The notes beneath the pieces were generated by a model. That model saw only the letters and a list, made by a program, of their open reading frames with translations, was not told where the DNA came from and searched no databases. Positions 1 through 64,000 of a stretch of 64,000 nt of DNA are shown one piece after another. Each line of letters opens with the position of its first letter. Positions within the stretch are counted from its first letter, which is position 1. The DNA is from Nitrospiraceae bacterium (GTDB lineage Bacteria; Nitrospirota; Nitrospiria; Nitrospirales; Nitrospiraceae): assembly GCA_050246315.1 (NCBI GenBank), contig JBFWWG010000002.1, positions 428,811 through 492,810 of the forward strand, in the 5' to 3' direction. Made by a program: the position numbers and the translations under genes.

Positions 1-710
1 TCCTTGTGCGGATGAATGTAGTTTCGATAGTCTCGGACGACTTCGCCGAGGTCCTTTGCGGACGATGAGATCCAACGCAGCTCATGCGCGACATCGATGT
101 AGTTACGCAGCGTCCACTCCTGGAGCATCAGTGGCTTTCCCGTCTTGCTATCGCGGGGCGCCGACGAAGCCCCAAATACGGCAGACTTGTCGCCAAGGCG
201 ATGGACCCGGGCAAGGAGAAGAGCTTCCAAGAGGCCGCCCATCATCACTGTCGCGGCAAGTGGCGCGCCGGCCGTGACGCATCTCGTGCACTCCTCCCAA
301 CGACGGGCGAGGACCTTTCGCATTGCCGGATCAGCCACCAAGGAATCGAAGCTTGGTGGACTGTCCGCAGTCGGCTTGGTAGCGGGTGAGGGTGCAACTA
401 CGGCTGACCGCAGCTCAGAGAGCAGAGTGCGAAGTTCCTTCAGCCAAGCATCGTATGTGCTCCTGGCCGTGGCCCGATCTGCTGCCCCGAGAATCGTCTT
501 GTACAGTTTGTCAGTGCCCTCCAGAAGGTCATCACCGACGACCTGCCGAACCTCAGACCTATGATTGTTGAACCACGTAAGGCAGGTCGCCCGAATCACG
601 TCCTTGTCATCCGCTGATTGAACTTGTCTGGACTGTCCCCTCTTCAGAAGACGACGAAGGCGATCGATCTCGCGCATCGCATCGCCGATCGCATCATTTG
701 CGCTGGGCAT
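1..710 (-). CDS. HEPN-domain (DUF4145-like) protein, 3' end runs off the window
   Basis: Hand translation from ATG at 710 (absent from the ORF track because it is truncated): MPSANDAIG...RWEECTRCVTAGAPLAATVMMGGLLEALL...WTLRNYIDVAHEL...VRDYRNYIHPHK; RNYIHP is a HEPN-type R..H motif. Confidence 0.7.
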   Translation of the reverse strand, partial: MPSANDAIGDAMREIDRLRRLLKRGQSRQVQSADDKDVIRATCLTWFNNHRSEVRQVVGDDLLEGTDKLYKTILGAADRATARSTYDAWLKELRTLLSELRSAVVAPSPATKPTADSPPSFDSLVADPAMRKVLARRWEECTRCVTAGAPLAATVMMGGLLEALLLARVHRLGDKSAVFGASSAPRDSKTGKPLMLQEWTLRNYIDVAHELRWISSSAKDLGEVVRDYRNYIHPHK

Positions 711-717
711 CGGGCGC

Positions 718-1305
718 TCATTTCCTGCGCGTACGCTTCGCAGCGCGCGTGTCGCGACTCCCGCCCTTCCTCCGCGGGCGCGCTGTACGTCTGGGCACAT
801 CTGCGGCCGTGGCGTTTCCCGGCAAGCTCACAGCGACGAGGTTCTCGCCAACCGTGCTGATGACGTACTCCCCGCGATTGGTGCCTTTATCCAGCAACCC
901 ATTGGTATGTGCGTTTATCAGGGTCTGCGCGGGCCTCGGCAACCGGTTCCGCCCTGTAAGACGACACGCCTCCTGGAGATCCTCGGCGGTGATGAACTCC
1001 TTCCTTGTGGCGGGGGATGCGACGAAGCGATAGTAATGAGCCACCGTTGCAGCGAACTGATTGTCGCTGGTCGGGTTCTTCTCGGCTACGAAGGTTCTGA
1101 TGTCCTTCGCCCCACCCGTGCCCTCTCCTCCGGTGGGGGAGCCCGCTTGCGGCCCTCGTATCCCCGCTGGAGCCGGACCTTGCACCGACAGCCCAAGCTT
1201 CTCGCAAGCCCACCGGATGATTCGTTCCTGCTCTCCCGCATCGAAAGGAGATAGAACTTCAACGAGTTTCCGCACGGCTTCAAGGTCATCCGGCTTTTCC
1301 GTCAC
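718..1305 (-). CDS. Hypothetical protein, probable C-terminal winged helix
   Basis: 195 aa, GGAGGA RBS before GTG; C-terminal LINAHTNGLLDKGTNRGEYVISTVGENLV resembles a helix plus wing; 7 nt from the HEPN gene. Confidence 0.6.
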   Translation of the reverse strand: MTEKPDDLEAVRKLVEVLSPFDAGEQERIIRWACEKLGLSVQGPAPAGIRGPQAGSPTGGEGTGGAKDIRTFVAEKNPTSDNQFAATVAHYYRFVASPATRKEFITAEDLQEACRLTGRNRLPRPAQTLINAHTNGLLDKGTNRGEYVISTVGENLVAVSLPGNATAADVPRRTARPRRKGGSRDTRAAKRTRRK

Positions 1306-1460
1306 GGCGTCCTCCTCCTGACGTGATGAATGCGCCTAACTAATAAGTCTGCTGCGGCCTACCCGTGCAGCATAGCGCGGCAGCCTAAGCACTGCACTTG
1401 AAGGCAAGTCTACTTGTAAATCCAATACTTATTCAATATTTCGTCGTGCTTCGCGTACTG

Positions 1461-1512
1461 GGATATACTGCGACTTCCGCAGTCTATCCGGCTATCGGCC
1501 CGCAGTATATCC
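1461..1512. repeat. Three copies of a 12-mer (one inverted, two direct); putative protein-binding site
   Basis: GGATATACTGCG 1461-1472; CGCAGTCTATCC 1478-1489; CGCAGTATATCC 1501-1512 (exact reverse complement of the first). Confidence 0.75.
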
Positions 1513-1621
1513 ACCTCCGACCAGTCGGAGCCTGACACGGTCAGCGGGGCTCCAGTACCATGGGTGTGAAACGCGTTCAATACTCACAACAACTGGCAAC
1601 AGTCATCACATCGAGGGAACG

Positions 1622-1852
1622 CTAATCATCATCGCAGAAAACGTTTTCTCCTCTGCCATAGGTGTTACCATGCACATCGATGATATCATCGAGCATCGGG
1701 TAACCAGTTCCAGGATTAATCTCATTCCCGCTGGACTCAGGATCGGGATCCAACAGATCCAACTCATCTACTCGTTGAGATGGCCCCCATCCAAGGCCGT
1801 GCCACCAGTTCTCCAGCTGCTGCCACAAGACCGCTAATCGGGTCCCCATCAT
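1622..1852 (-). CDS. Small acidic protein downstream of traG, candidate entry-exclusion protein
   Basis: 76 aa with INPGTGYPM...DVHGNTYG motif; located directly after traG. Confidence 0.5.
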   Translation of the reverse strand: MMGTRLAVLWQQLENWWHGLGWGPSQRVDELDLLDPDPESSGNEINPGTGYPMLDDIIDVHGNTYGRGENVFCDDD

Positions 1853-1992
1853 AATGAGTGCACCTAGACCTTCTCAGGGCAAGAGTTTACTTGACTTGAC
1901 GAGGAGTCGCTATCTCCCGCTGCCGTCGGAGTGACAACCAATAGTGTTCCGATACCGCGACACACATCAAGGCCAATCTTCTGGCGAGGGGG

Positions 1993-4900
1993 TCACGGTT
2001 GCGGATTTCTACCCGAGCCTTTAGGCCCACTAATGTCGATCCCGCTTTTCTTGAGTGCATGAGTAAGATCCTGCTCGAACCTTTGGAGATCCTCCATCCT
2101 CTGCGGCGAAGCACCGGGCCCGGGCGTCCTGGCCAACCGATCACTGGGATTTCCTCCAGGAAGTGGTCCTCCTTTGAGACCCGCGGCACCGGTTCCGCCT
2201 CCGAAGGCTCCGCCCAGTCGCCGACCCGTCATGGCCAAATTACCCGCACCCGTTACAATGTCAACGGCGGTTTTGCCAGCTCCGATCGCTCTTAATGTCT
2301 GCTTCGCCCCACTGTCTTCGTTGGTGAGTTCTTTCGGATCCCAGTGCCCAAACACAGGATACTCGGCACCGATGTTCACCCGTCGGTGGAGTTCCTGCCT
2401 GTACACATCCCATTCGATCACCTGTATGCCGCTATCCCCCTTCTCATAGAGCAGCTTTCCATCAGGCCCAATAACCTGGGTTGAGGCCAAGCCGCTCGTT
2501 TCGACCTCGTTCGTGGAAAGCGAACGGAAATTCGTCACCCCCGGACCACCATATGTGGGCTGAGCGGTCTCGGCCACGCCCCATTGTGCTTTTCCATCGA
2601 CCACCCTGTAGTTCCACGTCTTCCCATACTGGCCGCTCTGGAATTCGGCGTAAACCACGCTGCCTTGCTCATCCATGAAGCCACGCATCTGCACGGGATG
2701 GTGCTGCCCTTGATGGACTGGATCGGGGATCCACTTGGTCCCGCTGAACATGCGCGTGTTATGCAGTTCGGAGAGTGTCCCACCTTGCGTCCGATGGAAT
2801 TGCTCGAACCGCTCAACGAAACGTCCGCCTGTTTCATGGGTGTAGTCATGGAACAGGTCAGTCTTCCTCCCTCCCGTTCCAATGTCTGACAGGATTTCTC
2901 TCGTCCCATCCCCTGATTGCGGCCCGAGCGTCAAGGTCCGAGCAGTCCCATCCGCACCGATCTGTTCTGTGGAGAGCGTCGTGTAGGTCGCGACGGAGGC
3001 ATGCGAATCGGGATCTTGATGCATGTCGATAAAGCCGGTCTCATATTCTTTCGTCAGCGGATTCTGCTTCATCACGAACGCCTGGCTCCGCAGATCGTTG
3101 ACCACGCTTCCCTCAAGGAGACTCCCCTCCTTATCGAATAGCCCGAAGAAATGCCCCTTGTGGGTCTGCCCGGTCGTCCCGTCCTTCCACTCGATCGGCT
3201 TATCCTTGAGGTATTGCTCCTTTTCCTGCCATCCCATGACGCTTGACACATAATCCCAGAGTTCCGTCTTTCTGCCCCCCTCAGCATGGCTGAAGATTGC
3301 TTCTCCCGTCTGGTTGCTCTTCACGCCCCGGACGGCAACCTCCTGCCCGCCATACTGGTCAAGCGTCAGGAATTCCACCCCTTCCCTGCTCTGCCCGGCA
3401 GCGATGTGAAAATCTCCCTGGTGGTCGTAATTGCCGGTCAAGGATTTCGTCACCCCTCCGGGAATCGAGTAGGACAGACTCACCGAGGTGGGCTCGCGCC
3501 GCTCTTGCCCGTCCGGAAGCTGGATCACGTTCCCTTCCTCGTGTGTCGCCACTTGCCTGGTCACCGCCTCATTTTCAGGAAGAAGGCCGATGACCCTCTG
3601 GAGCCTCACGCCATCCCCCGTGTAGCTCTTGCCGCCGTTGTCGCCGGTCTTATAGACATACTCCATCCCCGCATCGACGAAGCGATCCTTGTTGCTCCGC
3701 TCCGTGCCACCCGCCGTCGCCTGGAGAACCCTCGTTCCCTCTGCATCGACATGGATCTCCCCTGAATAGGCAGCCTTGCGGTCGCCCTTCGTGCTTTCGA
3801 TTTCATAGGTGAGGGGATTGTGCTGGAACTTCCCATCCGGTCGCAGGTTGACGCGGCCGAATTCCCTTGCCCTGCCTTGAATCGTCTCCATCTCCCCGTC
3901 CAGCTTCCGAACGCCAATGCTCTCCGCCGCATCACGAGTATAAAAGGTGTCGCCTTCCACGCTGTGGTAGTAGCGGAGATTGGCATCACCTCTCAGCACC
4001 TCCCCGACCACGCCCTCTTTATAGCCGCCCTGCGAGACGGCGAAGACCGAGATCCCGTTGATCTTCTGTCCGGTGAGTCGTCCCTTGTATTCGCGGGTCG
4101 GGCCGTCGCCGGAGGTCACCAGCTGCCCTTCGCCCCAGAAGTCCTCGTGGCCGAGGCGCAGACCTGACCGTGAGAGGGTGCCGGTGACCGGTTCCTGCCG
4201 GCCATCGGGATGGACCGCCCAGGCCATGACCGGACCCGTTTCGCTGACCTGTTGCGGCCCCCATTGCGTGCTCGTCTCGACCCGGCTCACGCCATCCTTG
4301 ATCGAGGCATCCACGCGGCGGACGGTTTTTCCCGTTTCCTGGTTATACTCTTCCCGGACCGAGTGGAAGACGCCATCCTGCTCGTAGCTGAAACTCTTGT
4401 CGATCGTGGCCCCGCGGACTTCGAACTGTTTCTGCACCATCCGGCCGGCCGCATGATCGAACTCTTCGCGACGGAAGGCCCCACTGTCATACCAACCTCC
4501 GGTGGGCGATTTCTCGTTCGCTCGCCGCGAGAACCCTCCCGTCGGCCCTTGGTACGTGACCATGCCGTTCGCCCCGATGCGGGTCGTCCCGCCATCAGCG
4601 TGATGCAGGGTGGACACCCCAGTTTGCGCATCGACGCGAAGGCCGCCGATGCCGACCGGTACCGTATAGCTCTCTTGCGATCCCGGACGAGCTGCGGTCC
4701 CCATCCGAACCGGCTCCATCACATAGGACGACGCTTCCGACATGACCTGCCCCTGACCACGAGCGAACTGCCCTGCTTCCTGGCTGGCGGTAGACAGGGG
4801 AGCGGAGAGACTCCCGGTGAGCGAAGATGCGAGATTCCCTCCCGCCCACACCAGGCCCCAGGACACAGCCGGCACCGCCAGCGTCAGATCTGCCGCCATG

Positions 4901-6165
4901 GAATTGATGCCGACGATGTACTCTCTGATCGGGTCGAACGAATTGAACGTGATGGCGTCGGCGAACCCCGAATTGATGACGAGGTCCTTGACCTTGGCGT
5001 TGGCTTCGAAATACATGACGAAGTTCACCACTGCGTAAAGCGGTCCCCATAGAGCAAGCCACGCGAAGCTCCGGCCGTAGAGTCCGAGGACCCGAGTCAT
5101 GGAGCCCGACAGGGCCATCACGGCGATGAACGGGGTGACCAGATATACCAGGCCTTCCGCGACCGTTCGGAGCACGGGAAGGAACTTCGCGGCGATGTAG
5201 GACTTGGTATAGGCCTGATACTTCAAATCCTGTGTCGTGGCCTCCTGAGCCAGCTTCACTGCCGACGGCACATCGTTCATCGTCTTGGCCCGCTGGGCCC
5301 ATGCCTCCTTCCAGGCCTTCCCGATCACGATATTCCGCAGGACCTGGTCCGAGGTCTGTCCCGGCACGCCGAGCAGGGTCGTCCGGAGCTGATCGATAAG
5401 CGGCAATTCGTCTCCGGGAACAGTGGGGTCCGCACCGAGCGCCGAGCGCAGCTTCTGGGTGGCTTCCAGGTATTCGGGCGCCGGTGTCGTAAAGCCCGGC
5501 GTGATGATGTTCGCATAGAAGTCCGTGCAGAGCTGCGCGGCGGGCTGGATATTGCCATTCTGATACCACGGTGAGCTCAAGGCGGGATTGGTCGCCGCGA
5601 TCGCGCCGAGGGCATCGGTCGACTTCTCCACGGCGGTGCGGTTCAGTTGGTTGTAGTCGATCTCCTTCAACGTGCAGTTCATGAGGTACTGGACGAGGTT
5701 CTTCCACAGATCGCTGTCGGGGAGCGTGAAGTCGAGCATCTTCTGCGTCTCGAACAACGGCCGGTTGATCACCGATCCTGTGGAACGATAGCCGGTCGGC
5801 AACAAGAGCGCCGTCTCGGTGAGGGCAGTGAGGTGATACCCCACCTGACCGGAGACGTAGGCCGGAAACGCGATCAGCACCGGTACGCCGGTCACGATCG
5901 TGTCGGGCACCGCAGGATTGACCTGATCTTCGATCGCGACGTCGGCCGTCACGAATACCGAGGCGTACAAGAGCCCGACCGCGCCGATCAGCATGGGACC
6001 GAGAAAGCGACGGTTGAAGGTCACATGGAGCAGGGCGAAGACCGCCAGCCCGAGCAGACCGAACCTGAAGAGGCTCTCATAGGCCCCCGTGGTCATCATC
6101 AGCTTGAGGCCCGTGATCACCGCCGCGATGACATCCCCGTTCCCGAACGTAAAGATCTGCCACAT
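1993..6165 (-). CDS. traG: F-type conjugal transfer protein TraG with long beta-rich C-terminal extension
   Basis: N-terminus MWQIFTFGNGD followed by TM segments, WLALWGPLYAVVN motif; lies after traH; 1390 aa. Confidence 0.9.
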   Translation of the reverse strand: MWQIFTFGNGDVIAAVITGLKLMMTTGAYESLFRFGLLGLAVFALLHVTFNRRFLGPMLIGAVGLLYASVFVTADVAIEDQVNPAVPDTIVTGVPVLIAFPAYVSGQVGYHLTALTETALLLPTGYRSTGSVINRPLFETQKMLDFTLPDSDLWKNLVQYLMNCTLKEIDYNQLNRTAVEKSTDALGAIAATNPALSSPWYQNGNIQPAAQLCTDFYANIITPGFTTPAPEYLEATQKLRSALGADPTVPGDELPLIDQLRTTLLGVPGQTSDQVLRNIVIGKAWKEAWAQRAKTMNDVPSAVKLAQEATTQDLKYQAYTKSYIAAKFLPVLRTVAEGLVYLVTPFIAVMALSGSMTRVLGLYGRSFAWLALWGPLYAVVNFVMYFEANAKVKDLVINSGFADAITFNSFDPIREYIVGINSMAADLTLAVPAVSWGLVWAGGNLASSLTGSLSAPLSTASQEAGQFARGQGQVMSEASSYVMEPVRMGTAARPGSQESYTVPVGIGGLRVDAQTGVSTLHHADGGTTRIGANGMVTYQGPTGGFSRRANEKSPTGGWYDSGAFRREEFDHAAGRMVQKQFEVRGATIDKSFSYEQDGVFHSVREEYNQETGKTVRRVDASIKDGVSRVETSTQWGPQQVSETGPVMAWAVHPDGRQEPVTGTLSRSGLRLGHEDFWGEGQLVTSGDGPTREYKGRLTGQKINGISVFAVSQGGYKEGVVGEVLRGDANLRYYHSVEGDTFYTRDAAESIGVRKLDGEMETIQGRAREFGRVNLRPDGKFQHNPLTYEIESTKGDRKAAYSGEIHVDAEGTRVLQATAGGTERSNKDRFVDAGMEYVYKTGDNGGKSYTGDGVRLQRVIGLLPENEAVTRQVATHEEGNVIQLPDGQERREPTSVSLSYSIPGGVTKSLTGNYDHQGDFHIAAGQSREGVEFLTLDQYGGQEVAVRGVKSNQTGEAIFSHAEGGRKTELWDYVSSVMGWQEKEQYLKDKPIEWKDGTTGQTHKGHFFGLFDKEGSLLEGSVVNDLRSQAFVMKQNPLTKEYETGFIDMHQDPDSHASVATYTTLSTEQIGADGTARTLTLGPQSGDGTREILSDIGTGGRKTDLFHDYTHETGGRFVERFEQFHRTQGGTLSELHNTRMFSGTKWIPDPVHQGQHHPVQMRGFMDEQGSVVYAEFQSGQYGKTWNYRVVDGKAQWGVAETAQPTYGGPGVTNFRSLSTNEVETSGLASTQVIGPDGKLLYEKGDSGIQVIEWDVYRQELHRRVNIGAEYPVFGHWDPKELTNEDSGAKQTLRAIGAGKTAVDIVTGAGNLAMTGRRLGGAFGGGTGAAGLKGGPLPGGNPSDRLARTPGPGASPQRMEDLQRFEQDLTHALKKSGIDISGPKGSGRNPQP

Positions 6166-6199
6166 TGGCTGTCCGCTCCGGCCTCAGCTCACCGGCACC

Positions 6200-7537
6200 C
6201 TACCGGGCCGTGCGATACTGTCCCTGCTCGATGGCCATCTTCGTGACGTTGTAGATATTCTGCAGGTGGGCCGAACGCTTGGCTGCCTCGGCGTAGGCTT
6301 CGGCGAGCACCTCGTGCGCCTCTTTCCGAAATTCGGCCGTATCCACGGCGAAGCTGGGCTTGAGTTGTTTGATCTTGGCCCCCTGCTGGATCGCGTTGTT
6401 CACCGCCCACTCCATCCATTGGATCGCCATTTCGATGGCCACCACGTCGCTTGTCATCCGGACCAACTGCGTCGCCACTTCATTCGGATGCCCGTAATCC
6501 GTCAGGATCTTCAGCACCGGGATCGGACTCATGTTCACGAGCGTCACATCCGCCGCGCTCATCGCGGTCTTACTGTAGATATTGGTCACGATGTTCTGGA
6601 GCGCCGTCGCTGTGCGGCTCTTGAATCCTTCCATGGCGGTTTCATTCTGAGCTTGGATCTGGAGACATTGGGTGGGATCATCGGTGCAGGCATAGACCCG
6701 GACGGTCTCCGTCGGGACCACGTCGATCAGGTCCGAGAACTTGATCGTGGGCGGATGATACTCGGACTGGCCCTGGTCATTCACAATGATCGTGCCGGTC
6801 GTCGACATAATGATGCGAGCAGTCTGATCTTCCACCCCCGCCTGTTTCAGGACGTTCCACACGAGATTCCCCGTGATGTCGTATTCCGTGCCCTTCAGCG
6901 CCGCTGCCGCATCGGCCGAGGTATTGTCCTGGGCGCTGTCCCGATCTTCCCACGGATCGCCGGTGATGCCGGTCTGGGTCTTGAACTGCTGCCATTTCCT
7001 GTACGCAAACTGGTTGAGCTTGTCCGGATCCTTCATGCTCTGGGCGAGCGCTTCCCCCACTTCCTGTCCGGCCTGGCACGGTTGAATCCGACCGAGCGCA
7101 TTCAACGTCCTCGACGCGGTCTCGATCATGTTGAGGACGTTCGAGCAGGTCTCGCAGAGCTCCTTCATCGCCAACTGGAAGGCATAGCCAAGCACCACGG
7201 ACCCGCCGAACTGCTGGAGCATATCGACGTACCGGCTCAGCTTGGCGTAGGAGAAGCTGCCCAGGTAGGTGTCGATGCCGGCGCAGCCACGCCGGAACCG
7301 TGGCGGGCTGAAATTCCAGAGCGAGAAGTTGTCGTTGTTCAGCCGGATCGAGTAGGCGCCCGCTGCGAGATACCCGCGGCTCTGGCTCTCATAGGCCCCT
7401 GGCGTCGCCGTGCTGACGACGCCCCAGCTATCGAACATGGTCTGGAGGGAATCGTTGAGGCTCTGCGCCGAGGCCACGGATGGCATCCAGACCATCGCGC
7501 CGGCAATGAACAGGGTCCGCAGTGTCCGCGCAGTCAT
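6200..7537 (-). CDS. traH: Conjugal transfer pilus assembly protein TraH
   Basis: Signal peptide; TPGAYESQSRGYLAAG and GCAGIDTYLGSFS motifs; YAFQLAM..LCETC. Confidence 0.92.
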   Translation of the reverse strand: MTARTLRTLFIAGAMVWMPSVASAQSLNDSLQTMFDSWGVVSTATPGAYESQSRGYLAAGAYSIRLNNDNFSLWNFSPPRFRRGCAGIDTYLGSFSYAKLSRYVDMLQQFGGSVVLGYAFQLAMKELCETCSNVLNMIETASRTLNALGRIQPCQAGQEVGEALAQSMKDPDKLNQFAYRKWQQFKTQTGITGDPWEDRDSAQDNTSADAAAALKGTEYDITGNLVWNVLKQAGVEDQTARIIMSTTGTIIVNDQGQSEYHPPTIKFSDLIDVVPTETVRVYACTDDPTQCLQIQAQNETAMEGFKSRTATALQNIVTNIYSKTAMSAADVTLVNMSPIPVLKILTDYGHPNEVATQLVRMTSDVVAIEMAIQWMEWAVNNAIQQGAKIKQLKPSFAVDTAEFRKEAHEVLAEAYAEAAKRSAHLQNIYNVTKMAIEQGQYRTAR

Positions 7538-7555
7538 AGCGACCTCTTCAGGGTG

Positions 7556-8461
7556 TTACGAATCGCCCGCTTTTGTCATCAAGTGCGGGCGCTGCTTCAG
7601 GATCGTGAGCACGCGCTCGCGAAGCTCGTTGAACGTCATGACGCCGGAGCCGATCGCGACCAGGAAGTTCTCCTGGGGAATCGCGAGATAGATCGTCGGG
7701 ACTTTCTGCAGCGAGACGCGTTCGGCCATGCCGTTGTCCGCCGCAGCCTTCGGGAATTCCTTCAGCCCCTGCCCGTCCAGGGTGACGGGAAAGACCTCGA
7801 TCTCGTAAGTATCGGAGAACAGCTTCAGAATCTTCGACTGTTCCTGGCAAAAGCGACAGGTGGACGTGAAGAAGAAGAACAGGCCGACATGGTTTGCCCT
7901 TGCGGATGAGAGGAGCCGCTCGTCCACCTCCTGCGTCGCCTGGGCTTCCACGTCGTGGCCGAACTGCGAGGTCGGATGCTCGGTCGCAAAATCAAGCTGC
8001 GGGTTCGTAAACATCGCCAACTGCCACATGGTCGTGAAGTCCTCGGAGCGTTTGAACACGGCCCGTTGCGCGATGATGTAGGTCTTCACGGTCTCTGGGG
8101 TGGGGGCATCCAGAGCGGCCTCGCGCTTGGCTGAAGCCAGCTCTCTCAGCATCCCAGCCGGCAGCTTGCCCAAATCTTCCTGTTCGATGGGGACTTGTTT
8201 GAGGAGGTTCCGATACTTCGCTGGGTCCAGCCAGGCTTCGAGCGGAAGAGTGGCGAGCGTCACCGCTGAGCGAACCGCCTCCTCTTCTTCCTCGACCGGA
8301 TCCTGATACCAGAACCAGCCCTCCCTGGCTCGCTCATAAAACTGGTTCGCCAACCGGGACGAGGACGGATGCTGGTCAGGGAGAGAGCCAGCCCACGCAA
8401 CGACCGGCGCGAGTGCCGCGCAGATTAGCACGATGAATCCTCGCAGGATTGGTTTCCTCAC
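7556..8461 (-). CDS. traF: Conjugal transfer protein TraF (thioredoxin-like fold)
   Basis: GWFWYQDP, A..APT.E.V..Y, GLFFFFTSTCRFC; GTG at 8461 chosen because it starts the signal peptide (ORF open to 8533). Confidence 0.88.
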   Translation of the reverse strand: MRKPILRGFIVLICAALAPVVAWAGSLPDQHPSSSRLANQFYERAREGWFWYQDPVEEEEEAVRSAVTLATLPLEAWLDPAKYRNLLKQVPIEQEDLGKLPAGMLRELASAKREAALDAPTPETVKTYIIAQRAVFKRSEDFTTMWQLAMFTNPQLDFATEHPTSQFGHDVEAQATQEVDERLLSSARANHVGLFFFFTSTCRFCQEQSKILKLFSDTYEIEVFPVTLDGQGLKEFPKAAADNGMAERVSLQKVPTIYLAIPQENFLVAIGSGVMTFNELRERVLTILKQRPHLMTKAGDS

Positions 8462-8563
8462 ACTCCTACTCCACCTGAAACCAGGCTCCATTCTGAGTAA
8501 CCCTCGCACAGTCGCCCATCGCGGGAGAGCCATGAACTAAAACGACACGTCCAGCAGGGCTCG

Positions 8564-9700
8564 CTACAGCAAACAGCAGCGCTGCAGTTTCCACAGGAGA
8601 AAAACGAAGTCTTCTCCAATCACCGGCACCATCTTGCCCATCCCCCACATCAGCACCGTTCGACCGATCGGCTGGCAACAGGGAGCCGGAACATTGGGTA
8701 TCGGATAGAGCAGCTGGTACTTGTACTGGCTCTTCACGATCAGGCCAGTCGGGAAGTCCGTGCAGATCAACGGCCCGTCACCCGCCGTATAGAACTCGGT
8801 ACCGAAGCGGGCCAGCCGAGCCAGCAGGCGCGACATGGCCAGCGCCGCCGGTTTGAGCTGCCCGCTCGACTCCGACACATTGCCCGTCGTCGGGTACAGC
8901 AATCCGAAACTTCCCGCGCACCAGAACAAGGGATCGATGGGAAAACCAGCTGATGCGGCCAGGGAATCGGCGGCACAGGCCGCAACGGTGAGCGGATTCC
9001 CCAACAAGAGGGCTTCCGGGAACAGAATGAGCGCCAGCAGATCATCATTCCAGGAGGGGTCGATCTCGGACAGGTACGCCAGGTCGATCTCGTCGCCCAC
9101 GGCGGTGGGATTGACACAGGCCCAGTCCACCGCGATCCCCACGATGGCCCACAGGGGAAAGATGTAGAAGTGCGTGTGGTAGAAGGTGAAGTCAAGGTCG
9201 GAGGAATCCATATTGGTGTTGGCCGAGCCCCGTCCCTCGAACACGAACTCGGGCCCCAGCGTAATCCCGTTGAGAGCAGGAAAGCACAGGGGCGTGCGGA
9301 CGATCTCGACCAGCCGGACCGGTTCCCAGAGCCCCAATGGAATTCCCGGGACGCAGAGGTACGGCGTGAGACAGAGGCAGCCGCAGAGCTGAGGCGGATA
9401 GACGGCGGAGATCCCCGGCCCGACGGCGGGACGAGTCGAGTCCTCCCCGACCTCCGTGAGCGTGAACCCGAAAAGACTGATGGGAAACATACATTCCCAA
9501 CAGGTCTTCACCAGGGTATCGGCGAGGATATTCGTGTTCTTCGGACAGACGGCTTCTGCGGTGTCCGGTACCGTTGCTCCCACGAGAACCGCAAACAGAA
9601 GGAGCAGCGCCGCGAGGGTTGCTGGCCTGGAGCGCCGCTGAACCGATGCCCGCTCCTGCCGATCAGCCGGCCAGAAGCGTTCTGGCAGTTCCTGTCTCAT
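8564..9700 (-). CDS. traU: Conjugal transfer protein TraU
   Basis: CWECMFPISL, GLWEPVRLVEIVRTPLCFP, YLSEIDPSWNDD, C-terminal RCC. Confidence 0.93.
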   Translation of the reverse strand: MRQELPERFWPADRQERASVQRRSRPATLAALLLLFAVLVGATVPDTAEAVCPKNTNILADTLVKTCWECMFPISLFGFTLTEVGEDSTRPAVGPGISAVYPPQLCGCLCLTPYLCVPGIPLGLWEPVRLVEIVRTPLCFPALNGITLGPEFVFEGRGSANTNMDSSDLDFTFYHTHFYIFPLWAIVGIAVDWACVNPTAVGDEIDLAYLSEIDPSWNDDLLALILFPEALLLGNPLTVAACAADSLAASAGFPIDPLFWCAGSFGLLYPTTGNVSESSGQLKPAALAMSRLLARLARFGTEFYTAGDGPLICTDFPTGLIVKSQYKYQLLYPIPNVPAPCCQPIGRTVLMWGMGKMVPVIGEDFVFLLWKLQRCCLL

Positions 9701-10908
9701 GGCACGATCTCCTGAACCCGGAATCGATTGCCTTCCTGCGTCACGAGACTCGGGACCGCGACCAGGCCGAACCGCTCATACATGAGCTGATTCGCCCAGT
9801 AGACCGGACGGTGCAACAGCCGAGCGAGCGGACCGACATCCCCTTCCGTCACGAGCAGTTTCAGCGGACGGTCCTCGTGAGCCAGGAGGTAGCGCTGAAC
9901 CCATTGCACCTGTTCCTGCGAGTGGCCATTGAAGAAGATGAGCGTATGGAGCAGCTTCACCTTGTCGAGCGGATTCACGGTCGAGCCGGCCCTGATGTAG
10001 AGGGTGCCGGTCTTTGGATCCGTCACGTCATCAGGAAATTGCACGGTCGCATCCACCAGGAAGCTGCGAGATTGCTGCACCTCCGGCAAGGGAAGATGCG
10101 GACCTCGATTGATCTTCCGAGCCGTCGCGTCCTCCGCACGGCGCTTGATCGCGTTCCAATCCGCCCTCGCCACCGCCTCGCTCAACACTTGTTTCATATC
10201 GCGCTCGGCAATCGACCAGGTCGGAGAATCCGTCCGGATCCGCCGATGCCCGCTCGGCATCGGGAGACTTGGCCGCGCTTCAGTGGTCGGGCCTCCTTGC
10301 AAAAACCCTCGCTGGCGCCGGTCAAACCACTCCGCGAGTCCACGATAGGGTCTCTCTTCCCGCACCAGAACCTCCAACAGGTGGCGAACGGACGTCGAGC
10401 CGATCACCACTGCATCATGGTCCGCTTTCACGATCGCGAGAGCCGGGACTTCCGAGACCCCAAGCCGACCGTAGAGCACCGGGTCGATCGAGACCGATGC
10501 CAGTAGCGCTTCATCGTTGCCCATCAATTGCCGGAACCGTTCGCCCGTCGCCTTGAAGGACAATTTGACCGGCCCGTCGGCGGACGAAGGCGCATCGAGC
10601 AGACCCCGGATCACGATGCGCGCGCCGAGCAGCTTCGCCTCGACAAAATATCCCTTGAGCACTTCGTCCGGCATGGACAGGGACAGGAGCAGATAGATCC
10701 CATCCCGATTGACCTCGCGAGGCTCCCGGCCTTGGAACGGTTGCCCCACCGTCCGGGAGAAGCGCGCAATCTCTTCCGCCACCTCGCGGGGTGACCGTTC
10801 TGGTTCCTGAGATTTCCTCGAAGACTCGCCCGCACTCGACCAGGATAGGGTTTCGCCGCAGAGCAGCCCCGCCACGACCAGCACCGACAGTCCCCGCTTT
10901 CCCATCAT
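9697..10908 (-). CDS. traW: TrbC-TraW fusion pilus assembly protein
   Basis: N-half SLSMP...IVIRGL...IDPVLY (TrbC-like); C-half WSIAERDM...GSTVNPLD...RFGLVAVPSLVTQEG (TraW-like). Confidence 0.85.
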   Translation of the reverse strand: MMGKRGLSVLVVAGLLCGETLSWSSAGESSRKSQEPERSPREVAEEIARFSRTVGQPFQGREPREVNRDGIYLLLSLSMPDEVLKGYFVEAKLLGARIVIRGLLDAPSSADGPVKLSFKATGERFRQLMGNDEALLASVSIDPVLYGRLGVSEVPALAIVKADHDAVVIGSTSVRHLLEVLVREERPYRGLAEWFDRRQRGFLQGGPTTEARPSLPMPSGHRRIRTDSPTWSIAERDMKQVLSEAVARADWNAIKRRAEDATARKINRGPHLPLPEVQQSRSFLVDATVQFPDDVTDPKTGTLYIRAGSTVNPLDKVKLLHTLIFFNGHSQEQVQWVQRYLLAHEDRPLKLLVTEGDVGPLARLLHRPVYWANQLMYERFGLVAVPSLVTQEGNRFRVQEIVP

Positions 10909-10943
10909 GATGAAGACGACCTCCTTCTCTGAATCACTGCCAC

Positions 10944-11489
10944 CTACCAGATCGGAGTGACCACCCCTCGGAGATCCTCCGCCCTCACATAGCCGTAGTA
11001 CCGGGAGTCGAAGGATCGCGGATGGGGCAGGGCCACGTAATACTGGCCCGGTGGAATCGGACTCTCGAGCATCGCCAACCGGATCGGTTGCCCGAGTCGA
11101 TCACGCTCCAGACCTTCTCCGACCACTGCACCATTCACCAGCACCTGCCTCCCTCGCACTTCCACCCGATCACCCGGCACCCCGACGAGGCGCTTCGTCC
11201 AGAGCATCCCGACCCTCGTGTAGGGCCTGGCTGGGGCAGCCGGCTCCACCCGATCGGCAGAGGCCTGCGCCATCACGAACGCCACGAGATCGCCCCGCTG
11301 CGGCTCGCGCCCTTTCTCGATCAGGAAGAGCCGGTAGTCCGGCAGGCTGTCGTCCGACCGGAGCGCAAGCTGATACCAGGGACTCGCCAGGGCCAGTACC
11401 GGCCAGATCAGCCCGATCCCGAGGATGGCGAGCGCCAGCTTCGGATGCCGGTCATGCCACTCGTTCACCCGTTGCAACAGCCTTTTCAT
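10944..11489 (-). CDS. S26-family conjugative signal peptidase (TrhF-like pilin maturase)
   Basis: DSLP, KRLVGVPGD and SFDSRYYG motifs; one TM segment. Confidence 0.85.
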   Translation of the reverse strand: MKRLLQRVNEWHDRHPKLALAILGIGLIWPVLALASPWYQLALRSDDSLPDYRLFLIEKGREPQRGDLVAFVMAQASADRVEPAAPARPYTRVGMLWTKRLVGVPGDRVEVRGRQVLVNGAVVGEGLERDRLGQPIRLAMLESPIPPGQYYVALPHPRSFDSRYYGYVRAEDLRGVVTPIW

Positions 11490-13983
11490 GTTCCTGCTCC
11501 AGGATGAGGTCGATGGCCCGATCAATCGTCATCTCGGGACCCCCCGCCTTCACGATGCGATCGATCAAGGCCAGTTCCTCCGCCTTGGTGGAGTACAGCA
11601 ACTGTGTGCGCCGATCGACGGTCAGCCTGCCGATCCCGCGGCCGTGATTGGCCGTATAGAAGAAGATCTCCGAATAGCCGGCGCCGCGATGGACGGATCG
11701 CAACAGTTGATACTCGAACTCGCTCAGGATCAGCCGGCCCCGCTGCTTGATGGACTCGATGCTCTCCGGCTTCTGCTTGAGCAGGAAGACGAAGTCGGAA
11801 TTGGCCAGCAAGGCCGCCCCGGTCTGTCCCATCTTGTCGTAGTAGTCGTTGATGCCCTGGGTGATCGTCATGATGGATCCCCCGTACTTCCGGACCCGCC
11901 GGACGCCTTTCTCGAAGAACGCCGACACGTTGCCTCCCTGGGACAGGAGGTCCCAGGCTTCGTCCATCGCGCAGATCTTCCGCCTGGCCCGGTCGCCCTG
12001 GTACATGGCCACCTGGATGTTCATGATCATCTGCAGCAGGATCACCGAGCGCAGGTCCGGGAGCGCATCGAGGCCGTCCAGCTCCAGCACATAAAAGTCC
12101 CGCTCGAACTGCATGTTGTTCGGGCCATTGAAGAGATCGCCATAGTTTCCGGCCGCCGTGTAGGGAAAGAGCTGGGTGCCGAGATCCTTGATCCGCTGAT
12201 CCTCTCGTTCCTGCCCCATTTTCAGCAGCGCCGCCGCCACATCGGTCGGCGTCGACTCGCCTCCTTTGTCAGCGAGCACCTGGATCAAGGCCTGCTCCAG
12301 GCAGGACAGCTCCAGATCGGTCAGCGCCCGCGAGGGGGAGAGCATCTGCGCGAAGATCGCCTTGATCATCGCCAGCTCGTCCTTGCGGTCCGCTTCCTCC
12401 TCCGGCGACTCGGCTTTCCGGTCATAGCGGCCGATCACGCGCGACAGAGGGTTCAGGCACAGTTTCCTCGCCTCGCGCGAGAACTGCATGAACTGCCCCT
12501 TGAGGTGCTCGCACAGCTTCATGTAGCTCTTGCCGGCGTCGATGACCCAGGCCTGGCCGCCGGTGGCCAGATAGGACCGGAAGAAGAAATTCGCGAAGAA
12601 GCTCTTGCCCGCCCCCGAGTCGGCGGCGATACAGATGTTGAAGTTCCCCTCCGTATTGGCGAACACATCCAGACTCATCATCTGGCCGGACCGAGACGTG
12701 AGCAGCATCACGGGCTGCCCCATGCCCTTCCAGTCGCCGACGATGGGAGCCAGGTGCGCGGGGACGTCCGAGTGGACCGTCTTGAGCCGGCGCAGATCAT
12801 CACGCAGCAGTGGGACATTCGAGGGAAGCCCCATCGGCAGGCCGAACAGGAACACGCGGAACCCGATGAAATGGTCGTCCTGCAGCAACCAGTCGTGCGT
12901 GCGATAGATCGCCTTGATGGCCGAGCTGTGCTTCTCCAACTCCTTGGGATCGTCTGCGTACAGCGCGGCCTGGACGTACAGCCCGATGGTCTGCTTGCCT
13001 TCCGCGACGAGCGCCATCATGCGGTTGAAGTGATGGAGTTTCTTCTCGAAGATGGGAATGAGCTTCAGCATGAAGCCCACCGCCTGGTTCGTCACCACGA
13101 CGTGCTTCTTCCGGAGCGCGGCGACCGAGTTGACCTGGTCCAGCTTCACCGCATTGAGCGTGAGGAAGAACGGACAGGTGATCTGGTCCATGCCTCGCAG
13201 GAGACTGCCGATCAGCTCCCGGTTTTTGGATCCGTGCCACTCCTCGGGAAACTGCTGCACCGTCAGGCTCTTGACGAACTTCCCATCGAGTTCGAACATG
13301 CGCGCGTGGAGTTTCGCGTAGGTATCCCGCGCCACGACCTGGTCGCTGATCAACTGCGTCGAGTTGTAGGAAGGCGGGCGTTCCTCCCAGACATGGCCCG
13401 GGCTGAGCAGCGTATGGAGCAGCCAGATGAGTTCCAGCGGAGGGACTCTGACCAGCGGCAACCCCACGTTGCGCAGCGTCTGCTCCACCCCCTCGAGCTG
13501 TTCGACAATGTCCTCGAACTCGATCCCGTTCGGATTGTCCTCTTTCAGGGGCATTGTGACGGACACATAGACGTTGAAGTCCCGGGGCCTGATGCCCGAT
13601 GTTGGGATCAACCGTGTTCCCTGCGACTCCAGGAAAAACTCCCTCGTGCGTGTCGCATCCCGGAGGAACCGGGAGTCCGGATCCCCCCGATCGCTCAATC
13701 CCACGTGCGCATCCAGATAGGGCTGGATCACCGGCGAGGCATGGATCATGAGCTGGTAGGTGGTGCCGGTCGGCGCCTGGCTCGATTCGAACAGGTTCGT
13801 GAGCTTCTGAATCGTGTCCGGTCCCATGCCCAACAAGGGCGGACTTTCCCAGACGCAGCCGATCCGGCCGTCCGCCAGCCGGTACACCTGGTTGTCCGGA
13901 TCATAGGCATGGTGCGGCAGCCAGTCACTAATCGACGTCCGCGCGATCATCTTTCTCGCAAAATACTCAAGCAGGGTCGACAT
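11452..13983 (-). CDS. traC: Type IV secretion ATPase TraC (VirB4 family)
   Basis: Walker A ADSGAGKS, DAGKSY, MDEAW, RRVRKYGG; 843 aa. Confidence 0.95.
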   Translation of the reverse strand: MSTLLEYFARKMIARTSISDWLPHHAYDPDNQVYRLADGRIGCVWESPPLLGMGPDTIQKLTNLFESSQAPTGTTYQLMIHASPVIQPYLDAHVGLSDRGDPDSRFLRDATRTREFFLESQGTRLIPTSGIRPRDFNVYVSVTMPLKEDNPNGIEFEDIVEQLEGVEQTLRNVGLPLVRVPPLELIWLLHTLLSPGHVWEERPPSYNSTQLISDQVVARDTYAKLHARMFELDGKFVKSLTVQQFPEEWHGSKNRELIGSLLRGMDQITCPFFLTLNAVKLDQVNSVAALRKKHVVVTNQAVGFMLKLIPIFEKKLHHFNRMMALVAEGKQTIGLYVQAALYADDPKELEKHSSAIKAIYRTHDWLLQDDHFIGFRVFLFGLPMGLPSNVPLLRDDLRRLKTVHSDVPAHLAPIVGDWKGMGQPVMLLTSRSGQMMSLDVFANTEGNFNICIAADSGAGKSFFANFFFRSYLATGGQAWVIDAGKSYMKLCEHLKGQFMQFSREARKLCLNPLSRVIGRYDRKAESPEEEADRKDELAMIKAIFAQMLSPSRALTDLELSCLEQALIQVLADKGGESTPTDVAAALLKMGQEREDQRIKDLGTQLFPYTAAGNYGDLFNGPNNMQFERDFYVLELDGLDALPDLRSVILLQMIMNIQVAMYQGDRARRKICAMDEAWDLLSQGGNVSAFFEKGVRRVRKYGGSIMTITQGINDYYDKMGQTGAALLANSDFVFLLKQKPESIESIKQRGRLILSEFEYQLLRSVHRGAGYSEIFFYTANHGRGIGRLTVDRRTQLLYSTKAEELALIDRIVKAGGPEMTIDRAIDLILEQEHEKAVATGERVA

Positions 13984-14031
13984 GACGCTCTCTCTCCGAA
14001 TGACAGGCCGATCGTTTCCGGAAGCCGGAGC

Positions 14032-14736
14032 TCACGGGAAATTCGGCCCGAAGCCATAGGAATCCACGGGCGAGGCCGGCGTTCCATTCATGGGCGATGG
14101 GCCCGGATGGCTCGGAGCCCCTGGCATACCGTTGACTCGCGGCTGCGCCATGGAATGACGGCTCTCGTCCTGAAGGTTGAGATCCTGATAGGGACTGGGA
14201 CCCGACCCTGTCCCTGAGGCAGCGCCGGTCCCCCCGGTCTTGCCGCGACTCGCTCGTTCAACCATCCGTGACGTCTTCGGCAAGAAATCGGCGCCGGGCC
14301 GAGCGCCGTGCGGGACGCGACGCATGCCTTGCCGGTGGCCGTAGACAAAATGCGCCTCGCTCAGCACGACGTACAGCTGAGCCGAATCGTGCAGCCGGCC
14401 CTTCGCATCCTGATAAGGAGCGATCCAGACTCGCAGGACGTCCGCCGGGACCAGGACCGGCTTGCCCAGATAGGAATCGATCGTCCCCGCCAACGGTGGC
14501 GCTGGCGGAAACCCCTCCTTGGGGCCGGTCGGATTGCGACCGTGACTCTCCTGCGCGAGATCCTGGGATGGAGGAGACGGCTCAAACCTCCGATCGAAGT
14601 TCTCCGAGACCGACCGGCAACTGGCGGATTCAGGATAGCCCTTGCAACTGAATTGCGACTGATACCCGCACCCCCATAATAGGGTGAGCGCCATCGCCAT
14701 CGAGCCAGTCCCAACCTTTCCGCCGATCCGTCGCAT
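14032..14736 (-). CDS. traV: TraV lipoprotein
   Basis: Lipobox-like LLWGC, FSC..C.SV, VLRVWIAPYQDAKGRLH; ATG 14736 after AAGGAG. Confidence 0.88.
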   Translation of the reverse strand: MRRIGGKVGTGSMAMALTLLWGCGYQSQFSCKGYPESASCRSVSENFDRRFEPSPPSQDLAQESHGRNPTGPKEGFPPAPPLAGTIDSYLGKPVLVPADVLRVWIAPYQDAKGRLHDSAQLYVVLSEAHFVYGHRQGMRRVPHGARPGADFLPKTSRMVERASRGKTGGTGAASGTGSGPSPYQDLNLQDESRHSMAQPRVNGMPGAPSHPGPSPMNGTPASPVDSYGFGPNFP

Positions 14737-14765
14737 ACTCAATCTCCTTTCGCGAACCACGGTTC

Positions 14766-15593
14766 TTATTGTCCAGCCGAGGGGCCAGGATTCGGCCGAA
14801 CCTGGCCCAGGATCTCCTCCGCGGAACGATGCCCGAGCATAAGGGTGCCGTTCGGCAAGAAGATCGACGGGGTGCTCGACACATGCAGGTCGTGACCCAG
14901 TTTGAGATTCTCGTCGATCGGATGGGCACAGGGCTGCTCCGGAGATGGGACCGGCTGACCGGCCAGGGCGTGATCCAGCATGGCCACCTGATCCTCCGCG
15001 CACCAGATCGCGACGGACTTGCGATAGGCATCCGGGTGCGGACGCACCAGCGGGTAGAGCACCACCGCGACGGGCACACCGGCCTGAACAATCTTCTTCA
15101 CTTCAGGATGAAATTTGCGGCAGAAGGGACAATCCGGATCATCGAACAGCACAATCGGGCGCAGCGCAGGCTCCCTCTGTGCCTCGGCTTGTGGTTTCAA
15201 CAGAATGACCTTGGAGAGATCCAAGCCTGAGAGCACCTCCTGCTGCTTGCGCCTCAAGTATTCCCTGGTCAAGTTCCGTCCGGAAGCCAGGTCGAACAGG
15301 CCACCCGAGAAGACGTACCGCCCGCTCTCATGGACATACAGGATGCTCGCCTCCAACGCCGCTCCGTCGGTCTCGACCAGATACCAGCCAGCGATCTCGG
15401 TTGGCGAGAGATGCTTGATTGTCACTCCGGGGAACTTCGCCTCGAATGTTGCTCTGACCGCCCCTTCCGGAAGTTCCTCCGCAACAACGGGCCCTGAGCC
15501 ACAGAGCATCGCGACTACGACCAGAGTGACCCTCATCGAGAGTCCCAGAAGATCTGCTGTTCGCATGAGCACACTCCAACATAGTCCGGTCAT
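14766..15593 (-). CDS. dsbC: DsbC-family disulfide isomerase
   Basis: FDDPDCPFC, AIWCA, cis-Pro STP motif, signal peptide. Confidence 0.9.
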   Translation of the reverse strand: MTGLCWSVLMRTADLLGLSMRVTLVVVAMLCGSGPVVAEELPEGAVRATFEAKFPGVTIKHLSPTEIAGWYLVETDGAALEASILYVHESGRYVFSGGLFDLASGRNLTREYLRRKQQEVLSGLDLSKVILLKPQAEAQREPALRPIVLFDDPDCPFCRKFHPEVKKIVQAGVPVAVVLYPLVRPHPDAYRKSVAIWCAEDQVAMLDHALAGQPVPSPEQPCAHPIDENLKLGHDLHVSSTPSIFLPNGTLMLGHRSAEEILGQVRPNPGPSAGQ

Positions 15594-15613
15594 CGACTTG
15601 CTCCCTTCGGGTA

Positions 15614-16963
15614 TTATTGGATCGGCACCGCCGACGGGTTAAACGAACCCGGTGGGCTGTACACGCTGCTGGATGGAGCAGAGGACAAGAAAAACTCCTC
15701 GAGTTCCTTTCCATCCGACACAATGAAGTCCACCTCCCGATCCGCTGAGATCTCGATGATCGGGAAAATCGAGGAGGCCATCACGGCGTAGTGGCGAGCC
15801 AGCAACGACGCCGCGTTCCCCGCTCCGCCCGCCACCCCCGCCATTGCGAGCTGGCCCGCCGGCGGAAACGTGAAGGCTTGCGACGGACTGCTGGAGATGA
15901 CGAAGCCCTGCTGAAACGGCATGAACGCGCGGCTGATGCCCGACACGAATCCGGCCAGGAGCGAGCGCGCCAACATCGCCCCCTCTTTCATCACCACCGG
16001 CCCGCGCATACCAGCTTTGCCGTCCTCGCCGGCGACGAAGCCTTTGATGGTCATGTCCACCGCTGTGCCGTTCTGCCGGACGCAGGAGATATTCACCCCG
16101 CGGATCTGCACGCGCTCCGACGACAATTCCGCGAGCCCTTCCCCCATTAAGAAGCAGTCGGTGGCATGCACCCGAAAGTCATTGGGGAGTTTCATCAGAT
16201 CCCGGATCTGCATCAGGATGGGAGAGGGACTGTTCCCCATCGCGCCTCCGCCCCCTCCCGTAGCGCCGGCGGTCCGCGCCGGCGCATCCAAGCCGGAGAG
16301 CAATTTGACAGGCACGATCGTGCCGGTGGGCAGCCAGTACTTCTTGGGCTGATTCGTCCGAAGGGACACCGGCTCGACCCGGAAGGTGCGGATGCCATCG
16401 GTCGGTGCCACAATGACATCTTTCTTCTCACTGCCGACCTGGCGAGCCGGGATGGGCGCGGAGGCCGTGCCTGGAACCCGCGGCGGAGTGCCGGAGCGCT
16501 GGTCACTGGCATCCGGCCCTTGGGTCCAGGTCGAAGGAAGCGGGGGCGGCAGGACCCCGTTTCGCACGGCTGTCTTGTCCGCTCGCCCGTCGCCCGTCGG
16601 CCTGAACTCAGGCTTGAGCGGCTCCTTCTCCTTTGCCTCCATGCGCACGCGAAGCGCATCGATCATCCGCCGCAACTCCTCCTTCTCTTGCGACAGCGCC
16701 TCGATCCGTTTCCCCGCCTCCGCACGCCAGATCTCCTGGTCCGTTTTCGCCGCATCCAGCGAGACTGGTTTGGACTGCGCCTGGGCCTTGGCCCCGTGAC
16801 TGCCGGGTGTCCGGAATTGGTTGAGCCCCACCGTGCCGACGGCGAGCACGACGAGACCGATCAGCCCGATCAGCCATTTCGACGGCGGCGTCTTCGGTTT
16901 CCGGTTCGGATCACCGCCCGGATTGAGAATTGGGCTTGTTGGTTTCTGCTGCATCGGATTCAT
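15614..16963 (-). CDS. traB: TraB (VirB10 family)
   Basis: TM plus coiled coil plus Pro-rich linker; LLSGLDAP, LSSERV, GEDGKAGMRG. Confidence 0.92.
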   Translation of the reverse strand: MNPMQQKPTSPILNPGGDPNRKPKTPPSKWLIGLIGLVVLAVGTVGLNQFRTPGSHGAKAQAQSKPVSLDAAKTDQEIWRAEAGKRIEALSQEKEELRRMIDALRVRMEAKEKEPLKPEFRPTGDGRADKTAVRNGVLPPPLPSTWTQGPDASDQRSGTPPRVPGTASAPIPARQVGSEKKDVIVAPTDGIRTFRVEPVSLRTNQPKKYWLPTGTIVPVKLLSGLDAPARTAGATGGGGGAMGNSPSPILMQIRDLMKLPNDFRVHATDCFLMGEGLAELSSERVQIRGVNISCVRQNGTAVDMTIKGFVAGEDGKAGMRGPVVMKEGAMLARSLLAGFVSGISRAFMPFQQGFVISSSPSQAFTFPPAGQLAMAGVAGGAGNAASLLARHYAVMASSIFPIIEISADREVDFIVSDGKELEEFFLSSAPSSSVYSPPGSFNPSAVPIQ

Positions 16964-17029
16964 GTCGTCATCCTCTTTCGCCTCGGCGCGGACAAGCCTT
17001 CCCCCGGAGTACAGCCCGACCGTGCCGCT

Positions 17030-17779
17030 CTATTTCGCCGCCGGAGACGGAACCAGATCGATCCACAAGACTCGCACCTCTTCGCCCGATTCGATGACGT
17101 GGCGATTCAAGGCGATCGCGAGCTCCTTTCCCGTGAAAAACTCCGACTCACGGAGCGTCTGCGTCCCGGACGTCTTGTTCGCCAGCCGGTATGCCATCAC
17201 GCGATAGCGTGGACAGCGGGATTCGATCCCCTTGACGACCTCGAGCTCCATCCACTTGGGGTACTGCTCCGGGTCGATCGGTGCGGAATGGCAGCTTCGC
17301 GGCAAGTCTTCCAACGCCGCACGCCGCATCAACTCGACGAGCCCATCCACGTAGTCCGTCGCCATCTTGACGGGATCGTCTTCCCCCTGCCCTCCTTCCG
17401 CCCGATCGTCCTGGACCGTGATCCGTTGCGTCGATTCCTCGCTGGCCACCAGTTCGAAGACGTAGGCCTGTCTGCCGGCCATCACCACGAGATCCGCCGG
17501 GCTCGTGCGGACGCGAACCATGACATACCGGCCCTGCGCCTTCGCCTCCAGATCCGGTTTGGAGCTAGAGACGGACGTCACCTCTTCGGGCAGCTCGATG
17601 ACATTGATGTCACGAAGCGACACCGCCGCCCGCAGCGTCCGGCTATCCTCGACGGTCAGTCTCTGATCGGCCTGACTGAACGGCGGACTTGCCAGCGCGA
17701 GCGCGATCGCGATGCTGGCTGCTGATCGCCACAATCTCAGGCCTGAAGTCTTTGAATCGCAGTGTGAGATGGTATTCAC
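17030..17779 (-). CDS. traK: TraK secretin-like protein (start uncertain)
   Basis: Signal peptide, VSLRDINVI, YRLANKT....LRESEF; lies between traE and traB. Confidence 0.8.
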   Translation of the reverse strand: MNTISHCDSKTSGLRLWRSAASIAIALALASPPFSQADQRLTVEDSRTLRAAVSLRDINVIELPEEVTSVSSSKPDLEAKAQGRYVMVRVRTSPADLVVMAGRQAYVFELVASEESTQRITVQDDRAEGGQGEDDPVKMATDYVDGLVELMRRAALEDLPRSCHSAPIDPEQYPKWMELEVVKGIESRCPRYRVMAYRLANKTSGTQTLRESEFFTGKELAIALNRHVIESGEEVRVLWIDLVPSPAAK

Positions 17780-18248
17780 GCTCCTCCTCCGCCACCAGAA
17801 TCGACCCCGAAAACCGGCGTTCCAACCCGCTGATGATCACGTCGTCACCGACGATCTCCGTCGCGTCTGGGAAGAACACCCGATTGAGGTTATTCCCGAC
17901 GATGTAGATCCGCTCGGCCCCCAATCCTTCCGACATCATCCCGTACTGCTCCGGCGCCACGTAACGCAGCAGGACCGTGTGGCCGAACTCGACGGATCTC
18001 GGCGTGACATTCGTGACGAACGGCAGCAAGGTCAGGGCGATCTGCCGCCGGTACTCGTCCGAGACATTCCCGTCCGAGGTCACCAGGTATTCCTGGGAGA
18101 CCGACGCGGGAACCACGTGGAGAATCTCCACCCGGCGATACAGGCCGTTCGCCATCAAGGCCAGCACCAATCCGATGTTGGCCAGGAGCAGGAAGAACGC
18201 GATGGCCCGCGTGCTGTAGAGATCCTTCACATAGCGTCCGATATGCAT
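17643..18248 (-). CDS. traE: TraE
   Basis: N-terminal TM, VVP, NVTP.SV, LLRYVAPEQYG; follows traL. Confidence 0.85.
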   Translation of the reverse strand: MHIGRYVKDLYSTRAIAFFLLLANIGLVLALMANGLYRRVEILHVVPASVSQEYLVTSDGNVSDEYRRQIALTLLPFVTNVTPRSVEFGHTVLLRYVAPEQYGMMSEGLGAERIYIVGNNLNRVFFPDATEIVGDDVIISGLERRFSGSILVAEEEREYHLTLRFKDFRPEIVAISSQHRDRARAGKSAVQSGRSETDRRG

Positions 18249-18255
18249 GCGCTCC

Positions 18256-18555
18256 TCACTCGATCAACTCCCGAACCGTTCCATCCGGCCCCAACGGCAG
18301 GTCGAATCCCGGGATCCCGTACCAATAAGCGAAGTGGAAGATGAATCCGTCGCTCTTCCCGCTCTTCAGCGTGGAAATCATGAACGTGCACAGGAGGCCG
18401 ACGACGAGCAGAGAGGTCAGCTGCCGCGTGAGGATGCCGATGAAGCCGCAGAGAATCAGCACGATCAGTTCATCCAACTCCCACCAGGCGATCTGTGGCG
18501 GACTGTCCATATATCTCGGGATGAAGACCTGCATCGTGACCCTCCGTACCGACAC
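18256..18555 (-). CDS. traL: TraL
   Basis: IPRYMDSPPQIAWWELDE and HFAYWYG motifs. Confidence 0.9.
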   Translation of the reverse strand: MSVRRVTMQVFIPRYMDSPPQIAWWELDELIVLILCGFIGILTRQLTSLLVVGLLCTFMISTLKSGKSDGFIFHFAYWYGIPGFDLPLGPDGTVRELIE

Positions 18556-18646
18556 CCACCCGCTGACCCGTGGACCCGGATCTGTCGCCGTGAACCAGAA
18601 CGGGATGGAGTCGTCTGTGCAACCCCATCCCGATCGAGCCTGTGCC

Positions 18647-18955
18647 TTACATCAGTCCCGTGGTAATGGTCGGGATCACGGTTGGCAAATAAAAGGACCC
18701 GGCTGCGACGCCGAATCCGGTGAACATGTAGCCCCACCGGCCGGCCATCGCAGAACCCAGCCCGATGGCCCCGGCAATCAGGCCCAGCAAGGTGCCGAGC
18801 GAACCCTGCATCCAGCCCGTCAACAGGGTGTTCAGCGGCCCGAACGTCGCATCCGCTCCCGCAAACGCCGGAACCGCCAGGATCGCCAGGCTGGCGAAGA
18901 GCACCATCGCTATCATGCCCAGAACCGCTGTCATCTTCTTCACGAGGTTACGCAT
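18647..18955 (-). CDS. traA: Conjugative pilin TraA
   Basis: Leader ending AFA, then two hydrophobic helices (WMQGSLGTLL); first gene of the tra operon. Confidence 0.85.
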   Translation of the reverse strand: MRNLVKKMTAVLGMIAMVLFASLAILAVPAFAGADATFGPLNTLLTGWMQGSLGTLLGLIAGAIGLGSAMAGRWGYMFTGFGVAAGSFYLPTVIPTITTGLM

Positions 18956-19162
18956 GTGGAACCCTCCCCGTTCTATCCTCGGATCATTCAGAGCTGAAAC
19001 AACTGATCGTGCAGCCATGCCGAACAAAGTAGGTCACCAGACCGTCTTAGTTGCTCACTGAGTCACCTCTCTTTTCTGCATCGCAGTGGCCGGCCCCAGC
19101 CGTTTTATACGGAACGTCGGATCAGCCTCGGAAGTACGGCAGTGCACCGCCCGCGATTCGCC

Positions 19163-19594
19163 TCATTTCCCTTGATCGTTCCGTCGCCCCACGCGTGCTC
19201 CAGAGTCTAACCGCACCGTCCCATGATGGAGATCCGTTCCTGCTCCATGATCTCCTCCGAGTGACTCCGCGTTGCTGATCGCGGTGGGCCGACTGCCAGA
19301 CGGTTGTTTCGGCAACAACACGGGCAGAGACCTGACTGTCTTCAACAGTGATGACAGCGCTTCTGGAGCCGGATCGAGGATCCGAGCGGATGGAAGAGGC
19401 GAGAGCAGATCCGATTCGGGACAGGTCATCGCCGTTCCAAGCACATACTGAGGAGTCTCTTTCACCATCACGATTCCACTGGGAAGCAGGAACTTCCGTT
19501 CACACAGCTTGACGACTGTTGCCGCCTGGACAGCGACCGCGGACCAGACAAGCACGCCCGCCGCTAAGAGACTCATCGTTCCCCATCGCATCAA
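19163..19594 (-). CDS. Hypothetical exported protein
   Basis: AAGGAG RBS, signal peptide ending VQA. Confidence 0.55.
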   Translation of the reverse strand: MMRWGTMSLLAAGVLVWSAVAVQAATVVKLCERKFLLPSGIVMVKETPQYVLGTAMTCPESDLLSPLPSARILDPAPEALSSLLKTVRSLPVLLPKQPSGSRPTAISNAESLGGDHGAGTDLHHGTVRLDSGARVGRRNDQGK

Positions 19595-19723
19595 CCACTC
19601 CTTCTGCGCCAGCAGGGTCTCGCAGCGGCGTCACTCTAGAAGGCACGACGCTCCGCCACCCTGACGATTTCACCGAGAGTATTACCGACTGATGGTGAGC
19701 GCGAAGGAGAGTGCGGCAGCGCT

Positions 19724-21898
19724 CTAACGCAGAGACAGTGGCTGGTGCGAGACGGACGAGCAGAGCGATGAAGTATGATGCTGAAATAACCGGCTATGGC
19801 GAACGGACGCGTGATCCCGTTTCAATGCCGTGTAAAAGGCCTGAGGACTTCCGATGTAGACCAGATGCTTCTGCGCCCGGGTCACCGCGGTATACAACAC
19901 TTCCCGTGTCAGCATCGGGTAGTGGCTCGAGTGCATCACCACAACCGTGCAGGGAAATTCCGATCCCTGAGCCTTATGCACAGTCATGCAATAGGCCAGG
20001 GCTAGCTCATCCCACTCCGTTTCGGCATAACAAATCTGGCGATCCGGATAGGCGACCTGGAGCACGCGCTCCGTTTCTGACACCTCTGTGATAGACCCAA
20101 TCTCACCGTTGAACACCTGCTTCTTGTAGTCGTTGTCCAAATGGATCACTCGATCCCCGACGCGAAAGGGAACGCCATCGACCGAGGTCCCGGGATTCAT
20201 GACGTCCTGCAGGACTCGATTCAGCTCCACCGTCCCCAACGGCCCCCTTTTCATCGGAGCCAGGACCTGAATCTCCTGTGGTCGAAACGGCAGCCTCGGA
20301 AGGACATCCCGCAGCGCCGCAAGCACTTCTTCCGGCTCGTTCCGCAGGTGAAACTCGCATTCGCCCCGCGAGCCTGAGAGCAGAGACGGCACGGCCCCGA
20401 AGTGGATGTCGTGAGCCAGACGAACAATCCGCGACCCGGCCGTCTGGCGCTGGATCTCGACGAGCTCCGTGACCGGACAGATATTGGCCGCGATGACATC
20501 GCGGAGAACCTGTCCCGCTCCCACCGCAGGCAGTTGATGGATGTCGCCGACGAACACCAGCCTGGTCCTCGCCGGATCCAGCGCATTGACCATCGCGTCC
20601 GCCATTTCAAGATCCATCATTGGTGCTTCATCCACCACCAGCAGATCGATCCGCAGCGGCCGTCGCCGATTGAACCGACAGCCGTCCCGGGGGTGCCATT
20701 CCAGCAACCGATGGATGGTCATGCCGTCCAGGCCGGTTCCCTCCCCCGCCCGCTTCGCCGCTTTCCCGGTTGGAGCCGCGAGCGCCACCTTCAATCCCAG
20801 CCGCACCGCCTGGCGCAACAGATATCCCACGGCCATCGTCTTTCCCGTCCCAGGTAATCCTGCAATCACCGACAGACCATGATTCAGTGCCCGCGCGACC
20901 GCCTCTTGTTGCACTGGGGTCAGCGCCAGGCGTTCCACGGCCGCCAACTCAATCCGGGATGGGAGAAAGGTCTGCCTGGCCAGGTTCCGCAACCCCGCCT
21001 CAAGATCTCGCTCCGCGTGATAGAACCGAGGCAGGTACAGGGTGCGCTCCCACTCCTGCAGTGTCCCACGCTCGCTCGCCCTCGCCACCGCGGCCTCCAA
21101 CTCAGTGGCCTCGACATCGAGCACCTGTTGCGCCTCTTTCGTCAGAACCTCGCGCGGCAGACAGCTATGGCCTCTTCCTGCTTCCCGCTTCAGGACATAG
21201 TGCAGGCCGGCGACCAGCCGATGAGGATCGTTCACTGCCATGCCTCGTCCCCTGGCAATGCTGTCCGCCCGCTGAAACCCAATTCCATGAAGCTCCGCCA
21301 GGCAGTACGGATTGGCCCGGACCTGCATCGCAGCCTCCTCTCCGAACTGCCGCAAGGCCTTATGCGCCAGACTCACGCTCAAGCCCAAGCTCAACAACTC
21401 GGTCAGCGCCGCCGCCTGTCCTTTCTGCATCTGCCAGGACTTGACGAGATGCTCGATCGTGGACTCGCCAATTCCCTGAATCTCGATGAGCTGTTCGGGG
21501 TGCAGATCCAACACGGTCAATGCATCTCTGCCGAAGCGGTCGACGATCCGCTGCGCGAGAACCGGCCCGATGCCATACAGCACTCCCGACGCGAGATAGG
21601 CCTTGATCCCTTCCAACGTATGAGGGCGCGCGCAGCTCACCGCTGCCACGCGAAACTGTTCGCCCCGGGTGCCATACTCCCAGCGGCCCACCAGAAGCAG
21701 GCGCTGAGACTCTACCGGCTGCGTCCGCAACAGGCCCACCACTTTGAAGACCCGATGCCCATCGAGCGCGGACGCAGCCTTTGCAGCCTCGCGCACGGAT
21801 AACACGGTAAATCCGGTCTCAGCCTTCCGGTACAGAGCCCGCAAGACTTCCACCTCGATACAGATATCCGAGCCTGCAGCTACTCGCTCCTGATCCAC
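19724..21898 (-). CDS. recD2: ATP-dependent RecD2-like SF1 helicase
   Basis: HhH GIG repeats, NPY.L, GLPGTGKT, APTGKAA, VGDIHQLPAVG, YCMTVHKAQGSEF, YTAVTRA. Confidence 0.93.
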   Translation of the reverse strand: MDQERVAAGSDICIEVEVLRALYRKAETGFTVLSVREAAKAASALDGHRVFKVVGLLRTQPVESQRLLLVGRWEYGTRGEQFRVAAVSCARPHTLEGIKAYLASGVLYGIGPVLAQRIVDRFGRDALTVLDLHPEQLIEIQGIGESTIEHLVKSWQMQKGQAAALTELLSLGLSVSLAHKALRQFGEEAAMQVRANPYCLAELHGIGFQRADSIARGRGMAVNDPHRLVAGLHYVLKREAGRGHSCLPREVLTKEAQQVLDVEATELEAAVARASERGTLQEWERTLYLPRFYHAERDLEAGLRNLARQTFLPSRIELAAVERLALTPVQQEAVARALNHGLSVIAGLPGTGKTMAVGYLLRQAVRLGLKVALAAPTGKAAKRAGEGTGLDGMTIHRLLEWHPRDGCRFNRRRPLRIDLLVVDEAPMMDLEMADAMVNALDPARTRLVFVGDIHQLPAVGAGQVLRDVIAANICPVTELVEIQRQTAGSRIVRLAHDIHFGAVPSLLSGSRGECEFHLRNEPEEVLAALRDVLPRLPFRPQEIQVLAPMKRGPLGTVELNRVLQDVMNPGTSVDGVPFRVGDRVIHLDNDYKKQVFNGEIGSITEVSETERVLQVAYPDRQICYAETEWDELALAYCMTVHKAQGSEFPCTVVVMHSSHYPMLTREVLYTAVTRAQKHLVYIGSPQAFYTALKRDHASVRHSRLFQHHTSSLCSSVSHQPLSLR

Positions 21899-21979
21899 CG
21901 ATGCTCACTCCTCCCCACTCTGCCTACGCACCTGGCTCGTCTCAAACAGAGAAACGACCAGTTGAAAGACCCCACTTCA

Positions 21980-22162
21980 TCACTCATGCACGACCCGCGC
22001 GAGGTGAACCCCACTCACCCATCCCTTGAACCGGCGCACGGAACATCGATCGCGCTCTCCAACCACAGACCGGGTGTGTCTCTGAGTCCTTCCTGACGCA
22101 ATTCGATCGGCCAGATCCAGACGCCGCCATCGCTCCGACCCCATGAGCTCACTGGCTTCCAT
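21980..22162 (-). CDS. Small hypothetical protein
   Basis: 60 aa; start overlaps the end of the upstream ORF; same strand as recD2. Confidence 0.35.
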   Translation of the reverse strand: MEASELMGSERWRRLDLADRIASGRTQRHTRSVVGERDRCSVRRFKGWVSGVHLARVVHE

Positions 22163-22460
22163 GCTGGAATCGCTCGCGTTGGTTCAATTGCCACTCCAGC
22201 CAACAGGCCAGAGCTCGATCAACCCCCGACCTCATCAAATACGGATGGCGAGACATGCGAGCGAGCACGTACTGGAACCACACAGGTGCCCGATGCTTCG
22301 GCATGATTGCCAACAACACACTCACCCCGGAGAGCCATGTGATTCGCAGCGTCCTCAGCGGGTGCCGATCCATGACCTCCAAATCATCCAGCAAGAGTTC
22401 TTCCAGACACTCCCGACGACCAGCTACGGTCGGTTCCGGTGGAACGCTCACCTCCTCCAA
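22149..22460 (-). CDS. Hypothetical protein
   Basis: 103 aa, purine-rich RBS; first gene of the leftward unit. Confidence 0.45.
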   Translation of the reverse strand: MEEVSVPPEPTVAGRRECLEELLLDDLEVMDRHPLRTLRITWLSGVSVLLAIMPKHRAPVWFQYVLARMSRHPYLMRSGVDRALACWLEWQLNQRERFQHGSQ

Positions 22461-22817
22461 CTTCCTCGCCTCCTGGTGGATCGGGCCATGCTGTTGCCCC
22501 CGTCACGCGTTGTCTTCCGACATACTCTTTCCAGAGGTCCGTCGCAAATGTTCCGCCCTGCCCTTCACAACCCACCGGACGGAACGGTACTGTCCGAACT
22601 AGCGAAAGAGTCCCCCGCCCTCCCCCGGGACTCGCTTCTGTTTTCCATTGTGAATATAGAGACCATTACGCCTCTATTTTCACTCTGGCACATCGACTTC
22701 GTGCTGCTTGCCCTCCTCGACCACGCCCCTCCCCTCATTCTGGCGGCCACGACCGGATAGACCCGCAACGGTTCTTCTTCTCGGTATTTCCGAATATGAG
22801 CCCTCGACAGGTGGTCT

Positions 22818-23921
22818 ATGCTCGCCGAACTGATCCATCCCCTCGCTGCCATGGGAGCACAGGACTGGCCGTATCGGCCCCGTCCCTCCAGCGCCGGTCC
22901 CAACCAATGTGTGCGGAAACTGGTCTACCACGCGCGCGAGTTCCCCCGAAGACAGGCCCACGGCCGGTTCCTGGTCGTGCTGGACGATAGCTCCTGGCAC
23001 GAAGAGCTCACGCTGAATTGGATTGAGCAATCGGCGTTTCAGCTGCGGGATCGCCAGACGGAGGTCATCTGCGGAGAAACTGTCTTCGAAGGGGAGCCAT
23101 ACACCATCCTGGGGCACATCGACGGGATCGTCACGGATTTGCTCGGCATCGACCGACTGCTGGAACACAAGGCCATCGAACACTTCACCTTCCAACGGTA
23201 CGCGGAGGGCGACTATCCCTTCGATTACTTCGCGCAGGTCTGCTTCTATTTACACGGCATCACCAAACTCAACCCGGACATCAACGAAGCCCTGCTCCTC
23301 ATCAAGAACAAGAACCAGAGCGCCTACCTCGAATACCGACTACACTACGACTTACCGAACGACCGACTCAACGTGGTCGAGGTCGTGCATTCCAACGGAG
23401 AGCGTTCTTTCCCGAAACAGGACGTCATCGGTCTGTACCAGCAAGCGTTCGCCCGATTCGCGCAGATCGAACAGCATCGGGCTGACCAGACCTTGCCGGA
23501 CCGACCCTACGAAGACGACTCCAATTACCATTGCCAGTACTGCCCTTACTCACGCCGGTGCTGGGAAGGCCACGTGGCTCCGGTGCTCACGAATACGGTT
23601 CTGCTCTCATCCGACATGGCGGCACTGGCTGCGGAGTACCTTGATCTCGACGCCAGGATCAAGCCCCTCACCAAACGATTCGACCAGGTGAAGAAGCTGC
23701 TGAAAGCCGGCCTCAAGACGCAGCAAGCCAGCGAAGCAGAGGGGCACGGGTTCATCGTCCGCATCAACCAATCCACGCAGACCAGACATGACGTGAAGCT
23801 GTTGCCGTCTTATGTCCAGGAGCTGGCTGAGACCACGCTGTCCATCGAAAAACTGTCGGTGAGCAGGGTCGCCCAGGAAAGCCGGACTCTTCAGGCCGAT
23901 CCCGACCCTCGGGTCGCCTGA
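22818..23921 (+). CDS. Cas4/AddB-like PD-(D/E)xK nuclease with probable Fe-S cluster
   Basis: N-terminal Cys (NQCVRK), GHIDG...LLEHK, Q...Y, and CQYCPYSRRC. Confidence 0.85.
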   Translation: MLAELIHPLAAMGAQDWPYRPRPSSAGPNQCVRKLVYHAREFPRRQAHGRFLVVLDDSSWHEELTLNWIEQSAFQLRDRQTEVICGETVFEGEPYTILGHIDGIVTDLLGIDRLLEHKAIEHFTFQRYAEGDYPFDYFAQVCFYLHGITKLNPDINEALLLIKNKNQSAYLEYRLHYDLPNDRLNVVEVVHSNGERSFPKQDVIGLYQQAFARFAQIEQHRADQTLPDRPYEDDSNYHCQYCPYSRRCWEGHVAPVLTNTVLLSSDMAALAAEYLDLDARIKPLTKRFDQVKKLLKAGLKTQQASEAEGHGFIVRINQSTQTRHDVKLLPSYVQELAETTLSIEKLSVSRVAQESRTLQADPDPRVA

Positions 23922-23998
23922 TCCAGGCAGGGCCGCCGAACGTCCGCCAACATCACGTCATCGCTCGTCCCAAGTCCATCACAAGGAGGCACATCGCC

Positions 23999-25273
23999 AT
24001 GACCACGACCTTCATTCCGTTCACGCGCATCAACGGCCTCTCCAACCGCCGTCGCTACCCGATCATCGGCAAGATTCGCCTGGGCATCCGAGCGCTCGGC
24101 AAGAGCGGCAGCTATCCCGTCGAAACCCCCTACTTCGTCGTGCCGAAGGAGGTCCAAGAACTCTATGGGGAGAAACCCACCGAGCTGGACGTCATGTTTC
24201 CTTCCAACAGTCCGGATCTGATTTTTCCCCAATCCCTCCGATGGTACGGAAACTCCCATGGGCTGAAATGCATCGGGAACAGGAAACAGGCCCAGCGCCT
24301 CGACGAACGCACCTTCCGATTCGAGCCGCGCGAATGCCCCTGCGAACTCCTTGAGAAAGGAGAGTGCTCGGAGCGCGCGCAGCTGCTCGTCATGCTTCCC
24401 AGGATCAGCATGGCCGGTCTCTATCAGATCGACATCGGCAGCTCGAACAGCATGATCGACATCAACTCCTACTTTGACTGGATGAATACCCACATCGGGC
24501 GGTTCGCGATGATCCAGCTCAAACTGCGACGGGTCCCGCGCCACATAACCCACAAAGGCCAGCCCCGCACCCATTACCCGCTCGCCCTCCGCTTCGACGG
24601 GTCGGCGGCCGACATCGAGGAGTTGAAAAAGCAGAACGCGGGAATCCTCAGCAAGCTGGGTTCCATCGAAGTCCAGGAACCGGAGGACACCAATCCGGCC
24701 ATGGATCCGAATGCCACGATGATCCTCGAACACGACCTCCCGAAGGCGTTGTCCCTGAACGGACCCGGCTCTGAGCAGGCCGAGAGCGCCACGTCCGAGC
24801 CGTCGGCGACCTCGGGTCCGGCACGAGCCGTGGAACAGGCCGATCAATCCCCCTCTGCCGCTCCCGACACGCCGGCAGCGCCACCGATGACCGAGCCCCA
24901 GAAACGACGCATTCTGCGACGAGCCAAGGAAGCGGGATTGGCCGAGGACCTCATTCTCGCCAAGATCCACCACCTGACGAAGAAAGAGGCGTCGGCACTG
25001 ATTTCCCAACTCGACCGCCAGGACCATTCGTTATTCGACGCCGCTGCTCCGGCCACGGCGCCAGCACTTTCGGGTCCGCGGTCTGAGGTATTGGAACCCC
25101 GCGCGAACGGAACGCCAAAGGCCAACGAGCGCCTGACCCCGATGACCCGCGTCCAATTCAAGACGAGCAGCGACGCGACCGCATTCGATCAAGCAGCAGA
25201 CGGTGAAGCCCCAGTGGCAGATGGCGGAGGGGTCCCCCCTTTCCTTCCCAATACGGAAGGAGTCGAATTCTAA
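23999..25273 (+). CDS. Phage gp3-like/recombination-directionality-factor-like protein, putative DNA annealing partner
   Basis: IGKIRLG, LYGEKPTEL, LKCIGN, CPC...C, GLYQIDIGS.NS; acidic tail ending GVEF. Confidence 0.6.
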   Translation: MTTTFIPFTRINGLSNRRRYPIIGKIRLGIRALGKSGSYPVETPYFVVPKEVQELYGEKPTELDVMFPSNSPDLIFPQSLRWYGNSHGLKCIGNRKQAQRLDERTFRFEPRECPCELLEKGECSERAQLLVMLPRISMAGLYQIDIGSSNSMIDINSYFDWMNTHIGRFAMIQLKLRRVPRHITHKGQPRTHYPLALRFDGSAADIEELKKQNAGILSKLGSIEVQEPEDTNPAMDPNATMILEHDLPKALSLNGPGSEQAESATSEPSATSGPARAVEQADQSPSAAPDTPAAPPMTEPQKRRILRRAKEAGLAEDLILAKIHHLTKKEASALISQLDRQDHSLFDAAAPATAPALSGPRSEVLEPRANGTPKANERLTPMTRVQFKTSSDATAFDQAADGEAPVADGGGVPPFLPNTEGVEF

Positions 25274-25349
25274 GAGGACGGTGTCTCGACCAAACTTGTG
25301 GAAACTGATTACATAATCTTCACGCCATTCTATATATACATTAACCGTT

Positions 25350-25378
25350 TTGACACCCATATTATTTTGAAGTACGAT
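25350..25378 (+). promoter_or_regulatory. Sigma70-type promoter of vapBC
   Basis: TTGACA-17 nt-TACGAT in an AT-rich intergenic region. Confidence 0.7.
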
Positions 25379-25416
25379 ATAGCCATCAATCGGGACTCAT
25401 AGGGGCATAGGATGAC

Positions 25417-25638
25417 ATGAAGACCACTATCGAAATCGATCAGCATCTCCTGCGACAGGCTCAGAAGGCGCTTGGCACGGACACCATCAAAGGCACCGTC
25501 GAAGCCAGTCTACGAACGGTCATCCGCCAGGGTCAGTTACAGAAACTCGCGGATGCGCTCGGGACGATTCCCCTCGACCTGACGCCCGACCAGCTGCGAC
25601 AGCAACGGCGCAAACGGACCTCGCATGTATCTCGTTGA
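25417..25638 (+). CDS. vapB: VapB antitoxin (RHH)
   Basis: MKTTIEIDQHLL..A...LG N-terminus; overlaps the PIN gene. Confidence 0.85.
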   Translation: MKTTIEIDQHLLRQAQKALGTDTIKGTVEASLRTVIRQGQLQKLADALGTIPLDLTPDQLRQQRRKRTSHVSR

Positions 25639-26038
25639 CACGTCCGTGTGGATCCATGCCCTGCGTCCAGCCGGTCATCCCGAAATCCGTGCACGACTCA
25701 AGCCGTTGATCCTCAGCGGGGACACCGCGATCACCGAGTGGATTCTCCTCGAACTGATGACGGGCCTCACGAAGTCCGAACATCCGGATACCTTGTTGCA
25801 GTGGTTTGCTCCCGTGACACGCCTTCCGTTCGAGGTGGTCTGGTGGGAAAAGGCCTGGCAGAATGCGGGTCGACTAAGAAAACACGGAGTGTCGCCCACA
25901 GCTGCGGATTGTCTCATCGCCACGGTCGCGGTGGAGCACCGCGTTACCTTGATCCATTGCGACGCCGATTTCGAAGCCATGCATCCGGCGCTTCAGTTGC
26001 AGACCCTCGATTGGACGCAATACCTCACGAGGTCCTAA
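25625..26038 (+). CDS. vapC: VapC PIN-domain toxin
   Basis: LVDTSVWI, LEL, ADCLIA, HCDADF acidic residues. Confidence 0.92.
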   Translation: MYLVDTSVWIHALRPAGHPEIRARLKPLILSGDTAITEWILLELMTGLTKSEHPDTLLQWFAPVTRLPFEVVWWEKAWQNAGRLRKHGVSPTAADCLIATVAVEHRVTLIHCDADFEAMHPALQLQTLDWTQYLTRS

Positions 26039-26256
26039 ACACAGCTTCTGGTGCGTGAGATTCATGATCGCGCATGTCGCAGCCGCCGAAGCGTCACCAG
26101 TCAAGATGGTCGTGTCGGCAAGTTTTCCCTCGAACGAAAGGCGGCCGTCCTCCAGTGGCTGAGACCGCTTCGCATTTCACACCGCCAGTGCCGTTGAAGG
26201 ATCAGCGATACGGCAGGCACTTCCATGCGACAGACCGCAGGGCCTGAAAATACGAA

Positions 26257-26286
26257 GGGCTGACAGGATCTCACTCCCGTCAGCCC
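26257..26286 (-). terminator. Hairpin between convergent vapC and XRE gene
   Basis: GGGCTGAC...GTCAGCCC stem, followed on the - strand by TTCGTATTTTC. Confidence 0.55.
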
Positions 26287-26305
26287 GCTTCATTGCACAC
26301 CCGGC

Positions 26306-26983
26306 TTATTTTTTCTCACCGACCTCGACCTTGGCAGCCTGCAAGCCTTGAATCAACTTCATCCAAGCGGGCGGCAGGACACTAGCGAGTTCCCCCAAGG
26401 CCTTCCCTGAAATGTTCCGGAGCGCATCGAAGAGCCCAACCTCCCCCTCCTCTTTTCCCACAAGCGGCAGCATCCAATCCGGGAAATATCCCGCTGCAAC
26501 CAGGTAGTCCTCGACCGGCTGGTCCAATGCCACAGCCAAGGCTCTCACCTCACTCTTCGTCAAGCCCGCCAGCCCTGCCGCCACCAACCCAAGCCGCCCA
26601 TTGAAGCCCAACTGCGCATCCAAGAGTCTGATTTCGGTTTCCGATCGTCCTTTGAGATCAGCCTGAACCCGCCGTTGGAACTCCTCCGGCATGTTCTCTT
26701 CCCCTCGAGGCGAAAGATGGGCCGCGACTTCAGGAGAGACGATCAATCGCGCACGCGCCAGGAGGAGGCTATGCGTCACCGCTGCCCGCTCCTGAAGATC
26801 CGCACAACAAACCCGTGCGATGGCCCGCAGCGTTTCATCGCTCGGCAACGCCCCGCTCTGTTCATCCTCGATCTGGTACAGGTGCGCCGGAGACATCTTG
26901 AGCTGGCGAGCCAACTCTCTCGGGTTCAATCCCGCCCGCGTCCGCACCTCGCGAATCAAATTCCACAGGGCCGTCTCGGCCAT
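26306..26983 (-). CDS. XRE-family HTH regulator, probable ICE repressor
   Basis: IREVRTRAGLNPRELARQLKMSPAHLYQIE...PS.ETL..IA. Confidence 0.85.
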   Translation of the reverse strand: MAETALWNLIREVRTRAGLNPRELARQLKMSPAHLYQIEDEQSGALPSDETLRAIARVCCADLQERAAVTHSLLLARARLIVSPEVAAHLSPRGEENMPEEFQRRVQADLKGRSETEIRLLDAQLGFNGRLGLVAAGLAGLTKSEVRALAVALDQPVEDYLVAAGYFPDWMLPLVGKEEGEVGLFDALRNISGKALGELASVLPPAWMKLIQGLQAAKVEVGEKK

Positions 26984-27164
26984 CCTGACTCCTTATCTAT
27001 AAACCAACTGATAGACGTATAACAAAGTTAGTCATGCGTGTAAAGAACAGGCTATCTCAAAATACCATCAATTTTTAATGTTTTGTATTTTCAATTAGTT
27101 ACGATCATTATGCCTGAATCTGTATTACTCAGGAAGCGACAGGTTACTGTAGTTAGTATCCCTC

Positions 27165-27219
27165 TTGATCTCTGTTAACTAGTTTACATACAATACCATT
27201 TCAACTCCAGGCTGGAGTT
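27165..27219 (+). promoter_or_regulatory. Candidate promoter with adjacent palindromic operator
   Basis: TTGATC-18 nt-TACAAT, then AACTCCAG-G-CTGGAGTT (27203-27219) in an AT-rich divergent region. Confidence 0.5.
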
Positions 27220-27563
27220 CGCTTTAAGCGCAGTCAACATGAAACTTCAAGAATCTACACACGCGAACCCTCGCTCAGCCCACCGTGCCCCGATTCATTC
27301 GTCCGGCTTGATCGAGTCATCTGTACGGCTCCATCCAATTTTCTACGACATCAGTTTCCGGAACCCACCTTCCTCCAGCGCGCCTGCCTTCCTGTGCGTC
27401 TGCCAGCCTTTCTCCATGAGACCAGAACCCATCCGTGTTTCTCCGCCGAGAATTGCAACATTCGGTGTAGAGGTACCAGTCTTCCTTTCGATCAAGTCTC
27501 TTCAGTTCACAGCGCTGTTCATGTCTGCCACTTTGTTCATCTCCATAAGGGAAAGGGATCATC

Positions 27564-28166
27564 ATGTTCGTGCCTTCAAACGCTTCGTTGCACCTCGCCA
27601 ATCCTCAGAACGCCATCTTCGAACTCTGGCAGAAGCACGACAGACTCATCGAGGCGGTCATCGACCGCTACCACTGCCTCGATCCGGCCGTCAGCCGAGA
27701 AGATCTCAAGCAACAATCGTTCATCGCCTTCGTTGAGGGCCTGGCGAACTACGACTTCACGAAAGGGGCGCACTGCCAACTGAGCAGCTATATTTACCGA
27801 TTCCTCCAAAAGGAGTTCCACCGGCTCGTTCCGGGCAGGGACAAAATCGTGCTCGTCGAGGATCCCAGCGGCACCTTCCTCAAATTCATCGAATACTCGA
27901 CCTACGAAAAACGGAAGCGAGAATTCCAGCAGCTTGGCTACCGCACCACCATCCTCTCTCGCATCGAGCGATTCCAGGAGACCTCGTTCCAGGATGCGCG
28001 AGACGAGGCCAGTGAGGATTCTCAGGAGGTACCCGGCTCACAGGATGGTCTCGCCGATGACGTCCACAAGATCGATGTCTCATCCCCGGACGTCGGAGAC
28101 TCGATCCCGGCATGGATGGACGCACGGCACTCGGAGCGATTCAGTGAAGACCAGCCTGCTCGTTAA
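27564..28166 (+). CDS. Sigma-70 region-2-like protein with no evident region 4
   Basis: EDLKQQSFIAFVEGLANYDFTKG...LSSYIY; acidic low-complexity C-terminus. Confidence 0.7.
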   Translation: MFVPSNASLHLANPQNAIFELWQKHDRLIEAVIDRYHCLDPAVSREDLKQQSFIAFVEGLANYDFTKGAHCQLSSYIYRFLQKEFHRLVPGRDKIVLVEDPSGTFLKFIEYSTYEKRKREFQQLGYRTTILSRIERFQETSFQDARDEASEDSQEVPGSQDGLADDVHKIDVSSPDVGDSIPAWMDARHSERFSEDQPAR

Positions 28167-28767
28167 CACCTCGAAGCAGGAGTTCCACGCGCTGGCCCGA
28201 GAACTTGGGATCGCCCATGGCCTGACCTGCCCGCGAATCGACGCGCTCGGGGAGGTCCCATACATCTCACTGCCCGCCTTCCGCCAGGTGCTGACTCGGT
28301 TCCACATCACGCATACCACCCAGCAACTCCGCCTCTGGCTCCCCCTGCCTCGCACCCATCTTCCGCCCGCCCTCCAGTTTCTGCTCTGCCACGCACCGGA
28401 GCGATGGTATCTCCTCCGGACGCGCGGCCGGGGCGGGCGCAACGGGCGCCGCTACGCCATCCCTCTCAGCTTTCTCTCGCCGGACGCCCAGGACTTCGTC
28501 CGGACCAACCAACTTGTCCGCAAGGACATCTCCGACGACACGTTGATCCACACCATCCGCACCTTGCTCGGAACCAACCCCCGACTGAGGTCGACAGAAA
28601 TCCATCGGCACTTACTGCAGGAAGGCTTCTCCATTCACTATCAAGCTGTTCGGAAAGCGGTCGGAACCATCAAACTGCGAGGCGTGTATGCAACCCTCTG
28701 TCATGATCCCAGTCAACCAGTTGATCGTGAACCCCGAGTACAGAGACCTGTTTCCCCCGCTCGCTGA
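28144..28767 (+). CDS. DNA-binding protein with Mu-type HTH-like and C-terminal HTH segments
   Basis: GTG at 28144 after GGAG; WYLLRTRGRGGRNGRRYAIPLSFLSPDAQ; STEIHRHLLQEGFSIHYQAVRK. Confidence 0.55.
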   Translation: MKTSLLVNTSKQEFHALARELGIAHGLTCPRIDALGEVPYISLPAFRQVLTRFHITHTTQQLRLWLPLPRTHLPPALQFLLCHAPERWYLLRTRGRGGRNGRRYAIPLSFLSPDAQDFVRTNQLVRKDISDDTLIHTIRTLLGTNPRLRSTEIHRHLLQEGFSIHYQAVRKAVGTIKLRGVYATLCHDPSQPVDREPRVQRPVSPAR

Positions 28768-29902
28768 CCCCGACTTCGACGACCTCTGCCGGAGCGTCGC
28801 GGAAGTCGGCATCCTCTGCCACTTGATCGTCGAGCGGACCGGTGACCGGTACACGATCCTCTCCGGTCACCATCGCTACGAAGCAGCCATCCGAGCCAAG
28901 TACGGCGAGGTGCCGTGCAGCATCGCCACCACGCTGGAAGAAAAGATCGCCGCCCTGTTCGACAACGTCCATCGCCGCCACCTGTCACCCCAGGACCAGG
29001 AGCGCCTTCGGCAGTGCGAGGCCGATTGGAAACGCAAGGCCCTTCAAAGCCTCATCCCGGAACTGCAGGCCCTGATTCCGTATCTTCCGGGCGAGATCAA
29101 GTTGACCCTCGCCGCCGCCTCGCCCGAACGGCAACGCGCCTATCTCACGGAGCTTCAGCAACGGCTCACCGCTCACAGCAGCTCCGCTGCACCAGTCGCC
29201 CCGGCTGCCGAGCAGAGCTCGTTGATTCACGATCTCCGGCAGCAAGTCCAGGAGAAACAGCTCCAGATCCAGTCCCTCAACAACCAGATCACCGCACTCC
29301 AACAAACGCTCAAGCAGGCGAAGTCCCTCGCCACGACCCTGACCTCGAAACAGAAGGCAACCAACGCGACCGTCGATCATGCCGTGCAGAGCCGTTTCCA
29401 GACCGAGCTTGAGGACTTCAGACAACGACTGGAGGACCTCTCCAAGCAGCTGCAAGCGGCTCACAAGGACAAGGAGACACTGGAAGAGCAACTCCAGCAG
29501 GAACGCAACCGTATCAAAGCCATGGAGGCAGAGGTCAAAGCCGCTGCGCTCCAACAGCAGCAGGCGGTCGGCCGATTCCAGGACTCGCTCCGCCACATCC
29601 CCGGCCCCGAACTCCTGTCCAACGGACTCGATTGTGCCAGTCAAATCCTTGCCACCTTGGCCGTCTATGCGAAGACGATCACGACCTGGAATCCTGGAAC
29701 CCCGGACCATGCGGCGAAGACCTTGCGCAAAGTAGAGCAACAGCTCGGACTGCTGCAGCAGGCCATTTCGGCGGCCACCCGCAGGGGACAGGACGCTCAT
29801 CCCGTCGGGAACGGGACGCCCAAACTCAGCGTGGTTGGGGCCGGTGCCTCCAAACCGAACACTGGACGGCCAAGGGATAGAGGCAAATCACTGGACGGGT
29901 GA
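28688..29902 (+). CDS. ParB/Srx N-terminal domain protein with long coiled coil
   Basis: L..SV...GIL..LIV...YTILSGHHRYEAA, N..RRHLS; Gln/Leu heptads. Confidence 0.8.
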   Translation: MQPSVMIPVNQLIVNPEYRDLFPPLADPDFDDLCRSVAEVGILCHLIVERTGDRYTILSGHHRYEAAIRAKYGEVPCSIATTLEEKIAALFDNVHRRHLSPQDQERLRQCEADWKRKALQSLIPELQALIPYLPGEIKLTLAAASPERQRAYLTELQQRLTAHSSSAAPVAPAAEQSSLIHDLRQQVQEKQLQIQSLNNQITALQQTLKQAKSLATTLTSKQKATNATVDHAVQSRFQTELEDFRQRLEDLSKQLQAAHKDKETLEEQLQQERNRIKAMEAEVKAAALQQQQAVGRFQDSLRHIPGPELLSNGLDCASQILATLAVYAKTITTWNPGTPDHAAKTLRKVEQQLGLLQQAISAATRRGQDAHPVGNGTPKLSVVGAGASKPNTGRPRDRGKSLDG

Positions 29903-29940
29903 CCATCCGTTGGGGCCAATGCTGACAGAGGGCTTCAGGA

Positions 29941-29958
29941 CCTAGCCAAGTGGCTAGG
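29941..29958. promoter_or_regulatory. Palindrome upstream of MarR gene
   Basis: CCTAGCCA-AG-TGGCTAGG. Confidence 0.4.
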
Positions 29959-29971
29959 CTGCCCCCTACGA

Positions 29972-30733
29972 ATGTCTAGGTGTGCAGAGGATCGTTTTGC
30001 TGGTATAAGAGCCATGCACCATCACAACCGTGTAAACCCTGACCCAGAGCCACGTTGCTCGATGGACTGTCTTGACACATCAACGCGCTCTCCCTGCCAC
30101 GGTGTCGCCAACGCCACGCTGGCGAAGACCACGCTCCTGCAGCGCATCCGTGTGGCCCTCAGCAAGATCAGCATCTATAACCAGATCGCCAAAGAACCCG
30201 AATCCTGCCCCTCTTCGCTGATTGAACAACAAATCCTCACGCTGCTGCTCGCCTCGCAGCTCCACAGCATGTTCCGGAGCAGCCTCGTGCGGGCGCTCGA
30301 TGTGTGCTGTTCGAGCCTCGACGACGCCATTCACCAGCTCGTCACCAAGGATCTCATTCACGTGCATCCCACCGACCTTCCCTCAAAAGACGTGCTGCTG
30401 ACTCTGGAACCAGCCGGAGCGCTCGCCGCCCATCGCCTCCTCCAATGGCCCCATGTGCTCGACTCCGTCCTTGAATCACTCAGTCCTGCCACCCAGGAGG
30501 AATTGTACGCCCACCTGCTCAACACCCTCCTGCAGCTTCAGGAGGCCAGGCAGATCCCCACCAGTCTGATGTGTCTCACCTGCCGGCACTTCCGGCCCAG
30601 GCAATACCCGGAGAATCCGGAGAAGCCGCACCATTGCGCCTTTGTCGATGCCCCATTCGGTGACCGGGACCTGCAGATCGACTGCCCTGAACATTCCGAC
30701 TCCGCCCCTCTACCGCACCGTCCCATCATCTAG
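29972..30733 (+). CDS. MarR-like regulator with C-terminal Cys/His cluster (start uncertain)
   Basis: wHTH-like core; MCLTCRHF...HHCAF...DCPEH. Confidence 0.7.
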   Translation: MSRCAEDRFAGIRAMHHHNRVNPDPEPRCSMDCLDTSTRSPCHGVANATLAKTTLLQRIRVALSKISIYNQIAKEPESCPSSLIEQQILTLLLASQLHSMFRSSLVRALDVCCSSLDDAIHQLVTKDLIHVHPTDLPSKDVLLTLEPAGALAAHRLLQWPHVLDSVLESLSPATQEELYAHLLNTLLQLQEARQIPTSLMCLTCRHFRPRQYPENPEKPHHCAFVDAPFGDRDLQIDCPEHSDSAPLPHRPII

Positions 30734-30818
30734 CCACTCGTTCTGTCGGAGCCCGGCGCCATCCTCTCGTTCAGGGGCGTCCGCGAGTGCCGCTCCACCT
30801 GCCGTCGCGTTGTAATAC

Positions 30819-31487
30819 ATGGGTAGATTGGACTCAGATCGCCATGATCTTCCGCCTACTCTGCTCGGGGACACGACTCGCCTGTTCCTGCGAGCAGGAC
30901 CGATGACCGCCGCAGGCAAGAGCCCGACGCGGTTCGCGTTCACCTTCCACGCGACCGTCTTCAGGAAGGATCCCGCGTTTGTCGCTCGTGTCACATGGGA
31001 CTTCACCCAACAAAAGATCCATCGCGAACACGCGCCGCTCGAACGGAAGCCAAAAGGCCGCTTTCACGCGGAGGTCACCGGAACGTTCACCGCGTCGGTC
31101 GGGGACATCATCGAGGCGCAGCGCGGACGGACGAAAGAGCGCGACAGCCGCGCGTTCTTCCTTGTCGCCCCCTCCGGGACACTGATCCTGGTCGCGTTGG
31201 CGGACGAATTGGATGACGTGATTCGCGTCGGCAACTATCTCGCCGGCCGGCTCGCGGTCGAGGACCTTGGGAAGGGAGGCTGGGTCTTCGATAAAGTGCG
31301 GAGCGATTGGCACGGCGAGCCGGTCAGTGGGGAACCGCGGCAATTTGAGTGGACGCCATCACCCAGTTCATCCCTGTCGAGAGACAACATGGATCACCGC
31401 AAACCGGATCTCCTTGACGAACTCTCACGGCCAGACGCGATTCCCGCGGCGAAGGGCAGAATCCGCCGGGTTCGCCATCCCGGCTGA
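30819..31487 (+). CDS. Hypothetical protein
   Basis: 222-aa ORF with globular composition. Confidence 0.55.
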   Translation: MGRLDSDRHDLPPTLLGDTTRLFLRAGPMTAAGKSPTRFAFTFHATVFRKDPAFVARVTWDFTQQKIHREHAPLERKPKGRFHAEVTGTFTASVGDIIEAQRGRTKERDSRAFFLVAPSGTLILVALADELDDVIRVGNYLAGRLAVEDLGKGGWVFDKVRSDWHGEPVSGEPRQFEWTPSPSSSLSRDNMDHRKPDLLDELSRPDAIPAAKGRIRRVRHPG

Positions 31488-31619
31488 GCAGGAACCGCTC
31501 AATCCTCACGCTGTGGTAGTCCCCCAAGGGATCGGGGGAACAGCAGCGCTGGACTGTGGGAGGAGTCCTGCCCTCGCTGACAACGGCACCACGGCATGAG
31601 CCGCGATCAGTGGACGACC

Positions 31620-31830
31620 ATCCTCGCTGGCTTGACCCCGACGACACTCCTGTCAGTGACATCATGGTTCCGCTGAGTCCGAACATAACGATCGCCGGCA
31701 ATTCCTCGGTGCAACAGGCCGTGGACTGCATGCTGGTTCGCGGGCGAGATCAGCTGCTTGTGTTTGATGGCTCCACGTTTCCCGGATTGCTCACCCGGTC
31801 CGCCATCACGCGGATGAGAGCGGCGGTGCC
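31620..31830 (+). pseudogene. Single CBS-domain remnant
   Basis: TPVSDIMVPL...SSVQQAVDCM...LLVFD...GLLTRSAI; no partner CBS domain; runs into the traD 3' end. Confidence 0.5.
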
Positions 31831-33284
31831 TGAGCGGGACCGTGCTTGGTGGCGTCTGGGGAAGCCGCCGGGGACTCGGCCGACATGAGGGGACTGACCA
31901 CGGGGAACTTCACATTTGCATAGAGAGGCGTCGTATCCAAGGTCTGGCCCTTATACGTCTGCCCGTACGTGCGGAAATAAAACCACCGTTTCGGGAGCGA
32001 CATCACACGATCACGCAGCACCTGACGCTGCTCCGCCATTCTCATGGTTACCCCTCCGCCGAGCGTAATAATTGGCTCAGGTCTGGTGACCAGCGGCGTC
32101 GAATCCTCCACGTATTGCGCGGTCTCCGGATGGTTCAGCAGGAAGTATGCCCAGGAACTGATGTTGTCGATGATACTCTGCGCCACGTACGGCCCCACTT
32201 CCTCCTGAATCTGCGCCAGGGACTGCGTATAGAGATGAATCCAGATATTGGCCCCACCGCCCTTATTGAACAGCTCCTTGATATCGGGGTAGAGCACGTT
32301 ATGGCCCTCGTCGATGTGCAGGCACAAGGGCGGAGTGAGCGCACGCCCGGAGGCAAACAGGCGTCCCACCAGGCTCTGAATCATGGAGATGAACACCTTC
32401 GCGATAATATGCGCCGTCCGGCGCGTCAAGAGCGTCCCGGTATTGCACACCAGAATCACGCGCTTTCCGGATTCGAGCCGCCGAATGAATTCGTTCGTCT
32501 TCGCTTTGCCGATGATCCGTCCGGTCGTGCCGAACGTCAGAGCGGACAACATGGTTTGCAGCGATGCGGACACCTTCGCGTAGAAGTCCTGCATATTCGG
32601 GCCGTGGGTGATCTGATCGATCGCCAGACAGAGCTCCTCCGTCCCGGGGAGCGCCTGCAACGTATCGCGGAATTGCATCAGATCCTTGTGCCCCACCCGA
32701 AGCTTCACGTCGTAGAAGGAGATTTGAGGAAGGATCCCCTTCGCCTTGGCGAGCACGATCAGCCCCGAGACCACCACCTGGGCCACCTGGGTCGCAATCG
32801 CAATGTAGAAATCCTCCCGCGCCTTGATCCCAGAGACGATGTGATTCACCAGCTCGTCTTCCATGTAGTAACTCGACAACGGGTCCAGGTAAACCGACTC
32901 ATCGGGAAAGATCGGCGTGAGCAGCATCAATTCCTCGAGCCGCCCGCACTCGGCCGCTGTCTGCACGACCTTTGAAAACAACTCGATATCTCCCTTCGGA
33001 TCGACCACGACCACCGAGTAGCCCTTCCTGATGTCCTGCTCGACGATATTCTCCATCAGGCGCGTCTTGCCCACCCGCGTGGTTCCCAGACACCCGAAAT
33101 GGCCACTCCGATCGGCATCCCGAATCGCAAACACACCTTCATGCCGAATGTCGTCGAGATTGGCGCCGAATCCCAACAACGTCAGGTCTGGATGAACTGG
33201 TCGCAGTCGACCCTTGCTGTTGAGCGCACGGAGTAGCTCCAACGAAGACGCCGTTTTCGCGGCCACGTTGCTTGATCCCGACAT
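31806..33284 (-). CDS. traD: Type IV coupling protein (TraD family)
   Basis: GHFGCLGTTRVGKTR, VVDPKGD, LHIDEG, LFNKGGGA, YTQS. Confidence 0.88.
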   Translation of the reverse strand: MSGSSNVAAKTASSLELLRALNSKGRLRPVHPDLTLLGFGANLDDIRHEGVFAIRDADRSGHFGCLGTTRVGKTRLMENIVEQDIRKGYSVVVVDPKGDIELFSKVVQTAAECGRLEELMLLTPIFPDESVYLDPLSSYYMEDELVNHIVSGIKAREDFYIAIATQVAQVVVSGLIVLAKAKGILPQISFYDVKLRVGHKDLMQFRDTLQALPGTEELCLAIDQITHGPNMQDFYAKVSASLQTMLSALTFGTTGRIIGKAKTNEFIRRLESGKRVILVCNTGTLLTRRTAHIIAKVFISMIQSLVGRLFASGRALTPPLCLHIDEGHNVLYPDIKELFNKGGGANIWIHLYTQSLAQIQEEVGPYVAQSIIDNISSWAYFLLNHPETAQYVEDSTPLVTRPEPIITLGGGVTMRMAEQRQVLRDRVMSLPKRWFYFRTYGQTYKGQTLDTTPLYANVKFPVVSPLMSAESPAASPDATKHGPAQAPPLSSA

Positions 33285-33513
33285 ACTCCGGTACTACCAC
33301 CGTCCCGATCTCCATGACGCCCCATTCCCACTCCCACCCATCAGAACGCCCGATCATTTCCCCACATTCCGGTCTGAACCAGAGAGCGGCCCTGGTACCT
33401 CATCGACCCTGATGTTCTCGAACACGCAGACTGGCATGCACAGGAAGTAATTCTGGATAGGGAGCCTTCACCGTTCGATATCCGACCACCTTCAACACAG
33501 CGACAGGTTACTG

Positions 33514-35769
33514 ATGACGACCCACACCACGAATTCCGTGCCAGGAGCCACCCATGAACGCAGTCCCCTCTCGGAGAACGCTCTCACCGTCCTCCGCGAA
33601 CGGTACCTGGCCAAGGACGATCATGGGACTCCGATCGAGACGGTGGACCAGCTCTGGGAGCGCGTCGCTCGCGAGATTGCCGTTGTCGAGACCTTGTACG
33701 GTGCGACGGCCGAGGAGGTCGACTCGGTCCAGGAGCAGTTCAGGCATCTGCTCGCCTCTCGAAAATTCCTGCCTAATTCCCCCACCCTCATGAACGCCGG
33801 CCGCGCCGGAGCCCACAAACAATACTCCGCCTGCTTCGTCATCCCCATCGAAGACGACATGGAGTCCATTGGGAACGCCGTGACAGCCGCGTTGCTGATT
33901 CACAAGAGCGGAGGAGGTACGGGATTTTCGTTCTCTAAGTTGCGTCCGAAGGGCGATCGCGTGAGGAGTTCGGGCGGCGTGGCGTCCGGCCCGGTCTCCT
34001 TCATGAAGATCATCGACGGCGCCACCGAACAGGTACGCCAGGGTGGAACCCGCAGGGGGGCGAACATGGGCATTCTCCACGTCCAGCACCCGGACATCTT
34101 GGACTTCGTGAGTTGCAAGACTCAGGACGGCCAGATCCGCAACTTCAACATCAGCGTGGCCGCCACCGACGAGTTCATGACAGCGGTCAAGGAGGACAGG
34201 CCCTACGCCCTGATTAATCCCCGCACGAAGCACCCTGTCCAGGAAGTCTCCGCACGGCTGGTCTTCGATCGCATCGTCGAGGAGGCCTGGAAGACCGGCG
34301 ATCCCGGGCTTTTCTTCATTGACCGCGCGAACCGGGCCTGCCCCATTCCCGCGATGGGCGAAATCGTCTCGACCAATCCCTGCGGTGAGATCCCTCTGCA
34401 TGGCTTCGATGCCTGCACGCTCGGCTCGATCGATCTGGCCAAACATCTTCGTCTCCAGCCCGGCCAGCGCCACTACGAGATGGACTGGGGTAGCCTCGAC
34501 CAGACGATCCGACTCGCGGTTCGATTCCTGGACAATACCATTGATGCCAACGACCATCCGCTTCCCGAGATCAACAGCATGACGCGACACACCCGCCGCA
34601 TCGGCCTCGGGATCATGGGCTATGCCCGGTTGTTGATGGCCTTGGGCCTTCCCTACGGGAGCGAAGAAGCCCTCCGAATTACGGAGCGGACCGCGGACCG
34701 GATGAAAGCCATGGCTTGGCGAGCGTCAGAGGAATTGGCCCACACACGAAGCGTCTATCCCGCTTGGAATGGAAGCACGCATGAACAGGAAGGGAGAAAG
34801 GTCCGCCACAGCTACGTCACGACCGTGGCGCCGACAGGCAGCATCAGCATGATCGCCGATACGAGCGCGGGCTGTGAGCCCGAGTTCGCGCTGGTCTGGT
34901 TCAAGCAGGTCCTCGAAGGCAAGAAGCTCCCCTACCTGTGCGACCTCTTCGAAGCCACGGCCAGGCGCGAAGGCTGGTGGCACGATCATCTCCTCGACAA
35001 GATCGCCGCCAACCACGGGTCTTGCCGTGGGCTCCAGGAAGTCCCTGACCACTGGCAAAACGTCTTTACCGTGGCTCACGATCTCACCCCTGAGCAGCAT
35101 GTCCGGGTCCAGGCTGCCTGGCAGCGCTTTAGCGACACCGCCGTGAGCAAGACCATCAACCTGCGAGGCACGTCCACGATAGAAGATGTCCGCCACGCCT
35201 ACCTGCTCGCCTGGGAACTCGATTGCAGCGGTATCACGGTCTACCGCGATGGGAGCCGCGCCAACCAGGTGCTGAATCTCGGCAAGGCGGACAGCGATGG
35301 GAAGGTTCGCGATCACGGAGCAAGCGAGGCGGAGGACGGAGACCTCCCTGTCGCCAACCCCTTCGAGCTACCGGATGTCCTGGACGCGAAGCGCGTGCAT
35401 GTGAACACCACCGATGGTCACGTCTACGTCACGATTTCGACCTTCAGGACCAGGCCGATCGAGGTCTTCATCCACACGCCCGTCGAGGCCAGCAACGCTG
35501 AAATCTACGAATCCTTTGCGCGGGTGCTCTCCATCTCCTTACGATCGGGGGTGCCCGTGGAGGCCTTGCTCGAACAACTCGAAAAAGCCAACCAACGATA
35601 CGGATCGGTCGCAAGCATCCCAGCCGCCATCATCCGAGCACTCCGCATGAGCCAACTGGTCAAAGAGAACGGCAACGGCCTCCCTCCCTGCCCGCAATGC
35701 GGCCAGAGCACCATTCGGCAGGAGAACTGCCTCGTGTGCCGGCAATGCGGCTGGACCAAGTGCAGCTGA
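33514..35769 (+). CDS. nrdJ: Class II (AdoCbl-dependent) ribonucleotide reductase
   Basis: FLPNSPTLMNAG, SACFV, GGTRRGANM, TNPCGE, RRIGLG, APTGSIS, C-terminal Cys ribbon; no nrdB nearby. Confidence 0.92.
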   Translation: MTTHTTNSVPGATHERSPLSENALTVLRERYLAKDDHGTPIETVDQLWERVAREIAVVETLYGATAEEVDSVQEQFRHLLASRKFLPNSPTLMNAGRAGAHKQYSACFVIPIEDDMESIGNAVTAALLIHKSGGGTGFSFSKLRPKGDRVRSSGGVASGPVSFMKIIDGATEQVRQGGTRRGANMGILHVQHPDILDFVSCKTQDGQIRNFNISVAATDEFMTAVKEDRPYALINPRTKHPVQEVSARLVFDRIVEEAWKTGDPGLFFIDRANRACPIPAMGEIVSTNPCGEIPLHGFDACTLGSIDLAKHLRLQPGQRHYEMDWGSLDQTIRLAVRFLDNTIDANDHPLPEINSMTRHTRRIGLGIMGYARLLMALGLPYGSEEALRITERTADRMKAMAWRASEELAHTRSVYPAWNGSTHEQEGRKVRHSYVTTVAPTGSISMIADTSAGCEPEFALVWFKQVLEGKKLPYLCDLFEATARREGWWHDHLLDKIAANHGSCRGLQEVPDHWQNVFTVAHDLTPEQHVRVQAAWQRFSDTAVSKTINLRGTSTIEDVRHAYLLAWELDCSGITVYRDGSRANQVLNLGKADSDGKVRDHGASEAEDGDLPVANPFELPDVLDAKRVHVNTTDGHVYVTISTFRTRPIEVFIHTPVEASNAEIYESFARVLSISLRSGVPVEALLEQLEKANQRYGSVASIPAAIIRALRMSQLVKENGNGLPPCPQCGQSTIRQENCLVCRQCGWTKCS

Positions 35770-35799
35770 CGGTTTACCCATTATATAGAGAGGTCGGTC

Positions 35800-36405
35800 A
35801 TGCCTCCCCAGTCGCTTCCACCATCCGTCCCGCTCAACGCGGCGACCATGACGCCGAGAACGGATCAGAACGTCGGGCTTCAGGTCGGATGGACCGTGGT
35901 CTACCGCGATGCTAACGACCGACTGCAGGATGGCAGGATCATCGAGATCCTCGACCCGAGCGCAAACGGCCGCGTCAATCTGGATTCCGGGGTCACCCTC
36001 CCCATTGCCAAGATCACCGCCGTCAAGGCCGTCGATCAAGCCGGCCACTGCCTCGCCGCCTGGACCGTCAACCCGCACGGCTACGATGGCACCAGGTCCG
36101 CCACTGTCCCGGTGCTCACCGGTCCGGACCGGTGGCTCAAACGGTTCCGCCGCTTGGCCGAACTCACCGCCGGCATCACCAGCAACGATCCACGATTCCC
36201 TTCTATCATGCAACTCCTTAACCAATGCGACAAGGCCTATGTCCGCGGCCAGGACGAATCGTTCATTCAGTGCGCGCGCCAAGTCGTCGCACTCGTCAAC
36301 GCTCCCGTCTCCAGACAAACCGCTTCCACCGAATCCGGCGAGCGTGCTCCATCTCAACGAGCCGCCCAGCGACCGTCACAGTCATCCGATCCTTCCCCCA
36401 CGTAA
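35800..36405 (+). CDS. Hypothetical protein
   Basis: GAGAGG RBS, 201 aa, within the + strand operon. Confidence 0.65.
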   Translation: MPPQSLPPSVPLNAATMTPRTDQNVGLQVGWTVVYRDANDRLQDGRIIEILDPSANGRVNLDSGVTLPIAKITAVKAVDQAGHCLAAWTVNPHGYDGTRSATVPVLTGPDRWLKRFRRLAELTAGITSNDPRFPSIMQLLNQCDKAYVRGQDESFIQCARQVVALVNAPVSRQTASTESGERAPSQRAAQRPSQSSDPSPT

Positions 36406-36453
36406 CCGTCTCCTCAGTCTCTCTCGCATCGACCCATCACGAAGGAGCATGCC

Positions 36454-37980
36454 ATGCAGACTTCCATGCCTGATCTCGTGGCGCAGTTCGTCCGCGCCCG
36501 CAGGGTCTCCGTTCCTCTGCTCGCCATCACCACACCAGATCCTGCCGCCACGATCGGCCTGATCCGGACCTACGGGTTGCGCAGTCCCGGCTCCGATCAG
36601 GAAGACCCCGTTTTTTCCTGGGACGTCAGCCGAGGGCTCATGCCGGTCAACAGCGCGGCGGACAAGGCCTTGGCTGCGCTGCTGGGAACAGGCAAAGCCA
36701 ACGTCACGATCAATCCCTCGGAAACCCTCAAGCTCCTCGCGAATGTGCCCCCGAAGAGCGTGGTGTTCTTTCACAATGCCCACCGCTTCATTCGCAACGA
36801 GTTTGTCTCGCAAGGGATCTGGAATCTGCGCGATGTCTTCAAAGGGAAACCGGCGATCCTCGTCTTGCTGGCTCCCGCCATCGACGTGCCGACGGAACTC
36901 TTCCATGATCTGCTGGTCCTGGAAGAAACCTTGCCAGGCCGGGAGCAACTGGCCGCGACCATCAAGGACCAATGCGTCCAGGCGCAGATCGAGCCTCCCT
37001 CCGAAGACGTCATGGCTCAGGCAGTCTCAGCCCTCCAGGGGCTCGCCGCCTTTCCGGCCGAACAGGTCGTGGCCCTCTCGCTCGGCAAAGCGAAGGGCCT
37101 CAACCTGGCGCGGCTCTGGGAACGGAAACGGCAAATGATCAACGCGACACCCGGCCTCTCCGTGTGGAGCGGGAACGAACGGTTTCAGGATATCGGCGGC
37201 GTGCAAGCCGCCAAAGACTTCCTGGTCAGGCTCTTCACCGGCAATGCTCCACCGAAGGCCGTCGTCTTCCTGGATGAGATCGAGAAGATGTTCAGCGGCT
37301 CCCTGTCCTCCAATCAGGATACGTCGGGCGTCACCGTCTCCATGTTGGGCACGCTGCTCACCTACATGCAAGACCACAAGGCGAGAGGCATCATCTTCGT
37401 CGGCCCGCCAGGGACCTGCAAATCCATGGTGGCCAAAGCCAGCGGCACGGAAGCCGGGGTGCCAGCGATCTGCTTCGACCTCGGCGCCATGAAAGCCTCG
37501 CTCGTGGGTCAATCGGAAGGCCAGCTGCGGCAAGCGCTCAGCGTCGTCAGCGCCGTCGCCGAAGACAATGTGCTGTTCATCGCTACCAGCAACAATGTGA
37601 GCGCCCTCCCCCCGGAGCTGCTCCGCCGCTTCAAATACGGCATCATGTTCTTCGACCTGCCCTCCGCCTCGGAGCGGGACAGCATCTGGGGCATCTATCG
37701 CAAACAGTTCCGGATCCCGGCTGAGATGGCCCAGCCGCCAGACCAGGGCTGGACCGGCGATGAGATCCGGACCTGTTGCGAGCTGAGCTGGCAGCTCGGA
37801 TGCTCCCTGGAGGAAGCCAGCGCCTACATCATCCCCGTCTCGATCCGCGCCGCGGACCAGCTCAAGGAGCTGCGCTCGCAAGCCAATTACCGGTACCTCT
37901 CCGCTAGCTACCCGGGCCCCTATCTCATGGACAAGGCCGAAGCGGCCCAGGGACCGAGCCCTCGCATGTACGTGGCCTAG
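36454..37980 (+). CDS. Ycf46-like AAA+ ATPase with permuted Walker B/Walker A order
   Basis: DIGG, VVFLDEIEK (37261-37287), GPPGTCKS (37402-37425), LVGQSE, IATSN, LPPELLRRF, FFDLP, WTGDEI. Confidence 0.9.
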   Translation: MQTSMPDLVAQFVRARRVSVPLLAITTPDPAATIGLIRTYGLRSPGSDQEDPVFSWDVSRGLMPVNSAADKALAALLGTGKANVTINPSETLKLLANVPPKSVVFFHNAHRFIRNEFVSQGIWNLRDVFKGKPAILVLLAPAIDVPTELFHDLLVLEETLPGREQLAATIKDQCVQAQIEPPSEDVMAQAVSALQGLAAFPAEQVVALSLGKAKGLNLARLWERKRQMINATPGLSVWSGNERFQDIGGVQAAKDFLVRLFTGNAPPKAVVFLDEIEKMFSGSLSSNQDTSGVTVSMLGTLLTYMQDHKARGIIFVGPPGTCKSMVAKASGTEAGVPAICFDLGAMKASLVGQSEGQLRQALSVVSAVAEDNVLFIATSNNVSALPPELLRRFKYGIMFFDLPSASERDSIWGIYRKQFRIPAEMAQPPDQGWTGDEIRTCCELSWQLGCSLEEASAYIIPVSIRAADQLKELRSQANYRYLSASYPGPYLMDKAEAAQGPSPRMYVA

Positions 37981-38017
37981 CGGAAACTCTCTCGCTTCTC
38001 GTCTCGATGAGGTCCCG

Positions 38018-38332
38018 ATGCCTTGCTGGATGACCGTCACCACCACCGTCGAACTCAAAGCCGCCGATCAGACGCTCCTCACACAGGCCGCTGAACGGCT
38101 CGGCTGGACCGTGATTCCCGAGGGAGAGGTCCTTCGCATCCAGACACCCGACGGGATGACGCTCCTCGTGTCCGCCCAGTCGGCCGTAGTTCCCCGCGGC
38201 CAGGAAGAACTGGTCACGACGCTCCAACGATCCTACGCCCACCAGATTCTTGACAGCGTGGCCTCCCGATTCGGCTGGACACTCGAATCCACCGACAGCT
38301 CGGAATCCAATTTCGTCCTCAGCAAATTCTGA
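38018..38332 (+). CDS. DUF1257/Ycf35-like small protein
   Basis: TVEL..D..LL..A...LGW and L.RSYA.......A...GW patterns; next to the Ycf46-like AAA gene. Confidence 0.55.
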   Translation: MPCWMTVTTTVELKAADQTLLTQAAERLGWTVIPEGEVLRIQTPDGMTLLVSAQSAVVPRGQEELVTTLQRSYAHQILDSVASRFGWTLESTDSSESNFVLSKF

Positions 38333-38355
38333 TATTCGCGAAGGAAGGAACCGTC

Positions 38356-38577
38356 ATGCACAGCCCTGACGCCATTCACGTGCACATCGCACAGGACGGA
38401 ACCCTGACGATCACCACGGACGACATCGGCATGCCCAACCACCGAGAGGCAGACGACTTACTCAACCTGCTGAACCAACTCGCCGGCGGCCAGACCGAAT
38501 CCATTCAGCGGCCCGAACGCCTCCTCCATGAACAGCACGACGACCATTCGCACCTTCACCACTCACATCGCGCATGA
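38356..38577 (+). CDS. DUF2997-like small protein with His-rich tail
   Basis: IHVHIAQDGTLTITT N-terminus; HEQHDDHSHLHHSH tail. Confidence 0.55.
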   Translation: MHSPDAIHVHIAQDGTLTITTDDIGMPNHREADDLLNLLNQLAGGQTESIQRPERLLHEQHDDHSHLHHSHRA

Positions 38578-39491
38578 GGTTCCCCATGGACACCCCACAA
38601 GCCTCCCTGTCCGCACTCTGGAAAAACGCGGTTTGCCTCGTCCTCACGTTACGGAAACTCGGCATCAAGCGGACCGTCCGCCAGGACGTGCTCGCCATCG
38701 AGACCGACCGCGCCCTGGTCAAGGTGACCAAGGCGATCCTGGCCTGTCCTGAATACAAGGAAATCACGAAGCTGGATGCCCAGATCCGCAAGAAACTCTC
38801 CAGCTATACGCTGCCGTCTTCCCTCAGGCCGGGGATCTACCTCGTTCCCAATGCGCTCCTGGAAGAGGTCGATGAGCTCATCATGAACTTCAAAGAGAAA
38901 CGGGAGAGCCTGATCGACTATTTTGTGCAGGTCTACCCCAAGAGCAGAGAAGAAGCCCAACTCAAGCTGGCCGACCTCTACAACCCAGCGGATTACCCGG
39001 ACGTGGACACCGTCAAGGCGGGCTTTCTCTTCGAATGCCAATATCTGACGTTCGACCTTCCCGGAACCCTGAGTACCCTCAGCGAGCGGCTGCTGACGCG
39101 TGAGACCGAAAACGTCTCACAAAAAGTCACGCAGATGCTCGATGATGCCAAGACCACGCTGCGCGAGGCGATGGCCGAGCTGGTCGATCACCTGATGGAG
39201 CGACTCACGCCCAACGCCAATGGCAAGGCCAAGACCTTCAAGGCCGGCACGGTGACCAACCTGATGGACTTCTTGAACCGATTCGATGCGCGCAATCTCA
39301 GCCAGGATTTGGACTTACAGAAGCTCGTGAATCAGGCCGAGGGCCTCCTCTCCGGGATGGAACCGAGTCGCATCCGGAAGGACGAATCCGTGGCCACGGT
39401 CGTTCGCGAAGGGATGCGAGCGATCAAGTCCCAGCTGGATGAGCTACTGGTCGAGAAGCCGTCGCGCGTCTACGTGCTGGAGGATGAATAG
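38574..39491 (+). CDS. DUF3150-like protein
   Basis: GIYLVP, F...YP, LYNPADYP; all-helical; ATGA overlap with the upstream gene. Confidence 0.6.
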   Translation: MRFPMDTPQASLSALWKNAVCLVLTLRKLGIKRTVRQDVLAIETDRALVKVTKAILACPEYKEITKLDAQIRKKLSSYTLPSSLRPGIYLVPNALLEEVDELIMNFKEKRESLIDYFVQVYPKSREEAQLKLADLYNPADYPDVDTVKAGFLFECQYLTFDLPGTLSTLSERLLTRETENVSQKVTQMLDDAKTTLREAMAELVDHLMERLTPNANGKAKTFKAGTVTNLMDFLNRFDARNLSQDLDLQKLVNQAEGLLSGMEPSRIRKDESVATVVREGMRAIKSQLDELLVEKPSRVYVLEDE

Positions 39492-39589
39492 GAGCGAGAT
39501 GCCGCTTCCCATTCCGGCATCTTCGTCACAGTAATACCTTCTCTGCCGGCGTCTCCATCACATGATCACGCCAAGGATCACAACCCGTC

Positions 39590-40612
39590 ATGAAGCTCTC
39601 GCCCGACGACATCCGCCGCGCCCGTTCCGTCAACCTCATCGAGCTCCTGATCGGGCTGGGCCACAAGCCCGTGTCCCGCCGCCCAGACCATGCCCTCTTC
39701 CACTCTCCCTTGCGTGACGACCGCCACCCGTCGTTTTCTGTCTCCCGTGTCAATGGCGCCTGGGTCTGGTACGACTTTGGCCCGGGCACGCACGGCGATG
39801 GCATCGAGTTCATCCAACAGACATTCCACCTCACATTTCCCGAAGCGGTGTGCAAGCTGCTTGGGGACTCCATGGCCCCCACTCATGGGCCAAGCCGATC
39901 ACCGTACAACTCGGACCGGGAGCGGCGACGGCGTATCGACCTGGCCCGGCAGGCCTATCACACAGCCAAAGCCAGCATGACTCCCCAGAAAGAAAAAGAA
40001 CTTCGCCAGTATTTCCTCTCTCGCAAGGTCCCGTACTATCCCCAGCTCGGCGCGGTCTGGATCGCCCGCGGCGAGACCAACACTCCTTACATTGGATTTC
40101 CGCTTCCCGGCCCGAACGCCCATTTCATGCAGGGCTTGGAATGCCGCGCACTCCATGAGGTTCCGCACGAGCTCCTTCGGACCACGATCGGGATCAAATC
40201 TCCCTGGATCGTGAAGCGCAAGGACGCGGCAGTCCTCGTCACGGAGAGCATTCTGGACTGTTTAGCCGGAGATGCGCTGTTCGGCCCCACGTTCACGCTC
40301 TGTGCCCTGAATGGGATCGGCAACGTCGGCAAACTTCCAGAGTACCTGACGCGCCTCCATGCGAAGATCGTCTACCTCGCGCTGGATAATGACCCCGAGC
40401 CTGACAAGGGTCCGAAAGCCCAGCAGGAGGCGATCGCGCTGCTCACCGGACTTGGCCTGCACGTGGTGGAAGTCCGAGTCCACCATCAGGCAGGCGTGAA
40501 GGACCTCCACAAACTTCTGCTTCGGATTCCGACCCGCATCTCGCCATTCCGCCTCACCGAGAGCGGCCTTCACCACCGGGCCTCACCGCGCGGGTCATTC
40601 ACCTTCGCGTGA
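39590..40612 (+). CDS. DNA primase-like protein (degenerate CHC2 finger plus Toprim)
   Basis: SPLRDDRHPSFSV, WYDFG...GDGIEF, VTESILD, LALDND. Confidence 0.85.
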   Translation: MKLSPDDIRRARSVNLIELLIGLGHKPVSRRPDHALFHSPLRDDRHPSFSVSRVNGAWVWYDFGPGTHGDGIEFIQQTFHLTFPEAVCKLLGDSMAPTHGPSRSPYNSDRERRRRIDLARQAYHTAKASMTPQKEKELRQYFLSRKVPYYPQLGAVWIARGETNTPYIGFPLPGPNAHFMQGLECRALHEVPHELLRTTIGIKSPWIVKRKDAAVLVTESILDCLAGDALFGPTFTLCALNGIGNVGKLPEYLTRLHAKIVYLALDNDPEPDKGPKAQQEAIALLTGLGLHVVEVRVHHQAGVKDLHKLLLRIPTRISPFRLTESGLHHRASPRGSFTFA

Positions 40613-42774
40613 CAGCACCAGATCGCTCAAGCCTGATCTTGCAAGGAGACTCCATGGACACGCGCCAGGTTCCGATCACGGCGTTTATCGAGACCTTCAG
40701 CGCGAGCCTCTGTGAATCCGCCGCCTCGCAGCTCAGGCCCATCTTCAGACCAGAGCACCGGATCCAGGCCCAGCCCATCTTGAATCGACTCAAGGAACCG
40801 CTCTGGCCTCCGCAAGCGGATGTCGCCGCGGCAACCGCCCTGGTGCTGCAACAGCATCGCGGCGCGCTCATCGTCGGAGAAATGGCGACGGGGAAGACCC
40901 GCACCTCGGTGGGGGCCTGTCTCATCCATGGCTCCCGACGCGTGCTGGTCATGGTACCGCCCCATCTCCTCCGCAAGTGGGAGCGAGAGATTAAACGCGT
41001 GCTGCCGGATGCTGCGGTCCATCAGCTGAAATCCCTCAGCAGCATTGATCTCGTCGCCCGGGCTCCCCTCCTCAACAATCGTCCCCTCTTTGCGATCATC
41101 TCTCGCGAAAAGGCCAAGCTTTCGTACGCCACGAAACCAGCCCTGGTGCTGCGACGCTGGAAAAACGAGCACGGACTCCTCGACCGCTTCTGCTGTCCCC
41201 ACTGCGGTGCAGAGGTTCGGGACGCCGACGACACGCCGCTGACGCCTAAGACCCTACCGGCTAAATCCACATGTCGCGCCTGTCGCTCTCCCCTGTACGA
41301 CTTCGATCCGAACGGGCCACGCCGGTACTCCCTGGCCGATTACATCTGCAAGAAGCACCCGACCTTGTTTGATACGTTGGTCGTGGATGAAGTCCATGAA
41401 CTGAAGGGCAAAGCCACCGCGCAGGGTATCGCCTTTGCGAACCTCATGAAGGTCACGGACCGCGTCATCGCATTGACGGGAACCCTGTCGAACGGACGCA
41501 GCACGTCGCTCTTCTATCTGCTGTGGCGTCTGATTCCCGGCCTCAAGTCGGCGTATCGTTTCCACGACGAATCCCGTTGGGTCGATGTCTATGGCGTCCG
41601 TGAGACCCGCACCACCTCCATTGATGTGGACCAGGTCGTCGAGCAGGGGACCCAGTCGAAACGGAAAGTCTACGTCACCATCCTGGAACGGCCGGGTATC
41701 TCGCCCAGGCTGATCCCTCAACTGGTCGATAAGGCCTGTTTCCTCCGGATGGAGGACCTGGACATCGCGCTCCCTCCCTATGAAGAGCATGTCGAGACCT
41801 GCCAACTCGAAGGCCAACTCAAGGAGCAGTACGAGCAGCTCCTCAAAGCGGCCAAGCCGTTGATCCGGGAGGCCAGGAAATCCCGTGACGGGCACTTGCT
41901 GTCCACGGTCGTTCAGGCGCTGGTGGCCTATCCAGACCGCTGCACCAACGAGGAACGGATCACCAATAAATTCGGAGAGGTCAAGCTTGCCCTTCCCCCG
42001 TTACCCGAGCTTGTCCGTTATCCGAAGGAACGGTTGCTCCTTCAACAGGTGGAGGACAACCTGAACCGGCATCGTCGGGTCCTCGTGTACTGCACCCACA
42101 CCGGGACGCGCGACATCACGCCGCGCCTTCATCTCATCCTGAAACAAGCCGGGTTCCGCACAGCCGTGCTCACGGCTTCCGTGCAAGCCGAGCGGAGGGA
42201 GGAATGGATTGAAGACCGGGTGAAGGCTGGCCTCGACGTACTGATCTGCAATCCCCGTCTCGTGCAAACCGGGCTCGATCTCCTGGATTTTCCCAGCCTG
42301 CGATTCTTCGAATCCGATTACAACATCCTGACGGTCCGGCAAGCCGCTCGCCGCTCCTGGCGACCGGGACAACAGCACCCGGTGGACGTGCGACCGCTCA
42401 TGTATGCCGGTACGGCTCAGGAACGGGCCTGGTCCCTGATCGCCAGCGGGATCAAGGCAAGCCTCTACACCGAGGGGGACATCACCAGCCAGGCGATGGC
42501 GGCATTCAATCAAGAGGACGACATCACTATTGGGCTGATTCGATTCATTCTCGACCAGAATCCTGAGCTCATGAGCGCGGAAAAAGCCTTCCGCGACCTC
42601 GCTCGGGCCTATAAGGACCAACGGGAAGTCATCGGCGCGTCACCCGCTCAGTCTCCATTCCATCACGTGGCCACAGCGCCGGCAGGGGAACAAGCGGTCA
42701 TCATCGCGACGACCGAGCCGGCTCCCGCGAAACTCCCGGATCTCTCCACGCAACTCGCTCTTTTCGCCGCCTGA
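40609..42774 (+). CDS. SF2 (SNF2-like) helicase with Zn-finger insert
   Basis: EMATGKT, CPHC/CRAC, VVDEVH, LTGT, VQTGLDL, QAARRSWRPGQ. Confidence 0.9.
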   Translation: MTAPDRSSLILQGDSMDTRQVPITAFIETFSASLCESAASQLRPIFRPEHRIQAQPILNRLKEPLWPPQADVAAATALVLQQHRGALIVGEMATGKTRTSVGACLIHGSRRVLVMVPPHLLRKWEREIKRVLPDAAVHQLKSLSSIDLVARAPLLNNRPLFAIISREKAKLSYATKPALVLRRWKNEHGLLDRFCCPHCGAEVRDADDTPLTPKTLPAKSTCRACRSPLYDFDPNGPRRYSLADYICKKHPTLFDTLVVDEVHELKGKATAQGIAFANLMKVTDRVIALTGTLSNGRSTSLFYLLWRLIPGLKSAYRFHDESRWVDVYGVRETRTTSIDVDQVVEQGTQSKRKVYVTILERPGISPRLIPQLVDKACFLRMEDLDIALPPYEEHVETCQLEGQLKEQYEQLLKAAKPLIREARKSRDGHLLSTVVQALVAYPDRCTNEERITNKFGEVKLALPPLPELVRYPKERLLLQQVEDNLNRHRRVLVYCTHTGTRDITPRLHLILKQAGFRTAVLTASVQAERREEWIEDRVKAGLDVLICNPRLVQTGLDLLDFPSLRFFESDYNILTVRQAARRSWRPGQQHPVDVRPLMYAGTAQERAWSLIASGIKASLYTEGDITSQAMAAFNQEDDITIGLIRFILDQNPELMSAEKAFRDLARAYKDQREVIGASPAQSPFHHVATAPAGEQAVIIATTEPAPAKLPDLSTQLALFAA

Positions 42775-42815
42775 CCCATTTCATCTTCATCCTGTGGCTC
42801 ATCCGTGAGGCCAAC

Positions 42816-43409
42816 ATGACGCACGACCCTTCGAGTACGGTGGATGACGAACCAAAGATGCTCCGCGTCAACGGGTTCGACGCATTGATCGAATCCTATG
42901 CCTACCAGGACCTGCAGTCTTGTCTGTCACTGCGAGTCCTCTCATTGGTCGCTCGAGAGTCGAGCATGCGAGCGATTCGTGCCAACATGAGTCTCGGCCA
43001 TCAGGTCGACATCGACGGGGTCGGCTCGCTGTCCTGGCCCAGGCCCTCCGACCTGGAGATCCAGTCCTTTCACCGGCGGCTCCCTTCAGGACTCATCTCT
43101 TCCCTCTGGTTGCCCAAAAGGGCTACGGCCTACGGGATTGAGCCCAACAAGCCCGCGTACCTCATTGCCCCTGGTGGCACTGTCCCCGCGACCCCGTCCG
43201 GCTTCATCCCACTGCTCGACCGGCTACTGCCATTTCCGATTCTCGCTCCCTGGGCCGAGGCCCTGTGGCAATTCGGACTGGAGGCAGGATGGATCAGTCG
43301 CCTGAACGGACATAGGCTGCAGGCCTGGGAAGTCCATCCTCCGCGGACCGCCGTGCAGGAGTTCATCACAACCCAACTGCAAGCCCGCGCGCTACCCGTT
43401 CCCGTCTGA
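42816..43409 (+). CDS. Hypothetical protein
   Basis: GAGG RBS; PFPILAPWAEALW; between helicase and methyltransferase. Confidence 0.65.
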   Translation: MTHDPSSTVDDEPKMLRVNGFDALIESYAYQDLQSCLSLRVLSLVARESSMRAIRANMSLGHQVDIDGVGSLSWPRPSDLEIQSFHRRLPSGLISSLWLPKRATAYGIEPNKPAYLIAPGGTVPATPSGFIPLLDRLLPFPILAPWAEALWQFGLEAGWISRLNGHRLQAWEVHPPRTAVQEFITTQLQARALPVPV

Positions 43410-43457
43410 ACTGAGCGGGGGAACCATCGTCCACCATTCACACGAGCGCCACACACC

Positions 43458-44543
43458 ATGAGAACGATCGCACGAGCGAAGGCGGGATTTTATCCGACAC
43501 CGGACCCAGTCACCCGGGCCATCTCCAAGCTGATCCAGAACCCCTCTCGCCATCCCGGCCGGCTCTGCGATCCCTGTTGCGGACTCGGGCAACCGGCCTC
43601 CACCCTCGCCCAGTCGCTGGGGCTGCTCAGCTTCGGGATCGAACTGGAGAGATCCCGATTCCAGGCCTCAAAGCTCCTCCTCACTGACACGCTCCGCTCC
43701 GACGCCTTCGCCACCACCATCCAGAAGCAGAGCATGTCCCTCGTCTTCCTCAATCCTCCGTATGACGATGCCGGAAAACGCCAGCGCAGCGAACCCGCGT
43801 GGCTCCGGCTGCTCAGCCCGGCCCTGCAATCCGGAGGAGTGCTCGTCTTCATCCTTCCCGAGCCACGGGTGACGAAGGAGATCCGCCGCTATCTGGCCAC
43901 CCATTTTCGACAGGTCGCGTTCTTCCGGTTTCCTCATCCGGAGTACCTCTCCTTTCGCCAGGTCGTCATCTTCGGGATGAAGACCGCCTCGCCTTTACAG
44001 GATCGCAGACGCATCGATGCACTGGCGGCAGAGGTGATTGACTACCAGTCCCTCGAGGGCGACCTCACCCCACTCTATGCCATCCCTCCTCAAGTGGTTG
44101 CTGGACCGATCGAGTTTCGCAGTCACTGGGTCTCTCCAGAAGACCAGCTCGCCGAGGCCTCGGCGTACGGAATCTGGCAAGACCCCCGCATCCACGATGG
44201 GCTCCACTTCCCCGTCACTGGCCCCTGCATTCCCCTCATGCCGCTCAGAAAAGGGCATCTCGCGAGAATGATCGCGGCGGGCATGCTGAACAACCAGACG
44301 ATCGCGACCGGGCCCACTTGCTGGATCATCAAAGGCTTCACCGATAAGACCACCAGGCAACTGCCGCCTGAGCAGGAAGAATACGAGACCCAGAAGGGAC
44401 GCGAGACCCGCACCGTGACGCGCGTGATCGAAATGTTCGTGCCGCAGATCCAGGCCTGGGACATCACCGAAGGATCCACCTACGGCCAGCACATCATCGT
44501 CAATTGCAGCGATCATCGCGGAGAAGCGCCCGAGACACCATGA
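43458..44543 (+). CDS. DUF6094-like amino-methyltransferase
   Basis: GFYPTP, DPCCGLG (motif I), FLNPPY (motif IV), PLMPLRKGH. Confidence 0.85.
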   Translation: MRTIARAKAGFYPTPDPVTRAISKLIQNPSRHPGRLCDPCCGLGQPASTLAQSLGLLSFGIELERSRFQASKLLLTDTLRSDAFATTIQKQSMSLVFLNPPYDDAGKRQRSEPAWLRLLSPALQSGGVLVFILPEPRVTKEIRRYLATHFRQVAFFRFPHPEYLSFRQVVIFGMKTASPLQDRRRIDALAAEVIDYQSLEGDLTPLYAIPPQVVAGPIEFRSHWVSPEDQLAEASAYGIWQDPRIHDGLHFPVTGPCIPLMPLRKGHLARMIAAGMLNNQTIATGPTCWIIKGFTDKTTRQLPPEQEEYETQKGRETRTVTRVIEMFVPQIQAWDITEGSTYGQHIIVNCSDHRGEAPETP

Positions 44544-45322
44544 TCCCCAGCAACGACCCATTCACCAGCCAGAACTGCCAGACGCCCAGTCCCCTGACAC
44601 GAACCCGCAAGCGCGCACTCAAATCGGAGCGATCCTGCAAGGATTGCTGCAGACCCTTCCTGGGCACCGAGACGGCCCAGTATGGCCCCTGTTGCCGATG
44701 GAAGCATCGAGGGCCGACGGCGAAGAAATATGTCTGGACAGCAGAGCGAGAGCAGATACTTCGTGATCGGTACGATGGCACCATCAAAGGGCGCGCCGCC
44801 CAGATCGCCGCCATGCTCGGATGGCCGACCTGGGTGATCAAACGCCGCGCCGCCGAGCTCGGACTCACGTATCACGTCGATTCGCAGCCGTGGACCAAAG
44901 AAGAAGTGGCTTTTCTCCTGGAACACGTGGGCAGCCGCCTCCTGCCCTGGATCGCCAGGAAGCTGCAGCGATCGGTCACGTCCGTCAAAATGAAATGCCG
45001 CCACATGGAGCTGAGCCTGCGGTACCGAGAGGGTTATACGCTGCGCGAGCTTGAGCTCTGTTTCGGCTGCGATCATCGGGTGATCGAAGGATAGGTTCGC
45101 GAGGAGAAACTCCACACCCGCCGACGCGGCACCGACCGAGCCCACGACGCATGGTACGTGACCGATGCGGATCTGCTCCGGTTCATCACCGAGCATCCCC
45201 TGGCCTTCCAGCTGCGCAAAGTGGACCAGTTCTGGTTCATGGATCTCGTCACCAACGGCGGCCTTGTCCGAAAAGCCTTGCAGACTGCCTCACAGGATGA
45301 TGCTGATCATAGAGCCGCCTGA
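44540..45322 (+). pseudogene. Multi-HTH DNA-binding protein interrupted by an in-frame TAG
   Basis: Two WT..E..L Myb-like repeats; frame continues past TAG 45092-45094 (IEG*VREEKL...WYVTDADLLRFI) to TGA at 45322. Confidence 0.7.
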
Positions 45323-45391
45323 CCTCTCGATTGCTTCGCGTGACGATTCCAAAATATCAATCACGTTCTCTCCAGCTACGTGGAGGTTGTC

Positions 45392-46525
45392 ATGAAGTTC
45401 ACGTGCACCCGCGGCATCCTGCTGGGCGCCATCCGGAATCTGCTCAGCCTCACCTCGACTAGGTCCACGCTCCCCATCCTTGCCAATGCCCTCCTGGAGA
45501 CCACGCCCACGGGCCTCAAGGTCTTGAGCACCGACCTCGAAACCGGATTCCAAGGCACCTACGACGCCAGCATCCAGAAACCCGGACGCGTCACCGTCAA
45601 CGCTCGTGCCCTCTGCGATGTGCTCAAGGAACTCGATCCCGAGCATCCCATCACCTGGCAGGCTGACGACAAACACGTGATCAGGCTCGTGTCCGGGAAC
45701 AGCCGCTTCACGCTCCACGGCCTGCCCGCGGATGACTATCCCCAGCTCCCTGCGTTTGATGAGCCCGCTCAGGTCAGCATCCCCAGCACCGATCTCCTCA
45801 CATGCCTGCAGCAGGTCCTTCCCGCTGTTCCCGATCAGGACCAACGGTTCGTCCTGCAGTCCGTGCTCGTCACCATCGGTACACAGCCTGCACAGGAATC
45901 ACCGGCGATCGAACTCGTCGGAACCGACGGGCACCGTTTGGCCATCGCTCAATCACTCGCCGGCAGGTGGATGACCTCCACGCCCCAGCAGCTCAGCGCC
46001 CTCATTCCCAAGAAAGCCGCTCAGTTGCTCGCCACGCTGCTCGCTCAGGAAAATGCGCTGGATGTTCCCATCGCCGTCTCCAAGAAACTCTTTTGCGTGA
46101 CCGTCAAGAACGTCATCCTGACGAGCCGCCTAGTCGAAGGGACTTATCCCAACTACCAGCAAGTGATCCCGATCGTGAACGGTGCGCGTATGGAGATCGG
46201 CCGCGAAATCTTCGAAGAGGCGCTCCACCGAGTGGCTGTGGTGTCCCGCGACCATACCCAAGCCGTGCGTCTGGCTCTGACGCCTGACACCCTTACGATC
46301 CATGCCCAGAATGCGGACGTCGGGGAAGGAACTGAAAGTATCCCGGCTGTCGTCGCCGACAAGGAATTCAAGGCTGGCTTCAACGCCCGCTATCTGCTGG
46401 ACGCGCTTCGGACCTGTCCAGGCGAGCGCCTTCAACTGCATATGAAGGAACCGCTCAGTCCTTGTGTCCTCGTGTGCCCTGGCAGGCAGACTGGCTGGAA
46501 GCACGTGATCATGCCGGTCCGCTAG
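45392..46525 (+). CDS. dnaN: DNA polymerase III beta sliding clamp
   Basis: TLPILAN, STDLE, VGTDGHRLA, SRLVEGTYPNY, FNARYLLD, VIMPVR. Confidence 0.95.
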   Translation: MKFTCTRGILLGAIRNLLSLTSTRSTLPILANALLETTPTGLKVLSTDLETGFQGTYDASIQKPGRVTVNARALCDVLKELDPEHPITWQADDKHVIRLVSGNSRFTLHGLPADDYPQLPAFDEPAQVSIPSTDLLTCLQQVLPAVPDQDQRFVLQSVLVTIGTQPAQESPAIELVGTDGHRLAIAQSLAGRWMTSTPQQLSALIPKKAAQLLATLLAQENALDVPIAVSKKLFCVTVKNVILTSRLVEGTYPNYQQVIPIVNGARMEIGREIFEEALHRVAVVSRDHTQAVRLALTPDTLTIHAQNADVGEGTESIPAVVADKEFKAGFNARYLLDALRTCPGERLQLHMKEPLSPCVLVCPGRQTGWKHVIMPVR

Positions 46526-46537
46526 GTGGAGGCTGCG

Positions 46538-46789
46538 ATGCCCAGCACCCCTCCTTCAACAATACCGGTCAGTTGGGGGTGGACCTCCTACCGACGCACC
46601 CGGTGGATCAATCAACAGGGACAGAGACTATACAGGGTCTGCCTCCAAAGCATCGAGGGTCAGAGACGGTACACCAGGTTCACGCTTCATGTCTGGGCTC
46701 GCCGCCCCGTCTATGCCCTACGGACATTGTGTAATGAGAAGAAAAGCGAGGAGGAACTTCTCCGGTACGACTGGGCGTCCCTTGATTAG
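46538..46789 (+). CDS. Hypothetical protein
   Basis: GGAGG RBS immediately after dnaN. Confidence 0.5.
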   Translation: MPSTPPSTIPVSWGWTSYRRTRWINQQGQRLYRVCLQSIEGQRRYTRFTLHVWARRPVYALRTLCNEKKSEEELLRYDWASLD

Positions 46790-46950
46790 TCCTCTAACAG
46801 AATGTCACACCAGGTCTCCCCTGATCTCTGCTCCGTCCTTCCTAAATGGCACCCATCCAACCCGAGTACCTGATTTTGACGGTCCTCCAGTTCAATGTCC
46901 GGACAGAAATAGGTTGAAGAGGGGCACAAACCACCACGCGAGGTGCTCTC

Positions 46951-47175
46951 ATGAAACGGTTCCATGTCGTCGGGCTATTTCACCAAGCGCTGGCCAAGCA
47001 TGCGAAGCAACTGGCAGACGTGGAGGCCAACAAACTTTCTACCGCCCTGCGCCTGGCTGTCGCCCAAATGGAAAAACGAGAAGGGATTAGGAAGGTCAAA
47101 CACAAAGTCGTTCGATTCACCGTCATCATCAGCAACAAGCACGCTCCGGAAAACCCGCCCCTTCCGAATCTATAA
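46951..47175 (+). CDS. Small basic hypothetical protein
   Basis: GAGGT RBS, 74 aa. Confidence 0.45.
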   Translation: MKRFHVVGLFHQALAKHAKQLADVEANKLSTALRLAVAQMEKREGIRKVKHKVVRFTVIISNKHAPENPPLPNL

Positions 47176-47360
47176 AAACTCTCATTCTAGGACTGACACA
47201 CACGTGTTCACGTCCTTTCATCGGTGCGAGTACTTCGATCCTCCAGAATCCTGTTTCCGCAAGTCAGTAATACAGAGGAGAGACATGTGCGTACATCCGG
47301 GGAAGAGATGGGGTCAACGGAGCTAACGGATTCGTCCTGACTTCTTATCTGAGGCTCGTC

Positions 47361-47654
47361 ATGACTGAAGATTTCGCCCACGTCATCCTAGCTCGCCTGG
47401 AGCAAATCCAAGCCGATCTCGCGTCTCTTCGCGCGGTCCGGACTGGAACGAGCGATGTAATGGATTTTCAGGAGGCTTTCAAATACCTAAAGATAAAGCC
47501 TGGAACTCTCCGCGACTGGATTCGATTGCGTCGCATTCCCTTTCATCGCGCTGGCCGTCGTATCCTCTTCAGGGCCCGAGAACTCGACGCCTGGCTGGAG
47601 GCACGGAAGATCGCGCATAGATTGTCGAAACGCGAGCTGCGAGCCGCTTCATAG
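47361..47654 (+). CDS. Excisionase-like HTH (HTH_17/MerR-type)
   Basis: MDFQEAFKYLKIKPGTLRDW...IPFHRAGRRILF....LDAWL. Confidence 0.85.
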   Translation: MTEDFAHVILARLEQIQADLASLRAVRTGTSDVMDFQEAFKYLKIKPGTLRDWIRLRRIPFHRAGRRILFRARELDAWLEARKIAHRLSKRELRAAS

Positions 47655-47700
47655 TCTTTGCACTTTTACCGTTCAAAGCTTAGACTTCCGGGAAATCCTG

Positions 47701-48936
47701 GTGATACCGCCTATGGCACGTCTGCAAAAACAGCGTGGTATTTGGACGCTCGAATTTAAATGCCTCCCAGGATGCCCAAACCATCCTTCTGGCGGTCTCC
47801 GCCACCACCATTCCCTCAGAACACGTGATGCCAGCCTTGCAGAGGAACTTTTCAAAGACTTCAAGCGAAAGCAGGAGGAAGATCGAGCGCGTCTAACCTT
47901 GCGGCTCCCGGTCGCCCATCCCGACGCAAAGCGGACGATCAGTGTCGCAACGCAGGAATACTTCCGTACAATGGCTGTAGAAAAGAGTCCGGCAACGATC
48001 AAGCGCGTCGAACGCCCTGCGACGACGCATCTGATCAAGCTACTTGGTGACATTCCGATTCATACGGTCGATGCAACCAAGATAGGTAATTACCGTGCCA
48101 GGTTTCTTGAGAACCATGCCCCAGCCACGTGGAATAGTCGGCGGGCCACTCTTAGAGCCATGTGGAATTGGTTCCTGAGACGCGGGTGGGTCGATGAGAA
48201 TCCTTTCGTCGAAGTGGGCGAGGTGCCGGACTTCGAGGATACACACCGGCTCCAGCCTGTGGCGCAGACCCGCTTGGCTGATGTGCTTTCAGCCCTGCCC
48301 GACCGAGGCTGGCAGCTTGTAGCCCTTTTCCTTTATCAGTCTCTCTGCCGAATCGATGAGCTTTGCAATCTCCGCAGAGATGACGTTCTCCGCGAGGAGG
48401 GCGTGATCCGATTTCGAAGGCCGAAGGAGCGGAAGAACAAGCGCATCAGGTACAAATACGTCGCCTTGACACCAGAACTTCTGGACATCATCAACGAGGC
48501 TGAGTCTCGGTGTGCGAGCGAATACGTTTTCTCACGAATTGAACGAGAAGGCCGCGCATTAAAGCGTCGCAAGGTTCACCACGTGCTCTTTAAAGCCGGG
48601 AAGCGGGTCGGCCTTGTAGTGTCCCCACACAGATTACGAAAATCAGGGGGTACTCACGCGCTCCAAAGAGGGAGCGCAAGTCTAAAGACCGTTCAAGAGA
48701 TCATGGGACACAGCGATATCCGCACGACTGCTCGTTATTTGCGTCCAGACTTAGAGGAGCAGCGAATCGCTCTCTCTGGTCTGAATATTTCACGACTCAA
48801 GAACGTTCCGAACACAGTGTTTCAGCAAGAAGCCAGGCAACTGGTCCAGAAGGCGCAGGCCGCTAGAAAGCAGAAAGCCGCCGCCGGCCGTCGTCATTTT
48901 ACACACGCCGACAAAGATGAGAACACAAGCCCTTGA
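47701..48936 (+). CDS. Tyrosine recombinase/integrase
   Basis: CRIDE (Arg), HRLR, MGHSD, TTARY catalytic motifs; adjacent to the tRNA fragment. Confidence 0.93.
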   Translation: MIPPMARLQKQRGIWTLEFKCLPGCPNHPSGGLRHHHSLRTRDASLAEELFKDFKRKQEEDRARLTLRLPVAHPDAKRTISVATQEYFRTMAVEKSPATIKRVERPATTHLIKLLGDIPIHTVDATKIGNYRARFLENHAPATWNSRRATLRAMWNWFLRRGWVDENPFVEVGEVPDFEDTHRLQPVAQTRLADVLSALPDRGWQLVALFLYQSLCRIDELCNLRRDDVLREEGVIRFRRPKERKNKRIRYKYVALTPELLDIINEAESRCASEYVFSRIEREGRALKRRKVHHVLFKAGKRVGLVVSPHRLRKSGGTHALQRGSASLKTVQEIMGHSDIRTTARYLRPDLEEQRIALSGLNISRLKNVPNTVFQQEARQLVQKAQAARKQKAAAGRRHFTHADKDENTSP

Positions 48937-48964
48937 CACTAGGTCTTCTTTTCTTCACAACACT

Positions 48965-49014
48965 CCAGACTACGGATCTGGGGGTTACAGGTTCAAGTCC
49001 TGTCGGGCGCGCCA
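48965..49014 (+). pseudogene. 3' half of tRNA-Arg(ACG), attachment site
   Basis: CCAGA-CTACGGA-TCTGG anticodon arm, ACAGG-TTCAAGT-CCTGT T arm, CGGGCGC-G-CCA; no D arm or 5' acceptor strand upstream. Confidence 0.9.
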
Positions 49015-49075
49015 TTTCAGCCCTCTGAGTCGCAAAGAGGTCCCCTCGCACTTCCGACCCGACGATTCGTCAGCA

Positions 49076-49768
49076 TCACTCCAAACGAAACGTGATACCG
49101 CCGATCGCCGCGTGCATCATCAGATCACTGGACGTGCCCACATTGATGGTGCCGGGTAGCGGTCCGGTGATCGAGAACGGCGCATCAACCTGATAATAGG
49201 TAAAGCGGTATTCGGCAAAAAGACCGATGGTCTTGGTCAACATCAGCGTGGCGCCGGCATTGCCCTTGAAACCGACGCGGGTATCGCTCTGGGATTGATT
49301 CGGTGGATTGAAATTGCTGGTGTCTTTCATTTCTGAAACGAACAGGGCCGGCCCAAGTGCCAATGACGGCTGAATTCGTCCATGTGGAAACTTGTCGCTG
49401 ACCGCCAAGGGCACACGGAGCTTGACCACATCGAAGCCAATGCCGATGGTCCGGATGTCCATCTGGAAGAGTTGTCCAGTGAGCGCCCCGCTTGAAACTT
49501 GCTGGTCTTTGATGTCCGGCTCCATATAGAACACATCGAGGCCCACACCGAAAAAAGGCAATGAGGAGAACCAGTAGCCCGCTCTGGCCCCTCCGGTGAA
49601 TCGGGTATCGGTATCGAGACCATCAAACGTGCCGGCCGCATTGCCGATCTGGACGTCCATATTGATGTTGCCTGTTGTGGCGCCACCGTAGATGTCGAAG
49701 GCCCATTCAGCGGCGACGTGGCCCGGAATGGTGAGGGCCAGGCATATGACGAGCAGCGGGACGATCAT
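49076..49768 (-). CDS. Outer-membrane beta-barrel protein
   Basis: Signal peptide, alternating beta strands (GARAGYWF, GLFAEYRF, GGITFR); AGGAG RBS. Confidence 0.8.
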   Translation of the reverse strand: MIVPLLVICLALTIPGHVAAEWAFDIYGGATTGNINMDVQIGNAAGTFDGLDTDTRFTGGARAGYWFSSLPFFGVGLDVFYMEPDIKDQQVSSGALTGQLFQMDIRTIGIGFDVVKLRVPLAVSDKFPHGRIQPSLALGPALFVSEMKDTSNFNPPNQSQSDTRVGFKGNAGATLMLTKTIGLFAEYRFTYYQVDAPFSITGPLPGTINVGTSSDLMMHAAIGGITFRLE

Positions 49769-50144
49769 GGGCAATCTCCTTTGCGGATGGAACGTGAAGG
49801 TAATCAGGCATTCCCCCTGTTGATGATCGCGATTCGAGCATCTGGACGGCCGGCATGCATTCGAGCTGAACCGGCAGGAACGCATCGAGGTGACGCTATG
49901 CCTAACAGACTATCTTGTCAAGATGGCGGAGAGCGAGGGAGGGCTCTGTTGTCGTCTGAGTCACGGAGGACCGAACGGCCGGTAGTACGGTTCAAGTCCC
50001 TTCCGGCGAGACGTGACCGGTTCTCCATTGTCCACTCGACATTCTACCGGCTCTTACTCCATGAGATCGAATCCCTTGACATCCCCGCGGCCCGCACCTA
50101 AGCTTTGGGCAGATCGCATCGCGCAAAGGAGTCTGGACTTCGTC

Positions 50145-50432
50145 ATGATGAAGCGACGCGCCTGGATCATCCTGGCGGTGGTGTTGATCGGTTCCCTAGC
50201 CGGATGCGGGGGATGGCGAAGCAGCTATCTGAACGATCAGACGGGAAAGGCCGGCAAGGGAACTATCGAGCAGGATCTCGGGAGACCCACACACAAGATC
50301 CCGGAGTCACACGGCATGTCTCAGTGGATCTACCAGGATTGTCCGGTCTATCAAGCCTGCTATGTCTGGGTGCTGATATTTGATCGGAATGACATTCTTC
50401 AGAATTGGGAACGAGCGCCCGCACAATCATGA
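50145..50432 (+). CDS. Small lipoprotein
   Basis: Lipobox LAGC; LG.P...W.Y pattern (SmpA/OmlA-like). Confidence 0.7.
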   Translation: MMKRRAWIILAVVLIGSLAGCGGWRSSYLNDQTGKAGKGTIEQDLGRPTHKIPESHGMSQWIYQDCPVYQACYVWVLIFDRNDILQNWERAPAQS

Positions 50433-50788
50433 TTCGACCACACGTGGCAGATTCACCTCATGACCCGATTCGTTATTCCGTAATTGTGGCCGGGGCCCTC
50501 CTCTTGTTCGCGGTCGGCGGTTGCGGCCCTCAGTCGGTGACTCTCAACAGCGGGACGCGCTCGCCCATGATTCTTCAAGAAAGCGCCTACACGGAATCCG
50601 GTTGCCGCGAGCACCTCACTGACAAAGCCCACGAACTCGGCATGACCTTGCAGTCCGTCTCGGTCAAGGGCTGGTTCTTCGGCGACACGTTATTGTGGCC
50701 GCTCTACAAAGGATACGTGTGTTTCGGCACCGACCGGGATCTTCCGGCCCTGATCGTCGGCTCTCCGACCACCACTTACTACTACTGA
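50429..50788 (+). CDS. Putative lipoprotein
   Basis: Hydrophobic stretch ending VGGC; ATGA overlap with the upstream gene. Confidence 0.6.
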   Translation: MIRPHVADSPHDPIRYSVIVAGALLLFAVGGCGPQSVTLNSGTRSPMILQESAYTESGCREHLTDKAHELGMTLQSVSVKGWFFGDTLLWPLYKGYVCFGTDRDLPALIVGSPTTTYYY

Positions 50789-50884
50789 GTCGGGCCGGTA
50801 CCGGTTCGCCCGGCTGCTCGGCGTCGTTGACCTGCTATCCCCTTCTTGCCCATCTGTGGAGTTTCTGTGTGGCACTGGATCGAC

Positions 50885-51364
50885 ATGATGGTGGGGCATT
50901 GGCGGTTCCTTTGGTGTGCCGCTCTGCTCATCATCATTTGGGTCACCACCGTCCCCGGCAACGTATTCGTGGGTCACTCCCATTGGTTCATCGTCAAGTG
51001 GATTCCGCTTCAGGGTTTCAGATTGTCCTTCGAGTACCTGACCGATCTCGCAGGCAACATCCTCCTGTTCGTTCCGTTAGGGTACTCCCAACTACATCTG
51101 GAATCGCGCCTGGGACGGAGCGGCATCCCAGGAGCCGTGGTTCTCGGCGTGATCCTGTCCCTCTCTGTAGAGTTATTCCAGGTCTATTCGCACGGACGCG
51201 CGCCGTCGGTGACCGATGTCTTGTGCAATGGTGTCGGAGCCTGTATCGGCGCGTTGGCAGCCCGGTGGGAATCGCTTACTTCCATCCCACCACGTCAGAC
51301 CCATGCTCTCGGCGACAGTGATTCACGTACGGCTTGTAAACCTGACTGGGCCGGTGATGGCTGA
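50885..51364 (+). CDS. VanZ-family membrane protein
   Basis: NILLFVPLG, SLSVELFQ, GR.PSVTDVLCN..GA..G. Confidence 0.88.
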   Translation: MMVGHWRFLWCAALLIIIWVTTVPGNVFVGHSHWFIVKWIPLQGFRLSFEYLTDLAGNILLFVPLGYSQLHLESRLGRSGIPGAVVLGVILSLSVELFQVYSHGRAPSVTDVLCNGVGACIGALAARWESLTSIPPRQTHALGDSDSRTACKPDWAGDG

Positions 51365-51402
51365 ACATTGAAGGGAGCAAGCCGTGCGTGGCTCCGCCGG
51401 CC
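51181..51402 (+). repeat. 222-bp imperfect direct repeat, copy 1
   Basis: Ungapped match to 61734-61955 with about 27 mismatches by hand count. Confidence 0.93.
51276..51401 (-). pseudogene. 3' remnant of the glycine-zipper lipoprotein gene
   Basis: Translates AGGATHGLLPSMFSHHRPSQVYKPYVNHCRREHGSDVVGWK*, matching the C-terminus of 61829-62308. Confidence 0.85.
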
Positions 51403-51559
51403 ATCGGTCCATAACTGGAGATCTTTGAACGTGACCCTCACAACCTGAGAGGCACATGTTACACACTTCCCTTACATTCTAAGCCGCGATGACATGCGAA
51501 TCGCACTCTCCAGTCAGAAGGAGATCGGATCCAAGGGAGGGAGACAAACATCCGACGGC

Positions 51560-53005
51560 TTAGTTATCTTGGAGCGGAACTAACAACAGGCCGGAACCTC
51601 CCGGCACAGTCAGAGACAAGCACCCTCGCCTACAGGGATAGGGCCTGTTACTGAACGGATCGACGTAGGCGACCGCACTTTGCCCAAGCACCTTGGTTCC
51701 GAGATTGATGGTCACCGACGCGGGTTGATCCTGGTTATTGAAGAGAAGGACTGTATGGTGCTTCACAGTCTGTCTCAGAAAAACACACAGGTTCTGACGG
51801 GTATCGATCAATATCTCCTGCCAGTCACCCTGGCGTAAGGGCATACATGTTTTTCTGACGGCCACCATTCGCTTCGTGAATTCCATCAGGTCATGGTTCC
51901 ACTTCTCTGGATCCCATTCCATGGCCCGCCGATTGTCCGGATCCCGTCCTCCCGTGAGACCAACTTCGTCGCCGTAGTAGATAATCGGAATCCCCGGATA
52001 GACGAATTGAAACAGCAGCGCGAGCTTCAGACGTTCCCAGTCACCTCGTGCAACCGTGGCGATCCGTTCAGTGTCATGAGAACCCAAAGGATTAGCCATG
52101 ACGATGGTATGATCCCACGGATGGTGATGAACGAGCTTACGAAGCCGTGCCGAGAACGCTCGGACGTCGATCGCACGAGCGATAAAAAAGTCCAGCACGA
52201 TCTCACGAAGGAGATAATTCGTCGCGCCATCGAATTGACCATTTCCAACCCATGGAGCGGCATCGCCCCACACTTCTGCCAACAGATATGCCTCAGGGTT
52301 TTTCTTCCTGACCGCTCTGCATAACTCCTTCCAAAAGGCATGGCCTCGAACCTCACCAACCGCATCCACGCGCCACCCATCTATCCCTTGCCCCATCCAA
52401 TAGTTGGCGACGTCTATGAAGTATCTGCGCGTCTCCGGATTCTGCAGGTTAAGAATCGGCATTACCGGCCGGCCCTGCCATCCTCTATAGTTCGCCGGCC
52501 CTCGACAGAACGGTCTGATGGGAAACCGATCGATATGAAACCATTTCCGATATACCGATCGCGGTCCGTTTTCCAGGACGTCGTAGAAGGGATAGAAGCC
52601 GCGGCCACAGTGATTAAAGACACCGTCGAGGAGCACACGGATTTCACTCGCATGAGCTTTGGCGATAAGTGTCTGGAAGTCCTCCAGTTTTCCCAACCGC
52701 GGATCGATGGTGTAGTAATCAAACGTGTTGTACCGATGATTAGAGGATGAAAGAAAGATCGGTGTCAGATAGATGACGTTCACGCCAAGATCGACCAAGT
52801 AATCCAAACGATCGATAATGCCCTGGAGTGTCCCTCCCATGAAGCCATGCCGCGTGGGTCGCACCGCCCACCGCGCACGTACCGCGGGTTCCCGCAGGTT
52901 GGTTCCCTTAGCGAACCGGTCTGGGAAGATGTGGTAGATCACCGCATCGCGCGCCCATACCGGCGCAGGGCTGAGATCAGCGCCTGTCGACGTTAGTCCG
53001 CGCAT
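51560..53005 (-). CDS. GH13 glycoside hydrolase (neopullulanase/cyclomaltodextrinase-like)
   Basis: YHIFPDRF, DGVFNH, GWRVDAV, AEVW, GSHD, YYGDE; no signal peptide. Confidence 0.92.
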   Translation of the reverse strand: MRGLTSTGADLSPAPVWARDAVIYHIFPDRFAKGTNLREPAVRARWAVRPTRHGFMGGTLQGIIDRLDYLVDLGVNVIYLTPIFLSSSNHRYNTFDYYTIDPRLGKLEDFQTLIAKAHASEIRVLLDGVFNHCGRGFYPFYDVLENGPRSVYRKWFHIDRFPIRPFCRGPANYRGWQGRPVMPILNLQNPETRRYFIDVANYWMGQGIDGWRVDAVGEVRGHAFWKELCRAVRKKNPEAYLLAEVWGDAAPWVGNGQFDGATNYLLREIVLDFFIARAIDVRAFSARLRKLVHHHPWDHTIVMANPLGSHDTERIATVARGDWERLKLALLFQFVYPGIPIIYYGDEVGLTGGRDPDNRRAMEWDPEKWNHDLMEFTKRMVAVRKTCMPLRQGDWQEILIDTRQNLCVFLRQTVKHHTVLLFNNQDQPASVTINLGTKVLGQSAVAYVDPFSNRPYPCRRGCLSLTVPGGSGLLLVPLQDN

Positions 53006-53136
53006 GGTACAGCGAATAGAGAAGAGAGCAGGGCGACCGGACGGCTCAGGGGGCTCGCACCGGAAGCGTGGGGCCCGAACCGCCCTTGAAGTCCAATCTC
53101 GGCGGACACCAGACTGACGATGCCAACAGAATGGAA

Positions 53137-53667
53137 TTAACAGCAGGTCCCAACGCTAGGCGTGCAACATCCGCAGTCGGATCCCATGCCAGCACAGCAA
53201 TCGTGATATGAACAGCACCCTCCGGCACAACAACTTGTCATCTTCGATGAAGAACATGCAGGACAGCCCGGGCACGCACATGCCCCAAAAGATGGTCCCG
53301 CGGCAATCCCTTGCAGCAAACGAGTGCCGGTTAGAAGTCCGGAATTCAACAACTCGACTCCCAACTTCACGGTCGTGGTCAACCGGTCGAATAATGACCC
53401 CCCCGTCTCGGATGGTCCTGGGCTCCAACTAGACGTGGCGAACGGCACCGCTTGACCAGGAATGGATGCCCCGGCGGAATGAGAAAACCCGAACGGCCAC
53501 GGAGCTCTTCCCTCAGGGGGAAATGACCCGAAAGTCGGTCCGGTGGCATGGGCGAACGGAGGCGTCCCGCGTGTCTGTTCGACACGCTTCTTATACTCCT
53601 GAAATTCAGCCTTCGCTTTTTTCTCTTTCTCCTGAGACAAATCTTTTGCAGCCTGACGGGTGGCCAT
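53137..53667 (-). CDS. Protein with amphipathic helix and very Cys-rich tail
   Basis: AGGAG RBS; 15 Cys in the last 47 residues, ends TCC. Confidence 0.75.
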   Translation of the reverse strand: MATRQAAKDLSQEKEKKAKAEFQEYKKRVEQTRGTPPFAHATGPTFGSFPPEGRAPWPFGFSHSAGASIPGQAVPFATSSWSPGPSETGGSLFDRLTTTVKLGVELLNSGLLTGTRLLQGIAAGPSFGACACPGCPACSSSKMTSCCAGGCCSYHDCCAGMGSDCGCCTPSVGTCC

Positions 53668-53696
53668 AGGGTTCTCCTGGGCTCTGTGGTCAATGA

Positions 53697-54329
53697 TCAG
53701 CAACTAAACACTTCACACCATCGAATCCGCGCGGTCATGTTGAGAACCAGCACGGTCACATGCGCGCCAGGCTTGGTGGTGATAATGCCTTCTTTGATCT
53801 GGTACCCATCCTGAGGACCGGCCTGCTTGACCCAGGCGAGTATCGTGTTTTCACTATCCCGTACCAACACAAACACCAGCGCGGGGACATTGGGGGACGG
53901 AATGGTCGGCGTATATTCAATCGAAAGATGCACACAGCAGCCACCCCCGATGAAGGCGTTGCCCATCCCTGCCTTTCCAATCTCAAGAGCTTGATTCCCC
54001 GCCTTCAGGTCGCCGCCTGCTCCCTTTTCCTCCACCTCTTCCATCCCCATCCGGCTGATTATGGGCGCCGCGACCTTCAGATGCTGGAGCATCTCCCCGG
54101 CCTTATCGGTCTTCTGATTGAGCGCGGTGTCGGCTTGCACCAATAACTCCTTGGACTCTTTGCGACACTCACGATGCCAACAACAACACTTGCCGGCGGG
54201 ATGACAGCAGTTCTTACAAAACCCGGATGCGCCAGAATGAGGGAAGGAAAGTGAGCCAAAGGGACCATACGCAATCCCGGGGTAGGACAATGCCGAAGAA
54301 CCGGAATAGAAGGGTCGTCCATGCGTCAT
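53697..54329 (-). CDS. Cys-rich beta-sandwich-like protein, paralog A
   Basis: CKNCC...KCCC; IGG..VHLSIEY.P; ARIRWCEVFSC; strong RBS. Confidence 0.8.
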   Translation of the reverse strand: MTHGRPFYSGSSALSYPGIAYGPFGSLSFPHSGASGFCKNCCHPAGKCCCWHRECRKESKELLVQADTALNQKTDKAGEMLQHLKVAAPIISRMGMEEVEEKGAGGDLKAGNQALEIGKAGMGNAFIGGGCCVHLSIEYTPTIPSPNVPALVFVLVRDSENTILAWVKQAGPQDGYQIKEGIITTKPGAHVTVLVLNMTARIRWCEVFSC

Positions 54330-54359
54330 CTCGTCAACCTTTCCTTTCTTGACTCGGTC

Positions 54360-54827
54360 CTAACAACAGACCCGTTCACACCATCGTAACCGAGCCATTA
54401 CGTCTGTGGCTTCTACGGTCACTTTCGAACCCGGAGCCGCTGCACTGAAATCAGTCTTGACATGATAGCCGCCGGCAATCGGCGTCTCCTGCCAGGTCAC
54501 GGTATTACCCGCAAGCGTCACACTGACTTGAATAGAGGCAGATGTAGCACCTTCCTTCGGGAGGTACTCCAACGTCAGATGGACTGACCCATACCCACCG
54601 ATCAAGGCCTCCTTTGTCGTGACCGTGTTATCGACTACGACTTCCTGAGGCACGAGCATCGGGTAGGTCATGCCGCTCCAGATCCCCGCCTCGGAGGTCG
54701 GGATCAGGACATACGGTACCAGGATGGCGTACATCGCGGGACTCCCTCCACGGCACCCCGGGTATTGAGATGACAAACACGGATGGCAGAGTGCAGGATG
54801 CCACATGGCATAGGGATGATACATCAT
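54360..54827 (-). CDS. Beta-sandwich-like protein, paralog B
   Basis: IGG..VHLTLEY.P; ARLRWCERVCC; ATGA coupling with the upstream gene. Confidence 0.8.
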   Translation of the reverse strand: MMYHPYAMWHPALCHPCLSSQYPGCRGGSPAMYAILVPYVLIPTSEAGIWSGMTYPMLVPQEVVVDNTVTTKEALIGGYGSVHLTLEYLPKEGATSASIQVSVTLAGNTVTWQETPIAGGYHVKTDFSAAAPGSKVTVEATDVMARLRWCERVCC

Positions 54828-55021
54828 GTGTCTCCTTGGTTAGATGGCGACGATTCCTTAGTCAGCTCCTTAGTGATTTTCAGCGCATCCTCGACGATCT
54901 GGAAGCCGCCATTCACAAACGAGGTAATCAGATCGGCAAACTGTTTGGGAATTTGATTGTCGAGGATCTGTGTAGACGTTTGGTTGATCAGTTTCGTGAC
55001 TTGTCCAAGTACTGTGGCCAT
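54824..55021 (-). CDS. 65-aa amphipathic helical protein
   Basis: AGGAAAGGA RBS; coupled to the downstream gene. Confidence 0.7.
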   Translation of the reverse strand: MATVLGQVTKLINQTSTQILDNQIPKQFADLITSFVNGGFQIVEDALKITKELTKESSPSNQGDT

Positions 55022-55063
55022 ACATGCATCCTTTCCTATATTGATGCGGACACGCTCACGGGC

Positions 55064-56527
55064 TCAATTCCGCGAGAACGTCTCCGCATGCTGGGAGGCG
55101 CGACCCGAGGTACACCCACCCAGATGACCGTCGAGAAGCTGGACACCCTTGGTCAGGACTTCGAGGCCCCAATTGAAACTTTGCAGAGGCTCCAAGGCCA
55201 TACGTCCTGAGGCCTTTGCCATACTATTGAACGCCGAGACCGTGAGATCGAGCGGACCCATCATGCCACGCTCCTCAAGCTGTAGGATCGCCCCCCAGGC
55301 CGTTGGATCTCGTGGAAGCGCATGAAACAAGGCTTTGGGCACCAGGCAGGCGCTCTGGGAAATCACTCCGCTGAACACGCCACTGCAAAATTCTTGAAAC
55401 TGCCGATCTCGCATGGTGAGCCGCGCGATATTCTTGAGTACGAACAAACAAAATTCTTTCAGATTTGGATTCTTGGCAATCGAGAGAAACAATTCGGCGG
55501 TGCGCCAATCCAACTCGAATTGCTTTTCCCATTGCTCCTGGTACCATCGGAGCGTCTCGACGGAACAATCCCCGATTGAGACCGCGCGGCGCGCCGCCTC
55601 GGAGGCCCAATAGGCGCTTTCCATCGCTTTGTGAATTCCTCCCCCGTTCAGAGGATCGGCCTGATTCGCCGCATCGCCGATAAGCATGATTCGATCGGCC
55701 ACGATCCGATTCGGCTTATAAAACGCCACAGCCCCGCCGGAGACGCCGCCGCACTGAGAGGCCTCCCCTAACAAGTCGGCCAAGTCGTCTTTGAGGAAGG
55801 CTTGAAACGTCTCCTTGAGGTTTTGAATCACAGGAAAGGTCTTGTCAAACGCATACCCCAGCCCGATATTGGCGAAGCCTTCGTCATCGACGAATACCCA
55901 TCCGTAACCCGGGAAGAAGCGCTCGTCGAAATAGACCTTGATCTGTGATCCCTGATATTTCACATTGCGGTAATACGTGCGCAAGGAAAGTGCGGTCGCC
56001 CCGTCCCTGAGCACATTGCCGATCGAGCGGGACACGACCGAGCTCACTCCATCGGCACCAATGACCATCCTGCCTCTGAAGTCGACCTGCTTGTTGCCGC
56101 TGTCCACGGTAACAACGACTGAGTCGGACTGATGCACAATTCCGCGGACGGGACAGTTTGGCTCAAAGCGGGCTCCTGAGGCCATCGCATTGTTCACTAG
56201 AATATGATCGAAACGCCGCCGATCGAGGAGAATACAGAAATCGGGGTACTTGGTATTCGGAGGAAAACCGCCGGTCAGGACCAGCTCTCGGTTGATATAG
56301 AGATCGCAGCGCTTGATGCAGGATTTCGTATGGTCGAGGACTTCATCGACACAGCCCAGCAGGTCGAGCCAATAGATCGTCTGCGGGGTAAGACCGTCGC
56401 CGCAGACTTTGTCCCTTGGAAAGTCGGCGCGATCGAGCAGAAGAGTCGAAAGCCCCTTCCGCGCCGCGAACGCAGCGGCGCTGCTGCCGCCTGGACCCGC
56501 TCCAACCACGATGACATCGTACATCAT
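55064..56527 (-). CDS. Geranylgeranyl-reductase-family FAD oxidoreductase with C-terminal extension
   Basis: VGAGPGG, FPRDKVCGDG, GADG, PGYGWVF, IGDAA, PLNGGGI. Confidence 0.9.
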   Translation of the reverse strand: MMYDVIVVGAGPGGSSAAAFAARKGLSTLLLDRADFPRDKVCGDGLTPQTIYWLDLLGCVDEVLDHTKSCIKRCDLYINRELVLTGGFPPNTKYPDFCILLDRRRFDHILVNNAMASGARFEPNCPVRGIVHQSDSVVVTVDSGNKQVDFRGRMVIGADGVSSVVSRSIGNVLRDGATALSLRTYYRNVKYQGSQIKVYFDERFFPGYGWVFVDDEGFANIGLGYAFDKTFPVIQNLKETFQAFLKDDLADLLGEASQCGGVSGGAVAFYKPNRIVADRIMLIGDAANQADPLNGGGIHKAMESAYWASEAARRAVSIGDCSVETLRWYQEQWEKQFELDWRTAELFLSIAKNPNLKEFCLFVLKNIARLTMRDRQFQEFCSGVFSGVISQSACLVPKALFHALPRDPTAWGAILQLEERGMMGPLDLTVSAFNSMAKASGRMALEPLQSFNWGLEVLTKGVQLLDGHLGGCTSGRASQHAETFSRN

Positions 56528-56585
56528 AGCGGACGACCATCCGCGAACTGTGCTGTTTGGCCTTCGTTACCCGGCATCCTTGCCG

Positions 56586-57326
56586 TTACAAGCCCGGGGG
56601 CACCACAAGAAGTTTCACGGGAATTTCGAATGCCTGGTCTGAGACAACGATCACTTTCCCATGATACACATCAGAAGGAATACCCTGAGGCACCTCACCT
56701 CTTAACACAAATTTCTCGAAATCCATGGGTGCGATAGTCTTCGCGTTGGGTTTCACGATAAACCCTGTACAGGAAAACTTGGTTCCACTCACCTGACCGA
56801 CAAAACCATCAAGTTCCAACCTGACTTGCCGTGCCGCGCTGGGCGAATCGTTATTGATCGAAAACGACACCTGCGTACGTTGCCCCGGTGTCACAGGTAA
56901 TCGATTCGCGATGCAATAGCTCTCTTCAGCCGCTCCCGCCGGATCTTGGGATGATCGTCCAGCCGCCGTTGGTTCAGGTCCATCCCCGTGGTAGCCCGGT
57001 TGAGGTTGAGCGCTCGGCTGAGGACGATCACTGGCAGATGCCAGAATCGATTCTTGGACCATCGAGCCAAACCGATTAATCAGCGTCAGGCCCAGGCTCA
57101 GTCCCGCTTCGGCAAGATCTAATCCTTTCGCCAACGTCGCGCCGAGTTGGTCAGCCCTATTTAGGAGCGGGGTCCTCGGCGGCTCCTGCGAGGCGTGAGG
57201 TTGGCGTTTCTTGCTGGTTGCCCGCGGTCGCCTACCCGCCGCCTGTCCGCCTTTTCGGTAACCAGCCGGCTTGGCTTCTGTTTTCGCCGTCTTTTCCATC
57301 GATCTTTCCGCGTTGCTATCCGTCAT
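56586..57326 (-). CDS. Protein with amphipathic helix and C-terminal Ig-like domain
   Basis: ATGA overlap with the upstream gene; PG....VSFSINND...I.P.DFEK...Y.G.V.V. Confidence 0.7.
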   Translation of the reverse strand: MTDSNAERSMEKTAKTEAKPAGYRKGGQAAGRRPRATSKKRQPHASQEPPRTPLLNRADQLGATLAKGLDLAEAGLSLGLTLINRFGSMVQESILASASDRPQPSAQPQPGYHGDGPEPTAAGRSSQDPAGAAEESYCIANRLPVTPGQRTQVSFSINNDSPSAARQVRLELDGFVGQVSGTKFSCTGFIVKPNAKTIAPMDFEKFVLRGEVPQGIPSDVYHGKVIVVSDQAFEIPVKLLVVPPGL

Positions 57327-57589
57327 CGACAACATCCGCACCAAGAGCAAGACGGCTTACAGGTAACGGTGCAATGGTGATAAATGGCAGGACCGCAACC
57401 ATGGCACGGGCCATGAGCGCCTCCGGAATCCCAATGCCCGCGTCCTGGTATAACGCTTCCGATTATGCGTCCGACCAACCATACCCCTGTATGTACCGCG
57501 CTCAATGCCAATCCCATCGTCTGACCTAATGCGTCGACAAGTCCCTGTCCATGACACCCAAGGTCGTGAGCTGAATGTCGATGCCTCAT
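57323..57589 (-). CDS. Small His/Cys-rich protein
   Basis: GGGGAG RBS; tail PCHGC...HHCTVTCKPSCSWCGCCR. Confidence 0.65.
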   Translation of the reverse strand: MRHRHSAHDLGCHGQGLVDALGQTMGLALSAVHTGVWLVGRIIGSVIPGRGHWDSGGAHGPCHGCGPAIYHHCTVTCKPSCSWCGCCR

Positions 57590-57592
57590 GGA

Positions 57593-58363
57593 TCACTCTC
57601 CCCCGCTGACGGAACTGAACCCGGTCTCCACGGCCGTAACCGATGAGGCCATCGAGAACCTATTCGCAGGGTCGCCGACGTATAACCCTCCATGGTACCG
57701 CGCGGCTCCGCCCGGCATTGGACCGGTTGCGGTCCTCCCGGCGGTCGCATGGCCGGCAGCATGCGCCATCCCTGTCCCACTCCGGTGATGCGTACTTTGG
57801 CCAATCGGCTCATGTGGATGAGGCACGCATGGCATCACAACCTTTGAAGACATGGTCGAGACCTTGCTCGGAATTGCCGGATTTCCGGCCGTGGCTACCT
57901 CCGGAAAGCTGCGGTGCAGAGACCGGGACTGCTCGCGACGGGCGCGGTCTCTTGGCGTCAGAACGGTGTGCCCGTCGATGTTGATGCGAAACAGCTCGAT
58001 ACCGAGCAGTTTGCCTCGCAGCGTATAGCTTGAAGGAAGACAAAACTCCTGATGCAATCCTACGGACACCGGAGGTAACCGGCGCACATTCAGGTCGACC
58101 CCGGGCAGTTGGCGCAGGGAGAGATTGACTGTCGGTAAATTCGTGACGTTGAACTTCTCCACCCGGATCGGGTCCAGATTTCGAACCTCATTGACGCGCA
58201 GCGATTCCACTGAGATTGGGTCGATGTGATTAAGCTCCTTGATGTGAACGGCCGCCGGAGCAATATGACGGACCTCGCTGATGACCAAGGGATCGATGTT
58301 GCTCAGCTCGCTGATCCTCAGCTTCTCGATGTTTTTCGCTTCTTTGATTTTTATGTCGCCCAT
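57593..58363 (-). CDS. Protein with ~11-aa tandem repeats
   Basis: ISELSNIDPL / ISEVRHIAPA / IKELNHIDPI / VNEVRNLDPI. Confidence 0.75.
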   Translation of the reverse strand: MGDIKIKEAKNIEKLRISELSNIDPLVISEVRHIAPAAVHIKELNHIDPISVESLRVNEVRNLDPIRVEKFNVTNLPTVNLSLRQLPGVDLNVRRLPPVSVGLHQEFCLPSSYTLRGKLLGIELFRINIDGHTVLTPRDRARREQSRSLHRSFPEVATAGNPAIPSKVSTMSSKVVMPCVPHPHEPIGQSTHHRSGTGMAHAAGHATAGRTATGPMPGGAARYHGGLYVGDPANRFSMASSVTAVETGFSSVSGGE

Positions 58364-58389
58364 GGCTTCATCCTTCCGTCAGCCGCTCC

Positions 58390-59103
58390 TCAGACCAGAC
58401 CGGGCCAATCATAGTTCATCTGAATCACCTTGGCCTCATCCTGAACTGTCGGATGGCTTTGCAATCGCACCGTGACCGTCCTGATAGTGAGGCTCCCGCT
58501 CCCAGTGACTTGGTAGAGAAACCACGGATCCGCCCCCGCACCGGGCTGCACCGCATGATCCACCAGCCATTCAACCGTCTGTGAGGAGCTGTCACGGATG
58601 AAGGCCCTGAACATCTGCATCGTGTTACTGGCATCGATATATGAATTGTCGTGCCCTTGCGGATAGTACAGGTCGATCCGTTTCGGAAAAATCTCGACGG
58701 ATGGCTGAGATACCGGCTCGGGACCACGACCGATAAGGGTGACGAATGCAAAGGCTTTTCGAAGGGGGTTTTCAACCGGGGTGGCCACAACCACGTCTGT
58801 CAACCCGTGAGGAAGGCTGCCTTTGGGAGGAGCCACGTAGAGCCCGGCCGGATCGATGGAGCCTGCACCGGAATTGCCGGCAAGGTCTTGGACGGTCCAA
58901 GTGACCTTGGACGTCGATCCGTTGTACACAACCGCGTCGAACCGCACTTGTGTATTGACCGGATCAACGAATCGTTCATCCTGGAAATAGAGTTCGGCAT
59001 TCTCCGGCCAGACCTCCACCTCTATTTGATGCTCGCAGAGCATCTCGTGCCACACGTGAACAGCAGAAGGAATGACGTGTCTGGACAGGGAATACGGGGT
59101 CAT
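58390..59103 (-). CDS. Protein with tandem Ig-like domains
   Basis: V.V.P....L, VTWTV, GSIDPAGLYVAP pattern; second similar unit; no signal peptide. Confidence 0.7.
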   Translation of the reverse strand: MTPYSLSRHVIPSAVHVWHEMLCEHQIEVEVWPENAELYFQDERFVDPVNTQVRFDAVVYNGSTSKVTWTVQDLAGNSGAGSIDPAGLYVAPPKGSLPHGLTDVVVATPVENPLRKAFAFVTLIGRGPEPVSQPSVEIFPKRIDLYYPQGHDNSYIDASNTMQMFRAFIRDSSSQTVEWLVDHAVQPGAGADPWFLYQVTGSGSLTIRTVTVRLQSHPTVQDEAKVIQMNYDWPGLV

Positions 59104-59130
59104 CGGCCTACCCGATCGAGGGTGGAGTTA

Positions 59131-59559
59131 TTACATCGCCTCCACACCTTCTTCGAAATCGCCGTCAGGCAACTCAATGGCACAATTCGCTATCTTGCCA
59201 AACAATTTGCCCTTGACGTTCAGCTTGGATTTACATCCCACTTTCCCTTTCACTTCAGCCTGCACACCCTTGGTGCCCAAGATCCCCTCAAGCCGCACGC
59301 TGGCGCCTTCAATCGTCACCGAAAACGGGGCCACTTTCACGCCAAAACTACCGAGCGACGCGATCATCTGCATACCACCGCGTCGTTTGAGAAAGGGGAT
59401 CGCCAGGTTAATCGGAATCTCGTCGACCTTGACGGCGATGCAACTGACCGTCGCGCTAAGCGCCCCCGTCGCTGTGGATTCAAAAGCGATCGGCGCGGTC
59501 ATCGCCTGCAGACTGAACTCGGGCTCGCTTTCCATCAGGATCTGAGAATTGAGCTTCAC
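59131..59559 (-). CDS. Beta-rich hypothetical protein
   Basis: GTGA overlap with the upstream gene, GGAGGAG RBS. Confidence 0.7.
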   Translation of the reverse strand: MKLNSQILMESEPEFSLQAMTAPIAFESTATGALSATVSCIAVKVDEIPINLAIPFLKRRGGMQMIASLGSFGVKVAPFSVTIEGASVRLEGILGTKGVQAEVKGKVGCKSKLNVKGKLFGKIANCAIELPDGDFEEGVEAM

Positions 59560-59765
59560 TGTTGCTCCTCCTGCTGATTGGCCGCCGCTGCGTGGATGCC
59601 ATCCGGATAAATACGTCCCACAAGATCACTGCACATCGCATCGACACGCTGGTTGAGCTTTTCAAACCCCTTCAACGCCTGTGCGATCTCCTCGCAGTTG
59701 GCCCCTTCAATTTCGAACGAGACAAAAGGGCCAAGCTTAATCCTCAGTATCATGTTGGCGGGCAT
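59556..59765 (-). CDS. 69-aa hypothetical protein
   Basis: RBS present; coupled to the downstream gene. Confidence 0.65.
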   Translation of the reverse strand: MPANMILRIKLGPFVSFEIEGANCEEIAQALKGFEKLNQRVDAMCSDLVGRIYPDGIHAAAANQQEEQQ

Positions 59766-59819
59766 TCTACCACCCTTCTCGAAGAAAACATATGTCAGAC
59801 CCCGGCATCGTCGCCCTCG

Positions 59820-60491
59820 TCACCGCCTTGATTTCGACTTTCGAGCGGATCCGGATCGTGATACCTGTTCTGCACTATTAGGTTTCATTTCACGCCGCAT
59901 ACCGTTCATAGGCTTTCCGTTCCCATTCATGCGCGAACTCTCATGAAGATTCTTGTCGCACTCTTGCAGGACATCTACCATCTCGCCAAGCGCACTGAGC
60001 AGGACCTCCAGCGCTTCTCGCTGCTGCTTATCCAACGTGGCGTACAGCTCTTCGAGTTTCTTCTCCAGATCACGGCCTTCTTGCGAATTTCGGAATTCTC
60101 TTCCTCGCTCGCGAAGAATGTTTCCGAATTGGTCCAGAATGGAAATCACACCATAGAGGAGATCCACCGACAGCTTCCTTTCCAAGTTTTCATCAGCGAA
60201 GGGCTCCGGTTGACAAATGGGGCAGGCAAGCGGGCGTTCGTCGGGCGTCAGCGACCACCGGGCAAACAAGGCCGACCGGGAAGACTCCGGAATTGCTGGG
60301 CAATGACTCCGATGCAGCCGTCCGCAGACAGGGTCGAACTGCATGGGTGCTTGTGCGGCTTCATCGCGATAATCAATCCGAAAGAGCGGATACCTTCCGC
60401 TTAGCTTTCCGTCCGCATGCCAGTCCTGGAGCGAAATCGCGAATGCATCAGCCCATAACATTCCGGTAGCCGCCTTCTGATCGTTATTCAT
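59820..60491 (-). CDS. Hypothetical protein with putative metal-binding H..C/CxxC and helical C-half
   Basis: CGRLHRSHC, CPICQP; overlaps the upstream stop. Confidence 0.65.
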   Translation of the reverse strand: MNNDQKAATGMLWADAFAISLQDWHADGKLSGRYPLFRIDYRDEAAQAPMQFDPVCGRLHRSHCPAIPESSRSALFARWSLTPDERPLACPICQPEPFADENLERKLSVDLLYGVISILDQFGNILRERGREFRNSQEGRDLEKKLEELYATLDKQQREALEVLLSALGEMVDVLQECDKNLHESSRMNGNGKPMNGMRREMKPNSAEQVSRSGSARKSKSRR

Positions 60492-61401
60492 AGACGGCCC
60501 AAGGTAACTCCTGTTGAGGTTTCTGAAGCCGATGCTTTCTGAGCCTCGTGAGATAGTACTTCGTCATGAATCCGATCATGACGTCCCGCCCATTTCCCTC
60601 CGGCAGGCCATCGCTCAGGCGTTTCATGTAGACATAAAACAGACGGCGTAATGTTCGTTCAGGATCAGCGACTTGATTGATGTAAGTGAGCCGATTGTAA
60701 AACAGGTCCGAATAGTAATCGCCGTGATCGTCGATGTACATGATGAGGGAGCCGGCCAGAAAGATCAGACTTGCGTACCGCAGCGGGAGTTCGGGAACCA
60801 AGAAACCAGTCAACACCAAGATCGCATGGCCACTCCGGTTCCTCGCATTCTCCCGCAGCACATGAAGTTGTTGATGTCGGGGCAGATCATCAAATGAGGA
60901 CCGGTCAAGACGAACCTGAACATCCCGCTTCTGCGCGTTGAGCAAGAGAAGAATGGCTTGCCGGAGGAACCGATCGAGGACATCCCGTTCCGCAAACAAT
61001 CGCGAGATGATCACATAAAACAGCTTTTCGCGTGGGGTTCGAATCTCAAACCATCCCGTCGTCAACAGGAGTTCGAACCGTTCCAGGTAGTCCCTCGCCG
61101 CGTCATTCCCAAAATCGTCGAGAAAACTATCGGCTAAAAAACAGCAGCCGCCAAACAAGCTGCCGATCCTCTGCCGTCGCGCGTCGTAGGGATACCCACA
61201 AATTTCCGAACAGGCGTGCCCGACAACGGTCATTTTCGCGCTTAGTTCCATCATTTTTCGGCATTCGTCGCGACGATCTCGGTAGAGCTCGGGATAGTAC
61301 GCGCGGACGAGCGGCTCCAGACACGCACCGGCCGCCTTACGATAGTCTTCGAACAGGCGGTCGATCTGAAAACTTGCTTCTGAGCGCTGAGGCTGTCGCA
61401 T
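60484..61401 (-). CDS. Class I isoprenoid-synthase-fold-like protein
   Basis: All-helical, with two Asp-rich motifs ADSFLDD and IDDHGDYYSD; ATG 61401 after GGAG. Confidence 0.55.
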   Translation of the reverse strand: MRQPQRSEASFQIDRLFEDYRKAAGACLEPLVRAYYPELYRDRRDECRKMMELSAKMTVVGHACSEICGYPYDARRQRIGSLFGGCCFLADSFLDDFGNDAARDYLERFELLLTTGWFEIRTPREKLFYVIISRLFAERDVLDRFLRQAILLLLNAQKRDVQVRLDRSSFDDLPRHQQLHVLRENARNRSGHAILVLTGFLVPELPLRYASLIFLAGSLIMYIDDHGDYYSDLFYNRLTYINQVADPERTLRRLFYVYMKRLSDGLPEGNGRDVMIGFMTKYYLTRLRKHRLQKPQQELPWAVYE

Positions 61402-61733
61402 CGACGCTCCGCCAGGAGGAGCGTTCGCATTATAGGTCTTTTGCACCGAAAACAAAATCCGCGGCGGAAGTCCTCCGGCATTCTATGAAACCTCGACGCC
61501 GACTCACATTGGCGCTGTCGCAAAGAAATTGCACTGGAGGCAGATTACGTTGGCCTCTATTTCCTTGCCCCGCCGAGTGGTCCGCGAATGAGGCGATGCG
61601 ACGGCTCTTACGATAAAGAGTCTTATTCCCCTTCGCCCAATAACCATGATCTGCCAGAAATTCGATCGGTTCCTGCAAGACAATCACGGACGCCCTGTTG
61701 GGTCGGCGATGATCCCCTCAGGGAAATCATGTC

Positions 61734-61955
61734 GGTCTAGGCGCACGGACGCACGCCGTCGGTGACCGACGTCCTGTGCAATGGTGTCGGAGCCTGGATC
61801 GGCGCGTTGGCGGTTCGCTGGGAATCGCTTACTTCCATCCCACCACGTCATACCCCCGTTCGCGGAGACAGCGATTCACGTACTGCTTGTAAACCTGACT
61901 GGGCTGGCGACGGCTGAACAGCGACCGAAGCAAGCCGTGCGTGGCCCCGCCGGCC
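61734..61955 (+). repeat. 222-bp imperfect direct repeat, copy 2 (contains VanZ 3' remnant)
   Basis: Translates HGRTPSVTDVLCNGVGAWIGALAVRW, matching the VanZ C-terminus; no VanZ 5' half upstream. Confidence 0.93.
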
Positions 61956-62308
61956 GCGCCCGCCGCCGCGCCGGTCATGGCTCCTCGTCCCGGATTGCCG
62001 CGGATCGCGCCGGCCACTGCTCCGCCCGCCGCTCCGGACGCCGATCCCATGGCTGCTCCTGTGGCAGTTCTGGTGGCGGTCTCCCCGGTCTTGCCCGAAT
62101 CCGGCTCGGCACCGGCCGCCTCGGCAGCCTCCCCGCAGAACTCGATATCCTGTTCGGCAACGGTCTCACCAACATCCTGGAAATGCGCATTCGGATAGAG
62201 GATCGGCTTCGAACGAGAACAGCCGGCCAACAGGATGACCGCCACAGCCAACAGCGATGTCGCCGCGCCCGCGCGCCCGCGCCGGTCGATCAGCAGTCGG
62301 ATCATCAT
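61829..62308 (-). CDS. Glycine-zipper lipoprotein
   Basis: Lipobox LAGC; GAAMG..GAAGGAVAG; YVNRCLRERGY. Confidence 0.85.
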   Translation of the reverse strand: MMIRLLIDRRGRAGAATSLLAVAVILLAGCSRSKPILYPNAHFQDVGETVAEQDIEFCGEAAEAAGAEPDSGKTGETATRTATGAAMGSASGAAGGAVAGAIRGNPGRGAMTGAAAGAAGGATHGLLRSLFSRRQPSQVYKQYVNRCLRERGYDVVGWK

Positions 62309-63159
62309 GAGGGGATCTGGAGTTCCCGGCGGCGAAGCGCCTTCATCATCTGCGGGTCGCTCAGCCCTACTTCGCTGAGCGCGTCCATGATGTGCAGGTT
62401 TCTGGTCTTGGCTAATTCCTTGGCCTTTGCATATTGCATGTGGTTGAACCGTGCCACCGCCGGCTGATTGTTGACGATCTGGCAGGCCAACACCTCGCCG
62501 TCCACTTCAAGCACACCTCCCTGTTCGATCAAGGTACGGGCCTGTGCCACGCTAATGCCGTGGAGCTGCGCAAACTCCGCAAGCCCCCCGGTTTCGACAA
62601 GCTGACCGTCGGGCATAATGCAGAGGCGCTTGAAGTGCGGCGACCAATCCTTCCGAAAATCGATGTATTTGATGTCTCCCCCGCGGGAGACCGACCGATC
62701 CAGCTTGCGATAGTCCAGCCCCAGGTTCTTCTGATCCAGTTTGGTCAGAAGCTCGGGAGGTAATGTCCGGTAGAAGACCCGGGCCGCCGCCTCCGACAAC
62801 GAGATTGCCGCGGACCGGGCCAGTTGCTCCGCCTCACACATCTGCATGAGGTCTAACAGCCAGGTCTGCTTCGGCTTCTCTCCCGTCGGATCGATCCGGC
62901 AGACAAACACCCCCCTCGTGATCAAGGAGCCATCCTGCGGATAATGATAGAGTCCTCCCTCTCGAAGGACCTTCGTCATCTCGTCCAGCGGCACCTCGTA
63001 ACTTTCCGCCAGCACCTTGGCATGTCCTGTAAGATCCTCCTCTTCCGTCATGGCACAGACGGTGACATTGCCCGGCGCATCGAATTCCGTATAGTCTTCG
63101 ATGATGTTGTAAAGAGCCGGGGCCTTGGTTTGAACGGCTTTCTTCTTGATCTTGAACAT
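62305..63159 (-). CDS. Hypothetical protein
   Basis: GGAGG RBS, 284 aa, ATGA overlap with the downstream gene. Confidence 0.75.
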   Translation of the reverse strand: MFKIKKKAVQTKAPALYNIIEDYTEFDAPGNVTVCAMTEEEDLTGHAKVLAESYEVPLDEMTKVLREGGLYHYPQDGSLITRGVFVCRIDPTGEKPKQTWLLDLMQMCEAEQLARSAAISLSEAAARVFYRTLPPELLTKLDQKNLGLDYRKLDRSVSRGGDIKYIDFRKDWSPHFKRLCIMPDGQLVETGGLAEFAQLHGISVAQARTLIEQGGVLEVDGEVLACQIVNNQPAVARFNHMQYAKAKELAKTRNLHIMDALSEVGLSDPQMMKALRRRELQIPS

Positions 63160-63247
63160 GTTCCTCCGAACACAGACTGAGGTTCAGGTTGAGGCCAAGG
63201 AAGACAGGTGCAGCGCCACATACCCGTATCTGTTCTCACCCTCAGCC

Positions 63248-64000
63248 TTAACCTTTGGGTTGTCTCTCGCCATACGGCGGCAGGGTCGTCAACCGCTGAT
63301 CTTCCACCGCGCCGCCGACGGTGAAGTGGTACAAGGATTGAAACGTCCGGTCCTTCAGCCCGAACACCTCGTGGACCGGATCGTCGAAGAAACACCCGAT
63401 CCCGGTCGCCCGGACGCCGGCGGCTTCCGCTTCGAGATAGAGCACCTGACCGATCACACCACATTCCCAAAATAACCGCGGGTAGACCCAGGGGCCGATC
63501 GTCTGCAATGGATCCGCGAACTCAGCCAACATGCCCAACGAAAAGGCGCTGGCGCCGGCGATCTCTTGATGGCAACTGACCTGCGCCGCAAGCCGGCGAC
63601 CATCTCCTTCGGCCAAGCAGAACAGCGGAAGGGACGGTGGACAACCGGAGGGTTGGGCCCACAGGAAATCCCGGTTCATCTGTTGTCGAAGGACCGAGAG
63701 TTTAGCCTCATCGCGAACCAGGCAATAGAGTCCCGGCGCGAGCCCATCCACTAAATGAACGAACAGACCCAGGTGCACCCTCGGTTCCCAGGTCAACACA
63801 TCCCATGGAATCGCAGGGAGACCTGAGGCGGCCTCGGTCGTCACCGGCATCACCCGCTCCAGCATGTGAAAGAAGGTCTGATCGGTGATCGAGGTCTTCC
63901 CGTCGAAGGCCACGGCGCTGCGACGCTGATGGATCAGTTGATGGGCGGTCGCTGATCGGTTAGAAACAGGTGGTGGGAAGGAAGCTGTCGGACCGCCCTC
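63248..64000 (-). CDS. SagB/ThcOx-like nitroreductase-family protein, 5' part outside the window
   Basis: Frame open to the window edge; QRRSA, GLAPGLY, SCHQEIA, GQVLYLEAEAAG..ATGIGCFFDD. Confidence 0.88.
   Translation of the reverse strand, partial: EGGPTASFPPPVSNRSATAHQLIHQRRSAVAFDGKTSITDQTFFHMLERVMPVTTEAASGLPAIPWDVLTWEPRVHLGLFVHLVDGLAPGLYCLVRDEAKLSVLRQQMNRDFLWAQPSGCPPSLPLFCLAEGDGRRLAAQVSCHQEIAGASAFSLGMLAEFADPLQTIGPWVYPRLFWECGVIGQVLYLEAEAAGVRATGIGCFFDDPVHEVFGLKDRTFQSLYHFTVGGAVEDQRLTTLPPYGERQPKG

Follow-up and report, generated by a model that had tools for sequence, protein, structure and literature searches.

A tandem AAA ATPase of a conjugative element in which the Walker B block stands ahead of Walker A

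The AAA+ core is among the most studied protein folds, and the order of its motifs is treated as fixed. A gene which sits on a conjugative element of a Nitrospiraceae bacterium departs from this order: in its product Walker B lies 48 residues ahead of Walker A, and the canonical linear order of an AAA domain is not found. The initial annotation of the window (the whole stretch of 64,000 nucleotides that was analysed) took this for a natural, in-frame internal permutation. The question is whether the order is genuine, whether a chain connected in this way keeps the AAA fold, and what such a protein might do. We conclude that it is very probably a permutation with retained fold. In the account as a whole, at the centre of which stands a classical AAA protein with swapped blocks and a kept fold, we have good confidence; the proposed role as a remodeller working with partners is graded lower, where it is discussed.

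The stretch 37180-37640, to which the annotation referred, is contained in a single uninterrupted ORF, present in one copy in its own genome. The features of the gene are as follows.

36454..37980, + strand: ORF of the permuted tandem AAA ATPase (P0001), 508 aa
36454..37143, + strand: D1, a degenerate AAA-like domain in canonical order, residues ~1-230 (AF2 secondary structure, fold alignment and sequence)
37189..37239, + strand: DIGG and helix a0, leading into D2, residues 246-262
37189-37200, + strand: DIGG motif, residues 246-249
37249..37380, + strand: relocated block B, with strand b3 carrying Walker B, a pore-loop-2-equivalent loop and helix a3, residues 266-309
37258-37287, + strand: Walker B AVVFLDEIEK, residues 269-278, with D274/E275 at 37273-37278
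37381..37566, + strand: block A, with strand b1, Walker A, helix a1, strand b2, the pore loop and helix a2, residues 310-371
37402-37425, + strand: Walker A GPPGTCKS, residues 317-324
37501-37518, + strand: pore loop LVGQSE, residues 350-355
37567..37977, + strand: rest of D2 in canonical order, with b4, the arginines, b5 and the helical lid (sequence, AF2 and fold alignment)
37579-37593, + strand: sensor 1 IATSN at the end of b4, residues 376-380, with T378/N380
37606-37632, + strand: LPPELLRRF, residues 385-393
37624-37629, + strand: arginines R391/R392 of the second region of homology

The protein is a two-domain AAA ATPase of the classical clade, with a D1 which is dead at its nucleotide site and a permuted D2; the presence of D1, and hence the position of the permutation in the domain that follows it, is an addition to the initial annotation. 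Judged from the sequence, the P-loop position of D1 reads TPDPAAT, without the Walker A lysine, and its Walker B position FFHNAHRF, without the Walker B acids. In D2 the motifs were located in the order first reported, i.e. DIGG, Walker B, Walker A, LVGQSE, IATSN and LPPELLRRF, and the chain runs through a0, block B, block A, b4 with sensor 1, the arginine fingers, b5 and the lid, the last of which carries a WTG(A/D)E motif. Walker A is of the GxxGxGK[ST] type with its lysine (GPPGTCKS, 317-324), Walker B is of the hhhhDE type (VVFLDE, 270-275), and the polar residue of sensor 1 and the arginine fingers are present and aligned to the sensor-1/second-region-of-homology stretch of Cdc48. Two hits in swapped order had been expected from the Pfam AAA model (PF00004); the protein scored 61.8 bits, well above the cut-off of 21.2, in a match that was broken into three stretches. 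In databases the lineage goes under the name "Ycf46-like", which here rests on an automatic Atlas label and not on a curated model.

The exchange can be followed in pairwise alignments. With phmmer, residues 310-376 pair with residues 521-586 of Cdc48 (Walker A to helix a2) and residues 266-316 pair with residues 579-629 (Walker B and helix a3); the Cdc48 pieces are matched in exchanged order, and the order of the Walker motifs is thus more than a chance resemblance. BLASTP against the canonical-order AAA protein of Rhizobium phage L338C gave two HSPs, one of 311-425 against 297-451 with a 38-residue gap exactly at the Walker B block of the phage protein, the other of 258-310 against 348-395 (40% identity, E 1e-5), which is that Walker B block. 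The event is best described as an exchange of the adjacent blocks [b1-a1-b2-a2] and [b3-a3]; seen from the sub-region A-B inside the domain, it amounts to a circular permutation. It would have arisen most simply by an in-frame tandem duplication to A-B-A-B from which the first A and the last B were later lost; a duplication intermediate was not present among 251 loci.

To type the order across homologues we used four segment profiles (s1-s4) built from the alignment of the permuted family. These replaced motif regular expressions, which mis-scored some proteins (30 canonical proteins with a Ser-initial P-loop, and 2 with a second GxxGxxKS-like string). All 350 family proteins which match the four profiles, from independent assemblies, have the permuted order s1-s2-s3-s4, which was seen in 269/269 proteins from databases, in 80/80 viral loci and in gp103 of Tunturiibacter phage Tunturi_3; a cultured phage and two copies of Nitrospira moscoviensis are included. 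The same order was found in 80/80 genome loci and in the window's own genome. The expectation that homologues in other elements would share the order was therefore borne out. The canonical order s1-s3-s2-s4 was found in 89/89 relatives, namely 80/80 further viral loci and 9/9 phage or plasmid proteins, and in these the moved block of 45 residues (s2) was found after Walker A with a median of 43.3 bits and a worst i-E-value of 7.4e-5. Short loops flank the moved block; from one segment match to the next the gap has a median of 2 residues. The size of the family was put at 7241 clusters for E<=1e-3 and 1216 clusters for E<=1e-30, ordinary AAA proteins being counted in at the weak end. In each of the three trees, for which a root was assumed (a Clostridium plasmid protein) and whose alignment profiles were derived from the permuted family, the 339 permuted tips form one clade without any intruder among the 84 canonical tips; this clade is nested among canonical proteins each time, with an uneven SH-like support of 0.80, 0.20 and 0.86.

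The catalytic residues have been kept despite the move, as was claimed at the outset. Among 335 sequences of the permuted family, K323, G320 and S/T324 of Walker A, E275 of Walker B and N380 of sensor 1 are found in 335/335, the pore-loop glycine G352 and R392 in 334/335, D274 and T378 in 331/335, and R391 in 314/335. The P-loop reading GTCKS is present here as described; its Cys is atypical of the family (8/335), in which Ala or Gly is usual at this position. Some members hold inteins in the Walker A and sensor-1 motifs, and inteins typically occupy functionally critical sites.

A structure prediction had been proposed as a check, and the AF2 model is both confident and AAA-like (pLDDT 94.2, pTM 0.88), with five strands in D2. 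The whole protein aligns over ~400 residues to D1-D2 of p97/Cdc48/AFG2 with Z 18-19. D2 (232-481) aligns to D2 of p97 (3cf0_A) with Z 16.6 and an rmsd of 2.5 A over 204 residues, a number which is explained by the 45-residue block, because this cannot align in sequence order. Coevolution was analysed by mean-field DCA, for which we used only the 335 sequences of the permuted family (Meff 255); a mixed, segment-concatenated alignment was also tried and discarded, as gap and boundary artefacts dominated it. The top-ranking pair, 269-369, joins the start of b3 with the end of a2. Pairs 276-377, 271-375 and 274-378 place b3 beside b4 in parallel register, 271-341 places b3 beside b2, 316-382 joins b1 with the end of b4, 315-400 joins b1 with b5, and 277-319 joins the Walker B region with the P-loop; a3 is in addition paired with a2 and with a4. 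Together with the arithmetic of aligned lengths, these pairs point to the sheet order b2-b3-b4-b1-b5. It should be noted that AF2 and DCA share the same covariation and are not mutually independent. Since coevolution points to the classical sheet order, the three-dimensional fold and the composite ATP site appear to be retained, and the active site would have its usual geometry. The strands of the core sheet would all be parallel, so that the helices need reconnect merely one or two strand positions along for the fold to survive: a2 would lead to b4 and not b3, a3 to b1 and not b4, and a0 to b3 and not b1. A natural in-frame internal permutation is thus upheld by the common order in homologues, the same block in place in canonical relatives, the conserved catalytic residues, the confident AAA-like model and the coevolution.

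Two other explanations of the order have to be weighed against this permutation. It could be a product of misassembly, a chimeric contig or a sequencing error. Nothing speaks positively for this, but it has to be admitted that only one contig (36900-37791, 0 differences) crosses the full set of three junctions, that the run behind it is possibly the window's source, and that junction 1 (about nt 37249) is covered by this contig only. From other studies, contig X3 (37302-37722, 0 differences) covers junctions 2 and 3 and contig X4 (37268-37465) covers junction 2; no joints or indels were seen in the contigs spanning the junctions, and there was no sign of misassembly. An artefact is refuted by independent homologues in which the order recurs: 269 proteins in databases, 160 loci drawn from collections of viruses and genomes, a cultured phage, and two copies (92-93% identity) on the closed chromosome of Nitrospira moscoviensis. 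We regard an artefact as so improbable that it may be set aside. The DEIEK block might instead be a separate element, or complete the site of a neighbouring subunit by 3D domain swapping, and in a coevolution signal an intrachain contact looks the same as one that links two identical subunits. Against this, the AF2 monomer is compact and confident across 263-316 (pLDDT of the block 83-98), the loops on both sides of the block are short (a median of 2 residues between segment matches), its homologue in canonical relatives is the Walker B block at the regular site, and there is no other conserved acidic motif after helix a2. We find this explanation very unlikely.

The permuted ATPase is accompanied by a small set of genes, and the four-gene module is widespread in phages, plasmids and conjugative elements. 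The neighbours in the window are:

38018..38332, + strand: DUF1257-like ORF, 104 aa, with weak similarity (BLASTP)
38356..38577, + strand: 73-aa ORF at the position of DUF2997 genes in related modules (position only)
38574..39491, + strand: divergent DUF3150 protein, 305 aa, the constant companion of the ATPase

For the 201-, 104-, 73- and 305-aa neighbours nothing usable was found in Pfam, PHROGs and NCBIfam. The 104-aa ORF matches a DUF1257-annotated gene of the Manganitrophus plasmid by BLASTP (E 3e-5 over 86 residues), and its positional equivalent in another locus of the family, L220, matches PF06868 at 2.2e-7. The 73-aa ORF gave no BLAST or Pfam match and no alignment to DUF2997; the plasmid DUF2997 protein has matches in 22/80 permuted-family loci. 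The 305-aa protein resembles a plasmid protein annotated as DUF3150 (28% identity, E 1e-41), and PF11348 is matched by 19/60 of its homologues. In 77/80 viral loci a DUF3150 gene is found no more than about 3 kb from the ATPase and in the same orientation, and DUF3150 is a neighbour in 130/160 loci, any other cluster reaching at most 39. The AF2 model of the 305-aa protein has a pLDDT of 91; Foldseek found nothing for it at E<=0.001, and the best hit of a VIA-wide fold search (Z 9.8) covered its helical bundle only, within the noise range of helical proteins. Prediction of an ATPase-DUF3150 complex scored 0.01 against a mark of 0.32, which is uninformative either way. The same partner families are also found beside the canonical-order relatives. 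In the window the ATPase lies between NrdJ and primase/helicase/DnaN genes; the neighbours there include a primase, an SNF2 helicase, an SSB and a sliding clamp, and ParB-like and orphan methyltransferase genes are also near.

As to function, we tentatively propose, at somewhat less than an even chance, an ATP-driven remodeller acting with partner proteins. The protein would probably assemble into a ring like its structural matches, hydrolyse ATP in D2, and pull on or remodel a protein substrate by means of the LVG pore loop. It would probably do so jointly with the co-inherited DUF1257-like, DUF2997-like and DUF3150 proteins, the probable setting being the stage at which phages, plasmids and conjugative elements replicate or become established. 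A replication factor, such as a loader or an initiator-like ATPase which works on DNA and not on proteins, would suit the flanking NrdJ and primase/helicase/DnaN genes, and SSB, primases and helicases recur near the homologues. The best matches in sequence and fold are however classical-clade unfoldases (Cdc48/p97, Vps4, spastin, FtsH, PAN) and not members of the clamp-loader or initiator clades, the ATPase has a classical pore-loop position and a second region of homology, and the constant neighbour is DUF3150 and not a replication gene, all of which makes such a factor unlikely. The module might also be an anti-defence or establishment system in which the ATPase dismantles a host protein. 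This would agree with the confinement of the family to phages, plasmids and conjugative elements, with the ParB-like and methyltransferase genes close by, and with a weak NCBIfam similarity to the anti-phage AAA ATPase IteA, a similarity which is shared with other classical AAA proteins. Among the genes of the module no known anti-defence family was recognised, however, and passages of PMC4284462 describe related DUF2997-DUF1257-ferredoxin clusters on cyanobacterial chromosomes, which point to a housekeeping biochemical role; we consider such a system quite improbable. 

The nearest relatives of the window protein in the tree are canonical-order AAA proteins of phages and plasmids, such as AHC30467.1 of Rhizobium phage vB_RleS_L338C, XLQ31056.1 of Agrobacterium phage JP1 and WDT77853.1 of the Candidatus Manganitrophus plasmid. 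They share with it the plan of a dead D1 and an active D2, the lid motifs and the DUF1257/DUF2997/DUF3150 partner genes, and the sequence of the moved block can be recognised in them; the order in these is Walker A, pore loop, Walker B, sensor 1, whereas in the window's clade it is Walker B, Walker A, pore loop, sensor 1. When the two domains are taken together, the fold is closest to that of the Type II AAAs (Cdc48/p97, NVL/Rix7, AFG2/Drg1), with which the protein shares the pore loop, sensor 1 and the paired arginines of the second region of homology. It is nevertheless not itself of Type II, which has two nucleotide-binding domains after an N-terminal adaptor-binding domain: the N-terminal substrate-adaptor domain is missing and the chain starts directly at D1, D1 has no nucleotide site, D2 is permuted, and the sequence identity is only 13-16%. 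The P-loop GTPases YlqF/YawG and YjeQ/RsgA are natural circular permutations of a whole domain, which are conserved and have retained their activity. In the window protein's family, as in these, the nucleotide-binding motifs of a P-loop fold stand in a changed order that is natural and conserved; unlike these, it is permuted in an internal sub-region only, with both termini of the domain in place.

No description of a permuted AAA core was found in the literature searched; the passages seen in PMC7824862 and PMC10853773 are restricted to permuted methylases. A more far-reaching claim, which we consider improbable as a whole, is that no natural permutation of a non-circular kind (here an exchange of neighbouring blocks) had been recognised before in an AAA+ catalytic core, that this one has been fixed in a clade of hundreds of sampled phage and mobile-element members, and that the new wiring has consequences for function, the D1-D2 linker now entering the strand of Walker B and the region of pore loop 2 directly. 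If this were true, the dead D1 or its bound partners could gate hydrolysis or the grip on the substrate in a manner impossible for canonical AAA proteins.

The permutation indicates that the AAA fold tolerates rewiring of three strand-helix connections while every catalytic residue is kept. It would also illustrate how duplication and loss can permute a domain from within and not at its ends, and the family is a natural experiment on how chain connectivity relates to the coupling of ATP hydrolysis to the pore loops. The CDC48 model scores 24 bits for the permuted protein against 87 bits for a canonical relative; collinear profile searches score permuted AAA proteins poorly, and such proteins are therefore under-annotated.

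The permuted AAA ATPase is encoded by a single ORF, which contains the flagged stretch. Its motifs are found in the following order.

36454..37980, + strand: permuted AAA ATPase ORF, 508 residues
residues 246-249: DIGG motif
residues 269-278: AVVFLDEIEK, Walker B
residues 317-324: GPPGTCKS, Walker A
residues 350-355: LVGQSE, pore loop
residues 376-380: IATSN, sensor 1
residues 385-393: LPPELLRRF

Pfam AAA matches the protein with 61.8 bits against a cut-off of 21.2, and the match is broken into three stretches. With the window protein as phmmer query the top match among solved structures is Cdc48/p97: Cdc48 521-586 (Walker A to helix α2) corresponds to query residues 310-376, 579-629 (Walker B and helix α3) to 266-316, and 604-668 (sensor 1 and the second region of homology) to 351-413. 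The segments are out of sequence order on Cdc48, and the Walker B block thus precedes that of Walker A, as the initial annotation had claimed.

This order is a family trait and not an artefact. Of 8000 candidates scored in a word-indexed search, 1071 proved to be relatives; the top 120 are full-length and 46-54% identical to the window protein, save one at 92%. When 1.84 billion cluster representatives were searched exhaustively, 7241 clusters matched with E<=1e-3, of which 1216 had E<=1e-30; the weak end of these matches will include ordinary AAA proteins. The motif order is unchanged in alignments of 17 and 83 family members. Profiles of four segments were cut from the 83-row alignment (s1, residues 1-262; s2, the Walker B block, 263-309; s3, 310-371; s4, 372-495), and the order s1-s2-s3-s4 was found in 269/269 database proteins, in 80/80 IMG/VR loci of the permuted family and in 80/80 loci of species-representative genomes (160/160 loci together), as well as in the window's own genome and in phage Tunturi_3. 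The gp103 protein of this cultured Tunturiibacter phage is 36% identical to the window protein. The 179 genome relatives come from Nitrospirota, Acidobacteriota, Armatimonadota, Planctomycetota, Gemmatimonadota, Chloroflexota and others, and the closed Nitrospira moscoviensis chromosome carries two copies with 92-93% identity to the window protein. A local misassembly had been named as an outcome that would refute the swap; public contigs aligned to window 36900-37900 show no joints or indels. All three junctions are covered by one contig, possibly from the source sample, and the stretches 37302-37722 and 37268-37465 by contigs of other studies.

Two phages, Rhizobium phage L338C and Agrobacterium phage JP1, and seven plasmids (from Manganitrophus, Treponema, Paenarthrobacter, Bacillus, Thermovibrio, Planktothrix and Clostridium) encode AAA proteins with the two-domain plan of the window protein, but in these Walker A precedes Walker B. 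In BLASTP the L338C protein aligns in two pieces: query 311-425 with 297-451, with a gap of 38 residues that coincides exactly with the Walker B block of the phage protein, and query 258-310 with 348-395, which is that block (40% identity, E 1e-5). JP1 shows reciprocal gaps. A second IMG/VR scan with canonical proteins as queries gave 491 relatives; in the best 80 loci of these (80/80) and in 9/9 reference proteins the order is s1-s3-s2-s4, and s2, although its profile was made from permuted proteins only, was found in canonical proteins with a median of 43.3 bits, never below 17.2 bits and with i-E-values no worse than 7.4e-5. Since s2 is found at its canonical place in the relatives, the rearrangement is an exchange of two adjacent blocks, A (G-β1-P loop-α1-β2-pore loop-α2) and B ((A)P-β3-DE-loop-α3). 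Such a swap of neighbours amounts to permuting the sub-region A-B circularly. In the textbook route a tandem duplication would give A-B-A-B, after which the outer halves would have been lost to leave the swapped blocks; no extra copy of s2 or s3 was found in any protein of 251 loci. A full-text literature search, with most subscription journals outside its scope, did not bring up any account of a permuted AAA core, which is thus apparently undescribed; it should be noted that absence from such a search is not proof. The nearest precedent is, we presume, the circularly permuted GTPases.

A tree was made with FastTree (LG+gamma) from 423 distinct sequences and 484 profile columns, after removal of 16 of 439 rows which were identical or had >40% gaps, and was rooted by assumption on the Clostridium plasmid protein. 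The permuted tips (339/339) group in a single clade that contains no canonical sequence (SH-like support 0.80, stem 0.68 substitutions per site). A canonical clade of 34 tips is sister to it, with support of 1.0 at the parent node. When s2 was omitted the permuted clade was kept with support down to 0.20, and a tree on the second AAA domain (D2) without s2 gave 0.86. With an assumed root, profiles from the permuted family and uneven support, the tree suggests that the permuted order had one origin. In the canonical clade nearest the permuted one (loci L113-L147) the P-loop begins with Ser (SPPGCGKS), and many members are on IMG/VR contigs of ~200 kb.

Every motif was said to be retained, and this is borne out among 335 distinct permuted proteins, in which Walker A, Walker B, sensor 1 and the arginine residues are near-invariant: G320, K323, S/T324, E275 and N380 are found in 335/335, D274 in 331/335 (E in the remaining 4), T378 in 331/335, R392 in 334/335, R391 in 314/335 and G352 in 334/335. 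Leu is found at pore-loop position 350 in 269 of them, and the Cys of GTCKS is unusual (8/335). Inteins are typically located in indispensable motifs. They account for the length of some family members (810-896 aa), in which they interrupt the P-loop (database proteins P0248, GTGK|C...HN|S, P0177 and P0257) or sensor 1 (P0124 and P0268, ATC|...HN|CN). A shorter insert, close to residue 378, is present in another database protein, P0244 (653 aa).

The AlphaFold2 model from the 83-row alignment is confident (mean pLDDT 94.2, pTM 0.88) and its best fold matches are the tandem AAA proteins p97, Cdc48, AFG2 and NVL (Z 18-19, ~400 residues aligned; Foldseek, VIA-align), so that the structure prediction agrees with an AAA core. 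The first domain (1-230) is a β-α-β domain in normal order without the P-loop lysine and the Walker B acids. The predicted strands of D2 are, in chain order, 269-273, 311-316, 338-341, 373-379 and 397-399. D2 (232-481) matches p97 D2 (3cf0_A) with Z 16.6 and rmsd 2.5 Å over 204 residues; only 204 of 250 are aligned because a 45-residue block is not alignable in sequence order. Mean-field direct-coupling analysis of the permuted family alone (335 sequences, effective number 255; 60 strongest pairs >=5 residues apart) couples the start of β3 with the end of α2 (269-369, rank 1; 268-370), two elements that follow each other directly in canonical proteins. Further pairs join β3 with β4 in parallel register (276-377, 271-375, 274-378), the moved block with β2 (271-341, 307-340), β1 and α1 with β4 (316-382, 330-376), β1 with β5 (315-400) and the Walker B region with the P-loop (277-319), and there are many α3-α2 and α3-α4 pairs. 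The strand couplings thus point to the sheet order β2-β3-β4-β1-β5, the classical 5-1-4-3-2; AlphaFold2 draws on the same covariation and the two lines are not independent. All strands are parallel, and a helix would have to shift its connection by just one or two strands, which explains the tolerance of the swap.

The gene lies inside an integrative conjugative element (window 1-48936) with a GC of ~0.61 against 0.56 beyond; no tRNA was found at the element end. The element carries the following genes.

33514-35769: class II ribonucleotide reductase (NrdJ) with TSCPD domain
38574-39491: DUF3150 protein (305 residues, model pLDDT 91)
45380-46525: full sliding-clamp (DnaN) gene
47701-48936: tyrosine integrase
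F-type transfer genes, full set: TraG, TraH, TraF, TraU, TrbC, TraC, TraV, TraB-like, TraK, TraE
other element genes: coupling-protein-like gene, ParB, primase, SNF2 helicase, methyltransferase, excisionase
further element genes: RecD2-like helicase, Gp3-like directionality factor, PIN protein
directly downstream of the ATPase gene: three ORFs of 104, 73 and 305 residues

The ribonucleotide reductase and DnaN genes are beside the primase and SNF2 helicase, and the replication gene set is unusually rich for a conjugative element. The 305-aa protein recurs in 77/80 viral loci on the same strand, mostly 0.1-3 kb downstream of the ATPase; the other 3/80 have just ~0.6-2.1 kb of DNA downstream and end before the position that the gene has in many other loci. 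The identity of the 305-aa protein to a plasmid protein with DUF3150 annotation is 28% (E 1e-41), and 19/60 of its homologues match PF11348. The confident model of this DUF3150 protein combines a small sheet at the N-terminus, a pair of very long helices and a helical bundle at the C-terminus, and its fold matches do not exceed what helical proteins are expected to give. The 104-aa ORF is weakly DUF1257-like, and the 73-aa ORF occupies the DUF2997 gene position, a link which sequence comparison did not find. Canonical-order relatives are accompanied by DUF1257, DUF2997 and DUF3150 genes as well, often with a small 4Fe-4S/radical-SAM-like protein beside them; a ~200-aa 4Fe-4S single-cluster/radical-SAM-like gene is often within the module (39/160 permuted-family loci, and L248 and L085-L087). 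A DUF2997-ycf35(DUF1257)-ferredoxin cluster is described for cyanobacteria (PMC4284462), and this link together with the 4Fe-4S gene hints at iron-sulfur or redox chemistry. Our literature search found no paper assigning a function to the module. We tentatively propose, at somewhat less than even chance, a putative ATP-driven protein remodeller which would work with its partners while the element is replicated or established. The Nitrospira moscoviensis copies (L172 and L175) are at two chromosomal sites, which suggests one genome with two related elements.
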